Source of the DNA: an uncultured Bacilli bacterium | Lineage (GTDB): Bacteria > Bacillota_I > Bacilli_A > RF39 > UBA660 | Reading direction: 5' to 3' | Length of the DNA: 64,000 nucleotides | Assembly: GCA_963931065.1 (NCBI GenBank) | Contig: OZ006970.1 | Span: 934,903-998,902, forward strand | In this document: positions 1 to 64,000 of the stretch, piece after piece | How positions within the stretch are numbered: position 1 is the first letter of the stretch | Layout: each line of letters begins with the position of its first letter | Position numbers and translations under genes: made by a program | Notes under the pieces: generated by a model | The model's database searches: none | Told to the model about the DNA's origin: nothing | The model's input: the letters and a program-made list of their open reading frames with translations, nothing else

Positions 1-95
1 TAGAAAATTAATTTTTAGAGAAAAAAATATTTTAAAGTCATTAAAACTATTAAAAGAAGTTATGATAAAAAATAAAAAAATATAAGGAGTACAAT

Positions 96-2030
96 ATGAA
101 AAAAGAAGGAATATCAATAATAATACCATGTTACAATACAGAACAATATATAGAAAAATGCTTAGATTCTATTTTGAAGCAAAATTTAGAAAAGTTTGAG
201 ATCATTTTGGTTGATGATTGTTCTACTGATAAAACTGTTTCTATTATTAAGCGTTATATGAAAAAATGTCCTTATATAAAATTAATTAAAAATAAGGAAA
301 ATCATGGTGCTGGTTATAATAGAAATATTGCTTTAAAAGAAGCCAAATATGATTTAATATCTTTTATTGATTCAGATGATTATTTAGAAGATAATTTTTA
401 TGAAGAATTATATAAAGCTATTACTAAAGAGAAAGCAGATGTTGCAGTATGTGATATTTTTATAAAGTTTGATTCATCTTTTGAAAATCAAACAGATGTA
501 AGAGCTGTTGAGTGTGAAGGAAAAGTAACAAAAGAAAATATTTTAAATCAAGGTCATGCAGCTTCACCATGCAATAAATTATTTAGAAAGGAGTTATTAG
601 AAAAATTTCCATTTCCAACTGGGATAATGAACGAAGATGTAGCAACTGTATTAGCCATTATAATAAATGCGAAAAAAATAGCTTATACTGGTGATACATA
701 TTATAATTATATTCAAAGACAAAAATCTATACAGAATGATACTTTAAGTTTTAAACGATTTGATATTTTTAAAGCACTTGATATTTTAGAGAGCCGTATT
801 AATAAAGTAAAAGGATATAAAAAATATTTTGACATAATTATATATCAACAAGTTATTATGTTTTATTTATATATTCCACCTAAAGAAGATAAATTTATCA
901 AACGTTATAAGTTTTTAAAAGAATTATACAAGAAAAGTGCTAAATATAAAATTAGGCAAAATCATTATTTTTGGAATTTTTTAGAAACACAAGGAACTAA
1001 ACATAAATATTATTATAAACTCTACTTAAAATTTAATGATAGTGGTTTGTGCTTTTTAGCAAATATGATGATATCTTTTTATAAATTTTATTCTAGAAAT
1101 CTAGTTAAAACAGTTATTCCTTCTAAGATAACTTTGGACACTCTTATTGATTTAGCAGAAAAACAAAGTAATAAAAAAGAAAGTGGTAAAACTATTTCTG
1201 TAGTAATACCAAACTATAATTATGCTGATTTTATGTATCAGAGAGTTTATAGTATTTTATATCAAACTGAAAAAATAGATGAGTTAATAATATTAGATGA
1301 TTGTTCTAAAGATAATAGTAGAGAAGTTATAGATGAACTTGTGGATAAACTAAAACAATATATTAATATTAAAAAGATTTATAATGATGTTAATAGCGGT
1401 TCAGCTTTTAAACAATGGGAGAAAGGTTTTGAAAATGCTACAGGTGACTATGTTTGGATTGCAGAAGCAGATGATTTTTGCCAAAAACAATTTTTGAAAT
1501 CAGTTTTAAAACCTATTAAAGAGGATGATTCTATAGTTATATCATATACAGATACAGCATTTATAGATAAATTTGGAAAGATAATTCTTCCTTCTATAAA
1601 ACCAGAAATAGATATATTAAAATCAGGTCATTGGGATCATGATTTTATTGAAAATGGTGAAGATGAGATAAAAAAATACGCTTATTTAAATTGTACTATT
1701 GCTAATGTTTCTTCTGTTGTCTTTAAAAATAATAACTATAAAAAGTATTTTGCTAAATCTGGCAAATATAAACAAGCTGGAGATTGGCTATTCTATGTTA
1801 ATGTTATGAAAGAGGGTAAAATTGCTTTTATTAATAAACCTTATAATTTTTATCGTGTACATGGTAATAATGTTACTAGTTTAAATAAGAAACAAGCTCA
1901 ATTGAATGAAATTAAAATGGTTCATAAAGAAATAGGTAAGATGTATAAATTAACAAAGAAACAAAAAAATGAAATAGAAAAAAGGTATAAGTTTTTAATA
2001 AGAGTATGGCAATTGGAGGGTGATAAATAA
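96..2030 (+). CDS. Two-domain family 2 glycosyltransferase (two GT2 modules in one 644-aa protein)
   Basis: N-terminal 'ISIIIPCYNTEQYIEKCLDSIL...VDDCSTD' and a second 'ISVVIPNYN...LDDCSKDNS' GT2 signature with DxD-like motifs; upstream RBS (AAGGAG). Confidence 0.8.
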   Translation: MKKEGISIIIPCYNTEQYIEKCLDSILKQNLEKFEIILVDDCSTDKTVSIIKRYMKKCPYIKLIKNKENHGAGYNRNIALKEAKYDLISFIDSDDYLEDNFYEELYKAITKEKADVAVCDIFIKFDSSFENQTDVRAVECEGKVTKENILNQGHAASPCNKLFRKELLEKFPFPTGIMNEDVATVLAIIINAKKIAYTGDTYYNYIQRQKSIQNDTLSFKRFDIFKALDILESRINKVKGYKKYFDIIIYQQVIMFYLYIPPKEDKFIKRYKFLKELYKKSAKYKIRQNHYFWNFLETQGTKHKYYYKLYLKFNDSGLCFLANMMISFYKFYSRNLVKTVIPSKITLDTLIDLAEKQSNKKESGKTISVVIPNYNYADFMYQRVYSILYQTEKIDELIILDDCSKDNSREVIDELVDKLKQYINIKKIYNDVNSGSAFKQWEKGFENATGDYVWIAEADDFCQKQFLKSVLKPIKEDDSIVISYTDTAFIDKFGKIILPSIKPEIDILKSGHWDHDFIENGEDEIKKYAYLNCTIANVSSVVFKNNNYKKYFAKSGKYKQAGDWLFYVNVMKEGKIAFINKPYNFYRVHGNNVTSLNKKQAQLNEIKMVHKEIGKMYKLTKKQKNEIEKRYKFLIRVWQLEGDK

Positions 2031-2031
2031 A

Positions 2032-3573
2032 ATGCTTTCTTTTATAAAAAAAAATAGAGTTTTAATAATTTTTACTATCTTCTTTGCAATGCTTTTATTC
2101 CAACATCAATTTTTATGGCTATATCATGATGATTATGGATATGCTTCTCTTAGTTATGCAGTAGATATTGGAAATATAGGTCATGAATATGGGATATTAG
2201 ATATTTTTAATTTCTTAGGTCAACATTATTTACAATGGGGTGGCCGAATAACTTGTTTCTTTATTGAATGTTTATTACTTAGATTTGGATTACCAATTTA
2301 TAGAATTGCACAAAGTATAGTGATACTTGCAATATTTTATTTAATATATAAACTGGTTTCAAAAAGAGCTAATATTAGCGATTATAAGGTTGCTCTATTA
2401 ACCATTTCAATGTATGGTTTTCTCGAGATAATGATAGTGCGTGATGGTATTTTTTGGATAACTGGTGCTGTTAATTATTTATTCCCACTTTTAACTTTTC
2501 TTTTGTTAGTTTATTTTGTAGAAACAAATAAAGATAAAGGCAAATTATTTTTTGTTCTTCAAATACTTCTTGCATTTTTTGCAGGCTTTTCTCATGAACA
2601 AACTTCTGCTATGACAATTGCCTTTCTTGGATTTATAATTATTAAGGAAAAGATTTTAACAAAAAAATTTAATATAAAAAAAATAGTTACTTTTATTTTT
2701 GCACTAGTTGGTTTTCTTTTATTATTATTTTGTCCAGGTAGTTATAATAGATTGGGTTCTACTTCTACATTTGAAGGCATGAATATTATTGAAAAGTTAG
2801 ACTTTAGTTTTACAAATTTAATAAATGGTTTTTTTAGTGAATATAATGGTGCTTTTTTATTTATATTTTTTCTGATGATTTTGTATATATCAATCGAAAA
2901 TATAAAAAATAATAAAAATAATAATATTATTATAAAAATTGCATCTTTTTCTAATATAGTTATTGTATTAATAAGTTTCTTAAAACGCTCTTCAAATTAT
3001 TTTATATTTATGCAAGGTTTGTTTAGTAATTCTATATACCATGTGTTAATATTATTTGTATTTATAATTCAATTATGTTTAATTGTATACTCCTTGATAA
3101 TTTTTATAGGTAAAAAAGATTTATTATTAATTAATTTATTTATTAGCAGTCTAGCAAGCATATCTGTGATGTTAATTTCTTCGTATTATCCTATGCGTGC
3201 TTCACTTGGTTTTATAATAATTAATTATATAATTTTGCTTGTAATTTTTTGCAAATTTTTTGAAAAAAATAAAAGATTAAGATATTTTAATTATTTTTTA
3301 GTTGCAATTTGCATTTTTGCTTTTATTAATTATGGTACAATAACTAAAGGATATTATAACAATAATTTTGTTAATAAATATAATGACAATATTTTACAAC
3401 AAAGTAGTCTAAAAATTAAACAGGGGAAAAATATTAAAAAAATAGTTTTAAAAAAATTACCTGATATTGCATATTCAGGTGATCAACCTTATATAGATGG
3501 CTTTGAATATATAGAGAAATGGATTAAAAATTATTATGAGCTTCCAGAAAGGATAAAAATAGTTTATGAGTAG
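2032..3573 (+). CDS. Polytopic membrane protein, candidate polysaccharide polymerase / GT-C-like transferase
   Basis: More than 10 predicted TM helices, no soluble domains; located in a glycan locus; likely start ATG 2032 after GGAGGG (track start 2020 sits too close to the RBS). Confidence 0.5.
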   Translation: MLSFIKKNRVLIIFTIFFAMLLFQHQFLWLYHDDYGYASLSYAVDIGNIGHEYGILDIFNFLGQHYLQWGGRITCFFIECLLLRFGLPIYRIAQSIVILAIFYLIYKLVSKRANISDYKVALLTISMYGFLEIMIVRDGIFWITGAVNYLFPLLTFLLLVYFVETNKDKGKLFFVLQILLAFFAGFSHEQTSAMTIAFLGFIIIKEKILTKKFNIKKIVTFIFALVGFLLLLFCPGSYNRLGSTSTFEGMNIIEKLDFSFTNLINGFFSEYNGAFLFIFFLMILYISIENIKNNKNNNIIIKIASFSNIVIVLISFLKRSSNYFIFMQGLFSNSIYHVLILFVFIIQLCLIVYSLIIFIGKKDLLLINLFISSLASISVMLISSYYPMRASLGFIIINYIILLVIFCKFFEKNKRLRYFNYFLVAICIFAFINYGTITKGYYNNNFVNKYNDNILQQSSLKIKQGKNIKKIVLKKLPDIAYSGDQPYIDGFEYIEKWIKNYYELPERIKIVYE

Positions 3574-5080
3574 AATAATAAAGTTTTTTTATGTTTTTTT
3601 TGCTATTATCTTTTTATATTTGCTTATAAATATTCCATTTAGAGAAATATCAACTCTTTATGATATTAATTCATTAATCTTTGTACCAATAAGTATAATA
3701 ATAATCTTTATTTGGTATTTTATATATAAAGTAGTTAATAAGAAATTTAATAAACTTACAAATAAAAAGAAAATTATTTTGATATGTTCTACATTTATTT
3801 TTATTATAATTATAGAAATTTTAATTATTCTTTTTTTAGATGTTCCTTTAGGGTGGGATTTTGAAGTTGTATATCAACAAGCGAAAAGTTATGTTTTAAA
3901 CCATGCACATTTAAATAGTGGTGGTGTACCACATTATTTTCAATATTTTCCAAATAATATTCCAATTTTTATTGTGTTAGTTATTGTTTTTAAATTTTTT
4001 CAAATATTTGGTATGAATGACTTTTTATTAGTTGGTGAAATATTTAATGCTATTTTGATTTTGTTGACTATTATTTTTACTTATTTATTTATAAAAAAAA
4101 GTTATGGAGAAGCAAAAGCATATTTTTCATTGTTAATATCTTTGTTTTTTATTCCACTATTCTTATATATTCCAGTATTTTATTCTGATACATTTTCAAT
4201 ATTATTCGTTCCATTAATCCTTTATACATCTGCATTTTTTAATTCTTCTAATAAAAAATATAGAATTATTTCATATTTGTGTTTTGGAATATTTTCTTAC
4301 ATAGGGTGTAAAATGAAAATGACTGTAATTTTTATTCCTTTGGCCATTATCTTTGCTCAAATGTTGAAAGCTAATTATAAATGTTTTTTGATTTTATTAT
4401 CATCATTAGTTCTTTCTTTCTTAGTTTTGGGTAGTTTTTATAATTATTTTGTTCTTGAAAAAGATATTTTTTATGCAAAATATGATAATTATGGAGCAAT
4501 CCCTTATACTCATTGGGTAATGATGGGAATTGAGGATGGAGAGGTTAAAGATCATAATTCTTATGGCGGATATAATGGTGATGATTATGAGAAAACAGAA
4601 AGTTTTAAAACTGGCAGAGATAGTATGAAATATCATATAAAAGAAATAAAGAGAAGAATTAATAAATGGGGTTTTATTGGTTATGCTAATTATCTTACAA
4701 ATAAAGCTGTTAATGCATGGGGAGACGGAAATTATTATGCTGCTATAAAACTGAATTGGCAAAACAAATATAATACAAATAATTTTCAAAAAATTATTTC
4801 TGGAAGTGATAATAATCATTATATGATATATTTTAATTCTAGTGTTTCATTTGCGTTTTTGATTTTATTAGTAATGTCATTTTTATGGGCATTAATTAAA
4901 AAAGATAATAATTTGTTAGTGATTCAATTATCCATTTCTATGATTTTTGTATTTTTACTATTATGGGAAAATCGTTCTAGATATTTATATAATTATATTC
5001 CAATTTTTAATATTGTAATTGTCTATTATATAGATAAGCTTAAGTTATTAGGATTAAGATGGAAGAAATATCGAGGGTAG
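3566..5080 (+). CDS. Polytopic membrane protein, candidate GT-C fold (ArnT/PMT/GtrC-like) glycosyltransferase
   Basis: Multi-TM N-terminal half followed by a hydrophilic loop (DNYGAIPYTHWVMMGIEDGE...); located just upstream of a GtrB-like gene. Confidence 0.45.
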   Translation: MSRIIKFFYVFFAIIFLYLLINIPFREISTLYDINSLIFVPISIIIIFIWYFIYKVVNKKFNKLTNKKKIILICSTFIFIIIIEILIILFLDVPLGWDFEVVYQQAKSYVLNHAHLNSGGVPHYFQYFPNNIPIFIVLVIVFKFFQIFGMNDFLLVGEIFNAILILLTIIFTYLFIKKSYGEAKAYFSLLISLFFIPLFLYIPVFYSDTFSILFVPLILYTSAFFNSSNKKYRIISYLCFGIFSYIGCKMKMTVIFIPLAIIFAQMLKANYKCFLILLSSLVLSFLVLGSFYNYFVLEKDIFYAKYDNYGAIPYTHWVMMGIEDGEVKDHNSYGGYNGDDYEKTESFKTGRDSMKYHIKEIKRRINKWGFIGYANYLTNKAVNAWGDGNYYAAIKLNWQNKYNTNNFQKIISGSDNNHYMIYFNSSVSFAFLILLVMSFLWALIKKDNNLLVIQLSISMIFVFLLLWENRSRYLYNYIPIFNIVIVYYIDKLKLLGLRWKKYRG

Positions 5081-5260
5081 AAAAGAAATAATTTTATTAA
5101 TTATAATAAGAATTGTAGCTTTTTATTATTTTTTCCATTATTTTATCTATTTTTATATTAATTGAAAAAAGTGTTAAATATTTACAATGATTTAAGTTAA
5201 TGGTAAACTAGTTTTAGTAATATTAAAATATTATGAAACTAGTATGAGGAAGTGTTATTT

Positions 5261-6229
5261 ATGAAAAGAAAACAAGTTAGTCAAGATATTTTATATGTTG
5301 TAATACCATGTTACAATGAAGAAGAAGTTTTAGAAGAAACTACAAGGCAGTTAAAAGAGAAAATGAAGGATTTAATCACAACAAAGAAAATAAGCGATAA
5401 AAGTAGAGTTATGTATGTTAATGATGGCAGCAAGGATAAAACTTGGAATATCATTGAAAAAATTCATAGAAAAGAAAAACTATTTACTGGTATATCCTTA
5501 TCCAGAAATAGAGGACATCAAAATGCATTATTAGCAGGTTTAATGACTGCGAAAAATTATGCTGATGTAGTTATTAGTATGGATGCTGATTTACAGGATG
5601 ATATTAATGCTATGGATGAAATGTTAGATAAATATTATCAAGGTAATGATATTGTCTATGGAGTTAGAAGTTCCAGAAAAAAAGATACTTGGTTTAAAAG
5701 AACTACTGCTGAAGGTTTCTATAAATTTATGAATAAAATGGGAGTAGATGTTGTTTATAATCATGCTGATTATAGGTTGACTAGTAAAAGGGTATTAGAC
5801 TATTTAGAAAATTACAAGGAGGTAAATTTATTCTTGCGTGGTATTTTTCCTTTAATTGGTTTTTCATCAGACATTGTTTACTATGAGAGAAACGAAAGAT
5901 TTGCAGGTGAGAGTAAATATCCATTAAAAAAGATGCTTTCTTTTGCATGGGATGGTATTACTTCTTTTTCAATTCGTCCAATAAAACTTGTTTTAAATTT
6001 AGGAATCTTTATTTTTGCTATTAGTATATTGATTTTAATATATTGTTTAATAGTTAAATTATTTGGTTATACAGTTGATGGTTGGACATTTATTATGTGT
6101 TCTATCTGGATTGTAGCAGGGCTTGAAATGTTATCTTTAGGAATAATAGGAGAATATGTTGGTAAAATTTACAGTGAGACCAAAGCAAGACCTAGGTATA
6201 TAATATCTAGAAATCTAAATGAAGAGTAA
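5261..6229 (+). CDS. Polyprenyl-phosphate sugar transferase (GtrB/CsbB-like GT2 with C-terminal TM pair)
   Basis: 'YVVIPCYNEEEVL', 'VNDGSKDKT', 'MDADLQDD' motifs and two C-terminal TM helices typical of bactoprenol glucosyltransferases; RBS GAGGAAG upstream of ATG 5261. Confidence 0.8.
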   Translation: MKRKQVSQDILYVVIPCYNEEEVLEETTRQLKEKMKDLITTKKISDKSRVMYVNDGSKDKTWNIIEKIHRKEKLFTGISLSRNRGHQNALLAGLMTAKNYADVVISMDADLQDDINAMDEMLDKYYQGNDIVYGVRSSRKKDTWFKRTTAEGFYKFMNKMGVDVVYNHADYRLTSKRVLDYLENYKEVNLFLRGIFPLIGFSSDIVYYERNERFAGESKYPLKKMLSFAWDGITSFSIRPIKLVLNLGIFIFAISILILIYCLIVKLFGYTVDGWTFIMCSIWIVAGLEMLSLGIIGEYVGKIYSETKARPRYIISRNLNEE

Positions 6230-6232
6230 TTG

Positions 6233-6268
6233 CTAAAAATTGTCAAATTCTTGGCAATTTTTTTTAAT
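6233..6268 (+). terminator. Rho-independent terminator
   Basis: Hairpin AATTGTCAA/TTGGCAATT followed by a T7 run. Confidence 0.5.
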
Positions 6269-6325
6269 TCCTTTTTAATTATTCTTTTATATGATATGAT
6301 AAAAGTAATTAGAAAGGTTTAGACT

Positions 6326-7582
6326 ATGAAGAAAAATATTATAAAATTAATAGAATTATTTTTAATACTAAGTCCACTTTTTGATATGTTAACGGCATGT
6401 ATGTTGCAACTTTTAAATATCAATTTTACTATTGGAATGGTAGTTAGATTTATAATAATTTTAATATGTGTTTTCTATCTTATATTTATATATAAAAGTA
6501 AAGATAAAAAGTACTTGTTATTAATGTTAGGAAGTATCTTTATATATCTTGTTATCTTTGGAGTATTAACAATAGTTAATAAAGATATATCAGTCTTATT
6601 ATATGAAGGACAGAATGCTCTTAAAACCTTTTATTTACCAATTTTATTACTTAGTTTTTATGCTATTGTTAAAGAAAATAAAACCTTTATTACTAATAAG
6701 ACTATAGTTACTGTGTATATCATTTATCTTTTAGGTATCTTTATTCCTGATTTTTTAGGAATAGGATTTGATAGTTATGCAATTAGTAAAGAGGGAAGTA
6801 TTGGCTTTTTTAACACAGCTAATGAGATTAGTGCCATTATTTCAATCTTAATGCCTTTCTTTTTACTTTATCTTTATGAGAAAAAGAATTTTTTCTTAAT
6901 AGTATTATTGATAGGCATTTTAGTCTTTGATATCTTAAGTATAGGTACTAAAGGACCACTACTTGCTTTTATCATTATACTAGGAGTTATCTTATTAATT
7001 TATATAATTTATTTAGTTAAAGAAAAATTGTATAAAGTGCTTTCTATTCTCATAGTAACATTATTTTTATTCATTTTATTTATAAGTATTTATTTACCTA
7101 GAACAGCTTTCTATAAAAATATAGAAATACATTTAGACTTTCTAGGTGTTGATAATGTTATGGAAGTCTTTACTGATTATGAGTTATTTGATCACTTTGT
7201 CTTTAGTTCTAGACTTAAATTCTTAGGTAATACCTTTAATAGTTATAAAGACTCTAGTACTTTAGAAAAGATATTTGGTATTGGTTATATTGAAAATTAT
7301 GGAACTGATGATGTTAGTACGAAGATGATTGAAATGGATTATTTTGATATTTTATTTAGACATGGTATAGTTGGCTTTATTATTTATATGGGAGTATTTA
7401 TTTATTTCCTTTGTAAAACTTTTAAACATACTTATAGATTAAAAGATAACACCTATAAGATATGTAATTATTTATCGCTTTCCTTAATTATATTATTATC
7501 ATTAATTACAGGTCATGTTTTACTAGCACCATCTGTTAGTATTTTTGTAGCGATTATTTTAACTAAGAAGGATGTGGTATAA
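6326..7582 (+). CDS. O-antigen ligase / Wzy-like polymerase family membrane protein
   Basis: About 10 TM helices with a large periplasmic-type loop near the C-terminus; located in a glycan cluster. Confidence 0.55.
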   Translation: MKKNIIKLIELFLILSPLFDMLTACMLQLLNINFTIGMVVRFIIILICVFYLIFIYKSKDKKYLLLMLGSIFIYLVIFGVLTIVNKDISVLLYEGQNALKTFYLPILLLSFYAIVKENKTFITNKTIVTVYIIYLLGIFIPDFLGIGFDSYAISKEGSIGFFNTANEISAIISILMPFFLLYLYEKKNFFLIVLLIGILVFDILSIGTKGPLLAFIIILGVILLIYIIYLVKEKLYKVLSILIVTLFLFILFISIYLPRTAFYKNIEIHLDFLGVDNVMEVFTDYELFDHFVFSSRLKFLGNTFNSYKDSSTLEKIFGIGYIENYGTDDVSTKMIEMDYFDILFRHGIVGFIIYMGVFIYFLCKTFKHTYRLKDNTYKICNYLSLSLIILLSLITGHVLLAPSVSIFVAIILTKKDVV

Positions 7583-8448
7583 TGAGAAAATTAGTTTTTA
7601 TTATTATTAATTATAATGATTATAAAACTACGAAAAGATTACTTGATAATATTAAAGATTATAAAGTAATAGATAAAATATATGTAGTTGACAATCATTC
7701 TACTGATGATTCTTATAGTAGGTTAAAAAAAATAAAGATTAAAAGATATGAAGTAATTGAGTCTCCTAGTAATAATGGTTTCGCTTCTGCTTTAAATATA
7801 GGGGCTAAAAAAGCGATAGATGACTTTTCTAATGTAGATATTATCTTTTCTAATTCTGATATTATTATTAATAGTAATGATGATTTAGAAGATTTAAAAA
7901 AGACTTTAGATAAACGTGATATTGGTCTAGTTGGACCAGTTGTAGTTCAAAATGGAGAATTAAATAGAGGATGGAAACTACCTAGACCTAGTGATGAAAT
8001 ACTTGGTAATTTACCTGGACTAGGTAAGAAATTTAACAAAAAAATATATTATGATGATGCTCATTATAAAGGAGAAAGTAGTGAAGTAGAAGTTATATCA
8101 TTTTGTTTTTTCTTAATTAAAAGTGAAGTATTAAAGAAAATGGGCTTTTTTGATGAAAATACCTTTTTATACTATGAAGAAAATATAATGGCAAGTAAAC
8201 TTAAACATACTAGATATAAAATATTAGTTAATAATAATGTTACTATTATTCATGATCATTCTGTTAGTGTTGATAAAAATATTAGTTATATTAATAAATT
8301 TAAAATATTAAAAAAAAGTCAAATGTATTTTGAAACTACTTATAACCATGTTAATAGTATAGAGAAATTTTTATTAAAATTGACAATAAGATTAACACTT
8401 TTAACATTATATGTTAGAATATTTGTAAGAGGAGGTTTAAGGAAATGA
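7582..8448 (+). CDS. Family 2 glycosyltransferase
   Basis: '[19 protein letters not shown]', 'VDNHSTDDS', rhamnosyltransferase-like GT2 fold; start overlaps upstream stop (ATAATGA). Confidence 0.75.
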
Positions 8449-9320
8449 AAGGAATTATTTTAGCAGGAGGTAGTGGAACTAGACTTTATCCTTTAACAGA
8501 AGTTACAAGTAAACAGCTGATGCCAATTTATGATAAGCCTATGATTTATTATCCCTTATCAGTACTAATGCAAGCGGAAATTAAAGATATTTTAATAATA
8601 TCGACTCCTAAAGATTTACCTAGATTTATGGAATTATTAGGAGATGGTTCTAAGTTTGGAGTTAATTTTTCTTACAAAGAACAACCTAGTCCAGATGGCC
8701 TTGCTCAAGCCTTTATTTTAGGTAAAGAATTTATTGGAAATGATACTTGTTGTATGGTACTTGGTGATAATATTTTCTATGGTCCTAATTTAAAGAATGA
8801 GTTATTGAAAGCGAAAGAGGATGCTAGTAAAGGTAAAGCAACTGTCTTTGGTTATCATGTCCATGATCCTGAACGTTTTGGGGTAGTTGAATTTGATAAA
8901 GATGGCAAAGTTTTAAGTGTTGAAGAAAAGCCTGATAATCCTAAGAGTAATTATGCGATAACAGGACTTTATTTCTATGATAACTCTGTAGTTGAGAAAG
9001 CTGCAAATTTAAAACCATCTAAAAGAGGAGAGTTAGAAATAACTGATTTAAATAAACTTTATTTAAATGATTCTAAATTAAACGTAATTACTTTAAATGA
9101 AGGTTACGGATGGTTTGATACAGGAACATTTAAGAGTTTATTTGATGCTACTAATTTTGTTGCAACTATCCAAGAGCATCAAAATATTACTATATGCTGT
9201 CCAGAAGAAATAGCTTATAAAAATGGGTGGTTAAATAAAGAAAAAGTACTAGAAGCTGCTAAATTAATGAAAAAGAATACTTATGGGAAACATTTAATGG
9301 AAATTGTGGAGGAGAGATAA
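8445..9320 (+). CDS. rmlA: Glucose-1-phosphate thymidylyltransferase
   Basis: '[18 protein letters not shown]' and the full-length RmlA pattern. Confidence 0.95.
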
Positions 9321-9321
9321 T

Positions 9322-9894
9322 ATGAAAAAAATTGAAACTAATTTATTAGATTGTTATATTTTAGAACCAGATAAATTTGGAGATGAAAGAGGATATTTTT
9401 CACCTTATTATATAGAAGCTAATTTAAAAGAATTAGGTTTTGAAGGTGTAAAACAGGCAAACAGAAGTAAAAGTGCTAAAGGAGTAGTTAGAGGACTTCA
9501 TTTCCAAGAAGATCCAAAGTGTCAAGCTAAGATAGTTGAGGTTATTAAAGGTTCTGCCATTGATGTAGTTGTTGATATTAGAAAAGATTCAGATACTTAT
9601 GGAAAATATACTGCTGTTAAACTAACAGAAGATAATAATAGACAGTTATTTGTTCCTCGTGGTTTTGCTCATGGATTTATTTCCTTAGAAGATGATACCA
9701 TTTTTCAGTATTTAGTTGATAATGATTATGCACCTGACAAAGAAGGAGGAATCCTTTGGAATGATCCTGGTCTTAATATTAATTGGGATGAGATGTTTAA
9801 AGAAAATAATATAACTGAGCCAATATTATCTGAGAAAGATGGGAAGCATCCTACATTAGAAGAATCTAAAGTGCTATTTTTAAGGAGGAAATAA
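9322..9894 (+). CDS. rmlC: dTDP-4-dehydrorhamnose 3,5-epimerase
   Basis: Cupin RmlC motifs (ERGYF, RGLHFQ, FVPRGFAHGF); ATG 9322 after GGAGGAG. Confidence 0.9.
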   Translation: MKKIETNLLDCYILEPDKFGDERGYFSPYYIEANLKELGFEGVKQANRSKSAKGVVRGLHFQEDPKCQAKIVEVIKGSAIDVVVDIRKDSDTYGKYTAVKLTEDNNRQLFVPRGFAHGFISLEDDTIFQYLVDNDYAPDKEGGILWNDPGLNINWDEMFKENNITEPILSEKDGKHPTLEESKVLFLRRK

Positions 9895-10787
9895 TGAAAT
9901 ATTTAATTACAGGTTATAAAGGACAATTGGGTTATGATGTTAAAAGAGAATTATTAAAAAGAGGAGTTAGTGAAGATACTATTCTTGCTCTTGATAAAGA
10001 AGAGATGGATATTACTAATAGAGAAGAGGTAAATAGAGTTGTAAAAGAATTTGCTCCTAATGTTATTTTTCATTGTGCAGCATGGACTGCAGTTGATAAA
10101 GCAGAAGATATGGAAGATGCTTGCTATAATGTTAATGTAGTTGGTACAAAAAATGTTGTAGATGCATCCCTTGAAGTAGGTGCTACTACTATATATATGT
10201 CAACTGATTATGTTTTTGATGGTACTAAAGATGGAGTATATACTGAAGAAGATAAAGTTAATCCTAAGAGTGTTTATGGTAGAACTAAATTTTTAGGTGA
10301 AGAAGAAGTTAGACGTAATCCTAAACACTTTATTACTAGAATATCTTGGGTATTCGGAATTAATGGCCATAACTTTATTAGAACAATGCTAAAACTATCA
10401 GATAATCATAGTGAATTAAATGTTGTAGATGACCAGATAGGTAGTCCTACATATACAGTTGATCTTGCTAAAATCTTAGTGGATATGTCTAATAGTGATA
10501 AATATGGTACTTACAATGTTACTAATAGTGAATATTGTAGTTGGGCTGAGTTTGCAGAATATATTTTTGAATCTAATAAAAAGAGTGTTAAAGTAAATAA
10601 AGTTACAACGGAAGAGTATTTAGAAATTACTGGTGCTAAACAAGCATATCGACCTAGAAATTCTAAACTTGATAAATCTAAGCTAGAAGAGAATTTTGGA
10701 TTGTTACCAACTTGGAAAGATGCAGTAAATCGTTACAATATAGAACTTGAAGAAGAAAAAAAATTAGTTAAAAAATATAATATTTAA
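9894..10787 (+). CDS. rmlD: dTDP-4-dehydrorhamnose reductase
   Basis: Rossmann N-terminus with STDYVFDG and YG.TK motifs typical of RmlD. Confidence 0.9.
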   Translation: MKYLITGYKGQLGYDVKRELLKRGVSEDTILALDKEEMDITNREEVNRVVKEFAPNVIFHCAAWTAVDKAEDMEDACYNVNVVGTKNVVDASLEVGATTIYMSTDYVFDGTKDGVYTEEDKVNPKSVYGRTKFLGEEEVRRNPKHFITRISWVFGINGHNFIRTMLKLSDNHSELNVVDDQIGSPTYTVDLAKILVDMSNSDKYGTYNVTNSEYCSWAEFAEYIFESNKKSVKVNKVTTEEYLEITGAKQAYRPRNSKLDKSKLEENFGLLPTWKDAVNRYNIELEEEKKLVKKYNI

Positions 10788-10798
10788 GGAGAACAACT

Positions 10799-11695
10799 AT
10801 GCTTGAGGTTAAACATATTACAAAATATTATGGTGATAATAGGGCGGTGTCTGATCTGTCCTTTACTGTTAAAGATGGAGAAATATTTGGATTACTTGGA
10901 GAAAATGGAGCAGGTAAGACTACAACCTTTAGAATTATTATGGGTTTAATTGATTCTAATAAAGGAGAAGTTTTACTTGATGGTAAGAAAATCGATTATA
11001 ACTTAACTGATAAAATTGGTTTTGTTACAGAAGAGAGAAGTTTACTTACTAAACTTACTGTTTTAGAACAACTTACCTTTTATGGGGTATTAAAAGGTCT
11101 TGATGAGAGAACTATAGAAAAAGATATAGATAAATGGTTAGAAAAGTTTGAGATTTCTAGTTATAAGAATAGAAAGATTAAAGAATTATCTAAAGGTAAT
11201 CAACAAAAGATTCAGTTTATTTCTGCTATTATTAATCATCCTAAATTATTAATATTAGATGAACCTTTTACAGGTCTTGATCCTATTAATGTTAAGATGA
11301 TGAAAGATGCTATATATGATTTACAAAAAGAAGGAACATCTATTATCTTTTCATCACATCAGATGGAATATATTGAAGACTTTTGTGAGAAATTAGTTAT
11401 CCTTGTAAAAGGTCATCCTGTAGTAAGTGGAATGTTAAAAGATATAAAAGAAGACTTTGGTATTAAAAATATTATGTTAAGAGGAGATGATTTACCTCTT
11501 GATAAAATAAAGAAAGTAAAAGGGGTATTAGGTGTATCTAAAGTAAGAGGAGAAATAGAAGTAAAAATAGAAGATAAAACAGTCGCTCCTAAGATATTCT
11601 CATTAGTTAAAAACTGTAATATTACTAAATATGATGTAGTTGAACCTACACTTAATGAAATATTTATTGCGAAAGTAGGGGGTATCCATGAATAA
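10799..11695 (+). CDS. ABC transporter ATP-binding protein
   Basis: Walker A GENGAGKTT, signature LSKGNQQK, Walker B ILDEP. Confidence 0.9.
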   Translation: MLEVKHITKYYGDNRAVSDLSFTVKDGEIFGLLGENGAGKTTTFRIIMGLIDSNKGEVLLDGKKIDYNLTDKIGFVTEERSLLTKLTVLEQLTFYGVLKGLDERTIEKDIDKWLEKFEISSYKNRKIKELSKGNQQKIQFISAIINHPKLLILDEPFTGLDPINVKMMKDAIYDLQKEGTSIIFSSHQMEYIEDFCEKLVILVKGHPVVSGMLKDIKEDFGIKNIMLRGDDLPLDKIKKVKGVLGVSKVRGEIEVKIEDKTVAPKIFSLVKNCNITKYDVVEPTLNEIFIAKVGGIHE

Positions 11696-13004
11696 GAAGT
11701 TCCTTTATTTAACTAAAGTTAGTTTAAGAAAAAAGTTAAAAACTAAATGGTTTGTTATTACAAATATAATACTTGCAGTAGCGATTATTCTTCTTTTAAA
11801 TATAAATTCTATTGTAACTTTTTTTGGAGGAGATTTTGATAGTAAGACTAATATAATAGTTGTAGATAATAATACTAATAGTTATGAATTATTTAAACAA
11901 AACATAGAAAGTTATTCTAATAGTTTAAATAGTGATGAGGATGAAGTAAAAGTAACAGTTAAAAGTAGTAAAAAAGATGTTAAAAAATTAAAAGATGAAT
12001 TAAAAGATGATGAGATATTAGTAGAGTTAAATAGTGATAATAAAGAATATTTGAAAGCGAAAGTTACATCTAATGAGAAAATAGATACTATAACTTATCA
12101 AGTTATTTCTCAGAGCCTAAACTCTACTAAGACTACTATTGGTATGGCTATTAATAATATAGATGCTATTACTTTAAATAATATTTCTAGTCCTATTACA
12201 ATAGATAGAGTAGTACTTAATGAAAAAAATAGTGTTGATGAAAATTTAGATCTTATTATGAGTAGTGTCTTTCCAACAATTATTTTACCGTTTTTTATGT
12301 TAACAATGGTATTAATACAAATGGTAGGAGGAGAAATATGTGAAGAAAAAACAACTCGTAGTATGGAAATAATTATTTCTAATGTTTCTCCTAAGCAACA
12401 TTTAATGTCTAAAATACTTGCTAGTAATATCTTTGTTATTTTACAGGGGTTACTCTTAGTAATTTATGCAGTTATAGGCTTTTTAATAAGTACTAATATG
12501 TTAAGTAGTAAAATGGCTCTACCAGTTGAAGTTACATCTATCTTTGATAGTTTAATATCAAGTGGTTTTCTTGAAAAGTTAGTTTATGTAATACCACTAA
12601 CTTTAGTACTAATAGTATTGTCATTCTTAGCATACTCAATAGTAGCAGGAATCCTTGCTTCAATGACTGTTAATATGGAGGACTTTTCACAGTTACAAAC
12701 ACCATTATTATTTCTATCTTTGGGAGGATATTATTTAGCCATGATGGCAGGTATGTTTAATGGTTCTATTTTAATTAGAATACTTTCATATGTACCTTTC
12801 TTATCATCATTTGTTAGTCCTAGTCTTTATATGATGGGAGAAATAGGTTTAGTAGATATAGTTATTTCTATTATAGTTTTAATTATCTTTATTTATTTAA
12901 TATTACATTTTGGTCTTAGAGTATATAAAGTAGGAATACTTAATTATTCTAATGAGAAGGTATGGAGTAAATTCTTTAAGGCTTTTAAAAGTAAAGATGT
13001 TTAA
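11688..13004 (+). CDS. ABC-2 family transporter permease
   Basis: N-terminal TM helix, large extracytoplasmic domain, then 5 TM helices; translationally coupled to the ATPase. Confidence 0.7.
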   Translation: MNKKFLYLTKVSLRKKLKTKWFVITNIILAVAIILLLNINSIVTFFGGDFDSKTNIIVVDNNTNSYELFKQNIESYSNSLNSDEDEVKVTVKSSKKDVKKLKDELKDDEILVELNSDNKEYLKAKVTSNEKIDTITYQVISQSLNSTKTTIGMAINNIDAITLNNISSPITIDRVVLNEKNSVDENLDLIMSSVFPTIILPFFMLTMVLIQMVGGEICEEKTTRSMEIIISNVSPKQHLMSKILASNIFVILQGLLLVIYAVIGFLISTNMLSSKMALPVEVTSIFDSLISSGFLEKLVYVIPLTLVLIVLSFLAYSIVAGILASMTVNMEDFSQLQTPLLFLSLGGYYLAMMAGMFNGSILIRILSYVPFLSSFVSPSLYMMGEIGLVDIVISIIVLIIFIYLILHFGLRVYKVGILNYSNEKVWSKFFKAFKSKDV

Positions 13005-13015
13005 TATTATGTACT

Positions 13016-13046
13016 CAAAGTCACTTCTAATCTAGGAAGTGATTTT
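13016..13046 (+). terminator. Rho-independent terminator
   Basis: TCACTTC...GAAGTGA hairpin followed by TTTTT. Confidence 0.6.
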
Positions 13047-13133
13047 TATTATATTTTTAAAAGTTATTTCATTTTTGCGAAATAACTTTACAAGTTACTA
13101 AAATAAGAATAAACTATGTATAGGTGATGAAAA

Positions 13134-14327
13134 ATGTTAAAGAGGGAAACTTATTTATCAAGAATTAGAGGTTTCTATAAATCTGATTTAGTTAAAATAT
13201 TAGTAGGTATTAGGAGATGTGGTAAATCTGTAATTCTTAAACAAATAGTGGATGAACTTAAAGAGATGAAAGTTACTGAAGATCATATTATATATGTTAA
13301 TTTTGAACTTGTTGAATATGAAGATTTAAGAGATTATAAAAAATTAAATAAATATATTAAAGATAAAATAAAGGATGATAAAATTTATTATGTATTTTTA
13401 GATGAAATACAAAGAGTTGAAAAGTTTGAGTTAGTTGTTAACTCACTACGTGCCTCACTTTCTAATGTAAGTATCTTTATAACTGGATCTAATAGTAAAC
13501 TTTTATCTAATGAACTTTCTACGGTATTATCGGGTAGATATGTTTTATTTAATATTTATCCTTTGAGTTATAAGGAATTTACAGAATTATCTTTAAAAGA
13601 CCCTAAGAGTGAAGAAACATTTTGGAATTTTGTAAAGTGGGGAGGGTTACCTAACAGAGTAGAGTTTACTGATGAAGTTAACATAAAAGATTATCTTCAT
13701 AGTGTATTTGATTCTATTATTTTAAGAGATGTAGTAGAAAGATTAGGACTTAAGGATATAGTTTTATTTAATTTATTATTACAATATATTATTGACACTA
13801 CAGGAAGAAAATTTTCTGCTGATAATGTTATAAAGTTTTTAAAGAGTAAAGGAAGAAGTGTTTCTACTGAAACTTTATATATTTATTTGGATGCTCTTTG
13901 TAAGGCTTTAATAATTAATAAAATTTATAGATATGATATTCATGGTAAAGCAATTTTAAAAACTTTAAATAAGTATTATATGACTGATTTAGGAATAGCA
14001 CAGATAAAGAATAATAACTTTGAAATAAATAAAACTTTTGCTATAGAAAACGTTGTATATAATGAATTATTAGAAAGAGGATATGATGTATATATAGGAA
14101 AAACTAAAAAAGGAGAAATAGATTTTATTGCCACTAAAACTGATGAAAAAATTTATTTTCAAGTAACTTACTTACTAGATAGTGATAAGGTAATAGAAAG
14201 AGAATTTGGGGCATTTAAAGATGTAAATGAAGATGTCCCTAAGTATATATTGTCTTTAGATAAAAAAGATTTGTCAAAAGATGGAATTATACATAAAAAC
14301 ATAATAGATTGGTTACTAGAAAAATAA
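13134..14327 (+). CDS. AAA-family ATPase with DUF4143 (AAA_14-type) domain
   Basis: Walker A 'GIRRCGKS' and Walker B 'VFLDEIQ'; architecture matches the DUF4143 ATPase family. Confidence 0.7.
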   Translation: MLKRETYLSRIRGFYKSDLVKILVGIRRCGKSVILKQIVDELKEMKVTEDHIIYVNFELVEYEDLRDYKKLNKYIKDKIKDDKIYYVFLDEIQRVEKFELVVNSLRASLSNVSIFITGSNSKLLSNELSTVLSGRYVLFNIYPLSYKEFTELSLKDPKSEETFWNFVKWGGLPNRVEFTDEVNIKDYLHSVFDSIILRDVVERLGLKDIVLFNLLLQYIIDTTGRKFSADNVIKFLKSKGRSVSTETLYIYLDALCKALIINKIYRYDIHGKAILKTLNKYYMTDLGIAQIKNNNFEINKTFAIENVVYNELLERGYDVYIGKTKKGEIDFIATKTDEKIYFQVTYLLDSDKVIEREFGAFKDVNEDVPKYILSLDKKDLSKDGIIHKNIIDWLLEK

Positions 14328-14456
14328 ATACCCATTACGGAAAACAAGCCGAAATGGCAAAAATTCGTAATGGAGAGAATATGGAAATACAAAGTGATTA
14401 TTATCTAAAAAGTAATGCTGTTAATAAAAATTATATAGATGATAGCTCATACTATT

Positions 14457-14484
14457 AAGACGAAATAACTCTCGTCTTTTTCTT
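14457..14484 (+). terminator. Rho-independent terminator
   Basis: AAGACGA...TCGTCTT hairpin followed by TTTTC. Confidence 0.6.
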
Positions 14485-14527
14485 TATAATTATTTAATTC
14501 TGTGATAGACTAATTATAGAAGGATTG

Positions 14528-15448
14528 ATGAAGATGAAGAAAGTTGTAATTATAGGTTGTGGTAATGTAGGACTTGAGTATTTAAAGAAGCTTTGCTTAA
14601 CTGATATGACTCTTGATATTAGTTTAATTGATATAGATGAAGAAAAACTTGAAGGGGAGATACTCGATTTAGAACATTCTTTAATCTATAGAAATTGTAA
14701 TATTAATATAAAACTTGGTAATTATAGTGATTGTGATAATGCAGATATAGTTGTAATAACTGCAGGTGTTCCACAGTCTACTAATGATAGAATGGCTGAT
14801 TTAAAGAAAGCTAATGAAATTATAGTAGATATTACTAATAATCTTAGAGAAACTTCTTTTAAAGGTATTATCTTAGTCGCTTGTAATCCAGTAGACGTTA
14901 TAACAGAACTTATCGCTCATTATACAGATTATTCTTATAATAAAGTGATAGGTACAGGTTGTATGTTAGATACAGCAAGACTAAAGTCTTTAATTAGTAA
15001 AAAGATTAAAGTAAAAGCTAGTGATATAAATGTCTATGTTTTAGGAGAACATGGCAATAGTCAGTTTGTCGCTTGGAGTAATGCTAATATAGGTTTAGAA
15101 AACTTAAGTCAATATTTATCACTTGATGAAAAGTTAGAGTTAGAAGATAAAACAAAACATATGGGTGGATTTATCGTTAAACATAAAGGTTATACTAGTG
15201 ATGGAGTAGCAATGTGTTTATTAGAACTTACCTTATGTATCCTTAATGATTTAAAGAAAGTCTATCCAGTATCAAATTATAATACAACCTATGATGTATA
15301 TCTTTCAACCCCATGTATTATAGGAAAAAACGGTATAGAAAAAGTTATTAATATTAAATTAACTACTGAAGAGAAAGAAAAATTAGAAGAATCGAGTGAA
15401 GTAATTAGTGAAGCTCTTGATAGAATCTTACCAAAGGAGTTGTATTAG
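14528..15448 (+). CDS. ldh: L-lactate dehydrogenase
   Basis: 'KVVIIGCGNVG' NAD fold, 'VVITAG' and LDH-like catalytic region; ATG 14528 after GAAGGA. Confidence 0.8.
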   Translation: MKMKKVVIIGCGNVGLEYLKKLCLTDMTLDISLIDIDEEKLEGEILDLEHSLIYRNCNINIKLGNYSDCDNADIVVITAGVPQSTNDRMADLKKANEIIVDITNNLRETSFKGIILVACNPVDVITELIAHYTDYSYNKVIGTGCMLDTARLKSLISKKIKVKASDINVYVLGEHGNSQFVAWSNANIGLENLSQYLSLDEKLELEDKTKHMGGFIVKHKGYTSDGVAMCLLELTLCILNDLKKVYPVSNYNTTYDVYLSTPCIIGKNGIEKVINIKLTTEEKEKLEESSEVISEALDRILPKELY

Positions 15449-15450
15449 TA

Positions 15451-15789
15451 ATGAGTAATTATATTTTTTTAGTAATTATTTTCTTATTTATGGCCATAGA
15501 AGCAACTAGTGCTTATAAGTTTTTTAGACTAAAGAAAATTAAAATAGGTATATTTTCTACTATTTATTTTCTTATTACTTTAATACTTACTTTAAGCTAC
15601 TTTAAAAGTCGTAATATAACAGTTGAAAATGAATTAGAAAGTCTTATAAATGGAATTACAGACTTTAATTTATTTGCTATCATAATTCTTATACTTAATA
15701 TTTCTATGATTATAATTAGTACAATTAGTTATGTTAAAGTAATATTATTAACTAAAGAAATAAACAAGAAAAAAGAGGAAAAATTATAA
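15451..15789 (+). CDS. Small membrane protein (3 TM helices)
   Basis: Hydrophobic 112-aa ORF, tightly coupled to ldh. Confidence 0.4.
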   Translation: MSNYIFLVIIFLFMAIEATSAYKFFRLKKIKIGIFSTIYFLITLILTLSYFKSRNITVENELESLINGITDFNLFAIIILILNISMIIISTISYVKVILLTKEINKKKEEKL

Positions 15790-17112
15790 AAGTTCTTCCT
15801 CTTTTTGTTCTTCATCAATTGTTATAGATTTAGATTCTACTTTATTATCTTTATCTTGTAATGTATTACTTGTATCATTTTCTTTATACTTAATACCTCT
15901 AATCTTACAATAAATATCTAAATCATCATCAACATCAATTATCTTATATATCTCATCAAATGTAGTATGACCATCTAATACTTTTAATAATCCATCTTGG
16001 AGCATAGTAATAACATCTGATGTATAAACCATCTTATTTAAATCCTCTTTTTCTAGATTTTCTTCATTTAAAGCATTTCTAATTTCATCATTAATCATTA
16101 ATACTTCTTGAATGGCAATACGACCATGGTATCCTTTATTACATTTCTCACAACCATCAGGATTAGCATTATATATATAATCTACATCTTTACCTAAAGC
16201 TAACTTAAATACTTTTTTCTGATAAGGTGTAGTTTTCTCTTTTATATGACAATGTGGACATACCATTTTAGCAAGCTTTTGAGAAATAATACCTGATAAG
16301 GCACTTGATAATAAATATCTTTCTACATTCATATCAAGTAATCTTTCAATAGTACTTAAAGAGTTATTAGTATGAATTGTTGATAGAACTAAATGTCCTG
16401 TAATAGAAGCACGCACAGCGATTTTAGCAGTTTCGCTATCACGAATCTCACCAATTAAGATAACATTTGGATCTTGTCTTAAAATAGATCTTAAAACAGT
16501 TGCAAAGTCAAGTCCAATTTCACTATTTACTTGAACTTGATTTAAGCCTTCAAGATTCATTTCTATTGGGTCTTCAACAGTAATAATATTAGTTTCTTTT
16601 TTATTTAAAACTTGTAAAATAGAGTAAACTGTAGTACTTTTACCAGAACCAGTCGCTCCTGTTATTAAAATAATACCATTAGGTTCTTCTATCATCTTCT
16701 TTAGTTTTTTAAAGTTATCTTCATTAAATCCAAGAGCATCTAATCCTTCAAGACTCCTAGAATAATCAAGAATACGGATAACACATTTTTCTCCTTCATT
16801 AGTAGGTAGAGTAGATACACGAGTTTCTAGATTAATACCTTTGATAGTTCCCTTAATAGATCCATCTTGAGGTAGCCTACTTTCAGTAATATTCATATTA
16901 GCGATAAGCTTTATTCTTGTTATTAAATTTCTTTCATAAATTTTAGGAATCTGTGTATAATCTTGTAAATCACCATCGATTCTAATTCTTACCATTAAAC
17001 AATCTTCTCTTGGATCAAAATGAATATCACTAGCTCCTGCATTAGATGCATAAGCGATAATATCATCAACAACATTAACGATAGGCGTTTTTGTTATGTC
17101 ATATGTTACCAA
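15784..17112 (-). CDS. Type II/IV secretion ATPase (PilB/GspE/ComGA-like)
   Basis: Walker A 'GATGSGKST', Asp/His boxes and a tetracysteine motif (CPHC...CEKC). Confidence 0.9.
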   Translation of the reverse strand: MVTYDITKTPIVNVVDDIIAYASNAGASDIHFDPREDCLMVRIRIDGDLQDYTQIPKIYERNLITRIKLIANMNITESRLPQDGSIKGTIKGINLETRVSTLPTNEGEKCVIRILDYSRSLEGLDALGFNEDNFKKLKKMIEEPNGIILITGATGSGKSTTVYSILQVLNKKETNIITVEDPIEMNLEGLNQVQVNSEIGLDFATVLRSILRQDPNVILIGEIRDSETAKIAVRASITGHLVLSTIHTNNSLSTIERLLDMNVERYLLSSALSGIISQKLAKMVCPHCHIKEKTTPYQKKVFKLALGKDVDYIYNANPDGCEKCNKGYHGRIAIQEVLMINDEIRNALNEENLEKEDLNKMVYTSDVITMLQDGLLKVLDGHTTFDEIYKIIDVDDDLDIYCKIRGIKYKENDTSNTLQDKDNKVESKSITIDEEQKEEELL

Positions 17113-17196
17113 AGTATCAACCCCTTTACTTTCTTCTTTTATTCTACTATAATATATTATATAGTAATAATAGCCTAATTACAAGAGGAGTTTAGA

Positions 17197-17739
17197 ATGA
17201 AAAAAACAAAAATAGTAAATAAAAATGGATTTATTTTAGTAGAAACCTTAATAGTTGGTGTTTTTATTGTTGGCATTTTTTCTTTACTTTATACTAATTT
17301 TTTCCCTCTTATTGGAGAATATGAAAGATATAAAGACTATGATACAGTTGAATCTACATATATCGCTCACTGGGCTCGTATAATAGCTTTAAAAGGTCTT
17401 CCTGATAGTAGTTATAATACTGCTAGAACTAATGGATATCTTGATATTAGTAATTGTAGTTTATATGCTAATTCTGATGGTGTATCATCTTGTTCAGCTT
17501 TTGTTATTATGAATAACATCTCAAAGATATATTTAACACCTTATTCTACAGTTAGTTTTAAAAATTTTGTAAAAGATAATAATAGTTTTAGTAGAAGTTT
17601 TAGAGAATATATTTCTTATTTACCAACATATAGTAAGAATAATAGTAAGACCCCTACTACAGGTTATTATAGAATAATTGTAGAATATGTTTCAAATGAT
17701 ACATATAAATATGGGAACATTGAGTTATACAAGAAATAG
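17197..17739 (+). CDS. Type IV prepilin-like protein
   Basis: Class III signal peptide 'KNG|FILVETLIV' (Gly at -1, Glu at +5). Confidence 0.75.
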   Translation: MKKTKIVNKNGFILVETLIVGVFIVGIFSLLYTNFFPLIGEYERYKDYDTVESTYIAHWARIIALKGLPDSSYNTARTNGYLDISNCSLYANSDGVSSCSAFVIMNNISKIYLTPYSTVSFKNFVKDNNSFSRSFREYISYLPTYSKNNSKTPTTGYYRIIVEYVSNDTYKYGNIELYKK

Positions 17740-18255
17740 GTGATAAGAATGAGAATTAATAATAAAGGCATAACTTCTGTAGAGTTATTAGTATGTTTTA
17801 TAATTGTATCAACAATAGTCGCTAGTATGTATAGTTTAATACTTAGTTATCGTAATAGAGAACAGATAGAAGAAGTTAATAATGAAGTAGTTTCTTTTAG
17901 TAATACTTTACAAAGAGATATTCAAAAAGATTTAGTAAATGGTCACTTAGTTAATGTTACTAATGTAAGTGCTGATGGACATAGTGCAACTTTAACATTT
18001 GATAATCCTTTTAATTATACAACTACTCTTACTATAAAACCAAATGAAGGAGTTATTAGTTATGGTAAAAGTAGTGATGTAATTGATTATAAAATACCTG
18101 GAATTACTGATTTAATGTTAAGCCCTGATTCTAAAATTGAATATATTCCTGCTACTAATGGTTATTTAAAAATAACAATAATTTTAACTCATCCAAATTT
18201 TAAAAATAGCATATATTCTTTTATGATAAATGCTCCCGTTAATTATATATATTAA
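17740..18255 (+). CDS. Type IV prepilin-like (pseudopilin / ComGC-like) protein
   Basis: Class III signal peptide 'NKG|ITSVELLV' (Glu at +5). Confidence 0.7.
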   Translation: MIRMRINNKGITSVELLVCFIIVSTIVASMYSLILSYRNREQIEEVNNEVVSFSNTLQRDIQKDLVNGHLVNVTNVSADGHSATLTFDNPFNYTTTLTIKPNEGVISYGKSSDVIDYKIPGITDLMLSPDSKIEYIPATNGYLKITIILTHPNFKNSIYSFMINAPVNYIY

Positions 18256-19163
18256 AACAAAATATAAATAACTAAAGCGATAGATGTTTCTATAATTCTA
18301 CCTATAAAGAAGTATTTATAATCTATATCTACTTCTTTTATATTATTTAAGACTTGTAAATGAACTGAGAAACTACCAAAGGTAATAAAGGATAGGACAA
18401 GTAAACCTTTTATATAATTAGTAGTATTAATAGTATTTACCATACTAATACCACTAGTCATATCAAGAATACCTGTAATTATTGTTTCAAAAAAAGAATT
18501 TAGAGAAAGACTACTAGTAAGTAATTTACTAAATAACATAAAGAAGGCAATACTACCTAGCATAAACAAAAGAACTTTAACTGCATCATTTATCGCATTA
18601 GGTAAAGCTTCTAAAAAAGATTTACTTTGATAAGTATTTATTACTTTAGAAGAAATAATCTCTTTAGGTCTTAACATAATACCAAGTATTATGTTAGATA
18701 GTATCCCTATGATTAATATTTTATAAGCAAGAGAAACACTATTTAATATTAGACCACATGTACCTAGAACAAAAAGAGGATTAGCAAAGTGGGTAAAGGT
18801 TAAAAGATAATTAGCCGTATCTTTAGAAATACTTTTATTCTTTAAACATTCAACAATATATTTAGATCCACTAGGAAAACCCGATATAAGACTTACTAAA
18901 ATAATAAAAGAACTATTACCATCAACATGAAATAATCTTTTTATTAGAGGATTTAATTTCCTACTTATTTTAGTAGCAAGACCAAGTTCTAATGCAAGTG
19001 ATGCTAAGACAAAGAAAGGAAATATAGAAGGAAAGAGTTTAGTTTTAAAGATATTAATACTTAAAATACCACTTTCTATAATTAAAGAAGGATTAATAAA
19101 AATACTTAAGTAGAGAAATAATATAATAAGTACTGCAAATAATTCTTGATATTTTCTTTTCAT
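18252..19163 (-). CDS. Sporulation integral membrane protein YlbJ-like (nucleoside-recognition/gate-domain membrane protein)
   Basis: Polytopic membrane protein lying divergent to a ylbL-like gene, mirroring the Bacillus ylbJ–ylbL neighbourhood. Confidence 0.4.
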   Translation of the reverse strand: MKRKYQELFAVLIILFLYLSIFINPSLIIESGILSINIFKTKLFPSIFPFFVLASLALELGLATKISRKLNPLIKRLFHVDGNSSFIILVSLISGFPSGSKYIVECLKNKSISKDTANYLLTFTHFANPLFVLGTCGLILNSVSLAYKILIIGILSNIILGIMLRPKEIISSKVINTYQSKSFLEALPNAINDAVKVLLFMLGSIAFFMLFSKLLTSSLSLNSFFETIITGILDMTSGISMVNTINTTNYIKGLLVLSFITFGSFSVHLQVLNNIKEVDIDYKYFFIGRIIETSIALVIYILF

Positions 19164-19208
19164 AATATTACCTTCTTTGATATAATTTAATAGTAAAGGA
19201 ATGATTAT

Positions 19209-20228
19209 ATGCTTAATAAAGTTTACTTAAGATTAAAAGAATTTATGAAAGAATATTATAAAACTATTATTTTTTTAATAGTATGTTACTTTGTCTTTAC
19301 TTTCCCATTACCTTATTATATTTATGCTGGTGGTGGTACTATTGATATTAATGATAGGGTGGAAATAAATAATAGTGAAACAAGTTCAGGCTCTTTAAAC
19401 TTTGCATATGTAAAAGAATTAGAAGGTAATGTAGCATCATTCATCTTAGGTAATATTATTCCAAGTTATGATATAGAAAAAAAGGATAATGTATCTTTAA
19501 ATGAAGATGAGAGTAATGAAGATATAATGTTTAGAAATAAGATTTATTTAGAAAATGCTAATCAAACTGCCATAATGTTAGCATACCAAAAAGCAGAAAA
19601 AAAAGTTAGTATAAAAAGTAAACACTTTTATGTAATTTATGTAGAAGATAAAGTTGAGGATGGTCTAAGAGTAGGAGATGAACTTCTAAAAGTAAATGGT
19701 AAAGATATAGAAAATGTAGAAGATTATACTAATGAGATACAAATTCATGAAGCAGGAGAGAAGATTAAAGTAACTGTTAAAAGAGATGATAAAGAGATTG
19801 ATGTAAAAGCGACTGTTAAAGAGGGAGAAGATTACAAAGTAACAGGTATTTCTGTTAGTACTATTTATGAATATAAAACTAATCCTAAAGTAAAACTTAA
19901 TTTTAAAGATAGTGAAGGTGGGCCTAGTGGAGGTTTAATGTTAACACTTGCAATATATGATAAATTAACTAAAGGGGATTTAACTAATGGGTTAACTATT
20001 GTTGGTACTGGTACTATTAGTAGTGATGGAACTGTTGGTGAAATTGGTGGTGTTAAATATAAGTTAAATGGAGCGATAAAAGCTGATGCAGATATATTTT
20101 TAGTACCAAAGGGAGATAATTATAAAGAAGCTTTAAAAGAGAAAGAGAAACATGATTATGATATTGAAATTAAGGCAATAGGGACATTTGATGAAGCGGT
20201 AGAGTATTTAGAAAATTTAAAAAAATAA
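19209..20228 (+). CDS. YlbL-like PDZ + Lon-protease (S16) domain membrane-anchored protein
   Basis: N-terminal TM helix, PDZ-like central region (GLRVGDELLKVNG) and Lon C-terminal-like 'GGPSGGLMLTLAIYDKL'. Confidence 0.75.
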   Translation: MLNKVYLRLKEFMKEYYKTIIFLIVCYFVFTFPLPYYIYAGGGTIDINDRVEINNSETSSGSLNFAYVKELEGNVASFILGNIIPSYDIEKKDNVSLNEDESNEDIMFRNKIYLENANQTAIMLAYQKAEKKVSIKSKHFYVIYVEDKVEDGLRVGDELLKVNGKDIENVEDYTNEIQIHEAGEKIKVTVKRDDKEIDVKATVKEGEDYKVTGISVSTIYEYKTNPKVKLNFKDSEGGPSGGLMLTLAIYDKLTKGDLTNGLTIVGTGTISSDGTVGEIGGVKYKLNGAIKADADIFLVPKGDNYKEALKEKEKHDYDIEIKAIGTFDEAVEYLENLKK

Positions 20229-20265
20229 AAAGTTACCGAATGAAATAACAAAATCTCACCGAATG

Positions 20266-20340
20266 AAAGTCTTAAAAAGTGTTCATCAAAAGTCTTAAAA
20301 AATGTTCAACGGTTTTCTTAAAAAGTGTTCATCGATATTG
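20266..20340 (+). repeat. Three imperfect 19-bp direct repeats (GTCTTAAAAAGTGTTCATC-like) plus two ACCGAATGAAA repeats
   Basis: gtcttaaaaagtgttcatc, gtcttaaaaaatgttcaac and ttcttaaaaagtgttcatc within 75 bp, upstream of the DUF4143 ATPase gene. Confidence 0.6.
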
Positions 20341-20384
20341 AAAAATAGTTTAAACTATGATAAATTGGTAATAGGAGGAATATT

Positions 20385-21665
20385 ATGAGTTTAAGAGAAA
20401 AAGATTATAAAGAAAGATTAATAGATAAAAAAATAAATCGTTATTTAGAAACTTTTGGAGCGATTTTAATTGAAGGACCTAAATGGTGTGGCAAAACTTG
20501 GACTGCTTTAAATCATGCAGAAAGTGCAGTATATGTTACAGAAACCTCTGCAAAAAGACTTGCTTTAATTAATCCTAAGAATATTTTTAAAGATAAAAGA
20601 CCTCAATTGATAGATGAATGGCAAATTGTCCCTTCTATTTGGGATTCAGTAAGACATGAATGTGACAGAGGCAAAGGCCCAGGAAATTTTATATTAACAG
20701 GTTCTACAACGTTAAAAAAAGAAATGCAAGGAAAACAGGTGTATCATTCTGGAGCTGGTAGAATTGCAAGGCTTAAAATGGAAACAATGAGTCTTTATGA
20801 ATCCCTTGATTCAAGTGGTGTTGTTTCTATAACTGATATGTTAGAGAATAAGAATATTAATAAGAACACTGGAGAAGTAAAAATTAGAGAACTTGCTACT
20901 CTCTTGATAAGAGGAGGATGGCCAGAAAGTTTAAAAGTAAAAAAAGAAAATTATCCTTTAATACCAAAGAGTTATATTGACTCAATATTAAATGTAGAAC
21001 TAAACGCAGAAGATAAAGCAAGAGATAAGAATAAAATGAATATGTTATTAAAATCTTTAGCAAGAAATGAATCTACAACAGTAAGTAATAAAACTATTAT
21101 AAAAGATATTGATGAATATGAGTCTGGTAATAATATATTATCTAGCAGAACTACACTTTTAGATTATTTGGATTTTCTTGAAAGATTGCATTTAATTAAA
21201 AATCAAGAGTCATATAGTTCTAATTATCGTTCTCCAGAAAGAGTAGGTAAGTCAGTGAAAAGACATTTTGTTGATCCTTCTCTTGCTTGTTCTCTTTTAA
21301 ATCTTAATGTTGATAAATTAATAGGCGATTTAAATACATTTGGCTTTCTTTTTGAAGCACTTGTAGAAAGAGATTTAAGAATTTATATGGATTACTTAGA
21401 TGGAAAAATATATCATTTTAGAGATAATATTAGTGGTTTAGAAGTAGATACAATATTAGAGTTTGAAGATGGAGAATATGCTGCTGTTGAAATAAAACTA
21501 GGTTACAATGAAGTTGATGATGCTATTAAAAATTTAAAAGAATTTTATAATAAAATGGTAAAGAAACCTAAATTTATGTGTGTTATAGTTGGTGTTTTAG
21601 AAGCTGCTTATAAAGATCCAGATACTTCTATTTATGTAGTACCAATAACAGCTTTGAAACCATAA
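20385..21665 (+). CDS. AAA-family ATPase with DUF4143 domain (second paralogue)
   Basis: Walker A 'GPKWCGKT', Walker B 'LIDEWQ', same architecture as the 13134 gene. Confidence 0.7.
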   Translation: MSLREKDYKERLIDKKINRYLETFGAILIEGPKWCGKTWTALNHAESAVYVTETSAKRLALINPKNIFKDKRPQLIDEWQIVPSIWDSVRHECDRGKGPGNFILTGSTTLKKEMQGKQVYHSGAGRIARLKMETMSLYESLDSSGVVSITDMLENKNINKNTGEVKIRELATLLIRGGWPESLKVKKENYPLIPKSYIDSILNVELNAEDKARDKNKMNMLLKSLARNESTTVSNKTIIKDIDEYESGNNILSSRTTLLDYLDFLERLHLIKNQESYSSNYRSPERVGKSVKRHFVDPSLACSLLNLNVDKLIGDLNTFGFLFEALVERDLRIYMDYLDGKIYHFRDNISGLEVDTILEFEDGEYAAVEIKLGYNEVDDAIKNLKEFYNKMVKKPKFMCVIVGVLEAAYKDPDTSIYVVPITALKP

Positions 21666-21695
21666 GAAAAGAGATAAGTTATTTTGCTTATCTCT

Positions 21696-23708
21696 TTATT
21701 CATCTGGTTGTTCTGGAGTTTCAGCAGGAGAATCATCTTTTGGTGGAGTTTCTTGAGACTCATCAGGCTTTTCTGGATCACTTGGTTCTATAGGAATTTC
21801 TTCTGGATTGCTAGGTTCAGTACTTGGTGAGGTTGGCTTTGTAGTTGTAGTGTTGTTATCTTCTTCCTCATCTTCAACTACTTCTTCTTTAACACTTCCT
21901 CCAGATAATGTTAAAGTAACACTACCACTTATTAAATCAATTCTCTTATTAGCAGGGTAACTTTGACTAACTACATAACCACTTTCACCTTTAAAAGTAA
22001 CTCTTATTCCATGAGCATTTGCATAACTTTGGGCTTGACTCATACTATCACCAGTAAAATCAGGTAATAAATCATAAGTAAAAGCAGTTTTATAAGGTCC
22101 AGTTCCTGTTACTTTTTTCTCATAATCAGAATCATTAATTGAGAATGAGAACTCTTTAATCATATCAGGTTCTTCTTGTTCAAGATTAATTTTCATCGCT
22201 TTTACAATATCATCACGACTCTTAGTATTTGGAACATAATCCCATAAAACTAATCTTGTTCTCTCATCATAAATCATTTGTCCTGTACCATCTAAATATA
22301 ATTGTTCAATGTTAATAAGATCAGCATCATCTTTTTGTAAAGAATTATTCATAATATCTTTAGCAATATCATAGAAAGATAAAATTTGTTGTTCTGTAAA
22401 GTTAGTATCAAGATTATTAGTAATTGTATTTAAAACATCCATAACTTGGTTAATACTTTTCATATCTTTAACTTTATTTACTATTCCTTCAATAACTAAC
22501 TGTTGATTTAAACCTCTATCTAAATCACCCGCTGCAAGTTGTTTTCTATTTCTTGCAAGAACTAAAGCTTGTTCTCCATTTAATGTTTGAACTCCTTCGC
22601 TTATACAAACTTGTCCTTCACGGTTAGAATTATCAGTACATAAGTCTTGTGGAACTTCTACTGTAATACCACCAAGGGTATCAACTAAATTAACTAATCC
22701 CTTAAAATTAATCTTAGCATAATAATCAATTGTAACATCAAAATAATTTTCAATTGTACTCATCATACAATCAGTACCATAAGCGGCAGCATGAGTTATT
22801 TTATTTTCAGGAGTACCACTCCAACAAGAAATAGGTACATAACTATCTCTTGGAATAGAAAGCATTGTAGCATTTAAAGTATTAGGATTAAAAGTAACTA
22901 GAATTAAACTATCACCATTTGCAACAGTATTTTTAGATAAACCTTCTTCAGCAGAATCAACTCCCATTAAAAGAATTGTAAAAGGCTCTGTTACAGATTT
23001 ACCAGCTGAACTTTTTCTATTACTAGTACTTGCTTTCTTCATCTTTTTTTCTTTAGTTAAAATTATTTTTGTATCATCAGTAATATTTTCATATGTTTCC
23101 ATACTTGTAAACATAGATGGATAATCAGTTGGAACAAAGATAGAATCAACTTCACCTTCATATAAATCAGCCATTGCTGTGAAGTAATCATCATACTCAA
23201 CTATTTCATTATCATCTTTAAGTTTATTTTCATCAATTACTTCATTAGGAATAATATTACCTTCTTTAGAAGTTTCATCAGATAATATACCAATAGAATT
23301 ATCAGACAAATCTTTAACATCTTCTATTTCACTATCACTTTTAACTATTAAACTACTAGAATAAGTAACAGTATCTCTATTAATACTAGAAAGTGTTCCA
23401 TAAGCATACATTATAAGTCCACTTATTAGACAGCTTATAAGTAAATAGATAATTATAAAGAAGGTAAGAAGCCTTGCTTTCTTTTCTTTATGTCTTCTTT
23501 TAGACCTAACTTTAAATATAATGACTAAGTCTAAGATAACAAATACTCCTATAATAATATATCTTATTACTTCTTCAACTGGTCCTAATAATAAAATATT
23601 ATAAATAGCGAATATATTACTTAGTATTACAATAGCACTAAGTATCGCTAACCATAATCTACATTTTTTCTTTTTCATCTCTTTTTTTTCTTCATTATTC
23701 TTTCTCAT
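21696..23708 (-). CDS. LytR-CpsA-Psr (LCP) family cell-wall polymer ligase with a C-terminal PASTA-like domain and Pro/Glu-rich tail
   Basis: N-terminal TM helix, LCP core ('LLMGVDSAEEG...GDSLILVTFNP'), C-terminal low-complexity PEEPxxP tail; ATG 23708 after GGAGG. Confidence 0.75.
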   Translation of the reverse strand: MRKNNEEKKEMKKKKCRLWLAILSAIVILSNIFAIYNILLLGPVEEVIRYIIIGVFVILDLVIIFKVRSKRRHKEKKARLLTFFIIIYLLISCLISGLIMYAYGTLSSINRDTVTYSSSLIVKSDSEIEDVKDLSDNSIGILSDETSKEGNIIPNEVIDENKLKDDNEIVEYDDYFTAMADLYEGEVDSIFVPTDYPSMFTSMETYENITDDTKIILTKEKKMKKASTSNRKSSAGKSVTEPFTILLMGVDSAEEGLSKNTVANGDSLILVTFNPNTLNATMLSIPRDSYVPISCWSGTPENKITHAAAYGTDCMMSTIENYFDVTIDYYAKINFKGLVNLVDTLGGITVEVPQDLCTDNSNREGQVCISEGVQTLNGEQALVLARNRKQLAAGDLDRGLNQQLVIEGIVNKVKDMKSINQVMDVLNTITNNLDTNFTEQQILSFYDIAKDIMNNSLQKDDADLINIEQLYLDGTGQMIYDERTRLVLWDYVPNTKSRDDIVKAMKINLEQEEPDMIKEFSFSINDSDYEKKVTGTGPYKTAFTYDLLPDFTGDSMSQAQSYANAHGIRVTFKGESGYVVSQSYPANKRIDLISGSVTLTLSGGSVKEEVVEDEEEDNNTTTTKPTSPSTEPSNPEEIPIEPSDPEKPDESQETPPKDDSPAETPEQPDE

Positions 23709-23886
23709 TAAATAACCTCCATGTAACACATAAAACTATACCTTATCATTATAGACTATAATTTATATCATTTCAAGTTCTATACTTTTGTTTGCATTGT
23801 AAAGTTTACGTTTATTTATTACTTTTTAAAGAAATTTGTCTAATAATCTGTTATAATGTTATTAGAAGAATAGGAGTTGGTAGTAT

Positions 23887-25704
23887 ATGAAGAAATTTTC
23901 TTATATTTTATTAATCTTTATTATGCTTTTTACTTTTATTCCTGCTATAAATGCAAGTAGTTATATTGTATTAAATACTAATAAGTATTTTAGAGTAGTA
24001 CCAGGAGGAGATTTTGTAGGCGGTATTACAGATGGAGTATTACTAAGAGGTACAAAAGTAAATTTAATTAGTAAAGATGGCGAAAGTGGTAATGGTTGTA
24101 AAAATCCTTGGTATAAAGTAGAGTATGAAGGAAAAGTTGGTTATATTTGTTCAAGTGATCAAGCTGTTATAGATGTCGCTGATGTAGATTTGAATGGTGA
24201 CTTTGAAAAAGAAATGATTAGTAAAGGCTTTACAGAAAGTTATTTGCCTTATTTAAAAGCTTTACATGAGAAACATCCTAATTGGAATTTTAAAGCAGTT
24301 CGTACTAATATAGATTTTGATACTGCTGTTACTAATGAAAATTATGGAGAGATTAGTTTAATAGATGGTACTGATGAAAGTTTAAGAAGTAAGGAATGGC
24401 CTTATTATCAAAATGGAGTATATCAACAAATAGAACCAGGCTGGTATGTGGCTAGTAGAGAAACTGTTTCATATTATTTAGATCCTAGAAACTTCTTACA
24501 AGAAGAATATATCTTTATGTTTGAAGATATTAAATATAATGCTTCTATTCATACAGAGGATGCAGTAAAAGGAGTTGTTAGTGGAACTTTTCTTAATACT
24601 AATGAATATATAAATATTTTAATGAAAACAGCAAAGACTAATAATGTTAGTCCTGTATATCTTGCTAGTAGAATTAGACAAGAAAAAGGAAATAGTGATA
24701 GTATTTCAACTACAGGAGCATCTTTTACTTATGAAGTTGATAATAACTGTTTAAATAATTTAGGTTATGCAAATAATTCAAATAGTTGGAATGCCCTTAA
24801 TTCTTGTGGTAATGGTAAGACTTATAGTGGTATTTATAACTACTTTAATATAGGAGCATATGGTTCTTATAAATCTCCACAAATTAGAGGATTAATTTGG
24901 GCAAATGGAGGAATTGATGGAAGTGTTACTGATTATGGTAGACCATGGAATAGTAAAGAAAAAGCTATTATGGGGGGAGCTTCTTATATTGTAGGTGCTT
25001 ATGTAAATAATGGACAAAACACTTTATATTATCAAAAATTCAATGTATCACCAGAGGCTACTTATCCACATTATACTCATCAGTATATGACTAATGTAAG
25101 AGCTGCTTCAGGGGAAGCTTATAGTACTTATAAAAGTTATAGAGATAATAATTTACTTAATAATAACTATGAGTTTTTAATACCAGTTTATGATAATATG
25201 CCTAATGATAATGAAGTAATACTACCTAGTGATAGTGAAGGAGAAGAAATTGTTACGACTCCTAATATTGAAATAAATAAAGGTGTTGTAGGATCAGGCT
25301 TTAAAATAGATGGAGAGGCTATATCTAATATAGATTTTAATACAAGTATTGATTCTATTAATAGTAAATTAAGTAGTATTAATGCTAATTTAAAAGTAAC
25401 TAGTTACTTAGATAGATACGGAAACAAAGCAAGTGGTAATGTTGGTACAGGAGATACTTTAGTAATTAGTAATGGAACTACATCAAAAAGTTATAAAGTA
25501 GTTATTTATGGTGATAATAATGGTGATGGTAAAACTAGTGTTTTAGATTTACTTAGAGTACAAAAAGATATTTTAGGAAGTAGTAATTTATCTGTTTATG
25601 ATAAGAAAGCTAGTGATACTAATAAAGATGGTAAAATTGATATTGTTGACTTATTAAGAGTTCAAAAACAATTACTTGGTAATAATGTAATAGAACAGGA
25701 GTGA
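23887..25704 (+). CDS. Secreted SH3b + putative peptidoglycan hydrolase (glucosaminidase-like) + type I dockerin protein
   Basis: Signal peptide; SH3b-like 'GTKVNLISKDG...PWYKVEYEGKVGYICS'; C-terminal duplicated dockerin Ca-binding repeats 'GDNNGDGKTSVLDLLRVQKDILG' and 'DTNKDGKIDIVDLLRVQKQLLG'. Confidence 0.7.
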   Translation: MKKFSYILLIFIMLFTFIPAINASSYIVLNTNKYFRVVPGGDFVGGITDGVLLRGTKVNLISKDGESGNGCKNPWYKVEYEGKVGYICSSDQAVIDVADVDLNGDFEKEMISKGFTESYLPYLKALHEKHPNWNFKAVRTNIDFDTAVTNENYGEISLIDGTDESLRSKEWPYYQNGVYQQIEPGWYVASRETVSYYLDPRNFLQEEYIFMFEDIKYNASIHTEDAVKGVVSGTFLNTNEYINILMKTAKTNNVSPVYLASRIRQEKGNSDSISTTGASFTYEVDNNCLNNLGYANNSNSWNALNSCGNGKTYSGIYNYFNIGAYGSYKSPQIRGLIWANGGIDGSVTDYGRPWNSKEKAIMGGASYIVGAYVNNGQNTLYYQKFNVSPEATYPHYTHQYMTNVRAASGEAYSTYKSYRDNNLLNNNYEFLIPVYDNMPNDNEVILPSDSEGEEIVTTPNIEINKGVVGSGFKIDGEAISNIDFNTSIDSINSKLSSINANLKVTSYLDRYGNKASGNVGTGDTLVISNGTTSKSYKVVIYGDNNGDGKTSVLDLLRVQKDILGSSNLSVYDKKASDTNKDGKIDIVDLLRVQKQLLGNNVIEQE

Positions 25705-25709
25705 TTAAC

Positions 25710-27035
25710 TTGAAAAAAATATTATTTATATTAGGACTTAGCTTCCTTTTCTTTTGTCCTTATGTAGTAGATGCAGCATCTATTTCTGTAGCAGGAACAA
25801 CTGCAACAGGAACAGTAGGAGGTAATATTACAGTTAAAGTTACAATAAGTGAAAAAAGTGGTTTAGGAAGTTGGGAATATAGTCTTGATTATGATAGTAG
25901 TAAATTACAACTTTTAAGTGGTAATACTCATGTTGTTGGTTATGTAGATAGAGAAGGTCAAACTAATCAAAGTTATACTTATACATTTAGAGTTAAAGGA
26001 ACAGGAAGTACTACTATATCTGTAGTAAATACTGCTATCGCTTCTTGGAATGAAGTAGTTACAAGTCCAACTGATAGTACAACTATTAATTTAATAGCAA
26101 GAAGTGAAGTAGAAGAAAGTTATAGTACTGATAATAATCTTACAAGTCTAGAAGTAGAAGGTTATACCTTAAGTCCAGAGTTTAATAAAAATACAACTAA
26201 TTATAGTGTGGATGTAGATAGTGATGTTACTAGTGTTAAAGTTAATGCTAAAGCAAGTGATAGTAAAGCTAGTATAACCGGTACAGGAGATGTAGAAGTT
26301 CATGAGGGTGCTAATACTATAAATGTTGTGGTGGAAGCAGAAAATGGTTCTACTAAAACTTATACAATAGTAGTTAATGTTAAAGAAAAAGATCCTATAA
26401 ATGTAAAAGTTAATAAAGATAACTTAAGTGTCGTTAAAAAAACTGATGAGTTAACAGACTTAATTAAAGATTATTATGTAGATACAACTGTTAAAATTAA
26501 TGATGAAGAAGTACCTGCTTATAAAATAGAAGCCTTAGATATTACTTTAGTCGCTTTAAAAGATGAGAAAGGTAATATTAAGTTTTATATCTATGATGAT
26601 GGAGAATATACTTTATATCAAGAATTAGGTAGTGATTTACTTACTATTCATCTTTTAGATAATGGTAAAATTCCTCCTAACTATAAAAAATATACAGTTA
26701 ATATAGATGGAGAAGAATATACAGTTTATAAACTAAATAAAAAGTCTAAATACTATTTAGTATATGGTGAGAATGTAGAAACAGGTAAAAAAGGATTATA
26801 TTTATATGATAGTGTTGATAAGACTATACAAAGATATTATACTGAAGAAGCAGATAGTTTAAAAGATGAGTTAACAATTAATTCTTATATAATAGTTGGT
26901 CTTACTTGTTTAATAGTTTTATTATTAATAATTTTCTTAATAGCTTTACATACTAAGAATAGTGATAAAAGAAGAAAAAGAAAAGAAATTAAAAAGAGAT
27001 TAAAACAAGAGAAGAATGATTTCTTAAAAGATTAG
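25710..27035 (+). CDS. Membrane-anchored cohesin-domain + cadherin-like beta-sandwich (CLBS) protein
   Basis: Signal peptide; cohesin-like N-domain (ITVKVTISEKSGLGSWEYSLDYDSSKLQLL); CLBS 'LTSLEVEGYTLSPEFNKNTTNYSVDVDSDVTSVKVNAKASD...YTIVVNV'; C-terminal TM helix plus KR-rich tail; TTG start 8 nt after AGGAG. Confidence 0.65.
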   Translation: MKKILFILGLSFLFFCPYVVDAASISVAGTTATGTVGGNITVKVTISEKSGLGSWEYSLDYDSSKLQLLSGNTHVVGYVDREGQTNQSYTYTFRVKGTGSTTISVVNTAIASWNEVVTSPTDSTTINLIARSEVEESYSTDNNLTSLEVEGYTLSPEFNKNTTNYSVDVDSDVTSVKVNAKASDSKASITGTGDVEVHEGANTINVVVEAENGSTKTYTIVVNVKEKDPINVKVNKDNLSVVKKTDELTDLIKDYYVDTTVKINDEEVPAYKIEALDITLVALKDEKGNIKFYIYDDGEYTLYQELGSDLLTIHLLDNGKIPPNYKKYTVNIDGEEYTVYKLNKKSKYYLVYGENVETGKKGLYLYDSVDKTIQRYYTEEADSLKDELTINSYIIVGLTCLIVLLLIIFLIALHTKNSDKRRKRKEIKKRLKQEKNDFLKD

Positions 27036-27045
27036 GAGTGTAATT

Positions 27046-27684
27046 ATGGAAGTTAAACATCATAGTAAAAAGTTAGGAATAATGATACTTATTGGTTTTT
27101 TATTAATTGTTATAGGAATTATATCTTATATTATTATTAATTATAATAGTGATCAAGCTGAGGTTAGAAAGAGAATGGAAACGGTTAGAGATTCTTATGA
27201 GTCTTTTAAAACTGATGTAGACTCTTTTAATAGTATTAGGGATGATATTTATACTAATGTTTTTACAGATGATATGTATTATCAAACACTAAAAGATAAT
27301 GATGCTAGTTTTAAAGAGTTATTTAATAATTATAAGGATAATTTAGATAAAATTGATAAAGATTATGATGATGTAAAAGATAAATGCATTAATGTTTTAC
27401 ATCCTGAAGCAGATGTTAATAATAAGTGTGAAGCGATTGTTTCTTCTTATGAAGAAGTTGTTAATACTTATATAAGTGATGTTAATAATTATAATAACTT
27501 AATCACTTCTTATAATAAATGGTTAAGTGATACTAATAGTAGTGATACTAAATTAGAGGAAATAAAGTTAGATAGAGACTATATAGATATAAATGGTGAT
27601 AGAGAGTATAATGGAAGAAAAGATGAAGATATTAATATAAGTGATGAAGAAGAGAATAATACAGGAGTGGTACCTGATGAATAA
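27046..27684 (+). CDS. Membrane-anchored hypothetical protein (Asp/Asn-rich ectodomain)
   Basis: N-terminal TM helix and an acidic coiled-coil-like remainder; RBS AGGAG. Confidence 0.4.
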   Translation: MEVKHHSKKLGIMILIGFLLIVIGIISYIIINYNSDQAEVRKRMETVRDSYESFKTDVDSFNSIRDDIYTNVFTDDMYYQTLKDNDASFKELFNNYKDNLDKIDKDYDDVKDKCINVLHPEADVNNKCEAIVSSYEEVVNTYISDVNNYNNLITSYNKWLSDTNSSDTKLEEIKLDRDYIDINGDREYNGRKDEDINISDEEENNTGVVPDE

Positions 27685-28762
27685 AAATGACTTAGATAAG
27701 ACAATTCTAATGCCTAGTATTGCTAGTGAAATAAAAAAAGAAAAAAGAAAAGATAAAAAGATAATTACAAAAATTATAATCGCTCTATTTATAATAGGAA
27801 GTTCTTTTTCTTTATTTCTTTTTTATGGACCACTAGAAGGGTTTAGAAATTTTTGGATTACTTCTGCGATGACTTCTATGTCTCATCAATACCTTGCTAC
27901 TTGGTTTTATAATGATGATGTTATTAATGAAGTATTATCTAATAATCACATAATTGAAGTTGATGAAAATACTAATCCTGATTTAATTAATTTTAAAGAT
28001 TATGACTCTGATGCTAAGATATATAAAAATGAATATGAAAAACAAATATTAACAAAAGACCCAGGTAACGATTTATATAAAGTTATTGAAGTTAGTGGTA
28101 GTGGATATCAAGGATATTTAGTAGCAATATATGATCCATCACGTGTTTCTATTGCGACAACTGCTTATCTTGGTAAAAGAGGAGAAGCGATTACTACAGT
28201 TGCAAAAAGAGAAAATGCTATAATTGCAATTAATGCCGGTGGCTTTTATGATCCAGATTGGAATAGTAATGGAGCTTTACCTCATGGTACTGTTATAAGT
28301 AATGGAAAAGTAGTAAGTGATTTTGAAGATGCTAGAATGGGTGGTGGCTTTGTAGGATTTACTAAAGATAATAAGTTAGTACTTGGTAAGATGACTAAGG
28401 AAGAAGCACTTTCTATGGGTATTAGAGATGCCATTGAGTTTGGACCTTTCTTAATAGTTAATGGTAAGAGTAGTTTTGTTAAAGGTAATGGTGGTTGGGG
28501 TATTGCACCTAGAACTGCTATTGGTCAAAGAGAAGATGGTATAGTCTTATTCTTAGTAATTAATGGACGTCTTGCCACATCTATTGGTGCAGATATGGGA
28601 GACTTAACTGAGATAATGGAAAACTATGGTGCTGTAAATGCTGCTAATATGGATGGTGGAAGTTCTAGTGCTTTAGTTATCAATAATGAGATTATTAATA
28701 CACCAGTTGCCGGTGGTGACAATGGTCTTAGAGATATACCAACATTTTGGATAGTTAAGTAA
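27677..28762 (+). CDS. Phosphodiester glycosidase family protein (NAGPA-like, DUF2233)
   Basis: N-terminal TM helix; 'AINAGGFY' and 'NAANMDGGSSSALV' motifs; ATG 27677 after AGGAGTGG. Confidence 0.7.
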   Translation: MNKNDLDKTILMPSIASEIKKEKRKDKKIITKIIIALFIIGSSFSLFLFYGPLEGFRNFWITSAMTSMSHQYLATWFYNDDVINEVLSNNHIIEVDENTNPDLINFKDYDSDAKIYKNEYEKQILTKDPGNDLYKVIEVSGSGYQGYLVAIYDPSRVSIATTAYLGKRGEAITTVAKRENAIIAINAGGFYDPDWNSNGALPHGTVISNGKVVSDFEDARMGGGFVGFTKDNKLVLGKMTKEEALSMGIRDAIEFGPFLIVNGKSSFVKGNGGWGIAPRTAIGQREDGIVLFLVINGRLATSIGADMGDLTEIMENYGAVNAANMDGGSSSALVINNEIINTPVAGGDNGLRDIPTFWIVK

Positions 28763-28779
28763 ATTAACTATTCTTTTAT

Positions 28780-28866
28780 GCAGGAATGGTGGAATAGGTA
28801 GACACACTATCTTGAGGGGGTAGTGATTAATTAATCGTGCGAGTTCAAATCTCGTTTCCTGCACCA
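28780..28866 (+). tRNA. tRNA-Leu (anticodon GAG), type II with long variable arm, CCA encoded
   Basis: Acceptor GCAGGAA/TTCCTGC; 3-bp D stem GTG/CAC; anticodon stem CTATC/GGTAG with loop TTGAGGG; variable hairpin GATTAATTAATC; T-loop TTCAAAT; 3′ ACCA. Confidence 0.9.
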
Positions 28867-28966
28867 TTGGGAAATCTGTTCGAACTATTCGAACTTTTGA
28901 TATAGGAATCAATCAAAAATGATTGATTTTTTCGCTTATATGAAAAAATCAACCTAAAAAGAAAGG

Positions 28967-29284
28967 TTGGTGTTTATGATTAAAATTATTAAGGAAGAAA
29001 TAGAAATTGAAGAATCATTAGAATTGAGGTTAAAGATAATATGTAATTTTTGTAATACTGCTCCAACAATAATAAATGGAAGTATTAGAAGAGTAGAACA
29101 TACAAATCTTACTTATATTGAACCGCACAGAATAATTATTAATGATAACTTATATCTTGCTTTTAATTACTCAAATGAAATATATATTAATAATTTAGGT
29201 AAGAAACTAAAACTATCTGAACTTGAAAACTATATAAGACAAGCATACATTTTGTCAAAGAGAGAGAAATTTATAATAATCTAA
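28967..29284 (+). CDS. Hypothetical protein
   Basis: 105-aa ORF downstream of a hairpin/terminator; no recognisable motif. Confidence 0.3.
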   Translation: MVFMIKIIKEEIEIEESLELRLKIICNFCNTAPTIINGSIRRVEHTNLTYIEPHRIIINDNLYLAFNYSNEIYINNLGKKLKLSELENYIRQAYILSKREKFIII

Positions 29285-29375
29285 CATTTTTTATTTTGTA
29301 TTATATTTTTTTGATAGAACTAAAGACTTTTCGTTAGAAGTTTGGTACAATATATATAATATAGGAGGTGCTTTG

Positions 29376-29798
29376 TGAAAACAATATATTTAATAAAACA
29401 TTGTGGACCATTTGTGAATATAAAAAATTATGAAGATTATGAAAATGTTTTATAGGAAGATTATAATAGAAATATGATTCTATCTGTCGAGGGAGAAAAA
29501 CGAGCAGAAAATTTATGTGAAATAGAAGAATTATAATGTAGAAAGAATATTTGCTAGTGATTCAGTTAGAGCAATTGCTAGTGCCAAATATTTAGCAGAA
29601 AAGAATAATATTAAAATTGAGTTAGATGAAAGAATTAATGAAAGAATATTTGGAATAGAAAAATTAAGTGAATTGCCTAAAGATTTTAATAAATTATCAT
29701 TTTATGATAAAAACTATAAAATGCGAAGTGGAGAATCATTTAATGATGTTGATGAAAGATTTATTAATTTTATTATCATATTTAGAAACAATTTGTAA
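29376..29798 (+). pseudogene. Histidine phosphatase (phosphoglycerate mutase family) pseudogene with in-frame stops
   Basis: 'KTIYLIKHCG...' (RHG-like) then 'SDSVRAIASAKYLAEKNNIKIELDERINERIFG' across several stop codons and frame breaks. Confidence 0.6.
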
Positions 29799-29937
29799 TT
29801 TTAAATTTGATGGAACAAACTTCGATATAAAATACAATGGTAAAGAAGTATTAAATGGCAATCCTAAAAGTCCTAGCGTTTATAAAATAATTTATAATGA
29901 TAATAAAGAAGTAATTAATGTTAGTTTAGTAAAGTAG

Positions 29938-30792
29938 GTGATAAAAATGACTATACAAGAGCAATATATTGAATTACAAAAATGTAGAAAACAACAATCT
30001 TCTGATGTTTTAAATAATAAAAAAAGAATTGCTTGGGAATATTTTAGAAGTCTTACTGATGTTAGTAATTTAGAAAAAAATTTAAGTTCTAACTTCATGT
30101 TATATTTTGCTCCTTTAAAGCAAATAAGAGGAACAAATATGGTTAGTTGGCAAGTTGGAGATAACAAAGAAATATATGTAGATGAATCGTTTGCAATAAC
30201 TAATCCAGAATTAACTAATATTCAACTTCAACATGAAATATTACATGGATTAACTTCATTTAAAGAAAATCAACAATACTTCTTTGGACATCGATATGAT
30301 GGTTCTGGTAAATCAAATTATTTGGGTTTAGATGAAGCATCTACCCAAATGTTTGCAGAAGATATGAGTGGTGTAAGACTAGATGAAAACACCGATTATT
30401 TATATACAATTAAAAATGTTATGAGAGTAATGAAGTCTATATTTAGTGCAGATACTATAGCAGAACAATTTTTAAATAATAGTAATAGATTTGAAGAACA
30501 ATTTAATGAGGCAACAAGTTTTAAATTTGAACCTTTTGCTTTATTAATGAATGATGTTTATACTTTATCTAAAAGTTATCACTATAGTTCATTAACTCAA
30601 GAACAAATTCAAGAATTAACTGCTAAAAAAAATAAGTTATTTAGATTTACATCCAATTTAATTAATCAATTTGCACAAGATAATCCAACAATTATAGATA
30701 AGATTTGTGATGAATTAAATGATGAAAATATGCAGCAAAAATTAAATATAAGAAGAACAGAATTGTCTGATTCTAGTATTCATAGGAGGTAA
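29938..30792 (+). CDS. Hypothetical protein with an HExxH (zincin-like) motif
   Basis: 'LQHEILHGL' motif; coupled to the downstream HIT gene by a 2-nt gap. Confidence 0.4.
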   Translation: MIKMTIQEQYIELQKCRKQQSSDVLNNKKRIAWEYFRSLTDVSNLEKNLSSNFMLYFAPLKQIRGTNMVSWQVGDNKEIYVDESFAITNPELTNIQLQHEILHGLTSFKENQQYFFGHRYDGSGKSNYLGLDEASTQMFAEDMSGVRLDENTDYLYTIKNVMRVMKSIFSADTIAEQFLNNSNRFEEQFNEATSFKFEPFALLMNDVYTLSKSYHYSSLTQEQIQELTAKKNKLFRFTSNLINQFAQDNPTIIDKICDELNDENMQQKLNIRRTELSDSSIHRR

Positions 30793-30794
30793 TT

Positions 30795-31232
30795 ATGAAG
30801 CTATATGAAAGTAAAAATTGGGAAGTAGTATTTGTTAAATGGTGCCAAGAATTTCCTGGAGATTGTATTATATCTTCAAAAAAGAAATCGTTAAGTGATT
30901 TAACAAATGAAGAATGGATAGAATTAGGTGAATTGGAAAAAGAATTAGAAAGAATTACTAAAAAATTATTTGATGCAACAATGTTCAATTTTGCTTGTTT
31001 AATGAATAATGCTTACAGAGATAAAGAAACTCCGCATGTCCATTTTCATTTCATTCCTAGATATGACGGCAAAAGGATAATTTTGGGTAAAAAATATAAA
31101 GATAAACATTTTGGATATAATATGTGGAAATGGTCATTAAGTAAGTTTAAATGTCAAAAAGATATTTTTAGCAGAGAAGAAAAAGAACAACTATATAAAA
31201 TGATGAAAGATGAGTGGAACTATTATAAGTAA
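30795..31232 (+). CDS. HIT family nucleotide hydrolase/transferase
   Basis: Histidine triad 'HVHFHFIPR'. Confidence 0.7.
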   Translation: MKLYESKNWEVVFVKWCQEFPGDCIISSKKKSLSDLTNEEWIELGELEKELERITKKLFDATMFNFACLMNNAYRDKETPHVHFHFIPRYDGKRIILGKKYKDKHFGYNMWKWSLSKFKCQKDIFSREEKEQLYKMMKDEWNYYK

Positions 31233-31294
31233 ATATGTAAAAGTAATGTATGGAACAACAAGTGGCGTCTGAAAAATTTAGAAAGGAGTAATTA

Positions 31295-31478
31295 TGCTAG
31301 AAAAAATAATTTAAAAATGATTCAAGAAATTACTAATTTGGTAAATGAAGTAAAGTCTAATCTGTCTAGTGAAATTAATAAATCTATTATTTATGTATAT
31401 TGGAATATCGGAAAAATAATAGTATCTAATGAGAATGAATTTAATAACCGTTTGGAGTATGGCAAAGAAGTTTAAAAG
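31295..31478 (+). pseudogene. Fragment of a YhcG/DUF1016-type (PDDEXK nuclease) gene N-terminus
   Basis: '...IIYVYWNIGKIIVSNENEFNNRLEYGKEV*' resembles the DUF1016 N-terminal 'LYWEIGK...EYG' segment; truncated and frameshifted after an RBS-preceded ATG at 31295. Confidence 0.45.
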
Positions 31479-31654
31479 GTTTATCTTTAGAACTTACAAA
31501 ATATTTGGATTTGTATGATTTGTTATATATAAAAGTCAATGTAAAAATACATAAATTGCTAGCAAGTGGTAGAATAGTTGCCGAAAAGTTGCCGAAAATG
31601 GATGAAAAATAAATTTGACAAAAAAGCTTTTTTTTGTTATGATTTACTCGTGAG

Positions 31655-31689
31655 CACTGGAAAGGACTAAGGTCTTCCAGTCTTTTTTT
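31655..31689 (+). terminator. Rho-independent terminator
   Basis: ACTGGAA...TTCCAGT hairpin followed by CTTTTTTTG. Confidence 0.6.
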
Positions 31690-31808
31690 GTATATATTTT
31701 TTTATTTTGAATATATTATTAATGTGGGAATATAATTTCCTACTAGTGAGCACACAAAAGTTATTCTTTTGTGTCTTTTTCTGTTATAATGTTTACAGGT
31801 GATGTACA

Positions 31809-32738
31809 ATGGCAGAAAAAACTTTTTTAACTATTGATGAATTGATAACTAATATTAGATTTAAAAATATTAATATAAAAAATGAAGATGATGTTAGAAA
31901 CATTTTAGAAACTAATAATTATTATTTTATCATGGGTTATAAATTTGCATTTAAGAATAACGATGGAACTTATAAAGAAAATACTTCTTTTGAAGATATT
32001 TATTCATTGTATATATTTGATAAGGCGTTAAAATTAATTATTTTAAATCCTATACTTGAAATAGAGCAAAAACTTAAGACTGTATATACAAATAATTATA
32101 GTTTTAGATATGGATTTAAAGTGAGTGATATACTAAATAGTAATAACTACGATTCATCAAATAATTACTTGAATACTATATTATTAAATCTAGATAAACA
32201 ATTAAATGACTTTGGTAATAAAAATAAAGCAGTAATGTTTTATAGAAATAATCACTCATTTATTCCTTTATGGGTATATATGAAAATATTATCATTTGGT
32301 ATGATTCGTGATATGTTTTATGTATCAAAACCAAATGATAAGGACTATATGAAAAACAAATTAACTAGTGAAAATATAAATAGTAGTGAAGTTGCTAATA
32401 TGTTAAGATTACTTGTTAGAGTGAGAAATATTTGTTGTCATGATGATATACTATTATCATTTGTAGATGATAAATTAGGTATAAAAACTACAAAATATCA
32501 TAAAGAATTTAACTTAAAGAAAGATAAAAATAATAATATTATTCAAGGAAAAAAAGATTTGTTTGCTATTTTAATCTCTATAAAGTTTTTTTCTACTCGC
32601 AAGAAGTTTAATACTTTAATAGATAATTTATCAAAATTAATAAATGAGTATGACAAAAAAATTGGTTCATTAAATAGAAAGCAATTATTGTCAATAATGC
32701 ATTTGCCAGAAGATTTTGAAATATTAAAAAAATTATAA
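31809..32738 (+). CDS. Abi_2 family (AbiD/AbiF-like) abortive infection protein
   Basis: 309 aa; 'IPLWVYMKILSFGMIRDMFY' and 'LLVRVRNICCHDDIL' match Abi_2 signature regions; extended -10 TGTTATAAT upstream. Confidence 0.65.
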   Translation: MAEKTFLTIDELITNIRFKNINIKNEDDVRNILETNNYYFIMGYKFAFKNNDGTYKENTSFEDIYSLYIFDKALKLIILNPILEIEQKLKTVYTNNYSFRYGFKVSDILNSNNYDSSNNYLNTILLNLDKQLNDFGNKNKAVMFYRNNHSFIPLWVYMKILSFGMIRDMFYVSKPNDKDYMKNKLTSENINSSEVANMLRLLVRVRNICCHDDILLSFVDDKLGIKTTKYHKEFNLKKDKNNNIIQGKKDLFAILISIKFFSTRKKFNTLIDNLSKLINEYDKKIGSLNRKQLLSIMHLPEDFEILKKL

Positions 32739-32988
32739 ACAAAATATAAATTAATAGCAAAATAAATGTATAATTGATATATTTATTTGCTATATTTTTA
32801 ACTAAAGGAAATGGTAAAAATATAATATATGTTTTAAAATGAATGATTAAATGTGAAAGTTAATCAATTTATTATTTTACCAACTATGGTATAGTATAAA
32901 TGTTAATGGCGATGGTGTGTCTTCGGATCCCATCTATGCAAGTTAGATGCGTCTAGTTTGCTTTTTATTTTTAGTTTTTATGACAAAA

Positions 32989-33032
32989 GTGGTCGAAAAG
33001 TGGTCGAAAAGTGGTCGAAAGGTTGCTGAAAA
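32989..33032 (+). repeat. Tandem 11-bp repeats GTGGTCGAAAA ×3 plus GTTGCTGAAAA; related GTTGCCGAAAA ×2 at 31577..31599
   Basis: Direct visual tandem repeats on both sides of the Abi gene. Confidence 0.7.
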
Positions 33033-33160
33033 GAATTGATAATTTTAAATATAAAGAAAAAAGCATAAGAGATACTATACTTTTTATGTAATAATTTGTA
33101 ATTATTTATTTTAAAGCTTCATTTCATAAAAATGATTATGGTAATGCCTAATAGTATATT

Positions 33161-33598
33161 TTATTTTTTTCTTGGCTTTAAAACTTTAGCAGTGCCTTTA
33201 TTTGTAGTTGCTAAATTTTCTTGTTTTTTTAAACCTAATGTTTGATAAAAGATTTCTTTCATTTTATCAGTACTATCTACTATTTCATTTTCTTTGTAAT
33301 AAGTTATTAGTTTACTGATAGCATCTTCTATTGTATTAAATTCTTCATATTCAAATTTTGATGCTCTATCGATAACATAAAATTTAAAGATGTCATCTGT
33401 TTCTTCTAAACAGATATCACCCAATCCAAAATTAATACTTGGTCCTAAATATGGTAAATATTGTATAGTTAATTCTTTTTTTAATCGTTTATAAATAATA
33501 TCATTATTTTCATTTGTAAAATATTTTCTTTTAGAGTTGTTATTACCAATAGTATTATCAAAAGATTCATTTATTATTTTTTTCATAAAAGCTTTCAT
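33161..33598 (-). CDS. Hypothetical protein
   Basis: 145-aa ORF; no motif recognised. Confidence 0.35.
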   Translation of the reverse strand: MKAFMKKIINESFDNTIGNNNSKRKYFTNENNDIIYKRLKKELTIQYLPYLGPSINFGLGDICLEETDDIFKFYVIDRASKFEYEEFNTIEDAISKLITYYKENEIVDSTDKMKEIFYQTLGLKKQENLATTNKGTAKVLKPRKK

Positions 33599-33799
33599 TC
33601 CTTTCTTCTTTGATATTATATTATAACAGAGATTTCATATTTGTAAACTTTTTATTTTCTGTACTTTTCCGGATAAATTTATGGTTATTTCCAGTTATTT
33701 TAATCAAATTATAAAAGATATAATTGTTAATTTTTTCCAATTGATTAAAACCACTTTTCACGAATAAATGTTCGTGATAAAATAATTATGGTGAGTTAG

Positions 33800-35287
33800 A
33801 TGGAAAAGGTATATTGTTGTATTGATTTAAAGAGTTTTTATGCATCAGTAGAATGTGTTGAAAGAGGACTTAATCCTTTGAAAACTAATCTTGTTGTTGC
33901 CGATAAATCTAGAACAGAAAAGACAATCTGTTTAGCAGTAAGTCCAGCATTGAAGCAGTATGGTATTCCTGGTAGAGCGAGACTTTTTGAAGTGTTAAGT
34001 AAGGTTAAAGAGATCAATAAAATGAGAAGAAAAGCTAATGGCTATAAAAAGTTTAGTGGTAAATCTGTTAATGATGATATTTTAAAGAAAGATAAGACTA
34101 AAGAACTTGATTTAATTATCGCTCCTCCTAGAATGGCTCATTATATTGATTATTCAGCTAAAATATATAATATCTATTTAAAGTACATTGCTAAAGAAGA
34201 TATATTTGTTTACTCTATAGATGAAGTTTTTATGGATTTAACTAATTACTTAAAATATTATAAACTATCTCCTAAAGACTTAATAACTAAAATAATTAAA
34301 GATGTTTATGATACAACTGGTATTACAGCGACTGGGGGAATTGGTACTAACTTATTTCTTGCTAAAGTAGCTATGGATGTAGTTGCAAAACATATTACAC
34401 CTAATGAGTTTGGAGTAAGAGTTGCCGAACTTAACGAAATGTCTTATAGACAGTTGATATGGAGTCATGTGCCTATTACAGATATTTGGAGAGTAGGTAG
34501 GGGTATTTCTAAAAGATTAGAGAAGTATGGTATGTATACAATGGGTGATGTTGCAAGATGTTCTATTAATAATGAAGATTTACTATATAAATTATTTGGT
34601 GTTAATGCCGAACTTCTAATAGACCATGCTTGGGGTTATGAGCCTTGTACAATAGAATCTATAAAAAATTATAAGCCCCTTGCAAAAAGTATAAGTAGTG
34701 GTCAAGTTTTACAGTGTCCATATGATTATAATAAGACAAAGTTAATAGTAAGAGAGATGGCTGATTTACTAGCATTAGATCTTGTTTCAAAAAAATTAGT
34801 AACAGAACAATTAGTCTTAACTATTGGTTATGATATAGATAATATTACTGATGATTATAATGGAGAAATTACAATAGACCATTATGGACGTGCTATACCT
34901 AAGTCTAGCCATGGAACTATTAACTTAGATTATAAAACATCTTCATCTAAAATAATTATTGAAGCGATGATTAAATTATTTGAAAGAATAATAAATCCTA
35001 AACTATTAGTTAGAAGAGTTAATATGTGTGCCACTAAGTTAGCAAGTGAAGAAGATGAAAAAGGTAAAGTAAGATATAGGCAGTTAGATTTATTTTCATC
35101 TTTAGAAGAAAAAGATAATAGGTTAGATTATAATAGAGAAACTTTAAAAGAAGAAAACAATCTTCAAAATGCTATGTTAAAGATAAAGGAGAAGTATGGT
35201 AAAAATGCTATTTTAAAAGGTATGGATTTAGAAGATGGGGCGACGACAATGGATAGAAATAGACAGATAGGAGGACATCATGAATAA
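33800..35287 (+). CDS. Y-family DNA polymerase (UmuC/DinB-like translesion polymerase)
   Basis: 'VYCCIDLKSFYASVECVERGLNP' N-terminal catalytic motif and 'SIDEVFMDLT'. Confidence 0.85.
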   Translation: MEKVYCCIDLKSFYASVECVERGLNPLKTNLVVADKSRTEKTICLAVSPALKQYGIPGRARLFEVLSKVKEINKMRRKANGYKKFSGKSVNDDILKKDKTKELDLIIAPPRMAHYIDYSAKIYNIYLKYIAKEDIFVYSIDEVFMDLTNYLKYYKLSPKDLITKIIKDVYDTTGITATGGIGTNLFLAKVAMDVVAKHITPNEFGVRVAELNEMSYRQLIWSHVPITDIWRVGRGISKRLEKYGMYTMGDVARCSINNEDLLYKLFGVNAELLIDHAWGYEPCTIESIKNYKPLAKSISSGQVLQCPYDYNKTKLIVREMADLLALDLVSKKLVTEQLVLTIGYDIDNITDDYNGEITIDHYGRAIPKSSHGTINLDYKTSSSKIIIEAMIKLFERIINPKLLVRRVNMCATKLASEEDEKGKVRYRQLDLFSSLEEKDNRLDYNRETLKEENNLQNAMLKIKEKYGKNAILKGMDLEDGATTMDRNRQIGGHHE

Positions 35288-35681
35288 TTATGACGATATC
35301 ATAAACATGCCTCATCATGTATCTAAAATAAGAAAGCCTATGTCTTTACAAAATAGGTCAGCACAGTTCGCTCCTTTTTCTGCTTTAACTACTTATGATG
35401 AGAAGGTAAGAGAAGTTGCAAGAGAAACATCTAAAAAAATAGAATTAGATGATGGTATAAAATTAATGCTTAATGAGAAGTTATGCCTTATAAAAAATGA
35501 TATAAAACTAAGACCTAAAGTAACAATTACTTACTTTGTTAGAGATAATAAAAAAGAAAACAGAGGTAGATATAAAACTATAACTGGTAATGCTAAGATA
35601 GTTGATGAAGTGTATAAAAGAATAATTTTAATAGATAATACTATAATATCTTTTGATAATGTAATTGATATTAAGCTTTGA
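35280..35681 (+). CDS. YolD-like protein (UmuD-analogue partner of Y-family polymerases)
   Basis: 133 aa; 'SLQNRSAQFAPFSALT' matches the YolD core motif; translationally coupled to umuC-like gene. Confidence 0.65.
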   Translation: MNNYDDIINMPHHVSKIRKPMSLQNRSAQFAPFSALTTYDEKVREVARETSKKIELDDGIKLMLNEKLCLIKNDIKLRPKVTITYFVRDNKKENRGRYKTITGNAKIVDEVYKRIILIDNTIISFDNVIDIKL

Positions 35682-35783
35682 TTATATTTCTTAAAAATAT
35701 GTATATACTATTATTGTATACTAGTTGACATTTTTAGAAAAAAATAGTATATTTATATCACAGATGAGATTATTCATCTTGGA

Positions 35784-35880
35784 AATGTTTTTCGCTTCTG
35801 GATGGTGCGATTAATAAATGATTCCAGTCGACAATGTTTTTCGCTTCCAGGTGGTGCGACTAATAAATGATCCTGGTTGA
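35784..35880 (+). ncRNA. Two tandem 49-nt repeats each forming a 5-bp stem/20-nt loop hairpin (candidate type III antitoxin-like RNA)
   Basis: Units AATGTTTTTCGCTT-[CTGGA]-TGGTGCGATTAATAAATGAT-[TCCAG]-TCGAC and ...[CCAGG]-TGGTGCGACTAATAAATGAT-[CCTGG]...; upstream sigma-70-like promoter TTGACA(35725)-17-TATATT; downstream terminator. Confidence 0.55.
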
Positions 35881-35886
35881 AAATGT

Positions 35887-35921
35887 TAAAAACTTCATCA
35901 TTTATGGTGAAGTTTTTGTTT
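35887..35921 (+). terminator. Rho-independent terminator between repeat array and toxN-like ORF
   Basis: ACTTCATC...GGTGAAGT hairpin followed by TTTTTGTTTT. Confidence 0.6.
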
Positions 35922-36019
35922 TGCATGTTAAAAAAATAAATTTATATATTGACGAACATAAGTATAATTTAGTATATTTAAATTACATATCATATTTGTT
36001 GTTTGGGGGTGTTTGTAAA

Positions 36020-36487
36020 ATGAAAGTTAAAACTGGATATTTATATCATATTAAAGATGAATACTTTGATGTTGTAAATGATGATAATTTGATGCAAAAT
36101 CATGAAAGAGGAAAGAAACGACCAACATATTTTACAATTAAAGATAAAAATATACTATGGTTTATTCCTATAAGTTCTAAAGTAGAAAAATATCAGAAAA
36201 TAATTGATAAGAAAATAAAAAAATATGGTTTTTGTAATACAATAATGATAAGAAAAATTGCTAGTAGTAATGCTGCTATTTTATTGCAAAATGCTTTTCC
36301 TACCATAGAAAAATATATTGACCATGTGCATACTGTTGATGGAGTACCTTTAAAAGTTCCTACTGACTTACAAGCAGAAATCAAAAGCATGTTTAAAAAT
36401 ATGTTAGGTTTGAAAAAGAGAGGAACTAATTTATTCTTTGCTGATATAGATAGTTTAGTGGAAAAAATGTTAAAAGAAAATAAATAG
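36020..36487 (+). CDS. ToxN/AbiQ-family (type III toxin-antitoxin) endoribonuclease-like protein
   Basis: 155 aa from ATG 36020 (RBS GGGGTG). 'YLYHIKDEYFDVVND...KKRPTYFTI...WFIPISSK' parallels the ToxN/AbiQ N-terminal 'FY.I...Y..YL..FD..V...RPYIGIV...YFAPLSSPK'. Track start 35867 rejected because it overlaps the terminator and promoter. Confidence 0.55.
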   Translation: MKVKTGYLYHIKDEYFDVVNDDNLMQNHERGKKRPTYFTIKDKNILWFIPISSKVEKYQKIIDKKIKKYGFCNTIMIRKIASSNAAILLQNAFPTIEKYIDHVHTVDGVPLKVPTDLQAEIKSMFKNMLGLKKRGTNLFFADIDSLVEKMLKENK

Positions 36488-36546
36488 ATATTATAAGAAT
36501 TGCTAGCCAGTGGATGGCAAATTAAGTTTGTTTCATTATTATATAT

Positions 36547-37176
36547 TTAAAAATATAAGTATTTAAATCCTAGTTCTTTATATACTTCTGATGCTCTAGG
36601 TAGATTTAAAAGATTTGCAAATATTAAATTATAAAGTTCATCAAATAAGAAGATAGCACAGATTGTATAACTTAATATTAAAAAGGCTTTTTTAGGTATT
36701 TTTTTCGCTAGATAAAAACAAAGTGGTACTATTAAATACATTAATAATAAAGCTGATAATCCAAAGACTAAAACACTTCTTAGACATACATAACCATTAA
36801 TATTACCAAAGCTTAATATTTCATTAGTATAATCCCAACACTTTATATGCATGATATGTTCCATAAAGACTCCACCAATATATTCAAGTATTCCAGTAGA
36901 AATCATACTTATAATAAAAACAAATAAAGGATTCTTTCTTTTCTTATAAGTTAAAACATATATCAATATAGCACCCATAGCATAAATATTTATCCATGGT
37001 AAGAAATTACCTCCACGCCAGTATATTTCTTTCGTACCACTATTAAAATAATAGAATACTACTTCGTAGAGCCATCCAAACATTCCTGATATTACTATTA
37101 TTAAACAAAATATTCCTAACATAGTTTTTTTGTCAAAATTATGATCTTTATTTAAATAATCTTTATACTTCTTCAT
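36547..37176 (-). CDS. Polytopic membrane protein
   Basis: Five or six TM helices, no motif recognised. Confidence 0.4.
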   Translation of the reverse strand: MKKYKDYLNKDHNFDKKTMLGIFCLIIVISGMFGWLYEVVFYYFNSGTKEIYWRGGNFLPWINIYAMGAILIYVLTYKKRKNPLFVFIISMISTGILEYIGGVFMEHIMHIKCWDYTNEILSFGNINGYVCLRSVLVFGLSALLLMYLIVPLCFYLAKKIPKKAFLILSYTICAIFLFDELYNLIFANLLNLPRASEVYKELGFKYLYF

Positions 37177-37292
37177 GACTCTTAACTCCTTTAATACTTA
37201 TAGTTTATCAAAAAAATAGTTATCTTTAAATATTTTATCAAGATAATGACATAATTAGACGTTTTACATAAACTATTATTGGAGTTGATTTT

Positions 37293-37901
37293 ATGTATAA
37301 ATTGCCTATATTACCTTATTTATTTCAAGATTTAGAGCCATATATTGATACTCATACAATGGGACTACATTATCATAAACATGAACAGAATTATTTAAAT
37401 AAATTAAATGAATTGTTAGTAAAAAATAATTTTGATTATCGTTATGGTATAAATGAACTATACTATCATCTAGATGAATTTAATGAAAGTGATAGAGTAG
37501 ATATTCTATATAATTTAGGTGGAGTATTAAATCATAACTTATACTTTAAGAGTATGAGTCCTAATAGAGTATTACCAAATGGGAAGTTAAAAGAAGTTAT
37601 AGATAAGAAATATGGAAGTATTGATAAATTCTTTTTAGAGTTTAAAAATAAAGCCATGAGTTTAAAGGGTTCAGGTTATACCTTCTTAGTAGTAACAAGT
37701 GATGGTTCTCTAGATATTATAAATTTATCTAATCAAGAACTACCACAGTCTTTTGGTTATATTCCACTACTAAATATGGATATGTGGGAACATGCTTATT
37801 ATTTAAATTATAAGAATGAAAAAGGAAACTATATAGATAATTTCTTGATAATTGCAGATTTTACTAACGCTAATAAACTTTATAATAGTTTGATGAAGTA
37901 G
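37293..37901 (+). CDS. sodA: Fe/Mn superoxide dismutase
   Basis: 'LPYLFQDLEPYIDTHTMGLHYHKHEQNY' and 'DMWEHAYYL' metal-ligand motifs. Confidence 0.9.
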   Translation: MYKLPILPYLFQDLEPYIDTHTMGLHYHKHEQNYLNKLNELLVKNNFDYRYGINELYYHLDEFNESDRVDILYNLGGVLNHNLYFKSMSPNRVLPNGKLKEVIDKKYGSIDKFFLEFKNKAMSLKGSGYTFLVVTSDGSLDIINLSNQELPQSFGYIPLLNMDMWEHAYYLNYKNEKGNYIDNFLIIADFTNANKLYNSLMK

Positions 37902-37905
37902 GTAA

Positions 37906-37931
37906 TTGAGTGATAATTTAATCACTCTTTT
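37906..37931 (+). terminator. Rho-independent terminator
   Basis: GAGTGAT...ATCACTC hairpin followed by TTTTTT. Confidence 0.6.
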
Positions 37932-38043
37932 TTAGTAAAATATTTTTTTCTGCTAATAATATAAGTGTAAAGTTAATCTCTTTTGTTTGTAAGATGTATT
38001 AAAATAAATTATACTATTATTAAAGATAGAAAGAAGTGATGAT

Positions 38044-39000
38044 ATGCTTTTAGATATAGTTATTTTATTAATAGGCTTTGTAATAATCATTAAATCATCA
38101 GATGTTTTAGTAGATGCTGCTTCATCTTTAGCTTTAAAGTTAAGAGTACCTAAGATGTTAATTGCATTAACAATAGTATCATTTGGTACTTGTGCTCCTG
38201 AAGTTGCTATATCTTTTAGAAGTGTTGCAAATGGTGATGGAGTTATGGCTTTTGCAAATGTTGTAGGTAGCTCGATTGTAAATGTTTTCTTAATTATAGG
38301 ACTTGCTAGTTTCTTAAGACCTATTAAAGTAAGACATGCTACTGTTAAAAAAGAATTACCATTACTTTTTATTGTTACAACAGCTTTTTCTTTCTTAATG
38401 CTTGATGCAGTATTTAATCCAATAACTTCAAATACTTTTTCAAGAAATGATAGTTTTATTTTAATTTTATTATTTTGTATGTTTGTTCTTTATTTAGTAG
38501 GAATGTTATTTAAAAAGAATAGAAAAGATGATGAACAAGTAATAAGTAAGTATTCTGCTATTATGTCTTGTCTACTTTTAGTTGTTACAATTATCTTAAT
38601 AGTTTATAGTAGTGAGATGATTGTAGACTCTGCTAAAGCGATTGCCAGTGGACTAAATATAAGTGAGAAAGCAATTACAATGACTGCTATCGTAATAGGT
38701 ACAAGTTTACCTGAGATGATTATGACAGTAACAAGTGCTAGAAAAGGTGAGTTTGATATGGCTATTGGAAATATTATTGGTACTAATATCTTTAATATTT
38801 GTATAGTTTTAGGGCTTCCTATTCTTATATATGGTGATATTGTCTTAAAAGGTTTTAGTTTTATTGATATACTTGTTGTATTCCTATCTTCATTTCTTTT
38901 GTTTGTCTTTGCAAGAAGTGAAAGAGAAGTTAGTAAAAAAGAAGGAACTATTATGTTAATAGTGTTTGTTCTTTATTATGTATATATGTTATTCTTTTAA
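38044..39000 (+). CDS. CaCA family Na+/Ca2+ antiporter (YrbG-like)
   Basis: Duplicated alpha-repeat motifs 'GTCAPEVAISF' and 'GTSLPEMIMTV'. Confidence 0.85.
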   Translation: MLLDIVILLIGFVIIIKSSDVLVDAASSLALKLRVPKMLIALTIVSFGTCAPEVAISFRSVANGDGVMAFANVVGSSIVNVFLIIGLASFLRPIKVRHATVKKELPLLFIVTTAFSFLMLDAVFNPITSNTFSRNDSFILILLFCMFVLYLVGMLFKKNRKDDEQVISKYSAIMSCLLLVVTIILIVYSSEMIVDSAKAIASGLNISEKAITMTAIVIGTSLPEMIMTVTSARKGEFDMAIGNIIGTNIFNICIVLGLPILIYGDIVLKGFSFIDILVVFLSSFLLFVFARSEREVSKKEGTIMLIVFVLYYVYMLFF

Positions 39001-39002
39001 TA

Positions 39003-39130
39003 AGAAGTACAAGTGAACAAGTAAGTGAACAAGTAAGTGAACAAGTTAGTGGACAACAAAATACCATATATAATGGGAAAAGTGATGCAGTTAGTGATAC
39101 ACAAAGTGGACAACAAACTGGACAACAAAA
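39003..39130 (+). repeat. Tandem repeats: AGTGAACAAGTA ×3 (12 bp) followed by GGACAACAAA-type repeats
   Basis: Direct visual repeat; the in-frame 5′ extension has no start codon, so most likely non-coding. Confidence 0.6.
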
Positions 39131-39155
39131 TAGTGATTTAAAAAAATATAAATTA

Positions 39156-39350
39156 ATGATTTTAGAGTTTTGTACTAAGCCAAGGACTGCTAAAGAAATA
39201 AGTAATTATATTAAAATAAAGTCAAGACAATATATTTCCTCTAATTTTATTAAGCCTTTAATTGATGAAGGAAAATTAGAATATACTAATAAAAAAAGTA
39301 TTAATGCTAGAAATCAGAAATATGTAACTGTTAGAGATAATAAAAAATAG
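39156..39350 (+). CDS. Small winged-helix-like hypothetical protein
   Basis: 64-aa ORF; no motif recognised. Confidence 0.3.
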   Translation: MILEFCTKPRTAKEISNYIKIKSRQYISSNFIKPLIDEGKLEYTNKKSINARNQKYVTVRDNKK

Positions 39351-39366
39351 GAAGTGTAATAATTAT

Positions 39367-39939
39367 ATGAGTACAAAGTATTTAAAAGTTATGTTTGATG
39401 ATATTAGTGGTGCTAATAATAATTTAAAATATAAAATTGATGAAGTGAATATTGCAAAAAACTTTAATCCTAATGTTAATAATCCTAGAGAAACGGGTGG
39501 GTTTAACTTCTCGACTGAAGATAAAATATTTAGATGGTTAGTTAGAGGAGATACTTTATATGATGTAATAATACCAGAGGATGCAGAGATTATTAATGTT
39601 TCGAGTAACTCTGCTCCTAATGGTGTATTTAGGACTAATAAAATAATTTTAACTAATAAAAGAAAAATGACGGATGAAATGGCAATGTATTTCTATAAGA
39701 AATCTAACTTGCCAGAAAAATCATATTATAAAGCTTTAGCAGGTATTATGGTAAGAGGTTATAAAAATACTTGTTTACAATTGATTAGGGATAAAGTTAA
39801 TAAGGATAATATAGATTTAGTATTAAAAGAAATCAATGATTTTGTAGGACCTAATATGAGTAAAGAAAAAGATAATAGTCATAAAGTCTTTTATGAAGTT
39901 ATGGATGTTTTAAATAAAATAAAAGTGTCAAATGAGTGA
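39367..39939 (+). CDS. Hypothetical protein
   Basis: 190-aa ORF with start 16 nt after the upstream stop. Confidence 0.35.
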   Translation: MSTKYLKVMFDDISGANNNLKYKIDEVNIAKNFNPNVNNPRETGGFNFSTEDKIFRWLVRGDTLYDVIIPEDAEIINVSSNSAPNGVFRTNKIILTNKRKMTDEMAMYFYKKSNLPEKSYYKALAGIMVRGYKNTCLQLIRDKVNKDNIDLVLKEINDFVGPNMSKEKDNSHKVFYEVMDVLNKIKVSNE

Positions 39940-39984
39940 CAATCTCTTTAAATTATTCTTTAGTTTTGTTATACTGAAGTAGTA

Positions 39985-42270
39985 ATGATACGAAAGGCAG
40001 TGAAGGTTATGGCAAAAAGAAAGAAAAAGAAAGAAACTAAAAAAGGTTTTGCTCATGCTACAGAATTATATGGTGTATTACTTGTTTTAGCAGCAATACT
40101 TGGTATTGGTAGATATGGTCCTGTTGGTAATATGATTGCATCCTTTGCAATATTTCTTGTAGGAGGATTGTATGTTCCTTTATTAGTGGTATTTTTAGTA
40201 TTAGGTGCATATTTAATTATAAATAGAGAGTGGCCTAACTTATTTACAACTAAGATGTTAGGTATATATTTATTATTAATTGGAGTATTAGTCTTAATGC
40301 ATGAAAACTTTATATTACAAAATGATAGTAATGCAATAAAAGTATTTAGTGAAACTACTAATCAATTAATTAACTCTTTTTCAGACGTTATGAAAGGTGC
40401 TAGACCTAATGCTATTGGTGGAGGTATTATTGGTTGTACCTTTGGAGTTTTATTTATGTTATTATTCTCATATAGGGGAATGCAGATAATCGCTTGGACT
40501 TTAATTATTATAGGATTTTCATTATTTACTGGCTTTTCTATTGTTGATTTTGTTAAAGATAAGGCAAGTAAGGCTAAAGAGAAGTTCCCTAAAAGAGATA
40601 AGAATAAGGAAGAAGAACCTGATAGTAAGAAACCTATTATTACAGGTAATGAGGAACCTGTTATGGGTGAGATAAAAGATGATGATAAGAAAATTGTTAT
40701 ATCTAGTATAGACGAGTTAACTAAAGCTAAGGTAAATGAAGAAGTTACTGAGAATAATGATGTTAGTGATGAAGATAAAGAGACTACTAATAAAACTGCT
40801 ATTAAACATAATTATGTATTGCCGTCTATTAATCTATTAAATGCACCAAAGAAAAAGAAAAATAGTGTTAATCAAAGTTTAATTGAAAAGAATATAGAAA
40901 TACTTGAGAAAGTATTAAAAGACTTTAATATTATTGGTAAAGTAGTAGAAGTACATATTGGTCCTACTGTTACTCAGTATGAGTTAGAACTTCATTCTGG
41001 TACTAAAGTTAGTAAACTTTTATCTATTCATAGAGAAATAGCTTTAGCGATTGCTACTAAAGATGTTAGAATACAAGCACCAATTCCAGGGAAGAATACA
41101 GTAGGTATAGAAATTGCTAATAAAGAAACTGCTGCTGTTTCCTTTAGAGAAGTGTTAGAAAAAGTTCCTAAGTCTCTTGATGGTTCTAAATTACTTTGTC
41201 CTTTAGGGAAAAATATTATGGGTAATGTTATATGGTGTGAAATTAATAAAACACCTCACCTTTTAGTAGCAGGTTCTACTGGTTCAGGTAAATCTGTATG
41301 TATTAATGGTATTATTTGTTCTATTTTAATGAGAGCGAAACCAGATGAAGTAAAACTTGTTATGGTTGATCCTAAAAAAGTTGAACTTTCTGGTTATAAC
41401 GGGGTTCCTCATTTGATGAGACCAGTTGTAACTGACCCTAAGGAAGCAAGTGTCGCTTTATCTAAGATAGTTGCAGAGATGGAAAGACGTTATGATACAT
41501 TTAGCGAGACTAAGACTAAAAATATTGCAACTTATAATGATTATGTAGAAAAGAAGAATAAAACTTTACCAGCTGATGAACAAATTAAGAAGATGCCATT
41601 TATTGTCGTTATCATCGACGAGTTAGCAGACCTTATGTTAGTTGCAAGTAAAGATGTAGAAGCATCTATTATGAGAATTACCCAAATGGCTCGTGCTGCT
41701 GGTATTCACTTAATTATTGCAACACAAAGACCATCAACTGATGTAATCACTGGTGTTGTTAAAGCGAATATTCCAAGCCGTATTTCATTTGCTGTATCTA
41801 GTAGTATAGATTCACGTACAATTCTTGATATGACTGGAGCAGAAAAATTACTTGGTAAAGGTGATATGTTATTCTTACCAATGGGAGAAGCAGATCCAGA
41901 ACGTATACAAGGTGCCTTTATTTCTGATGATGAGATTAAAAGAATTATTGATTATACAGTTGAACAACAAAAAGCTGAATATGATCAAAGCTTTATGAAT
42001 TTATCAGGAGATAGCGAAAAGAGTGCCTCACAAAAAGAAGACATGGCTCAAGTTGAAGAATATGATGACCCTCTATATAATGAAATAGTAGAGTTTGTTA
42101 TAGAAACACAGAAAGCAAGTGCATCACTTCTACAAAGAAGGTTTAAGCTTGGTTATAATAGAGCAGCGAGGATTATAGATTTATTAGAAGAGCGAGGTAT
42201 TATTGGACCACCTAATGGATCTAAGCCTAGAGAAGTACTTGTTAAGTTAGATGATGGGGATGAGGAATAA
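39985..42270 (+). CDS. ftsK: DNA translocase FtsK/SpoIIIE
   Basis: N-terminal 4-TM domain, linker, motor domain with Walker A 'GSTGSGKS' and Walker B 'IVVIIDELAD', C-terminal gamma wHTH. Confidence 0.9.
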   Translation: MIRKAVKVMAKRKKKKETKKGFAHATELYGVLLVLAAILGIGRYGPVGNMIASFAIFLVGGLYVPLLVVFLVLGAYLIINREWPNLFTTKMLGIYLLLIGVLVLMHENFILQNDSNAIKVFSETTNQLINSFSDVMKGARPNAIGGGIIGCTFGVLFMLLFSYRGMQIIAWTLIIIGFSLFTGFSIVDFVKDKASKAKEKFPKRDKNKEEEPDSKKPIITGNEEPVMGEIKDDDKKIVISSIDELTKAKVNEEVTENNDVSDEDKETTNKTAIKHNYVLPSINLLNAPKKKKNSVNQSLIEKNIEILEKVLKDFNIIGKVVEVHIGPTVTQYELELHSGTKVSKLLSIHREIALAIATKDVRIQAPIPGKNTVGIEIANKETAAVSFREVLEKVPKSLDGSKLLCPLGKNIMGNVIWCEINKTPHLLVAGSTGSGKSVCINGIICSILMRAKPDEVKLVMVDPKKVELSGYNGVPHLMRPVVTDPKEASVALSKIVAEMERRYDTFSETKTKNIATYNDYVEKKNKTLPADEQIKKMPFIVVIIDELADLMLVASKDVEASIMRITQMARAAGIHLIIATQRPSTDVITGVVKANIPSRISFAVSSSIDSRTILDMTGAEKLLGKGDMLFLPMGEADPERIQGAFISDDEIKRIIDYTVEQQKAEYDQSFMNLSGDSEKSASQKEDMAQVEEYDDPLYNEIVEFVIETQKASASLLQRRFKLGYNRAARIIDLLEERGIIGPPNGSKPREVLVKLDDGDEE

Positions 42271-42333
42271 TATTCATCCTCTTTTTTCTTTGGGGTATTT
42301 GTGTTAAAATATGTTACGTAAAGGACTGATAGT

Positions 42334-43167
42334 ATGAAACTTTTAGGTGTAATAAGAGATAATAATTGTTTAGAATATTTAGATAATGGTTTAGATGGTA
42401 TGATTTTACCTTTAGAAAACTTTTCTGTTGATTATTTTAAGTATTATAGTATTTCTGATATTAAAAAATGTAGAAAAAGTACTGATAAATTATTATATGT
42501 AGTAATAAACAAAATGATATTTAATAATGAATTAGATAATTTACTTAATGTATTAAAAAAATTAGAAAATATAAAAGTAGATGGTGTTTTCTTTTATGAT
42601 TTAGCAGTTCTAAACTTAGTTAGAGAAAATAATTTATCAATAAATTTAATCTATAATGGAACTCATATGGTCACTAATAGTGATACTATTAATTTATATT
42701 ATGATTTAGGTGTTAAAGGAGCATATTTATCTAATGAAATAACTAAAAATGAAGTACTTAATATAAGAAGTAATACTAAAAGTGATTTATTTATTTTATT
42801 ACTTGGTAATCCAGTAGTCGCTATGTCTAGAAGAAGTTTACTTACTAGTTATTTTGCTAATAAAAATAAAAGTAAGAGTGACTTAATTACTATTAAAGAG
42901 CCTAAAAGTGGGCAAGAGTTCTTAGTTAAAGAAGATAGTAATGGAACAACTTTCTTTTATAATAGACGTCTAAATCTAAGTAATGTTTATAAAGAATTAA
43001 AAGACTCTGGTATTAACTATGGAATTGTAGAACAAGGTGATTACAGTTCTCTAGAATATAAAGAGTTAATTAATGCTTTTGTTAATTTTAATAAGAAAAA
43101 AATAGATGAATTGGCAGGACATAATAGAGGTTTCTTATATAGAGAAACTATCTACAAAGTAAAGTAG
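42334..43167 (+). CDS. Peptidase U32 family protein (short, YhbV-like)
   Basis: U32 TIM-barrel-like N-terminus; adjacent to a second U32 gene. Confidence 0.55.
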   Translation: MKLLGVIRDNNCLEYLDNGLDGMILPLENFSVDYFKYYSISDIKKCRKSTDKLLYVVINKMIFNNELDNLLNVLKKLENIKVDGVFFYDLAVLNLVRENNLSINLIYNGTHMVTNSDTINLYYDLGVKGAYLSNEITKNEVLNIRSNTKSDLFILLLGNPVVAMSRRSLLTSYFANKNKSKSDLITIKEPKSGQEFLVKEDSNGTTFFYNRRLNLSNVYKELKDSGINYGIVEQGDYSSLEYKELINAFVNFNKKKIDELAGHNRGFLYRETIYKVK

Positions 43168-43185
43168 TGAAAGGAGAAATTTATA

Positions 43186-43788
43186 ATGAAACAAATTATT
43201 TTTGCAACTTCAAATGAATCTAAAGCAAAAAGATTTAGTAAGGGATTAAAAGAATTAGGAATAGAGGTATTATCTTTAAGAGATATAGATGTTAAATTAG
43301 ATGTAGAAGAAGATGGAAACACCGCTATAGAAAATGCTTTAATAAAAGCGAGAGAGTGTTATAGACTTACAAAAAAGCCTTGTATGGGAATGGATGATAC
43401 ACTATATATGGAAGGAGTTCCTGAAGAAAAACAGCCTGGGTTATTTGTAAGACGGGTAAATGGTAAGAGTCTAACTGATGAAGAAGCACTTGACTATTAT
43501 ACTAACTTAGTAAAAGAATATGGTGTTGATGGTAGAATTAATTGTAAATGGATATATGGCTTAGCAGTTATTAATGATAAGGGTGAAGAAGCTACATATA
43601 CTTGGTCTAAAGATGATTTTTATATGGTTAGTACTAGAAGTGATAAAATTAATCCTGGATATCCATTAAACTCTATATCTAAATATAAAAAATTAGATAA
43701 ATATTTTACAGATGTTACTGATGAAGATATGAAGTTACTAGAGGTAAATGAAAATGATGTGGTGGACTTTATTGCAAATCATATATAA
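43186..43788 (+). CDS. Ham1/RdgB-like non-canonical purine NTP pyrophosphatase family protein (divergent)
   Basis: 'IIFATSNESK' and 'VEEDGNTAIENALIKARE' resemble Ham1 motifs. Confidence 0.4.
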   Translation: MKQIIFATSNESKAKRFSKGLKELGIEVLSLRDIDVKLDVEEDGNTAIENALIKARECYRLTKKPCMGMDDTLYMEGVPEEKQPGLFVRRVNGKSLTDEEALDYYTNLVKEYGVDGRINCKWIYGLAVINDKGEEATYTWSKDDFYMVSTRSDKINPGYPLNSISKYKKLDKYFTDVTDEDMKLLEVNENDVVDFIANHI

Positions 43789-43807
43789 ATAAGGAAGTAG
43801 TGATGTT

Positions 43808-45004
43808 ATGAAAAAAATAGAATTACTGGCACCTGCAGGAGATTTAGAAAGACTTAAAGTAGTTTTGTTATATGGTGCTGATGCTGTTTATGTAGGAGGA
43901 GAAAAACTAAGTTTAAGAGCAAATGCTACTAATTTTAGTTTAGATGAATTAAAAGAGGGGTGTATTTTCGCTCATAATCTAAATAAACGAGTATATTTAA
44001 CCGCTAATATTGTCTTTCATGATAAAGATAGAGTTGGTATGGAAGATTATATTAAAAAAGTTATAGACTGTGGTATAGATGCTTTTATTGTTAGTGATTT
44101 ATATCTTGCTAAATACATAATTGATAACTATAAATCTGTAGAAGTTCATATCTCAACTCAAGACTCTATTACTAATATAAGCAGTGCTAAGTTTTATAGA
44201 GATTTAGGAGCAAGTAGAGTGGTACTTGCAAGAGAATTATCTCGTGAAGAAATAAAAGAAATATCAAGTATAACTAATTTAGAGACTGAAGTCTTTATTC
44301 ATGGAGCCATGTGTACTTGTTTTAGTGGTAGATGTGCTTTATCTAATTATGTTACTAATAGAGATGCTAATAGAGGTGGTTGTGCCCAAGTATGTCGTTT
44401 TGCCTTCGATTATGATAGTAATGATAAATTTACTCTTGCTACTAAAGATTTAAACATGGCAATCTTTATTAAAGACTTAATAGATATTGGAGTTAGTTCT
44501 CTAAAAGTAGAAGGAAGAATGAGAAGTTTATATTACCTTGCAACAGTTATTGGTAGTTATAGATTTTTAATAGATAGTATTTATGATGGAACCTTAACGT
44601 ATGATAAATTACTAGAGTATCAAAAACGCCTTGATTCTGTCGCTAATCGTGATACAACTAGTCAATACTTTAATCATTTAGCAGATGTAACTGATCAATA
44701 TTATACAGGTAGACAAGAAGTATCTAATCAAGAGTATTTAGGACTTATAATAGGTTATGATGAAGAGATGAAATCTATTATATTAAAAGAACGTAACTAC
44801 TTTAAAGTAGGTGATGAAGTAGAGATATTTACACCTAATGGAGAGATTTATCCTTATAAAATAGAAACTATCTATAACGAAGATAATGAGAAAATAGAAG
44901 TTGCACGACATCCAGAAGAAATACTAAAATTACCATTTGGTACAAGACTTATTCCTTATTCTATGATAAGATTAATAAAGAAAGGATATAGTTGTTATGT
45001 TTAG
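43808..45004 (+). CDS. Peptidase U32 family (collagenase PrtC-like)
   Basis: 'IELLAPAGDLERLKVVLLYGADAVYVGG' and the characteristic cysteine cluster CTCFSGRCALSNY. Confidence 0.85.
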   Translation: MKKIELLAPAGDLERLKVVLLYGADAVYVGGEKLSLRANATNFSLDELKEGCIFAHNLNKRVYLTANIVFHDKDRVGMEDYIKKVIDCGIDAFIVSDLYLAKYIIDNYKSVEVHISTQDSITNISSAKFYRDLGASRVVLARELSREEIKEISSITNLETEVFIHGAMCTCFSGRCALSNYVTNRDANRGGCAQVCRFAFDYDSNDKFTLATKDLNMAIFIKDLIDIGVSSLKVEGRMRSLYYLATVIGSYRFLIDSIYDGTLTYDKLLEYQKRLDSVANRDTTSQYFNHLADVTDQYYTGRQEVSNQEYLGLIIGYDEEMKSIILKERNYFKVGDEVEIFTPNGEIYPYKIETIYNEDNEKIEVARHPEEILKLPFGTRLIPYSMIRLIKKGYSCYV

Positions 45005-45401
45005 ATATTATAAAGTTCCAGTTTATGAGTTGCAGGAAGATTTAGTAAGTTATAATCAGTTGGATTATATTGTTGTAACACCATACCATCTATTTGCAAA
45101 AGAACTTTTAACAGGTTATTTTAGTATAGAGATTTTAACTAAAGAAATGGTAGGTGGTAATAAATTAAAATTAATTAGAGGAAATACTTTAGAGACTAAA
45201 AAACAAAATAGGGGTGTAGCATTATTTACATTCAAAGAAGAGTTTATTCCTAAGAATTTAGTAACAGAACAGTTTTTAGATTATTATGTAGATAATTTTG
45301 ATAATTCAAACTTTAATAATATCTATAAGAATATAGATAATAAGAAATTAAGAAATATTGGTTGTAAGATAAGAAATTTAAAAAATAGTAAAAGGAGTTA
45401 A
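44997..45401 (+). CDS. Hypothetical protein
   Basis: 134-aa ORF overlapping the upstream stop. Confidence 0.3.
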   Translation: MFRYYKVPVYELQEDLVSYNQLDYIVVTPYHLFAKELLTGYFSIEILTKEMVGGNKLKLIRGNTLETKKQNRGVALFTFKEEFIPKNLVTEQFLDYYVDNFDNSNFNNIYKNIDNKKLRNIGCKIRNLKNSKRS

Positions 45402-45411
45402 AGAAGTAGTT

Positions 45412-45780
45412 ATGGGTAGTAAAGAATATTATATGGTTCCAGTTTATGTTATGCTTGCAGAAGATTTTGTTTGTGGAGAGGTTGATTTTAAGTTTTTAGA
45501 TAAGATAATAGTATCTGAAACTAAAAATGGTTATCAAGAGCTAGATGGCTTTAATAATTTTGTTATATTGAGGTCAGAAAGAGATGATAATAAAAGGTTA
45601 AGGGTTGTTAATTATGATGAGTGTTTATATTTAAATAGTGATGATTTTACTGAAGAAAATAGGGTGTTAGTTGATGATAGTTTTGATAGAAATAATTATG
45701 TTAAAGATAATTTCGAAAATTATGTTAAGATGAGAAGAGGAAAAGTAAAAACTAAAAAGTACTATGTCGGGAAGAAGTGA
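45412..45780 (+). CDS. Hypothetical protein
   Basis: 122-aa ORF; 34% identity to the preceding ORF N-terminus pattern (YxVPVYxxxEDxV) suggests a tandem paralogue. Confidence 0.3.
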   Translation: MGSKEYYMVPVYVMLAEDFVCGEVDFKFLDKIIVSETKNGYQELDGFNNFVILRSERDDNKRLRVVNYDECLYLNSDDFTEENRVLVDDSFDRNNYVKDNFENYVKMRRGKVKTKKYYVGKK

Positions 45781-46909
45781 TTTAATGGAAAATTTTGATA
45801 AAGCTAAAGAGAATTTTTTAAGCAAAGAAAAAAACTTAAGTAAATATGCTACTAGAAGTAGTGATGCTATTAGGTTTAAAGAGGAAAATGAAGATATTAG
45901 ACCTCCATTTTTTCATGATATAGATAGAATAATACATTCACTTTCTTATACAAGATATTTAAATAAGACACAAGTTTATACACTAAATTCTAATGATCAT
46001 GTCAGTAGAAGAATTACTCACGTTCAATTAGTTAGTAAAATTGCTAGAACTATTGGTAGGGCTTTAAACTTAAATGAAGACTTAATAGAGGCCATTGCCT
46101 TAGGTCATGATATTGGGCATACTCCTTTAGGACATACAGGAGAAGCGATATTAAATAGACTATCACTTAAAGAACTAGGAGAATATTTCGCTCATAATAT
46201 CCAGGGAGTAAGATATTATATGAATGTAGCAACTGATGGGAAAGGACTTAATTTAACACTACAAACATTGGATGGTATTATGACTCATAATGGAGAGATG
46301 TTAAGCCCTATATATGAACCTATGGCTAAAGATAAAGAAGAATTCTTAAGAGAATATAATGAAAGTTATAAAGACTTAAAGAAATCTAAAACTTATCGTC
46401 CTATGACTTTAGAAGGTTGTGTAGTTAGAATTAGTGATATTATAGGATATATTGGTAGAGATATTGAAGATGCTATTATGATAGATAGATTTAAAAGAAG
46501 TGATATACCTAAAGAAATAAGAGAAGTACTTGGTGATAACAATAGAGATATTGTTAATACTATTGTCTTAGACATAATTAACGAAAGTATAGATAAATCT
46601 TATATTAAGATGAGTGATAAAGTCTATAATGCCTTATTTGCTCTTAAGAAATTTAATAATGATAATATTTATAGTAAGTCTATGACTAAAGAAGAATTAG
46701 ATTATTATGAAATAGGTATTAACAAACTATATCATATCTATTTAGAAGATATTAAATCTAATAATAAAGAGAGTATTATTTATAAAATATTTTTAAATCA
46801 TCAAGATAAATCATATATAGAATCTACTAATATAAAAAGACAAGTAATAGACTTTATCGCTGGTATGACAGATGACTTTTTAATAAGAGAGATTAAGAAA
46901 TATGAGTAG
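45764..46909 (+). CDS. HD-domain dNTP triphosphohydrolase (dGTPase-like)
   Basis: 'HVQLVSKIARTIG...ALGHDIGHTPLGHTGE' HD motif and dGTPase-type length. Confidence 0.8.
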   Translation: MSGRSDLMENFDKAKENFLSKEKNLSKYATRSSDAIRFKEENEDIRPPFFHDIDRIIHSLSYTRYLNKTQVYTLNSNDHVSRRITHVQLVSKIARTIGRALNLNEDLIEAIALGHDIGHTPLGHTGEAILNRLSLKELGEYFAHNIQGVRYYMNVATDGKGLNLTLQTLDGIMTHNGEMLSPIYEPMAKDKEEFLREYNESYKDLKKSKTYRPMTLEGCVVRISDIIGYIGRDIEDAIMIDRFKRSDIPKEIREVLGDNNRDIVNTIVLDIINESIDKSYIKMSDKVYNALFALKKFNNDNIYSKSMTKEELDYYEIGINKLYHIYLEDIKSNNKESIIYKIFLNHQDKSYIESTNIKRQVIDFIAGMTDDFLIREIKKYE

Positions 46910-47672
46910 AGTGTTAGAGTGTAGTACTTTAGAAAAAGAAATATTAACTAAAGTAAAAAGAGATGTTAAAAATAAGAAAGTTACTCTTGCAATCATCAGT
47001 TTTAATGACTCTAAATATTGTGAGTTACTAATAGATAAATGTGACGAATTAGATGTATATTTTAGATGTTACAAACTATATAATTCTAATACATCAAAAG
47101 TTACATCTTTAATAGATGAATTAAATAAAGATAGTGAAATAACTGGTATTTTATTAGTAGAGCCTGTACCTAAAAATATTGATAAATACTCTTGTTATAA
47201 GCGAATAGATATAAATAAAGATATAGATGGAGTTAATCCACTTAATCAGTATTATTTATCTATAAATAAACCTAATATAATTAATTCAACTGTTCTTGCA
47301 GTTAAAAGATTATTAGAATTTTATAATATCTCTTTAGGTGGTAAAAATGCCACTATCATTGGAAGAAGTTACAATATATCTAAACCTCTTACAAACTACT
47401 TAATAAATAAAGATGCAACTGTTACAATGTGTCACTCTAAGACTAAAGATTTAGTTAGTATATTAAAAAATAGTGATATTATAATAAGTGTAACAGGTAT
47501 TAATAATTTATTTAAAAGTAGTGATTTAAAAGATGATACTATTGTTATAGATATAGGACTAGGAGATGTTTTAATAAATAGTGATAATATTAGTTATACA
47601 CCTAAAACTAAAGGAATAGGGCCTTTATCTATCGCTTGTCTTTTAGAAAATTTAGTTAAAAGTATTTACTAA
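46902..47672 (+). CDS. FolD-like methylenetetrahydrofolate dehydrogenase/cyclohydrolase family protein (divergent)
   Basis: C-terminal NAD(P) domain 'GKNATIIGRSYNISKPL...ATVTMCHSKTKDL...ISVTG'. Confidence 0.55.
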   Translation: MSRVLECSTLEKEILTKVKRDVKNKKVTLAIISFNDSKYCELLIDKCDELDVYFRCYKLYNSNTSKVTSLIDELNKDSEITGILLVEPVPKNIDKYSCYKRIDINKDIDGVNPLNQYYLSINKPNIINSTVLAVKRLLEFYNISLGGKNATIIGRSYNISKPLTNYLINKDATVTMCHSKTKDLVSILKNSDIIISVTGINNLFKSSDLKDDTIVIDIGLGDVLINSDNISYTPKTKGIGPLSIACLLENLVKSIY

Positions 47673-47737
47673 AATAAATTATTATGTTAAAGTAATGATG
47701 TATTAAATGAAAGAAATTTCATATAATATAAATGAAA

Positions 47738-47828
47738 ATGTTCTCGCTCCCGGATGGTGCGAGTAATAAATTATTCCGGTCGACAATGTTTCTCGCTCCC
47801 GGATGGTGCGAGTAATAAATTATTCCGG
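47738..47828 (+). ncRNA. Second copy (2 units) of the 49-nt hairpin repeat family, orphan array
   Basis: AATGTTCTCGCTC-[CCGGA]-TGGTGCGAGTAATAAATTAT-[TCCGG]-TCGAC ×2; conserved loop and compensatory stem changes relative to locus 35784. Confidence 0.55.
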
Positions 47829-47841
47829 ACGAAAATATTTA

Positions 47842-47875
47842 AGAAAGTTCTATCAATTGATAGAATTTTCTTTTT
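47842..47875 (+). terminator. Rho-independent terminator after the repeat array
   Basis: GAAAGTTCTATCAA/TTGATAGAATTTTC hairpin followed by TTTTT. Confidence 0.6.
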
Positions 47876-47969
47876 AAAATATTGACTTTTATAGTTATTA
47901 AAATATAGTTACTACTTGTGAAAAGTAAAAATAAAACTTATAATGAATATAGAAAGAAGAGTGAATTTA

Positions 47970-48341
47970 ATGAAAATTTATGTATGTAAAAAATGTGGAA
48001 ATGTTATATTAAAATTAGAAGATAAAAGTGAAACTTTAGTATGTTGTGGCGATAAAATGGAACTTGTTGATGCTAATACTACTGAAGCTGCTACAGAAAA
48101 ACATTTACCAGTATATGAGATTAAAGATGGAATGATTAACATTAAAGTAGGAGAAGTAGAACATCCTATGATGGATGAACATTATATTTCTTTTATAATT
48201 CTTGCAAGTGATAATAATTATATGATTAAAAAATTAAAAGTAAAAGATAGGCCTGAAGTAAGTTTTCCTTATAGTAGTGAATATAATAAAATATATGCAT
48301 ATTGTAATTTACATAGTCTATGGCTTACAGAAATTAAATAA
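47970..48341 (+). CDS. dfx: Desulfoferrodoxin (superoxide reductase)
   Basis: N-terminal 'CKKCGN...CCGDKM' desulforedoxin site and C-terminal 'HPMMDEHYI' centre II. Confidence 0.8.
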   Translation: MKIYVCKKCGNVILKLEDKSETLVCCGDKMELVDANTTEAATEKHLPVYEIKDGMINIKVGEVEHPMMDEHYISFIILASDNNYMIKKLKVKDRPEVSFPYSSEYNKIYAYCNLHSLWLTEIK

Positions 48342-48343
48342 TT

Positions 48344-49138
48344 ATGAATATTTATCATGAATTAAATAAAGTAATAGATTATATAGAAGATAATTTAGAA
48401 AGCGATATAGATTATGAAAAAATTGCAAGGATTTTAGGGGTAAATATTTATACTGCTAAAAAACTCTTTAGTCTTCTTTGTAATAATACAATTTCTGAAT
48501 ATATTAGGAAAAGAAGATTATCTTTATCTTTTTATGATTTAACAGTAAAGAATGAAAAAGTAATAGATGTTGCCATTAAATATCATTATGAGAATCCTAC
48601 TTCTTTTTCAAGAGCTTTTTATAACTTTTATGGGGTTAAGCCCAAAAGAGCGAAAGATTTAAAGAAAGATATTAAAACTTTTCCTAAAATTGTTTTTAAA
48701 GAAGAATTAAATGATACTGAAGAATTAACTTATAATATTGTATCTTTAGATGAATTTACTTTATATGGTGTTGGAATAAAGACAACGAATGATACAATTA
48801 AAGATGATGCTCCTAATTTTTTTGATGAATGTGTAGAAAAATTTAAGAAACACCCTGATTATGGTATGATTACTTATGAAGATAGATATAATAGTGATAA
48901 TTATGAGTATTGGTGTCTATATAAAGAGAAATTATCTTTATTATCAAAATATGTTATTCCTAAGAGTAAATGGATTGTATTTATTATTAATTCTCAAAAA
49001 GCATCTGAAATTAGAAGAGTAAGTCAAAAATTTTATAAAACTATGTTTTTAAATTTACAATATAACATTAGACCACTACCAGAACTTGAGTATTATCATG
49101 ACAATATAACAGAGTTTTTAATACCGATAGAAGATTAA
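48344..49138 (+). CDS. AraC-family transcriptional regulator with GyrI-like effector domain
   Basis: AraC HTH ('IARILGVNIYTAKKLF...YENPTSFSRAF') plus a C-terminal GyrI-like fold. Confidence 0.8.
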   Translation: MNIYHELNKVIDYIEDNLESDIDYEKIARILGVNIYTAKKLFSLLCNNTISEYIRKRRLSLSFYDLTVKNEKVIDVAIKYHYENPTSFSRAFYNFYGVKPKRAKDLKKDIKTFPKIVFKEELNDTEELTYNIVSLDEFTLYGVGIKTTNDTIKDDAPNFFDECVEKFKKHPDYGMITYEDRYNSDNYEYWCLYKEKLSLLSKYVIPKSKWIVFIINSQKASEIRRVSQKFYKTMFLNLQYNIRPLPELEYYHDNITEFLIPIED

Positions 49139-49375
49139 TTCAAAAGTAATTTGTGAAAATTGCTCATTATTATTACTTTAATCTCTAAATAATAAAGAAA
49201 TTTAACTCCATATCTGGAATTAGACATTTAAGTAAACTTTTTAAGGTTATATTCTTTTAAGAATATCATCGTGAATAGTAAGATTTATTTCTCATAAAAA
49301 CTGACAAAATATGAAATATAAATGTCAGTTTTTTTCTTTAAGTTTATGTTAAACTTCACTAAAGGGGAGTTTAAT

Positions 49376-51214
49376 ATGGTAGTACAATCTATATATTTAA
49401 ATAAAGATAATGTTTCTAAAGAATCTTGGCTAAATTTAATAAATTATGTATGTAAATATAATGGCTATTTTAGAAATTTTAAAATAGTTGTAGAGATATT
49501 TAATAATAAAATAAAATATTATTTAGTTACTAAATATAAAGTTGCACCAACAATAAATTCTATAGATGATTTTTTAATAAAAGAAGAAGATATCAATATA
49601 GTAATAGATTATGAAAAAGCAAAACCTTTAGTTTTAGATATAGATAAAAATGCTGTAGAACTTTTTGATATTAGTAAATTAAAACATAATAGGGAACTAA
49701 GATATATTATTATTAATGTAACACCTTTATTTAATAAAAGATTATTTAAGACTTATATGTTCTTTAATAATAATAATAATTATATTAGAAGAAGATTTTT
49801 GATGGCTAGTCCTACTTATTTACTTAGTATTGATTTTAGTAATAATAAAAGATTTTCTTATGAAAAGAAAAATAAATATCTAAATTTAGAAAAAATATTA
49901 CCACTTTTAACAAATGATAATAAAGGAATATTTTGTGTAGATTCTTTTCCTTATTTAGGAAAAGAGATGTATTTAAATTATAAAGATTATGACTTTTTTA
50001 AACATTCTTTAATAATAGGAAGTAGTGGTAGTGGTAAATCTAAACTTATAAGCCTTTTAGTAAAGAATATAACACTAAATACTGATGATTATAAAGTTGT
50101 TATAATAGATCCCCATGCTTCAATAGAAAAAGATATAGGAGGTTTAAGTAAGACAAGAGTTATTGACTTTTTAAATGATAAAGTTGATTTATTTACATCA
50201 AATAGTACTAATATTGTAATAAAAAATGAATTAATGTTATCAGTATTTAAAAATTTAATGAAAGATGGGTATAATTTAAAACTAGAAAGAGTTTTACGCT
50301 ATACTATTTATTTATTATTAACTAAACAAGATTTTTCTTTTTCTAATATTAGAAAAGTTTTATTAGATTTAGAATATAGAAATAATTTAGTAAGAGAATT
50401 AACACCTTATTTAAATGATACAGTTATATCATTTTTCTTAACAGAATTTAATGATTTAAAGACTAATTATTATAATGAGAGTATTTCACCAATAATAAGT
50501 TTTATTGATGAAATGTTAGTATTTTCTACTTTTGATAAGTTTGATGAAAGTGTAATTGATGCAATTGATAAAAGTGATTTAACAATATTTTCATTAGATA
50601 GAAGTGCTTTAGGTGATAAGATTGTTAAAACTATCTCTTCTTTAGTAATGGAAGAAATATTAGAATCAGCGATAGAAGATAAATTAAATAAAAAATTACT
50701 TTTAGTTGTCGATGAAGTATCCTTACTTGAAAATCCTATTATGGAAAGACTTTTATCAGAATCTAGAAAGTTTGGTATTTCTCTAGTCCTTGCTGAACAG
50801 TATTTTGGACAAATTAGTAAAAAATTACAACAATCTATTTTCGCTAATGTTATAAATTATTATTCTTTTAGATTATCAAGAAGTGATGCTATTATTTTAA
50901 AAGATGTTTTAGAAGTTAAGTTTGCAAGAAATGTAGTTGATGATGATAAAATAAATTTATTTACAAACTTAAATAATAGAGAAGTAGTAGTAAGAGTTAG
51001 TAAAGATGAAAAAGTTTTACCAGTATTTAAAGCTAAGACTACTGACTTTGAAGCAGTCCCTTTACTTAGAGATAAAGTTAAGATATTTACTAAAATAAAA
51101 GATATATCAAATAATGTAAAGTTAAATTTATCTAATTATACAGATAAAAAATTAAAAGATATATTAGTAACTTTATCTAATAGTAGGAAAAGACATGGTG
51201 ATAAATATGAGTGA
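49376..51214 (+). CDS. HerA/FtsK-like P-loop ATPase (DUF87-type)
   Basis: Walker A 'GSSGSGKSK', Walker B 'LLVVDEVS'. ATG 49376 after AAAGGGGAG. Track start 49322 rejected because it lies inside the upstream terminator hairpin. Confidence 0.6.
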   Translation: MVVQSIYLNKDNVSKESWLNLINYVCKYNGYFRNFKIVVEIFNNKIKYYLVTKYKVAPTINSIDDFLIKEEDINIVIDYEKAKPLVLDIDKNAVELFDISKLKHNRELRYIIINVTPLFNKRLFKTYMFFNNNNNYIRRRFLMASPTYLLSIDFSNNKRFSYEKKNKYLNLEKILPLLTNDNKGIFCVDSFPYLGKEMYLNYKDYDFFKHSLIIGSSGSGKSKLISLLVKNITLNTDDYKVVIIDPHASIEKDIGGLSKTRVIDFLNDKVDLFTSNSTNIVIKNELMLSVFKNLMKDGYNLKLERVLRYTIYLLLTKQDFSFSNIRKVLLDLEYRNNLVRELTPYLNDTVISFFLTEFNDLKTNYYNESISPIISFIDEMLVFSTFDKFDESVIDAIDKSDLTIFSLDRSALGDKIVKTISSLVMEEILESAIEDKLNKKLLLVVDEVSLLENPIMERLLSESRKFGISLVLAEQYFGQISKKLQQSIFANVINYYSFRLSRSDAIILKDVLEVKFARNVVDDDKINLFTNLNNREVVVRVSKDEKVLPVFKAKTTDFEAVPLLRDKVKIFTKIKDISNNVKLNLSNYTDKKLKDILVTLSNSRKRHGDKYE

Positions 51215-51905
51215 TAAAGATGCTTTAATAATAATAGATAAGATTTTTAAGGCTGTGTTTTTAGTTAATAATACTAATACCTTAGAAGAAATCTTAAATA
51301 AGTATGCTTTTGATATAAAACTTCCTCGTAAAGTATATGATTATATAACTAACGAAGAAACTTATACAGATTTTGATAATGCTAAAGTTTTTATTACTAA
51401 AGATAATATGGAAAAGTTAGATAGTACAAAAGGTTTTATGTTAGAAAAAAAAGATTTTAAAAGTTTAGATGAAATTATAATGACATGGGAAAATATTAAT
51501 TCTATAACTACTAATAGATGTTATAACTCTACTTATGTATCTAAAAGTGATACTATTTATGACTCTAGTTATGTTTATAATTCTTCTAATTGTTCTAATT
51601 CAAAAAACATAGTGTTTTGTGATGGTTGCACTAAAAGTGAATACTTACTAGCATCACAAAGAAGTGGTAGTTGTACTTTTTCAATTAGAGTAGATGATTC
51701 TAGTAATTGTAGTAACTCTTATAGTGTTATTTGTTCTAATAAGATTAGTAATTCTATATTTATTCAAGATTGTTTTAATTTAGATGAGTGTATTTTTTGT
51801 TCTCATATTGCTAATAAAAAGTATTGTATTTGTAATATGCAATTTGAAAAAGATGAATATTTTACTATAAAAAACATAATAGTAAAGTGGATTGTTAATT
51901 CCTAG
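51207..51905 (+). CDS. Cys-rich hypothetical protein coupled to the HerA-like ATPase
   Basis: Repeated 'NCSNS' and CxxC-like clusters (CDGC, CIFCSH, CICN); 8-nt overlap with the ATPase gene. Confidence 0.4.
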   Translation: MSDKDALIIIDKIFKAVFLVNNTNTLEEILNKYAFDIKLPRKVYDYITNEETYTDFDNAKVFITKDNMEKLDSTKGFMLEKKDFKSLDEIIMTWENINSITTNRCYNSTYVSKSDTIYDSSYVYNSSNCSNSKNIVFCDGCTKSEYLLASQRSGSCTFSIRVDDSSNCSNSYSVICSNKISNSIFIQDCFNLDECIFCSHIANKKYCICNMQFEKDEYFTIKNIIVKWIVNS

Positions 51906-52048
51906 TATCAAACTATCATATTAAGCATATTATATTTAGAATACAAATTGTAAAAAAAGCTTGAATTTTTTAAAAAAATATGCTAAAATTTTACTCGTAT
52001 TATGGTTAGGGACTCCTAACCTATATTAATATTTTTGAGGTGATTATA

Positions 52049-52522
52049 ATGGGAAACAAAAAAGTAGTTTATTTAACAGAAGATGGACTTAATGATTTAA
52101 AAAATGAGTTAAGTGAATTAATAAATGAGAAAAGACCTGCTAATATACAGGCTATTAAAGAAGCTCGTAGTTTAGGAGATTTATCTGAAAATGCTGACTA
52201 TGATGCTGCTAAAAATGAACAAGCACAAATAGAAGGTAGAATTAAAACTATTGAGAAAATGCTTGAAAATGTAGAAATTATTAAAGATATTCCAAAAGAT
52301 GTAGTAGGCCTTGGTAGCACTGTTTCTATTAAGTATGCAGATGATCCTGATGATACTGATGAATATAAAATAGTAGGAAGTCAAGAAGCAGATCCTTTTG
52401 AAGGAAGGATTTCTAATGAAAGTCCTATCGCTAAAGCTTTACTTAATCATAAAGTAGGAGATATTATTACTGTAGAAAGTCCTAATGGAAGTTATGATGT
52501 TGAAATAACTGAAATAAAATAG
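52049..52522 (+). CDS. greA: Transcription elongation factor GreA
   Basis: 'LTEDGLNDLKNEL...RSLGDLSENADYDAAK' coiled-coil and FKBP-like C-terminus; ATG 52049 after GAGGTG. Confidence 0.9.
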   Translation: MGNKKVVYLTEDGLNDLKNELSELINEKRPANIQAIKEARSLGDLSENADYDAAKNEQAQIEGRIKTIEKMLENVEIIKDIPKDVVGLGSTVSIKYADDPDDTDEYKIVGSQEADPFEGRISNESPIAKALLNHKVGDIITVESPNGSYDVEITEIK

Positions 52523-52561
52523 TCCATAGGACTTTTTAAATGAAAATAAGGCAAATAAGCC

Positions 52562-52729
52562 TTATCTTCTATAAAATGGATACATTGGATACATAGGATA
52601 GAATGGATATATTGGATAATAGAAGTTAGGTCTATTATAACTACCTAATCCATATCCTATAACACCACCAACAATTAAAGGAATGAAGCCACTTCTATTA
52701 TTATTTTGGTAATTAAATCTATTATACAT
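52562..52729 (-). CDS. Unannotated small (55-aa) Tyr/Pro-rich protein with a central hydrophobic segment
   Basis: Translation MYNRFNYQNNNRSGFIPLIVGGVIGYGLGSYNRPNFYYPIYPFYPMYPMYPFYRR; consensus RBS AAAGGAGGAAAGG 7 nt upstream; own terminator hairpin ATAAGGC...GCCTTAT downstream. Confidence 0.6.
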   Translation of the reverse strand: MYNRFNYQNNNRSGFIPLIVGGVIGYGLGSYNRPNFYYPIYPFYPMYPMYPFYRR

Positions 52730-52862
52730 AACCTTTCCTCCTTTATTTGTAGTTTATGTCTAATAGTAAAATAGATAAGTTTTTTTGCCTAAAAAACCAA
52801 AAACTGTTGTTTTCATTTTTTTAAGATTGTGTTACAATTAATTTAAGTTAGAGGTGATGATA

Positions 52863-53372
52863 ATGAAAAGTAAAAAGAATCAAAAACAAAATTATATAGT
52901 TTTAGTAGTTATATATATAGTTGTAATTGCTATAGTTTTATATTTAGCAAGTCTTTATAATACCTATAAGAATTATCAAAAGGAAATACCAGTTTTAGAA
53001 AATATTATTTCAGAGATTAATCCTAATGAGGTTGAACATTATTTGACAGAAAATCCCTCCCCAATTTTATATTTATGTACTGCAAGTGATGATGAATGTA
53101 GAGAGTTTGAAGAGACAATAAAGTCACCTTTAGAGAAGAATAATTATGAAGATATAGTATATGTTAATTTAGAAGATGTAGATAATAAAAAGTCCTTTAT
53201 ACAAAATTTATTAGATAAATATGGTCAAGATTTTAGTATAGAAAGAATCCCTTGTTTAATTAAGTTTACAGAAGGAAAGATTCAAGCGATAGAAGATGGA
53301 CTTAATGGAGCATTATTAACTAGGGATGAAGCTTTAAACTTTTTTGATATCAATGATAAAGCAGGACAATAA
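52863..53372 (+). CDS. Membrane-anchored hypothetical protein (possible thioredoxin-like fold)
   Basis: N-terminal TM helix; ATG 52863 after GAGGTG. Confidence 0.35.
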   Translation: MKSKKNQKQNYIVLVVIYIVVIAIVLYLASLYNTYKNYQKEIPVLENIISEINPNEVEHYLTENPSPILYLCTASDDECREFEETIKSPLEKNNYEDIVYVNLEDVDNKKSFIQNLLDKYGQDFSIERIPCLIKFTEGKIQAIEDGLNGALLTRDEALNFFDINDKAGQ

Positions 53373-53399
53373 GTCTTGTTTTAGTTTAGGAGGATAGAT

Positions 53400-53921
53400 A
53401 TGAATAATATAGTATTATTTGAGCCTGAAATACCCCAAAATACTGGTAATATTATGAGAACTTGTGTTGGTACTAATACAAAGTTACATTTAATTAAACC
53501 TTTAGGATTTTCTTTAGATGATAAACATATGAAAAGAAGTGCTGTTAACTATATAGAAAAACTAGATTACAAGGTCTATGAAAACTGGGATGATTTTAAG
53601 TCTAAAAATAAAGGTGTTTATTATTATTTAACACGATATGGAAGGAAACCTCATACTAGTTTTGATTATAGTAATAAAGATAATTTAAATTTATATTTTA
53701 TTTTCGGTAAAGAGTCTACTGGTATTCCTAAAGAGATATTAAAAGATGATTTATCTCATTGTCTTAGAATACCAATGACTTCTAATATTAGAGCTTTAAA
53801 TGTCTCTAATAGTGTAGCGATTGTTATATATGAAGTCTTAAGACAACAAAATTTTAATGATTTACTAAAAGAAGAACCAGAAGGGGATTCTTTTAAAAGA
53901 GCCGACTATTTAGAAAGATAA
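53400..53921 (+). CDS. trmL: tRNA (cytidine/uridine-2′-O)-methyltransferase TrmL (SpoU family)
   Basis: 'IVLFEPEIPQNTGNIMRTC' and SPOUT knot motifs. Confidence 0.85.
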   Translation: MNNIVLFEPEIPQNTGNIMRTCVGTNTKLHLIKPLGFSLDDKHMKRSAVNYIEKLDYKVYENWDDFKSKNKGVYYYLTRYGRKPHTSFDYSNKDNLNLYFIFGKESTGIPKEILKDDLSHCLRIPMTSNIRALNVSNSVAIVIYEVLRQQNFNDLLKEEPEGDSFKRADYLER

Positions 53922-54006
53922 TACTCTTAATTTTGCTCAAAAAAATGTTTGACAAAATGGAAGTGATATGATATTATATCAGCACGCAGTAAGAAAGGAG
54001 CAATTA

Positions 54007-54264
54007 ATGAGTAAAATGAATTTTCACTTTAGTTATGATACAACACAACGCTTAGCAGATGCTAGATGTGGAATAATTAGTTATAATGTTGTAAGAAAAC
54101 AACCATTTACAATCATTCAAACTAAACCTCCTATTCCAAACGAGTCAAATGATTATAATAAATCATTTGATTTAGATGAGTTTTTAAAAGAAACTGAAGG
54201 ACTAAGTTATGAAGAAATAAGAAATGGTGTGAATGAAAGTTATAATATATGTAAAAAAAGATAG
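54007..54264 (+). CDS. Hypothetical small protein
   Basis: Promoter TTGACA-17-TATGATATTAT at 53945–53977 and RBS AAAGGAG place the start at 54007 rather than 53968. Confidence 0.35.
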   Translation: MSKMNFHFSYDTTQRLADARCGIISYNVVRKQPFTIIQTKPPIPNESNDYNKSFDLDEFLKETEGLSYEEIRNGVNESYNICKKR

Positions 54265-54284
54265 GCACATAACCTATCTTTTTA

Positions 54285-54464
54285 CTAAGCAGCTTTTTCT
54301 TGTTTTCTTAAACTTCTAATTTCTCTTGCACTCATTCTAATTTTTGTTCCATCTTCAAGTCTTATTACTTGTAAATTTGGTTTTTGTTGTCTTTTAGTAG
54401 CATTTAAAGCGTGTGATCTACTATTTCCAGTTAAAGGCTTTTTGCTAGTAACTTTCTTTGCCAT
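54285..54464 (-). CDS. rpmB: 50S ribosomal protein L28 (Cys-less type), missed by the ORF track
   Basis: Translation MAKKVTSKKPLTGNSRSHALNATKRQQKPNLQVIRLEDGTKIRMSAREIRSLRKQEKAA matches the L28 pattern (GNxxSHAxNxTKR..PNLQ); RBS GGAGGAA; bidirectional terminator at 54258–54283. Confidence 0.85.
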   Translation of the reverse strand: MAKKVTSKKPLTGNSRSHALNATKRQQKPNLQVIRLEDGTKIRMSAREIRSLRKQEKAA

Positions 54465-54600
54465 AATAATTCCTCCTTTACTAAACGTTTCTGCTTTATA
54501 ACTTTATCATATTTATGTTATAAAGTCAAATAAAATCGCATAAAAATATTGACTCTACATACATCTGTATGCTATAAAAGAAGAAAGGAGAGTGATTGTT

Positions 54601-57561
54601 ATGTACAATATGTTATATGTTAAGAGTAATTACTCTCTTTTATCAAGTCTTTTAACGATAGATGATATTATAGACTATAATATTAAAAATAATAAAACTA
54701 GTGCCATTCTTTGTGATGATAATATGTATGGAGTAATGGAGTTCATTAAAAAGTGTAATATCAAGAAACTAAAACCTGTAATTGGACTAGAGGTTTCTAT
54801 TAATAATTATAAAGTACTTTTATATATAAAAAATTATCAAGGATATCTTAACTTAATAAAAATATGTACTAAGATAAATGATAATAGTATTACAATAGAC
54901 GATATTATTAACTATAAAGATAATCTTTTCTTTTTAATACCCTTTTCTAGTTTAGAATTTTATAAAGAATATAAAGATAAAATCAATGATATTTATCTTG
55001 GCTTTAGTAATAAAAAAGAAGAAAGTGAAGCCTTAGTTATTACTAAAGATATAGTTTATTTAAAGCCTTGCTTATATAAGAGTAGGGAGTATAGTAATTA
55101 CTTAAAATATCTTTATTTAATTAGAGATGGTAAGACTATAAACGATAATATTACTTATGATACTCTAAATAAAGAATTAGATGTTAATGATGTTATTAAT
55201 ACATATAGTAATATAGGACTGCTTAATACTTTAAAGATAGTAGATCTTTGTAATTTAGAATTTCCTAAGTCAAGTTTATTACTACCTATATATGAGACTC
55301 CTAAAGGAGTAGATTCATCTATTTATTTAGTATCTTTATCAAGAATAGGTCTTGCTAAAAGACTTAATAATAATGTTCCTAAAGATTATCTTAATAGATT
55401 AAACTATGAACTTAATATAATTAATCATATGGGTTTTGCTAACTACTTTCTTGTTGTTTATGATTTTATTAGATATGCTAAAAAGAAAGGTATCTTAGTA
55501 GGACCTGGTAGAGGTAGTGCTGCTGGGTCTTTAGTAGCATACTCACTTGGTATTACAGAAATTGATCCCTTAAAATATAATTTATTATTTGAAAGATTCT
55601 TAAATCCAGAACGCAAAACTATGCCTGATATAGATACAGATATACCTGATATTTATAGAGATGATATTATTAATTATGTTACGGATAAATATGGTAAAAA
55701 AAAGGTATCTGGAATAGTAACTTTTGGAACTCTTGCTGCTAAACAAGTATTAAGAGACATTTCTCGTGTATTTAGTGTACCTTTATATAAAGTAGATAAA
55801 TTAACATCTTTTATACCTGTTATGTCCAATAAGAAGTTAATTGATTTTTATAAAGAAAATAAAGAGTTTAGAGAATATATTAATAGTGATGAACTATTAT
55901 CTAAAGTCTATAAAATAGCATCTATTATTGAAGGATTCCCAAGACAAATTGGAACACACGCAGCGGGTATTGTTATGTGTAAGAAAGACTTGGATGAAGT
56001 AATACCTCTAACTAAAAGTGATGATATGTATTTAACTGGTTATTCTATGAATTACTTAGAAGAGTTAGGCCTATTAAAGATGGATTTTTTAGGAATTAGG
56101 AATCTTACTATTATTATGAATGTAATAGATATGATTTATAAAACGAAAGGGATAAAAATAGATTTTAATACAATTCCTTTAGATGATAAAGAAACTTATG
56201 ATTTATTTACAAGGAGCGATACAAGTGGTATTTTTCAATTTGAATCTAATGGCATGAGAGGTTTTCTTAGAAAACTTAAACCTAGTAGTTTTGATGATTT
56301 AATCGCTGCAATTGCCTTATTTAGACCTGGTCCTGCTGAAAATATTGATTTATATATTGCAAGACGTGAAGGACGCGAAAAAGTTATTTATCAAGATAAA
56401 GTATTAGAGCCTATCTTAAAAGAAACATATGGTATTATGATATATCAAGAACAAATAATGCAAGTAGCACATATTTATGCAGGTTATAGTCTAGGAGAAG
56501 CAGATATACTAAGAAGAGCGATTAGTAAGAAAAAAGTAGATGTTTTAAAGAATGAAGAAAGCAAATTCATAAGTAAAGCGAAAAGATTAGGACATGATGA
56601 AGTTACTTCAAAAACAATATTTGCAAGTATTATGAAGTTTGCAGGTTATGGTTTTAATAAATCTCATGCTGTTGCCTACTCACTAGTCGCTTATAAAATG
56701 GCTTATTTAAAAGTACATTATAAGTTAGAGTTTTATGCTAATTTACTTAATAATGTAATAGGAGCATCATCTAAAATGCAAGAATATATAAGAGAAGTTA
56801 GAAGCCATAACTTAAAAGTATTAAAACCTGATATTAATAAAAGTACTAATAAATTTGTTATAGATGATAATAACATAGTCTTCCCATTTTCTACTATTAA
56901 AGGTGTAGGAACAAGTGTCTCTAGTTTAGTAATAAAAGCAAGAGATAGAAAATTTACTGATATATATGATGCTTTCTCTAAGTTAGTTAGAGGGGGAGTT
57001 ACTAAAAAACAATTAGAAAGTTTAATTAATGCTGATACTTTTAGAAATTTTGGTTTTAATAAAAAAACTCTTATTACTAATTTAGACAGTCTAGTTAATT
57101 ATGGAAGTTTAACTATAGATTTAGACGAGTCTTTAGTATTAAAACCAGAACTTATTATTACTAATGAATATCAAGATAGTGTTTTATTAGAACAAGAGAT
57201 AGAGTGCTTTGGTTTTTATATTAGTAATCATCCTGTAACTTCTTATAAAAGTAAATATCAAAATATTGTTAGTATTAATAATTTAAGTAATTATTTTAAT
57301 AGAATAGTTAATGTTATGATAATGGTAGATAAAGTTAAAGCGATTAAGACTAAGAAAAATGAAGATATGGCTTTTGTAACTAGTAGTGATGAAACAGGAA
57401 GTATTGATTTTATCTTTTTTCCTAGAGTATATAAAAATAATATAGATATTAAAAAAGGAGATATTTGTATATTTACAGGGACAGTAGAAAAAAGATTTAA
57501 TGAGTTACAATTAATAGTTAGTAAAGTAGAATATATAAGGAGAGAAAATGAAGAAGAGTAA
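54601..57561 (+). CDS. dnaE: DNA polymerase III alpha subunit (DnaE-type)
   Basis: PHP domain, 'GPGRGSAAGSLVAYSLGITEIDP' palm motif, OB fold near the C-terminus; ATG 54601 after AAAGGAGAG. Confidence 0.9.
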   Translation: MYNMLYVKSNYSLLSSLLTIDDIIDYNIKNNKTSAILCDDNMYGVMEFIKKCNIKKLKPVIGLEVSINNYKVLLYIKNYQGYLNLIKICTKINDNSITIDDIINYKDNLFFLIPFSSLEFYKEYKDKINDIYLGFSNKKEESEALVITKDIVYLKPCLYKSREYSNYLKYLYLIRDGKTINDNITYDTLNKELDVNDVINTYSNIGLLNTLKIVDLCNLEFPKSSLLLPIYETPKGVDSSIYLVSLSRIGLAKRLNNNVPKDYLNRLNYELNIINHMGFANYFLVVYDFIRYAKKKGILVGPGRGSAAGSLVAYSLGITEIDPLKYNLLFERFLNPERKTMPDIDTDIPDIYRDDIINYVTDKYGKKKVSGIVTFGTLAAKQVLRDISRVFSVPLYKVDKLTSFIPVMSNKKLIDFYKENKEFREYINSDELLSKVYKIASIIEGFPRQIGTHAAGIVMCKKDLDEVIPLTKSDDMYLTGYSMNYLEELGLLKMDFLGIRNLTIIMNVIDMIYKTKGIKIDFNTIPLDDKETYDLFTRSDTSGIFQFESNGMRGFLRKLKPSSFDDLIAAIALFRPGPAENIDLYIARREGREKVIYQDKVLEPILKETYGIMIYQEQIMQVAHIYAGYSLGEADILRRAISKKKVDVLKNEESKFISKAKRLGHDEVTSKTIFASIMKFAGYGFNKSHAVAYSLVAYKMAYLKVHYKLEFYANLLNNVIGASSKMQEYIREVRSHNLKVLKPDINKSTNKFVIDDNNIVFPFSTIKGVGTSVSSLVIKARDRKFTDIYDAFSKLVRGGVTKKQLESLINADTFRNFGFNKKTLITNLDSLVNYGSLTIDLDESLVLKPELIITNEYQDSVLLEQEIECFGFYISNHPVTSYKSKYQNIVSINNLSNYFNRIVNVMIMVDKVKAIKTKKNEDMAFVTSSDETGSIDFIFFPRVYKNNIDIKKGDICIFTGTVEKRFNELQLIVSKVEYIRRENEEE

Positions 57562-58027
57562 TATTATATTAGTATGCTTTTTAATTAGTTTTTTATTAAG
57601 CTTAGATTTAGTTTTAAAATATATAGTTAGTAATTATTTAACATCTATTAATATTATAGATAACTTCTTTTCCTTAACCTATGTTTTAAATGATGGCGCT
57701 GCTTTTTCTTTATTTAGAGGTAATATTTATATATTAATAATTATTGCAATAATTTGTTTATTCTTTATAATCTATGAGCTAAAGAATAACTTAAATGATA
57801 GAATACTTTCTATAGGTTATTCTCTATTATTAGCAGGACTATTAGGTAATTTTATAGATAGATTAATAGATGGTTATGTAGTTGATTATTTATCATTTAA
57901 ATTACTTGGATACAACTATCCTATCTTTAACTTTGCAGATATATTAATAGTAGTAGGGATAATTATTGTTATAATAAAAGAAGTTTTAAAGGAAAGAGGT
58001 AAAAAAGATGAAGTTAGAAGTAAATAG
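57548..58027 (+). CDS. lspA: Lipoprotein signal peptidase II
   Basis: 4-TM protein with 'NDGAAFSL' and 'FNFADI' LspA motifs. Confidence 0.85.
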   Translation: MKKSNIILVCFLISFLLSLDLVLKYIVSNYLTSINIIDNFFSLTYVLNDGAAFSLFRGNIYILIIIAIICLFFIIYELKNNLNDRILSIGYSLLLAGLLGNFIDRLIDGYVVDYLSFKLLGYNYPIFNFADILIVVGIIIVIIKEVLKERGKKDEVRSK

Positions 58028-58910
58028 TGAAGGAAATAGACTTGATAGTTATATTGCAAGTAACAGTGATTTATCTAGAAGTAAAGTATCTAAACTAATA
58101 AGTGATAATAAAGTCCTTGTTAATGGTAAAGAGAAAAATGCTAGTTATAAAGTAAAGCTAGGGGATATTATTGAAGTAAGTGTTGATGATGAAATTAATT
58201 TAGATGACTTACAGCCTACTAATATTCCTTTAGATATTATTTACGAAGATGAATACTTAATGATTATTAATAAAGAAAGTGGCCTTGTAGTTCATCCTGC
58301 TCCAGGTCATGTTACTGATACATTAGTTAATGCCCTTATTTACCACTCTAAAGTAAGTAGCGATGGTACCTTTAGACCAGGTATTGTTCATCGTCTTGAT
58401 AAAGATACTAGTGGTTTAATGGTAGTTGCTAAAGATGCTAAGACTATGGAACTTTTAAGTGATATGATAAAAAATAAAAAGATAGAAAGACATTATCTTG
58501 CAATTGTAGATAGCGTTATTTTACATGATACAGGAACAATTGATGCTCCTATTGGAAGGGATGAATTTAATAGACAAAAGATGGCTGTAACATCCAATAA
58601 TAGTAAAGAGGCAATAACTAATTTTAAAGTCTTAAAAAGATTTAATAATAATACTTTAATAGAGTGTATTTTAGAGACTGGTAGAACTCATCAAATAAGA
58701 GTACATCTTAACTACATTAAACATCCAGTTTCTAATGACCCTTTATATGGTAATCATAAAAATGTAACAGAGTTTGGGCAAATGCTACACTCTAAAAGTA
58801 TTAGATTTATTCATCCTATTACAGGTAAAGAGTTATATTTTGAGAAAACACCACCTAAAGAGTTCTTAGATTATTTAAAGACTTTGGAGAGTGAAAAAAC
58901 TTTTAATTAA
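58008..58910 (+). CDS. rluD: RluA/RluD-family 23S rRNA pseudouridine synthase
   Basis: S4 domain plus 'HRLDKDTSGLMVVAK' catalytic Asp motif. Confidence 0.85.
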   Translation: MKLEVNSEGNRLDSYIASNSDLSRSKVSKLISDNKVLVNGKEKNASYKVKLGDIIEVSVDDEINLDDLQPTNIPLDIIYEDEYLMIINKESGLVVHPAPGHVTDTLVNALIYHSKVSSDGTFRPGIVHRLDKDTSGLMVVAKDAKTMELLSDMIKNKKIERHYLAIVDSVILHDTGTIDAPIGRDEFNRQKMAVTSNNSKEAITNFKVLKRFNNNTLIECILETGRTHQIRVHLNYIKHPVSNDPLYGNHKNVTEFGQMLHSKSIRFIHPITGKELYFEKTPPKEFLDYLKTLESEKTFN

Positions 58911-59043
58911 TATATAGGTGCGTAATATATTAATATCTTTAGATATTTTATAAGTAATATTTAATAATTAAATAAAATATGGATGGAATAAGAAACGACA
59001 AATTACTCGCTTCTTTTTTTATATACTTAAAACGGTGGTAGGA

Positions 59044-59832
59044 ATGAAAGTATATTTAGATCTAATATTCTTTATTAATTTCATGTTTGATTTACTCCTT
59101 TTAATGACAGTTAGTATAGAGTGTAAAGTCTTTTCTAAAAAAAGAAGATTAATAATATCTTCATTTCTAGGAAGTCTTAGTACCTTTCTTTTGTTCCTAC
59201 CCTTAAATAATATTTCTTTATTTCTTTTTAAAGTAATAATAAGTATTATTATGATTTTAGTTGCTTTTAAAATAAATTCTAAAGAACTGTTTTTTACTCT
59301 TATAAAGAGTCTATATGGCAATAGTATTATTTTAGGAGGACTAATTTATTTTTTAAATAATCAGTTTAGTTATAAACAAAAAGGTTTTATCTTTATTCAT
59401 GATGGAACTAGTATAAACTTAATAATTATTTTACTTAGTAGTCCTATAATCTTTTACTTATATCATAAAATGTTAAATAAAGAGAAAAAGAAAAGAGAAC
59501 TATTGCATAAAGTATTTATCAAATGTAAAAAAGGAACATTTTCTACTTTAGGATTTCTAGATACAGGTAATAATATTAAAGATCCTTATAAGAAAAGAGG
59601 AGTTATTATTATTAATTCAAATAAAATAAATCTTAATTTAGAAGAATCTATATTAGTACCATTTAAAACAGTAGAAAAAACTGGTTTACTTAAATGTATA
59701 GAAATAGAGGAATTAATAATTGATGATAATTTAATTAAAAAGAGATATCTATTAGGTATTAGTCCTGAAAAAATAGAAATTAAAGGTGCTAGTTGTATTT
59801 TACCTAATATAATAGAGGAGGAATTAAAATGA
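59044..59832 (+). CDS. spoIIGA: Sigma-E processing peptidase SpoIIGA
   Basis: N-terminal 5-TM domain and C-terminal aspartic protease-like 'GFLDTGN'; immediately upstream of sigE. Confidence 0.8.
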   Translation: MKVYLDLIFFINFMFDLLLLMTVSIECKVFSKKRRLIISSFLGSLSTFLLFLPLNNISLFLFKVIISIIMILVAFKINSKELFFTLIKSLYGNSIILGGLIYFLNNQFSYKQKGFIFIHDGTSINLIIILLSSPIIFYLYHKMLNKEKKKRELLHKVFIKCKKGTFSTLGFLDTGNNIKDPYKKRGVIIINSNKINLNLEESILVPFKTVEKTGLLKCIEIEELIIDDNLIKKRYLLGISPEKIEIKGASCILPNIIEEELK

Positions 59833-60521
59833 TTAGTTTACTTTACTTAGTAGCATTTTTACTTGATAAGTCTTATGAAATATTTTATGTAGGTAGTAGT
59901 GATATCTTACCGGAGCCATTATCTCGTGAAGATGAAGAAGCATATCTTGTTATGGCTCTTGATGGAGATATTCATGCAAGAGATGTTTTAATAGAACATA
60001 ATTTAAGATTAGTTGTTTTTCTTGCTAAGAAGTATGAAAATACTAAAGTAGATTTAGAAGATTTAGTTAGTATAGGTACAATTGGTCTTATAAAGGGAAT
60101 AAATACTTTTAAACCTGATAAAAATATTAAACTTGCAACATATGCATCAAGATGTATTGATAATGAGATTTTAATGTATTTAAGAAAGATTAAGAAATCT
60201 AAAACAGAAGTTAGTATTGATGCATCTTTAAGCTTTGATGCAGAAGGGAATGAACTACATCTTGAAGATATTTTAGGAACAGATGCTGATATAGTTACTA
60301 AAGGACTAGAAGAAAAGACTGATAAAAAATTAATGTTAGATGAAGTTATGAAATTAAACCCAAGAGATAGAGATATTATAATACTAAGATATGGACTTAT
60401 GGGACATAATGAACTTACTCAAAAAGAAGTAGCAGAGCTTTTAGGTATAAGTCAATCTTATATATCAAGAATAGAGAAAAAGGTTATTAGGAGGTTAAAG
60501 AATATAGTTAAATATTCATAA
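59829..60521 (+). CDS. sigE: Sporulation sigma factor SigE (pro-sigma-E)
   Basis: Pro-sequence followed by 'LPEPLSREDEEAYL', region 2 'NLRLVVFLAKKY...GTIGLIKGINTF' and region 4 HTH. Confidence 0.85.
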   Translation: MISLLYLVAFLLDKSYEIFYVGSSDILPEPLSREDEEAYLVMALDGDIHARDVLIEHNLRLVVFLAKKYENTKVDLEDLVSIGTIGLIKGINTFKPDKNIKLATYASRCIDNEILMYLRKIKKSKTEVSIDASLSFDAEGNELHLEDILGTDADIVTKGLEEKTDKKLMLDEVMKLNPRDRDIIILRYGLMGHNELTQKEVAELLGISQSYISRIEKKVIRRLKNIVKYS

Positions 60522-60797
60522 TATTATGAAAAGTGAAAAAGAAGAGTTAATGAAATTGAGATATTTATATAAATTAAAACAAAATAAAAACTTAGGACTT
60601 ATTAATAATGATATTGACTTTAAGAATAAATATTTTAAAGATTTAGAAGAATTTATCAGAAAATATATAGGGATTAAATAGAAATATTTAATTCTTTTTA
60701 ATATAATAGGAAACTTATACGAAAAAGTCGAAAAAATGTATTGACAAACATATTTTTTATAAGGTACACTTAAGTTACCGAAGGGAGGGTTCGTTCT

Positions 60798-61919
60798 ATG
60801 AAAATATATAAAGCTTATAAATATAGATTATATCCAACAGAAGAACAAAAGATATTAATACATAAAACCTTTGGATGTAGTCGTTTTGTATATAACCATT
60901 ATTTAGATTATGAGAAGAAAAACGGTGTAAAAAAAGCATATGATTTAATTAAAGATTTAAAAGAACTAGAAAAAGAATATGAATATCTTAAAGAAGTAGA
61001 TTCATGTGCTTTAAGATGTGCTGTATTTGATTTAGAAGATGCATTTAATAACTTCTATGCCAAAAGAAGTAACTACCCAAACTTTAAAAGTAAATTTGCA
61101 AGACAATCTTATAGAACTAACTGTATAAGAAGTACTTATAAAGGAAAAGAATATAGTAATATAGAGTTAAATCTATTAACAAGAAATATAAAATTACCTA
61201 AACTAGGAAAAGTAAAGATAAGAGGATATAGAAATAAAAAGACTATAGATGGAAGAATAATTAATGCCACTATTTCAAAAGAAACAACTAATAAATATTA
61301 TGTAAGTGTGTTAGTAGAAGAAGAACTATTAGTAGAAAAAGTAATACCTGCAAGTATTGTAGGAATAGATTTAGGTATAAAAGATTTAGTAATAACTAGT
61401 GATGGTATTAAATATGAAAATGATAAAATACTAATGAAATATGAAAAGAGATTAAAGAGATTACAAAGAAAATTATCAAGACAAGTTAAAGGAAGTAATA
61501 ATTATTTAAAGACAAAGGAGAAAATAGCAAGAGTACATACTAAAATAAAGAATTATAGAAAACATTATTTAAACAAGATTGCAAATGAAATAGTAGATGA
61601 ACATGATATAATAGTAACAGAAGACCTTAAAGTAAAAGATATGTTTAAAGGAAAAGTAAAAGCATTTAATAAAACTCTATCAGATGCAAGCTTTAGTAAA
61701 TTATGTTCTCTAATAGAATGGAAGAGCAAGTTGAAGGGAAAGTTTTATTATAAGATAAATACATATTATCCTAGTAGTCAGATATGCTCGTGTTGTGGTT
61801 ATAGGAATAGAAGTTTAAAAGATTTAAGTATAAGAGAATATGATTGTCCATGCTGTGGCTCACATAATGATAGAGATATAAATGCTAGTTTAAACATATT
61901 ATTTGGTGCGACTGGGTAG
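60798..61919 (+). CDS. tnpB: IS200/IS605-family TnpB (OrfB) RNA-guided endonuclease, solo (no tnpA), 3′ end interrupted by a group II intron
   Basis: 'MKIYKAYKYRLYPTEEQ' N-terminus, RuvC-like motifs, C-terminal zinc finger 'CSCCGY...CPCCG', 'DRDINASLNIL'. Confidence 0.85.
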   Translation: MKIYKAYKYRLYPTEEQKILIHKTFGCSRFVYNHYLDYEKKNGVKKAYDLIKDLKELEKEYEYLKEVDSCALRCAVFDLEDAFNNFYAKRSNYPNFKSKFARQSYRTNCIRSTYKGKEYSNIELNLLTRNIKLPKLGKVKIRGYRNKKTIDGRIINATISKETTNKYYVSVLVEEELLVEKVIPASIVGIDLGIKDLVITSDGIKYENDKILMKYEKRLKRLQRKLSRQVKGSNNYLKTKEKIARVHTKIKNYRKHYLNKIANEIVDEHDIIVTEDLKVKDMFKGKVKAFNKTLSDASFSKLCSLIEWKSKLKGKFYYKINTYYPSSQICSCCGYRNRSLKDLSIREYDCPCCGSHNDRDINASLNILFGATG

Positions 61920-63818
61920 GTCGTATAATTTAGCAGGTGGAAATCCTGCCTAGTAAGGTAAACCCACACCACTAGTAACGAGTCTTGGAGCGAAACTGGT
62001 AACAGTTAGTTTAAGCGTAGACAGTTAGGTACTAGGGTTAGTATTGAGCCTCGAAATATGTAAAATCAGAGTGCAGATGTAGTCGAATATGCAGAATGCA
62101 ATATTTAATATCGCGATATCGGGGATGTAGTATTAAAACTCTGCGGGGTCTAAGACCTAATCATGGTACACAATGATTATACGATGACCAGTGAGAACCT
62201 ATTTCTTCCTTTAAGTCCAAATGGCAATGAGTCTATGGTAAAGCAAGAGAGCGAAAGGTATGATATATACAAGTCCTAAAAAGACAAGATATATCAGAAG
62301 AGAAATAGGTAGTCAGATGAACTCATAGTACTGATGATACCATATCAATAAATATGGAGGAAGGAAGGGGTTCAATTAATATAGGTCTTGTTAGAAGAAA
62401 CATTATCGCTATACAAGGAGGGATTAAATAATGACAACTAAAATAGCAAGAATAAATCAGATAGCAAAAGAAAGACCTAAAGAGGTATTTACTTCTATTT
62501 ATCATTTAATAAACAAAGAACTACTAAGAGAATGCTTTGATGAATTAGATGGCAATAAAGCAACTGGGCTTGATAAAGTTACTAAAGATGAATATTTTCA
62601 TAATTTAGATGAAAACCTAGATAATTTAGTAGAAAAGCTAAAGAATAAAGCTTATAGACCAAGTCCAGCAAGAAGAGTAAATATACCTAAGGCAAATGGG
62701 AAACTAAGAAGTCTTGCAATTGCCAACTTTGAAGACAAGATAGTACAACTAGCAGTAAAGAAGCTTGTGGAAGCAATATACGAACCTAAGTTTACTAATA
62801 ATATGTTTGGTTTTAGACCAAATAGAGGTTGCCATGATGCTCTTAAATATCTAAACTATTGTATAGAAAAGCAACCTACAAACTATATACTAGATGCAGA
62901 TATTGAGGGTTTCTTTGATAACATTGACCATGATAAGTTAATGTTAGGTTTAGAAATGCATATTAAAGATAGAAATCTATTAAGATTAATTAAAAGGTTT
63001 CTGAAAGCAGGTATAATGGAAAACGGAACATATATAAAAGGAGAACTAGGTACACCACAAGGTTCAATATTAAGTCCAGTATTAGCCAATATCTATATGT
63101 ATTATGTACTTATGCTATGGTTTGAAAAAGAAATAAAACCTAAGTATAAAGGTTTTATTGAAATAATCAACTATGCAGATGACATGGTTGTATGTTTTCA
63201 AAATAAATCAACTGCCGAAGAAGTGTATAAACAAATGGAAGATAGGCTTAAAGAGTGTGGCTTAAAATTTGCAAAAGATAAAACTAGACTCATTGAATTT
63301 GGAAGATTTGCAAGTGAAAATAGGAAAAGAAAAGGTTTAGGTAAACCTGAAACATTTGACTTTCTAGGTTTTACTCACTACTGTAGTAAAAGCAGAGATA
63401 AGAAACACTTTAGAGTAAAACGTAAAACATCTAAGAAGAAGTATGCTAAGAAACTACAGGAGTACAATACTTGGGCTAAGAATAATAGAGGTAAAACATT
63501 AAAAGAAATAATGGAAACTACAAAAAGAAAACTACTAGGACATTATAATTACTTTGGTATAACCGATAATAGCCGGGCACTAGTGAAGTACACTTATGAG
63601 GTCATTAGGATTTTATTTAAATGGCTAAACAGAAGGAGTCAAAGGGAAAGTTATACATGGGAAGAATTCCGTCAGATGGTGAACACTTTCCAATTTCCTA
63701 AGCCTAAAATTAAGGTAAATATATATGCTATGTGATGAATTATATTACTAAAAGCCGTATGCGGAAAAGCCGCACGTACGGATTTGTGAGGGCTATATAG
63801 AGTAATCTATATTTCTAC
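61908..63818 (+). mobile_element. Bacterial group II intron (about 1.9 kb), En-less RT/maturase type
   Basis: 5′ GTGCGAC at 61908; domain IV ORF; domain V AAGCCGTATGCGGAAAAGCCGCACGTACGG at 63754–63787; domain VI-like hairpin ending ...TTCTAC about 63818. Confidence 0.7.
62431..63735 (+). CDS. Group II intron reverse transcriptase/maturase
   Basis: RT domains 0–7 ('ANGKLRSLAIANFEDKIVQ', 'ILDADIEGFFDNIDH', 'YADDMVV') and X/maturase domain; no HNH endonuclease domain. Confidence 0.9.
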   Translation: MTTKIARINQIAKERPKEVFTSIYHLINKELLRECFDELDGNKATGLDKVTKDEYFHNLDENLDNLVEKLKNKAYRPSPARRVNIPKANGKLRSLAIANFEDKIVQLAVKKLVEAIYEPKFTNNMFGFRPNRGCHDALKYLNYCIEKQPTNYILDADIEGFFDNIDHDKLMLGLEMHIKDRNLLRLIKRFLKAGIMENGTYIKGELGTPQGSILSPVLANIYMYYVLMLWFEKEIKPKYKGFIEIINYADDMVVCFQNKSTAEEVYKQMEDRLKECGLKFAKDKTRLIEFGRFASENRKRKGLGKPETFDFLGFTHYCSKSRDKKHFRVKRKTSKKKYAKKLQEYNTWAKNNRGKTLKEIMETTKRKLLGHYNYFGITDNSRALVKYTYEVIRILFKWLNRRSQRESYTWEEFRQMVNTFQFPKPKIKVNIYAM

Positions 63819-64000
63819 TCGATAAGGATTAAAGATACACTATAATTTGCAAAGCTTAGTTTAGATTATGTTTTAGATAAAATAACAATTAACTAATAAC
63901 AAATTAGTACGGTGGCGACCATCGGAATTTAAGCCTACGTGAGAATAAGGGTTACTTTATCTATGAAGTAGGAATCCTTGAAGGTAACGACAAGGTAAAA

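What the first reader, a model, noticed from the sequence alone, without database searches (positions are those of the whole stretch)
61908..63818. Intact group II intron inserted into the last codons of a solo IS605-family tnpB, at its ωRNA end
The intron 5′ GTGCGAC begins 12 nt before the tnpB stop codon; the TAG lies inside the intron. It has a full RT/maturase ORF (434 aa, no En domain) and a recognisable domain V near 63754–63787, so it looks functional.

The 3′ end of tnpB encodes the start of the ωRNA/right-end element that guides TnpB. An intron here interrupts both the TnpB C-terminus and the guide-RNA precursor unless spliced. This would be a nested selfish-element arrangement.

The whole element sits immediately after spoIIGA–sigE, where sigG is normally expected.
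Basis: partly seen in the sequence, partly recalled or inferred. Interest (0 to 1): 0.62.

Follow-up and report, generated by a model that had tools for sequence, protein, structure and literature searches.

The report
Group II intron inside a tnpB gene
A working-looking, self-splicing mobile intron (group II) sits 13 codons before the end of a TnpB transposon gene in a small gut bacterium; it is real and recently mobile, but it is an ordinary case of a mobile intron using a multi-copy insertion sequence as its landing site, and it lies outside the guide-RNA scaffold.

Summary
An intact 1,918-nt group II intron occupies window 61906-63823, not 61908-63818. It lies in sense orientation in the codon for residue 370 of a 382-aa TnpB.

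Intron-free copies of the same IS (98-99% identical) read exactly as the join 61905|63824. The ribozyme domains, the EBS1/EBS2-IBS pairings and the En-less RT/maturase are all supported.

The intron is 99.1-99.7% identical in tnpB hosts that are only 82-85% identical to each other. It also occurs at an unrelated site. Its 88-95% relatives in other species are not in tnpB. So it spread by retrohoming into a short conserved site of a multi-copy IS; it is not a built-in part of the IS.

The "ωRNA end" claim is only partly right. The conserved, covarying ωRNA scaffold starts at 63906, 82 nt downstream of the intron, beyond the tnpB stop and a variable linker. sigG is not just beyond the window.

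Precedents exist: RmInt1 in ISRm2011-2, and Thermosynechococcus introns in the IS200-family element ISEL1. This is a new member of a known kind, of modest interest.

The parts
60691..60797 (+). Left end of the tnpB-only IS, with a promoter-like site and the tnpB ribosome-binding site. Identity with the second copy in the same genome starts at 60691. All copies share sequence from AATAGGAAAC at 60705. The promoter-like site is TTGACA 60741-60746, an 18-nt spacer, then TACACT 60765-60770.
   Evidence: Copy-to-copy comparison; promoter scan (L002 4311-4340 = window 60741-60770).
60798..61905 (+). tnpB exon 1: codons 1-369 plus the first base of codon 370. The unspliced frame reads on to TAG at 61917-61919, giving a 373-aa product that ends ...NILFGATG.
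   Evidence: ORF list; Pfam HTH_OrfB_IS605, OrfB_IS605 and Cas12f1-like_TNB; NCBIfam NF040570 at 331.8 bits, cut-off 100.
61894..61905 (+). Intron homing site in the 5' exon: IBS2 ACATAT (61894-61899) and IBS1 TATTTG (61900-61905).
   Evidence: These pair with EBS2 and EBS1. The pairings covary across intron relatives that have different exons. The intron-free copies L012 and L014 in the same genome differ in IBS1.
61906..63823 (+). Complete group II intron, 1,918 nt, from 5' GUGCGAC to CUACUCGAU 3', in sense orientation within tnpB.
   Evidence: Rfam hits; exact empty-site alleles L015, L016 and L017; copies 99-100% identical in at least 10 contigs.
61906..62430 (+). Ribozyme domains I-III and the base of domain IV. 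EBS2 AUAUGU is at 62056-62061 and EBS1 CGAAUA at 62084-62089.
   Evidence: RF02005 at 146.9 bits. RNAalifold on 14 relatives gave 122 pairs, 62 with compensatory changes. EBS-IBS covariation.
62431..63735 (+). Intron-encoded RT/maturase, 434 aa, in domain IV. It has the YADD motif and no En domain. GGAGGG lies 8 nt upstream of the ATG.
   Evidence: RVT_1 E 9e-41, GIIM weak; TIGR04416 at 353.7 bits, cut-off 300; PDB matches to LtrA, GsI-IIC RT and TeI4h RT.
63750..63823 (+). Domain V (about 63752-63784) and domain VI, with a bulged A 7 nt from the 3' splice site.
   Evidence: RF00029 at 48.4 bits, gathering score 40, full-length match.
63824..63864 (+). tnpB exon 2: completes codon 370 and encodes ...EGLKIHYNLQSLV, with the stop TAG at 63862-63864.
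   Evidence: The spliced translation matches the C-termini of 382-aa uninterrupted homologues at 98-99% identity.
63865..63905 (+). Variable AT-rich linker between the tnpB stop and the ωRNA scaffold. Its length and sequence are not conserved among relatives.
   Evidence: Alignments of the 3' regions.
63906..64000 (+). ωRNA-like scaffold at the IS right end. It is cut by the window edge; the full scaffold is 63906-64027 (L002 7476-7597) and ends ...TTATTTGTTC(T).
   Evidence: Conserved down to TnpB relatives of about 50% identity. RNAalifold gave 28 pairs, 17 with compensatory changes. The IS end is defined by four copies in one genome.

Best explanation
A mobile, En-less bacterial group II intron has retrohomed into a 12-13-nt site (ACATAT-TATTTG|A). 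It has a IIB-like RNA, belongs to the same Rfam D1-D4 subfamily as an RmInt1-like Sinorhizobium intron, and is probably class D-like. The site happens to lie in the conserved ...NILFEGL... coding region near the 3' end of a multi-copy, tnpB-only IS200/IS605-family element.

Proposed sequence of events:
1. Transcription from the tnpB promoter produces a precursor RNA.
2. The intron-encoded RT/maturase helps the ribozyme splice out. This restores the full 382-aa TnpB reading frame and the contiguous tnpB-ωRNA transcript.
3. The excised lariat-RT particle reverse-splices into other DNA copies of the site, recognised by EBS1/EBS2 pairing, and is copied into DNA. Having no endonuclease, it most likely uses the single-stranded lagging-strand template at replication forks.

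The IS supplies many identical landing sites and a promoter. It can also carry the intron passively when the IS itself is copied.

The intron does not interrupt the ωRNA scaffold. Unspliced mRNA still encodes a TnpB lacking only its last 13 residues, so the cost to the IS is probably small.

Shown here: the boundaries, the structure, the pairing, presence/absence polymorphism, and recent spread among diverged hosts. Inferred: splicing in vivo, the replication-fork mechanism, and the effect on TnpB/ωRNA output.
For: - Identity and intactness: Rfam D1-D4 and DV/DVI hits; 62 of 122 D1-D4 pairs with compensatory changes in 14 relatives; the RT passes TIGR04416.
- Exact boundaries: intron-free alleles L015, L016 and L017 read as window 61905|63824. 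Uninterrupted 382-aa TnpB homologues at 98-99% identity end ...NILFEGLKIHYNLQSLV.
- Target recognition: EBS1 and EBS2 pair with the 5' exon and covary with it across relatives. Cognate EBS1 pairing averages 5.6 bp against 2.9 bp for non-cognate combinations.
- Occupancy within one genome: the 1.52-Mb genome has two IS copies with the perfect site, both occupied. Two copies with altered IBS1 (AATGGTTG, AATGTTTG) are both empty.
- Recent horizontal spread by homing: the intron is 99.1-99.7% identical in tnpB hosts only 82-85% identical at the nucleotide level (L004, L007, L022). One copy is at an unrelated site with the same IBS (L006).
- No obligate link to tnpB: the 88-95% identical relatives in other species (L018-L021) lie in non-tnpB contexts.
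- ωRNA scaffold defined at 63906-64027 by covariation.
- Strand: the + strand has GC skew +0.24 and carries nearly all genes. Every IS copy examined is co-oriented with positive skew, so the target strand is the lagging-strand template. This is the preference reported for the En-less RmInt1 (PMC8914252 abstract).
- Class hint: an S. meliloti pSymA intron whose EBS1 loop is complementary to the RmInt1 IBS1 hits the same RF02005 model (137 bits). Its RT is 42% identical to this one.
Against: - There are no RNA data, so splicing and mobility are inferred from sequence only.
- The two intron-bearing copies in this genome are 100% identical in the intron and 99.8% in tnpB. Co-transposition or gene conversion of the whole composite therefore cannot be excluded for that pair.
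- The allele that shares L001's right junction without the intron (L015/L016) has a different left flank and comes from short metagenome contigs.
- Class assignment rests on an Rfam subfamily and 42% RT identity, not on a phylogeny.
- GC skew partly reflects the composition of coding strands.
- The true 5' end of the ωRNA is unknown. A non-conserved 5' extension reaching the insertion site is not excluded.
Confidence: 0.85

Rival explanations
1. The IS and the intron form one composite element, a group II counterpart of an IStron. It spreads mainly as a unit, by TnpA-in-trans transposition or by TnpB/ωRNA-driven copying into empty sites, with the intron as an integral module.
For: Two copies in the same genome (the window and L001) are identical in the intron and 99.8% identical in tnpB over the whole 3.3 kb. 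L001's tnpB is closer to the window copy (99.8%) than to the intron-free allele at the same right junction (98.6%), which would fit whole-element copying or gene conversion.
Against: Near-identical introns sit in tnpB genes that are only 82-85% identical. Intron-free copies with a perfect site are common. The same intron occupies a non-tnpB site (L006), and relatives in other species are never in tnpB. The intron is internal to the IS, so splicing does not remove the IS from host transcripts, which is the defining IStron property.
Confidence: 0.1
2. The intron acts as a brake or regulator of the IS. Inefficient splicing would lower full-length TnpB and ωRNA output, giving an antagonism like that between IStron introns and ωRNAs, or like RmInt1 limiting ISRm2011-2.
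For: The intron lies between the tnpB promoter and the ωRNA, and it introduces a premature stop. RmInt1 is proposed to limit its host IS in this way (PMC4238363). An IStron-ωRNA conflict is documented for group I introns (PMC10690162).
Against: The insertion is 82 nt upstream of the conserved scaffold. The read-through protein keeps the DRD motif and both CxxC pairs and loses only a tail that varies in length among homologues. Nothing in the sequence shows reduced splicing fidelity.
Confidence: 0.15
3. The intron is a dead relic or an assembly artefact with no present activity.
For: All data come from metagenome assemblies. One host tnpB (L022) appears frameshifted, and one contig (L005) has chimeric flanks.
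Against: The same junctions recur in independent assemblies, including a circular 1.52-Mb long contig. The ORF is intact and 100% conserved at protein level on 19 contigs. All ribozyme elements are present, and EBS matches IBS.
Confidence: 0.03

Closest known systems
RmInt1 of Sinorhizobium meliloti in insertion sequence ISRm2011-2 (bacterial class D / IIB3, En-less)
   Same: Both are En-less RT/maturase introns that home by EBS1/EBS2 pairing into a conserved site inside the coding region of a multi-copy IS. Both spread among IS copies with occasional ectopic sites, and both place a premature stop in the unspliced IS gene (PMC1802570, PMC4238363). An RmInt1-like pSymA intron hits the same Rfam D1-D4 model RF02005, and its RT is 42% identical to this one.
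   Different: The host IS here is a tnpB-only IS200/IS605-family element (RNA-guided nuclease plus ωRNA), not an IS630 DDE transposase. The insertion is 13 codons from the stop, so the truncated product is nearly complete. The host is a 26% GC gut Bacilli MAG. Class membership has not been proven by phylogeny.
[quoted passage not shown]
   Same: Group II introns that proliferate by inserting at a conserved site of an IS200-family insertion element. The authors proposed this as a general strategy for intron proliferation (PMC2882425).
   Different: It is a different intron lineage, and those introns are mobilised by RTs supplied by other introns. The position relative to tnpB and ωRNA is not described in the text I read. 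The host is a thermophilic cyanobacterium.
IStrons (group I intron fused to IS200/IS605-type elements, e.g. CdISt1; intron versus ωRNA conflict)
   Same: A self-splicing intron is physically associated with a TnpB/ωRNA element in low-GC Firmicutes, which raises the possibility of interplay between splicing and guide-RNA production (PMC4227781, PMC10690162).
   Different: The ribozyme here is group II, not group I. It is nested inside tnpB rather than forming the 5' end of the element, so splicing removes only the intron and not the whole IS. The 3' splice site does not overlap the ωRNA scaffold. The intron is separable from the IS: empty sites and non-tnpB copies both exist.

Membership tests
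Mobile bacterial group II intron | Conserved 5' GUGYG and 3' AY boundaries, with precise excision restoring the host sequence | tested here: met
   GUGCG starts at 61906 and the intron ends ...GAU at 63823. The intron-free alleles L015, L016 and L017 equal 61905|63824.
Mobile bacterial group II intron | Six-domain ribozyme: D1-D4 architecture, domain V, and domain VI with a bulged A | tested here: met
   RF02005 at 146.9 bits (gathering score 49) and RF00029 at 48.4 bits (gathering score 40). 62 of 122 predicted D1-D4 pairs have compensatory changes.
Mobile bacterial group II intron | Intron-encoded RT/maturase in domain IV | tested here: met
   434-aa ORF; RVT_1 E 9e-41; TIGR04416 at 353.7 bits (cut-off 300); YADD motif present; GIIM just below cut-off at 21.5 against 23.
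Mobile bacterial group II intron | EBS1/EBS2 in domain I pair with IBS1/IBS2 of the 5' exon | tested here: met
   CGAAUA (62084-62089) pairs with UAUUUG, and AUAUGU (62056-62061) pairs with ACAUAU. The pairings covary with the exons in relatives.
Mobile bacterial group II intron | Splicing and retrohoming activity in vivo | not testable with these tools
   Indirect only: copies at least 99% identical in diverged tnpB hosts and at an ectopic site.
Group IIC (class C) introns | No EBS2; insertion just downstream of a terminator or attC stem-loop | tested here: not met
   An EBS2-IBS2 pairing is present and covaries. The insertion is inside an ORF with no upstream hairpin.
Bacterial class D / IIB3 (RmInt1-like) | RT clusters with class D IEPs; IIB3 RNA features; no D/En domain | tested here: inconclusive
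   The En domain is absent. An RmInt1-like S. meliloti intron hits the same Rfam D1-D4 subfamily, and its RT is 42% identical. No reference phylogeny was available.
IS200/IS605-family tnpB-only element (IS1341-type) with ωRNA | TnpB with an N-terminal HTH, a RuvC-like OrfB_IS605 domain and a zinc-ribbon TNB domain; no tnpA inside the element | tested here: met
   Pfam and NCBIfam hits. Only tnpB, plus the intron, lies between the ends defined by four copies.
IS200/IS605-family tnpB-only element (IS1341-type) with ωRNA | Structured guide-RNA scaffold abutting the right end | tested here: met
   122-nt conserved region at 63906-64027, with 17 of 28 pairs showing compensatory changes. No Rfam family matches it.
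IS200/IS605-family tnpB-only element (IS1341-type) with ωRNA | Insertion 3' of a short target/TAM without target-site duplication | tested here: inconclusive
   All copies follow a T-run plus ATAT/GTAT/ATAC. No empty chromosomal site was recovered to confirm this.
IStron | Group I ribozyme at the 5' end of the IS, so that splicing removes the whole element from host transcripts | tested here: not met
   The ribozyme is group II and lies inside tnpB. Splicing removes only 61906-63823.

The most novel reading that the evidence does not exclude
The intron and the TnpB element may form a three-layer selfish partnership. The intron would use the IS both as a multi-copy homing site and as a vehicle. 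In this reading, TnpB/ωRNA-triggered breaks at empty sites would copy the IS together with its intron. Both the IS and the En-less intron would exploit the same single-stranded lagging-strand template. Splicing efficiency would in turn set the dose of full-length TnpB and of mRNA-derived ωRNA. That would be a group II counterpart of the IStron intron-guide RNA interplay.
Probability: 0.12. Interest if true: 0.6.

Novelty: new member of a known kind. Interest (0 to 1): 0.3.

Why it matters
The locus is a clean, well-bounded natural example of a group II intron colonising a TnpB/ωRNA element. Occupied, empty and IBS-variant sites occur in the same genome and across related samples.

It could serve as a small test system for two questions. 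The first is how En-less introns choose targets. The second is whether an intron in the tnpB-ωRNA transcription unit affects production of the RNA-guided nuclease.

For annotation, it explains why tnpB is called as a truncated 373-aa ORF here. It also gives the true 382-aa product.

It does not reveal a new mechanism. Introns that home into insertion sequences, including an IS200-family element, are already described.

Tried and rejected
1. Known ωRNA or IS605-associated RNA families in Rfam. Nothing matched the right end, even on the full-length copy. The weak RAGATH-18 match inside the RT ORF (26 bits against a gathering score of 44.9) is taken as chance.
2. sigG. tblastn with SigE found only sigE itself in the window and in 5.7 kb downstream. 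The downstream genes are fur, an Fe-hydrogenase and rubrerythrin.
3. Whether the intron lineage is dedicated to tnpB. tblastn of TnpB against 80 GTDB loci carrying related RTs found tnpB next to the intron only in the same species (L022). Rejected.
4. IIA-type δ-δ' pairing. The nucleotide 5' of EBS1 is always U, while the first 3'-exon base varies (A, T or C) among relatives (my reading). There is no covariation, so a IIB-type EBS3 elsewhere is more likely. It was not located.
5. Class IIC. Rejected, because EBS2 is present and there is no upstream hairpin.
6. Class assignment from PDB RT matches. LtrA, the IIC RTs and TeI4h all score similarly, so this was uninformative.
7. An independent ωRNA promoter. 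Only non-conserved hexamer matches were found, one spanning the 3' splice junction. Not pursued.
8. Literature. Searches for a group II intron in tnpB or an ωRNA context found nothing specific. One further query failed on syntax.
Full report
**What is there.** The last 3.3 kb of the window is one insertion sequence carrying one gene, tnpB, which is split by a group II intron. The sequence is 26% GC.

Rfam finds a full-length match to the group II D1-D4 model RF02005 at 61940-62158 (146.9 bits, gathering score 49). It also finds a full-length domain V/VI match (RF00029) at 63750-63823 (48.4 bits, gathering score 40). There are no other intron copies in the window.

Between these matches lies a 434-aa ORF (62431-63735). 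It has an RVT_1 domain (E 9e-41), a weak maturase (GIIM) match and a YADD motif, and no endonuclease domain. It passes the NCBIfam equivalog TIGR04416 for group II RT/maturases at 353.7 bits (cut-off 300).

The upstream ORF (60798-61919 as read through) has the three TnpB domains and passes NF040570.

**Exact boundaries.** GTGCGAC starts at 61906. The domain VI match ends ...CUACUCGAU at 63823.

Joining 61905 to 63824 keeps the frame and gives a 382-aa protein ending ...NILFEGLKIHYNLQSLV. A protein search with this spliced product returned many uninterrupted 382-aa TnpBs at 98-99% identity with the same C-terminus.

The DNA of three of these copies (L015, L016, L017) reads ...AAACATATTATTTG|AAGGATTAAAG..., base for base the predicted exon junction. 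The intron is therefore 61906-63823 (1,918 nt).

**The ribozyme is under structural selection and recognises its site by base pairing.** I aligned the 5' 525 nt of this intron with 13 relatives of 70-98% identity. The consensus fold has domain I, II, III and IV helices. Of 122 predicted pairs, 62 show compensatory changes.

Two domain I loops pair with the 5' exon:
- CGAAUA (62084-62089) pairs with IBS1 UAUUUG (61900-61905).
- AUAUGU (62056-62061) pairs with IBS2 ACAUAU (61894-61899).

In relatives inserted at other sites, these loops change so as to match their own exons. Cognate EBS1 pairing averages 5.6 bp, against 2.9 bp for non-cognate loop-exon combinations. Several relatives have cognate EBS2 pairings of 6-8 bp at the same exon position.

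Use of EBS2 and insertion inside an ORF exclude class IIC. The base 5' of EBS1 does not covary with the first 3'-exon base, which argues for a IIB-type rather than a IIA-type arrangement.

A Sinorhizobium meliloti pSymA intron has an EBS1 loop complementary to the published RmInt1 IBS1 (GAUGAGA; PMC4238363). It hits the same Rfam model (137 bits), and its RT is 42% identical over the full length. I therefore call the intron class D/IIB3-like, tentatively.

**The host element.** The exact RT and TnpB proteins are encoded on a 1,519,355-bp contig (ENA ERZ21564551). The GTDB species representative carrying the same intron is labelled an uncultured Bacilli MAG.

That genome holds at least four copies of the IS. 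Their alignment defines the ends. The left end lies at or just before AATAGGAAAC (60705; identity with one copy starts at 60691). The right end is ...TTATTTGTTC(T), 27 nt past the window end. No tnpA lies inside, so this is a tnpB-only IS200/IS605-family element.

The 122 nt before the right end (63906-64027) are conserved down to TnpB relatives of about 50% identity. They fold into four helices, with 17 of 28 pairs showing compensatory changes. This is the ωRNA scaffold.

Between the tnpB stop (63862-64) and the scaffold lies an AT-rich linker whose length and sequence vary among relatives. The intron's 3' splice site is therefore 82 nt upstream of the scaffold and inside the ORF. It is not in the guide RNA element.

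**How the intron got there.** In the same genome, the two IS copies with the perfect site (the window copy and L001) are both occupied. The two copies whose IBS1 differs (L012 ...AATGGTTG, L014 ...AATGTTTG) are both empty.

Across samples, the intron is 99.1-99.7% identical in tnpB genes that are only 82-85% identical at the nucleotide level (L004, L007, L022). One 99.3% copy sits at an unrelated site that shares the IBS sequence (L006...AACATAATATTTG|T).

An intron-free IS shares L001's right-hand junction and 105 nt of flank (L015/L016). Perfect but empty sites also exist in other strains (L017).

The nearest relatives in other species (88-95% identical, L018-L021) are not in tnpB.

Together this shows recent retrohoming into a short conserved site of a multi-copy IS. 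The IS and the intron are not an obligate composite. Passive co-copying with the IS remains possible for the two near-identical copies in this genome.

**Likely mechanism and consequences.**
- A promoter-like site (TTGACA, 18-nt spacer, TACACT, 60741-60770) precedes tnpB. The intron and its RT would be expressed from it.
- Unspliced mRNA stops at 61917-19 and gives a 373-aa TnpB. This product keeps the conserved DRD motif and both CxxC pairs, read from the translation. It loses only a tail that already varies in length among homologues.
- Splicing restores the full protein and the tnpB-ωRNA transcript.
- The + strand has GC skew +0.24 and carries almost all genes. Every IS copy examined is co-oriented with positive skew. 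The strand into which the intron reverse-splices is therefore the lagging-strand template.
- That is the substrate reported for the En-less RmInt1 (PMC8914252 abstract). From my own knowledge, not checked here, IS200/IS605 elements also favour this strand.

These last steps are inference.

**Context claims.** sigG is not just beyond the window. The next genes are fur, an Fe-hydrogenase and rubrerythrin. No SigE paralogue is detectable in the window or in 5.7 kb downstream.

**Comparison with what is known.** Group II introns that home into insertion sequences are classic.
- RmInt1 lives in the transposase gene of ISRm2011-2 and spreads among its copies (PMC1802570, PMC4238363).
- Thermosynechococcus F4 introns sit at a conserved site of ISEL1, an IS200-family element. 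The authors named insertion into other mobile elements as a proliferation strategy (PMC2882425).
- IStrons link group I introns to TnpB/ωRNA elements with a documented splice-site/ωRNA conflict (PMC10690162). Here the ribozyme is group II, is nested inside the IS, is separable from it, and does not overlap the scaffold.

My literature searches found no description of a group II intron within tnpB in the ωRNA era. The specific host is therefore new, but the kind is not.

**Verdict.** This is a new member of a known kind, of modest interest (0.3).

Noticed in passing
L005 1-2983 (ENA ERZ16268097 scaffold_31485): An intron variant (98.2% identical) has EBS1 and EBS2 matching a non-tnpB 5' exon (...CAGATAAATTTTG|), yet its 3' exon is a tnpB tail plus ωRNA. 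The spliced frame fuses an unrelated ORF to EGLKLHYNLQSLV*. This is either recombination between two intron copies or an assembly chimera.
   Followed up: partly
L006 1-2298: The same intron (99.3% identical) lies at an ectopic non-tnpB site, AAAACATAATATTTG|TAAATTGGTCC..., just upstream of a small hairpin. IBS1 and IBS2 are kept, but the first 3'-exon base is T instead of A.
   Followed up: partly
L113 1381-1482 and 1600-1701: A distant relative (about 50% TnpB identity) carries two tandem copies of the ωRNA-like scaffold after a single tnpB.
   Followed up: no
L001 1-4256 and L015/L016: The second IS+intron copy in the genome lies downstream of three tandem Phage_integrase genes and a 436-aa ORF. 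The intron-free contigs L015 and L016 share its right junction but not its left flank. Their tnpB is 98.6% identical to L001's, whereas L001 is 99.8% identical to the window copy. This hints at gene conversion or an IS-mediated rearrangement.
   Followed up: partly
L022 2363-3476: In the GTDB species representative, the tnpB that hosts a 99.1% identical intron aligns in three tblastn pieces (apparent frameshifts). The intron may persist in a decaying IS copy.
   Followed up: no
window 60677-60704 and the left flanks of L001, L012, L014, L015, L017: Every IS copy is preceded by a T-run followed by ATAT, GTAT or ATAC. This is probably the target/TAM of this TnpB element. No empty chromosomal site was recovered to confirm it.
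   Followed up: partly
window 63819-63846: A promoter-like pair (TCGATA, 16-nt spacer, TATAAT) spans the 3' splice junction, with a perfect -10 inside the last tnpB codons (CAC TAT AAT). The -10 is not conserved in relatives, so it is probably chance.
   Followed up: partly
window 63215-63304: A weak RAGATH-18 match (26.3 bits, gathering score 44.9) lies inside the RT ORF. It is taken as a chance hit.
   Followed up: no
window 60526-60681: A 51-aa ORF with no Pfam match lies between sigE and the IS left end. It is called as a gene in the source assembly.
   Followed up: no
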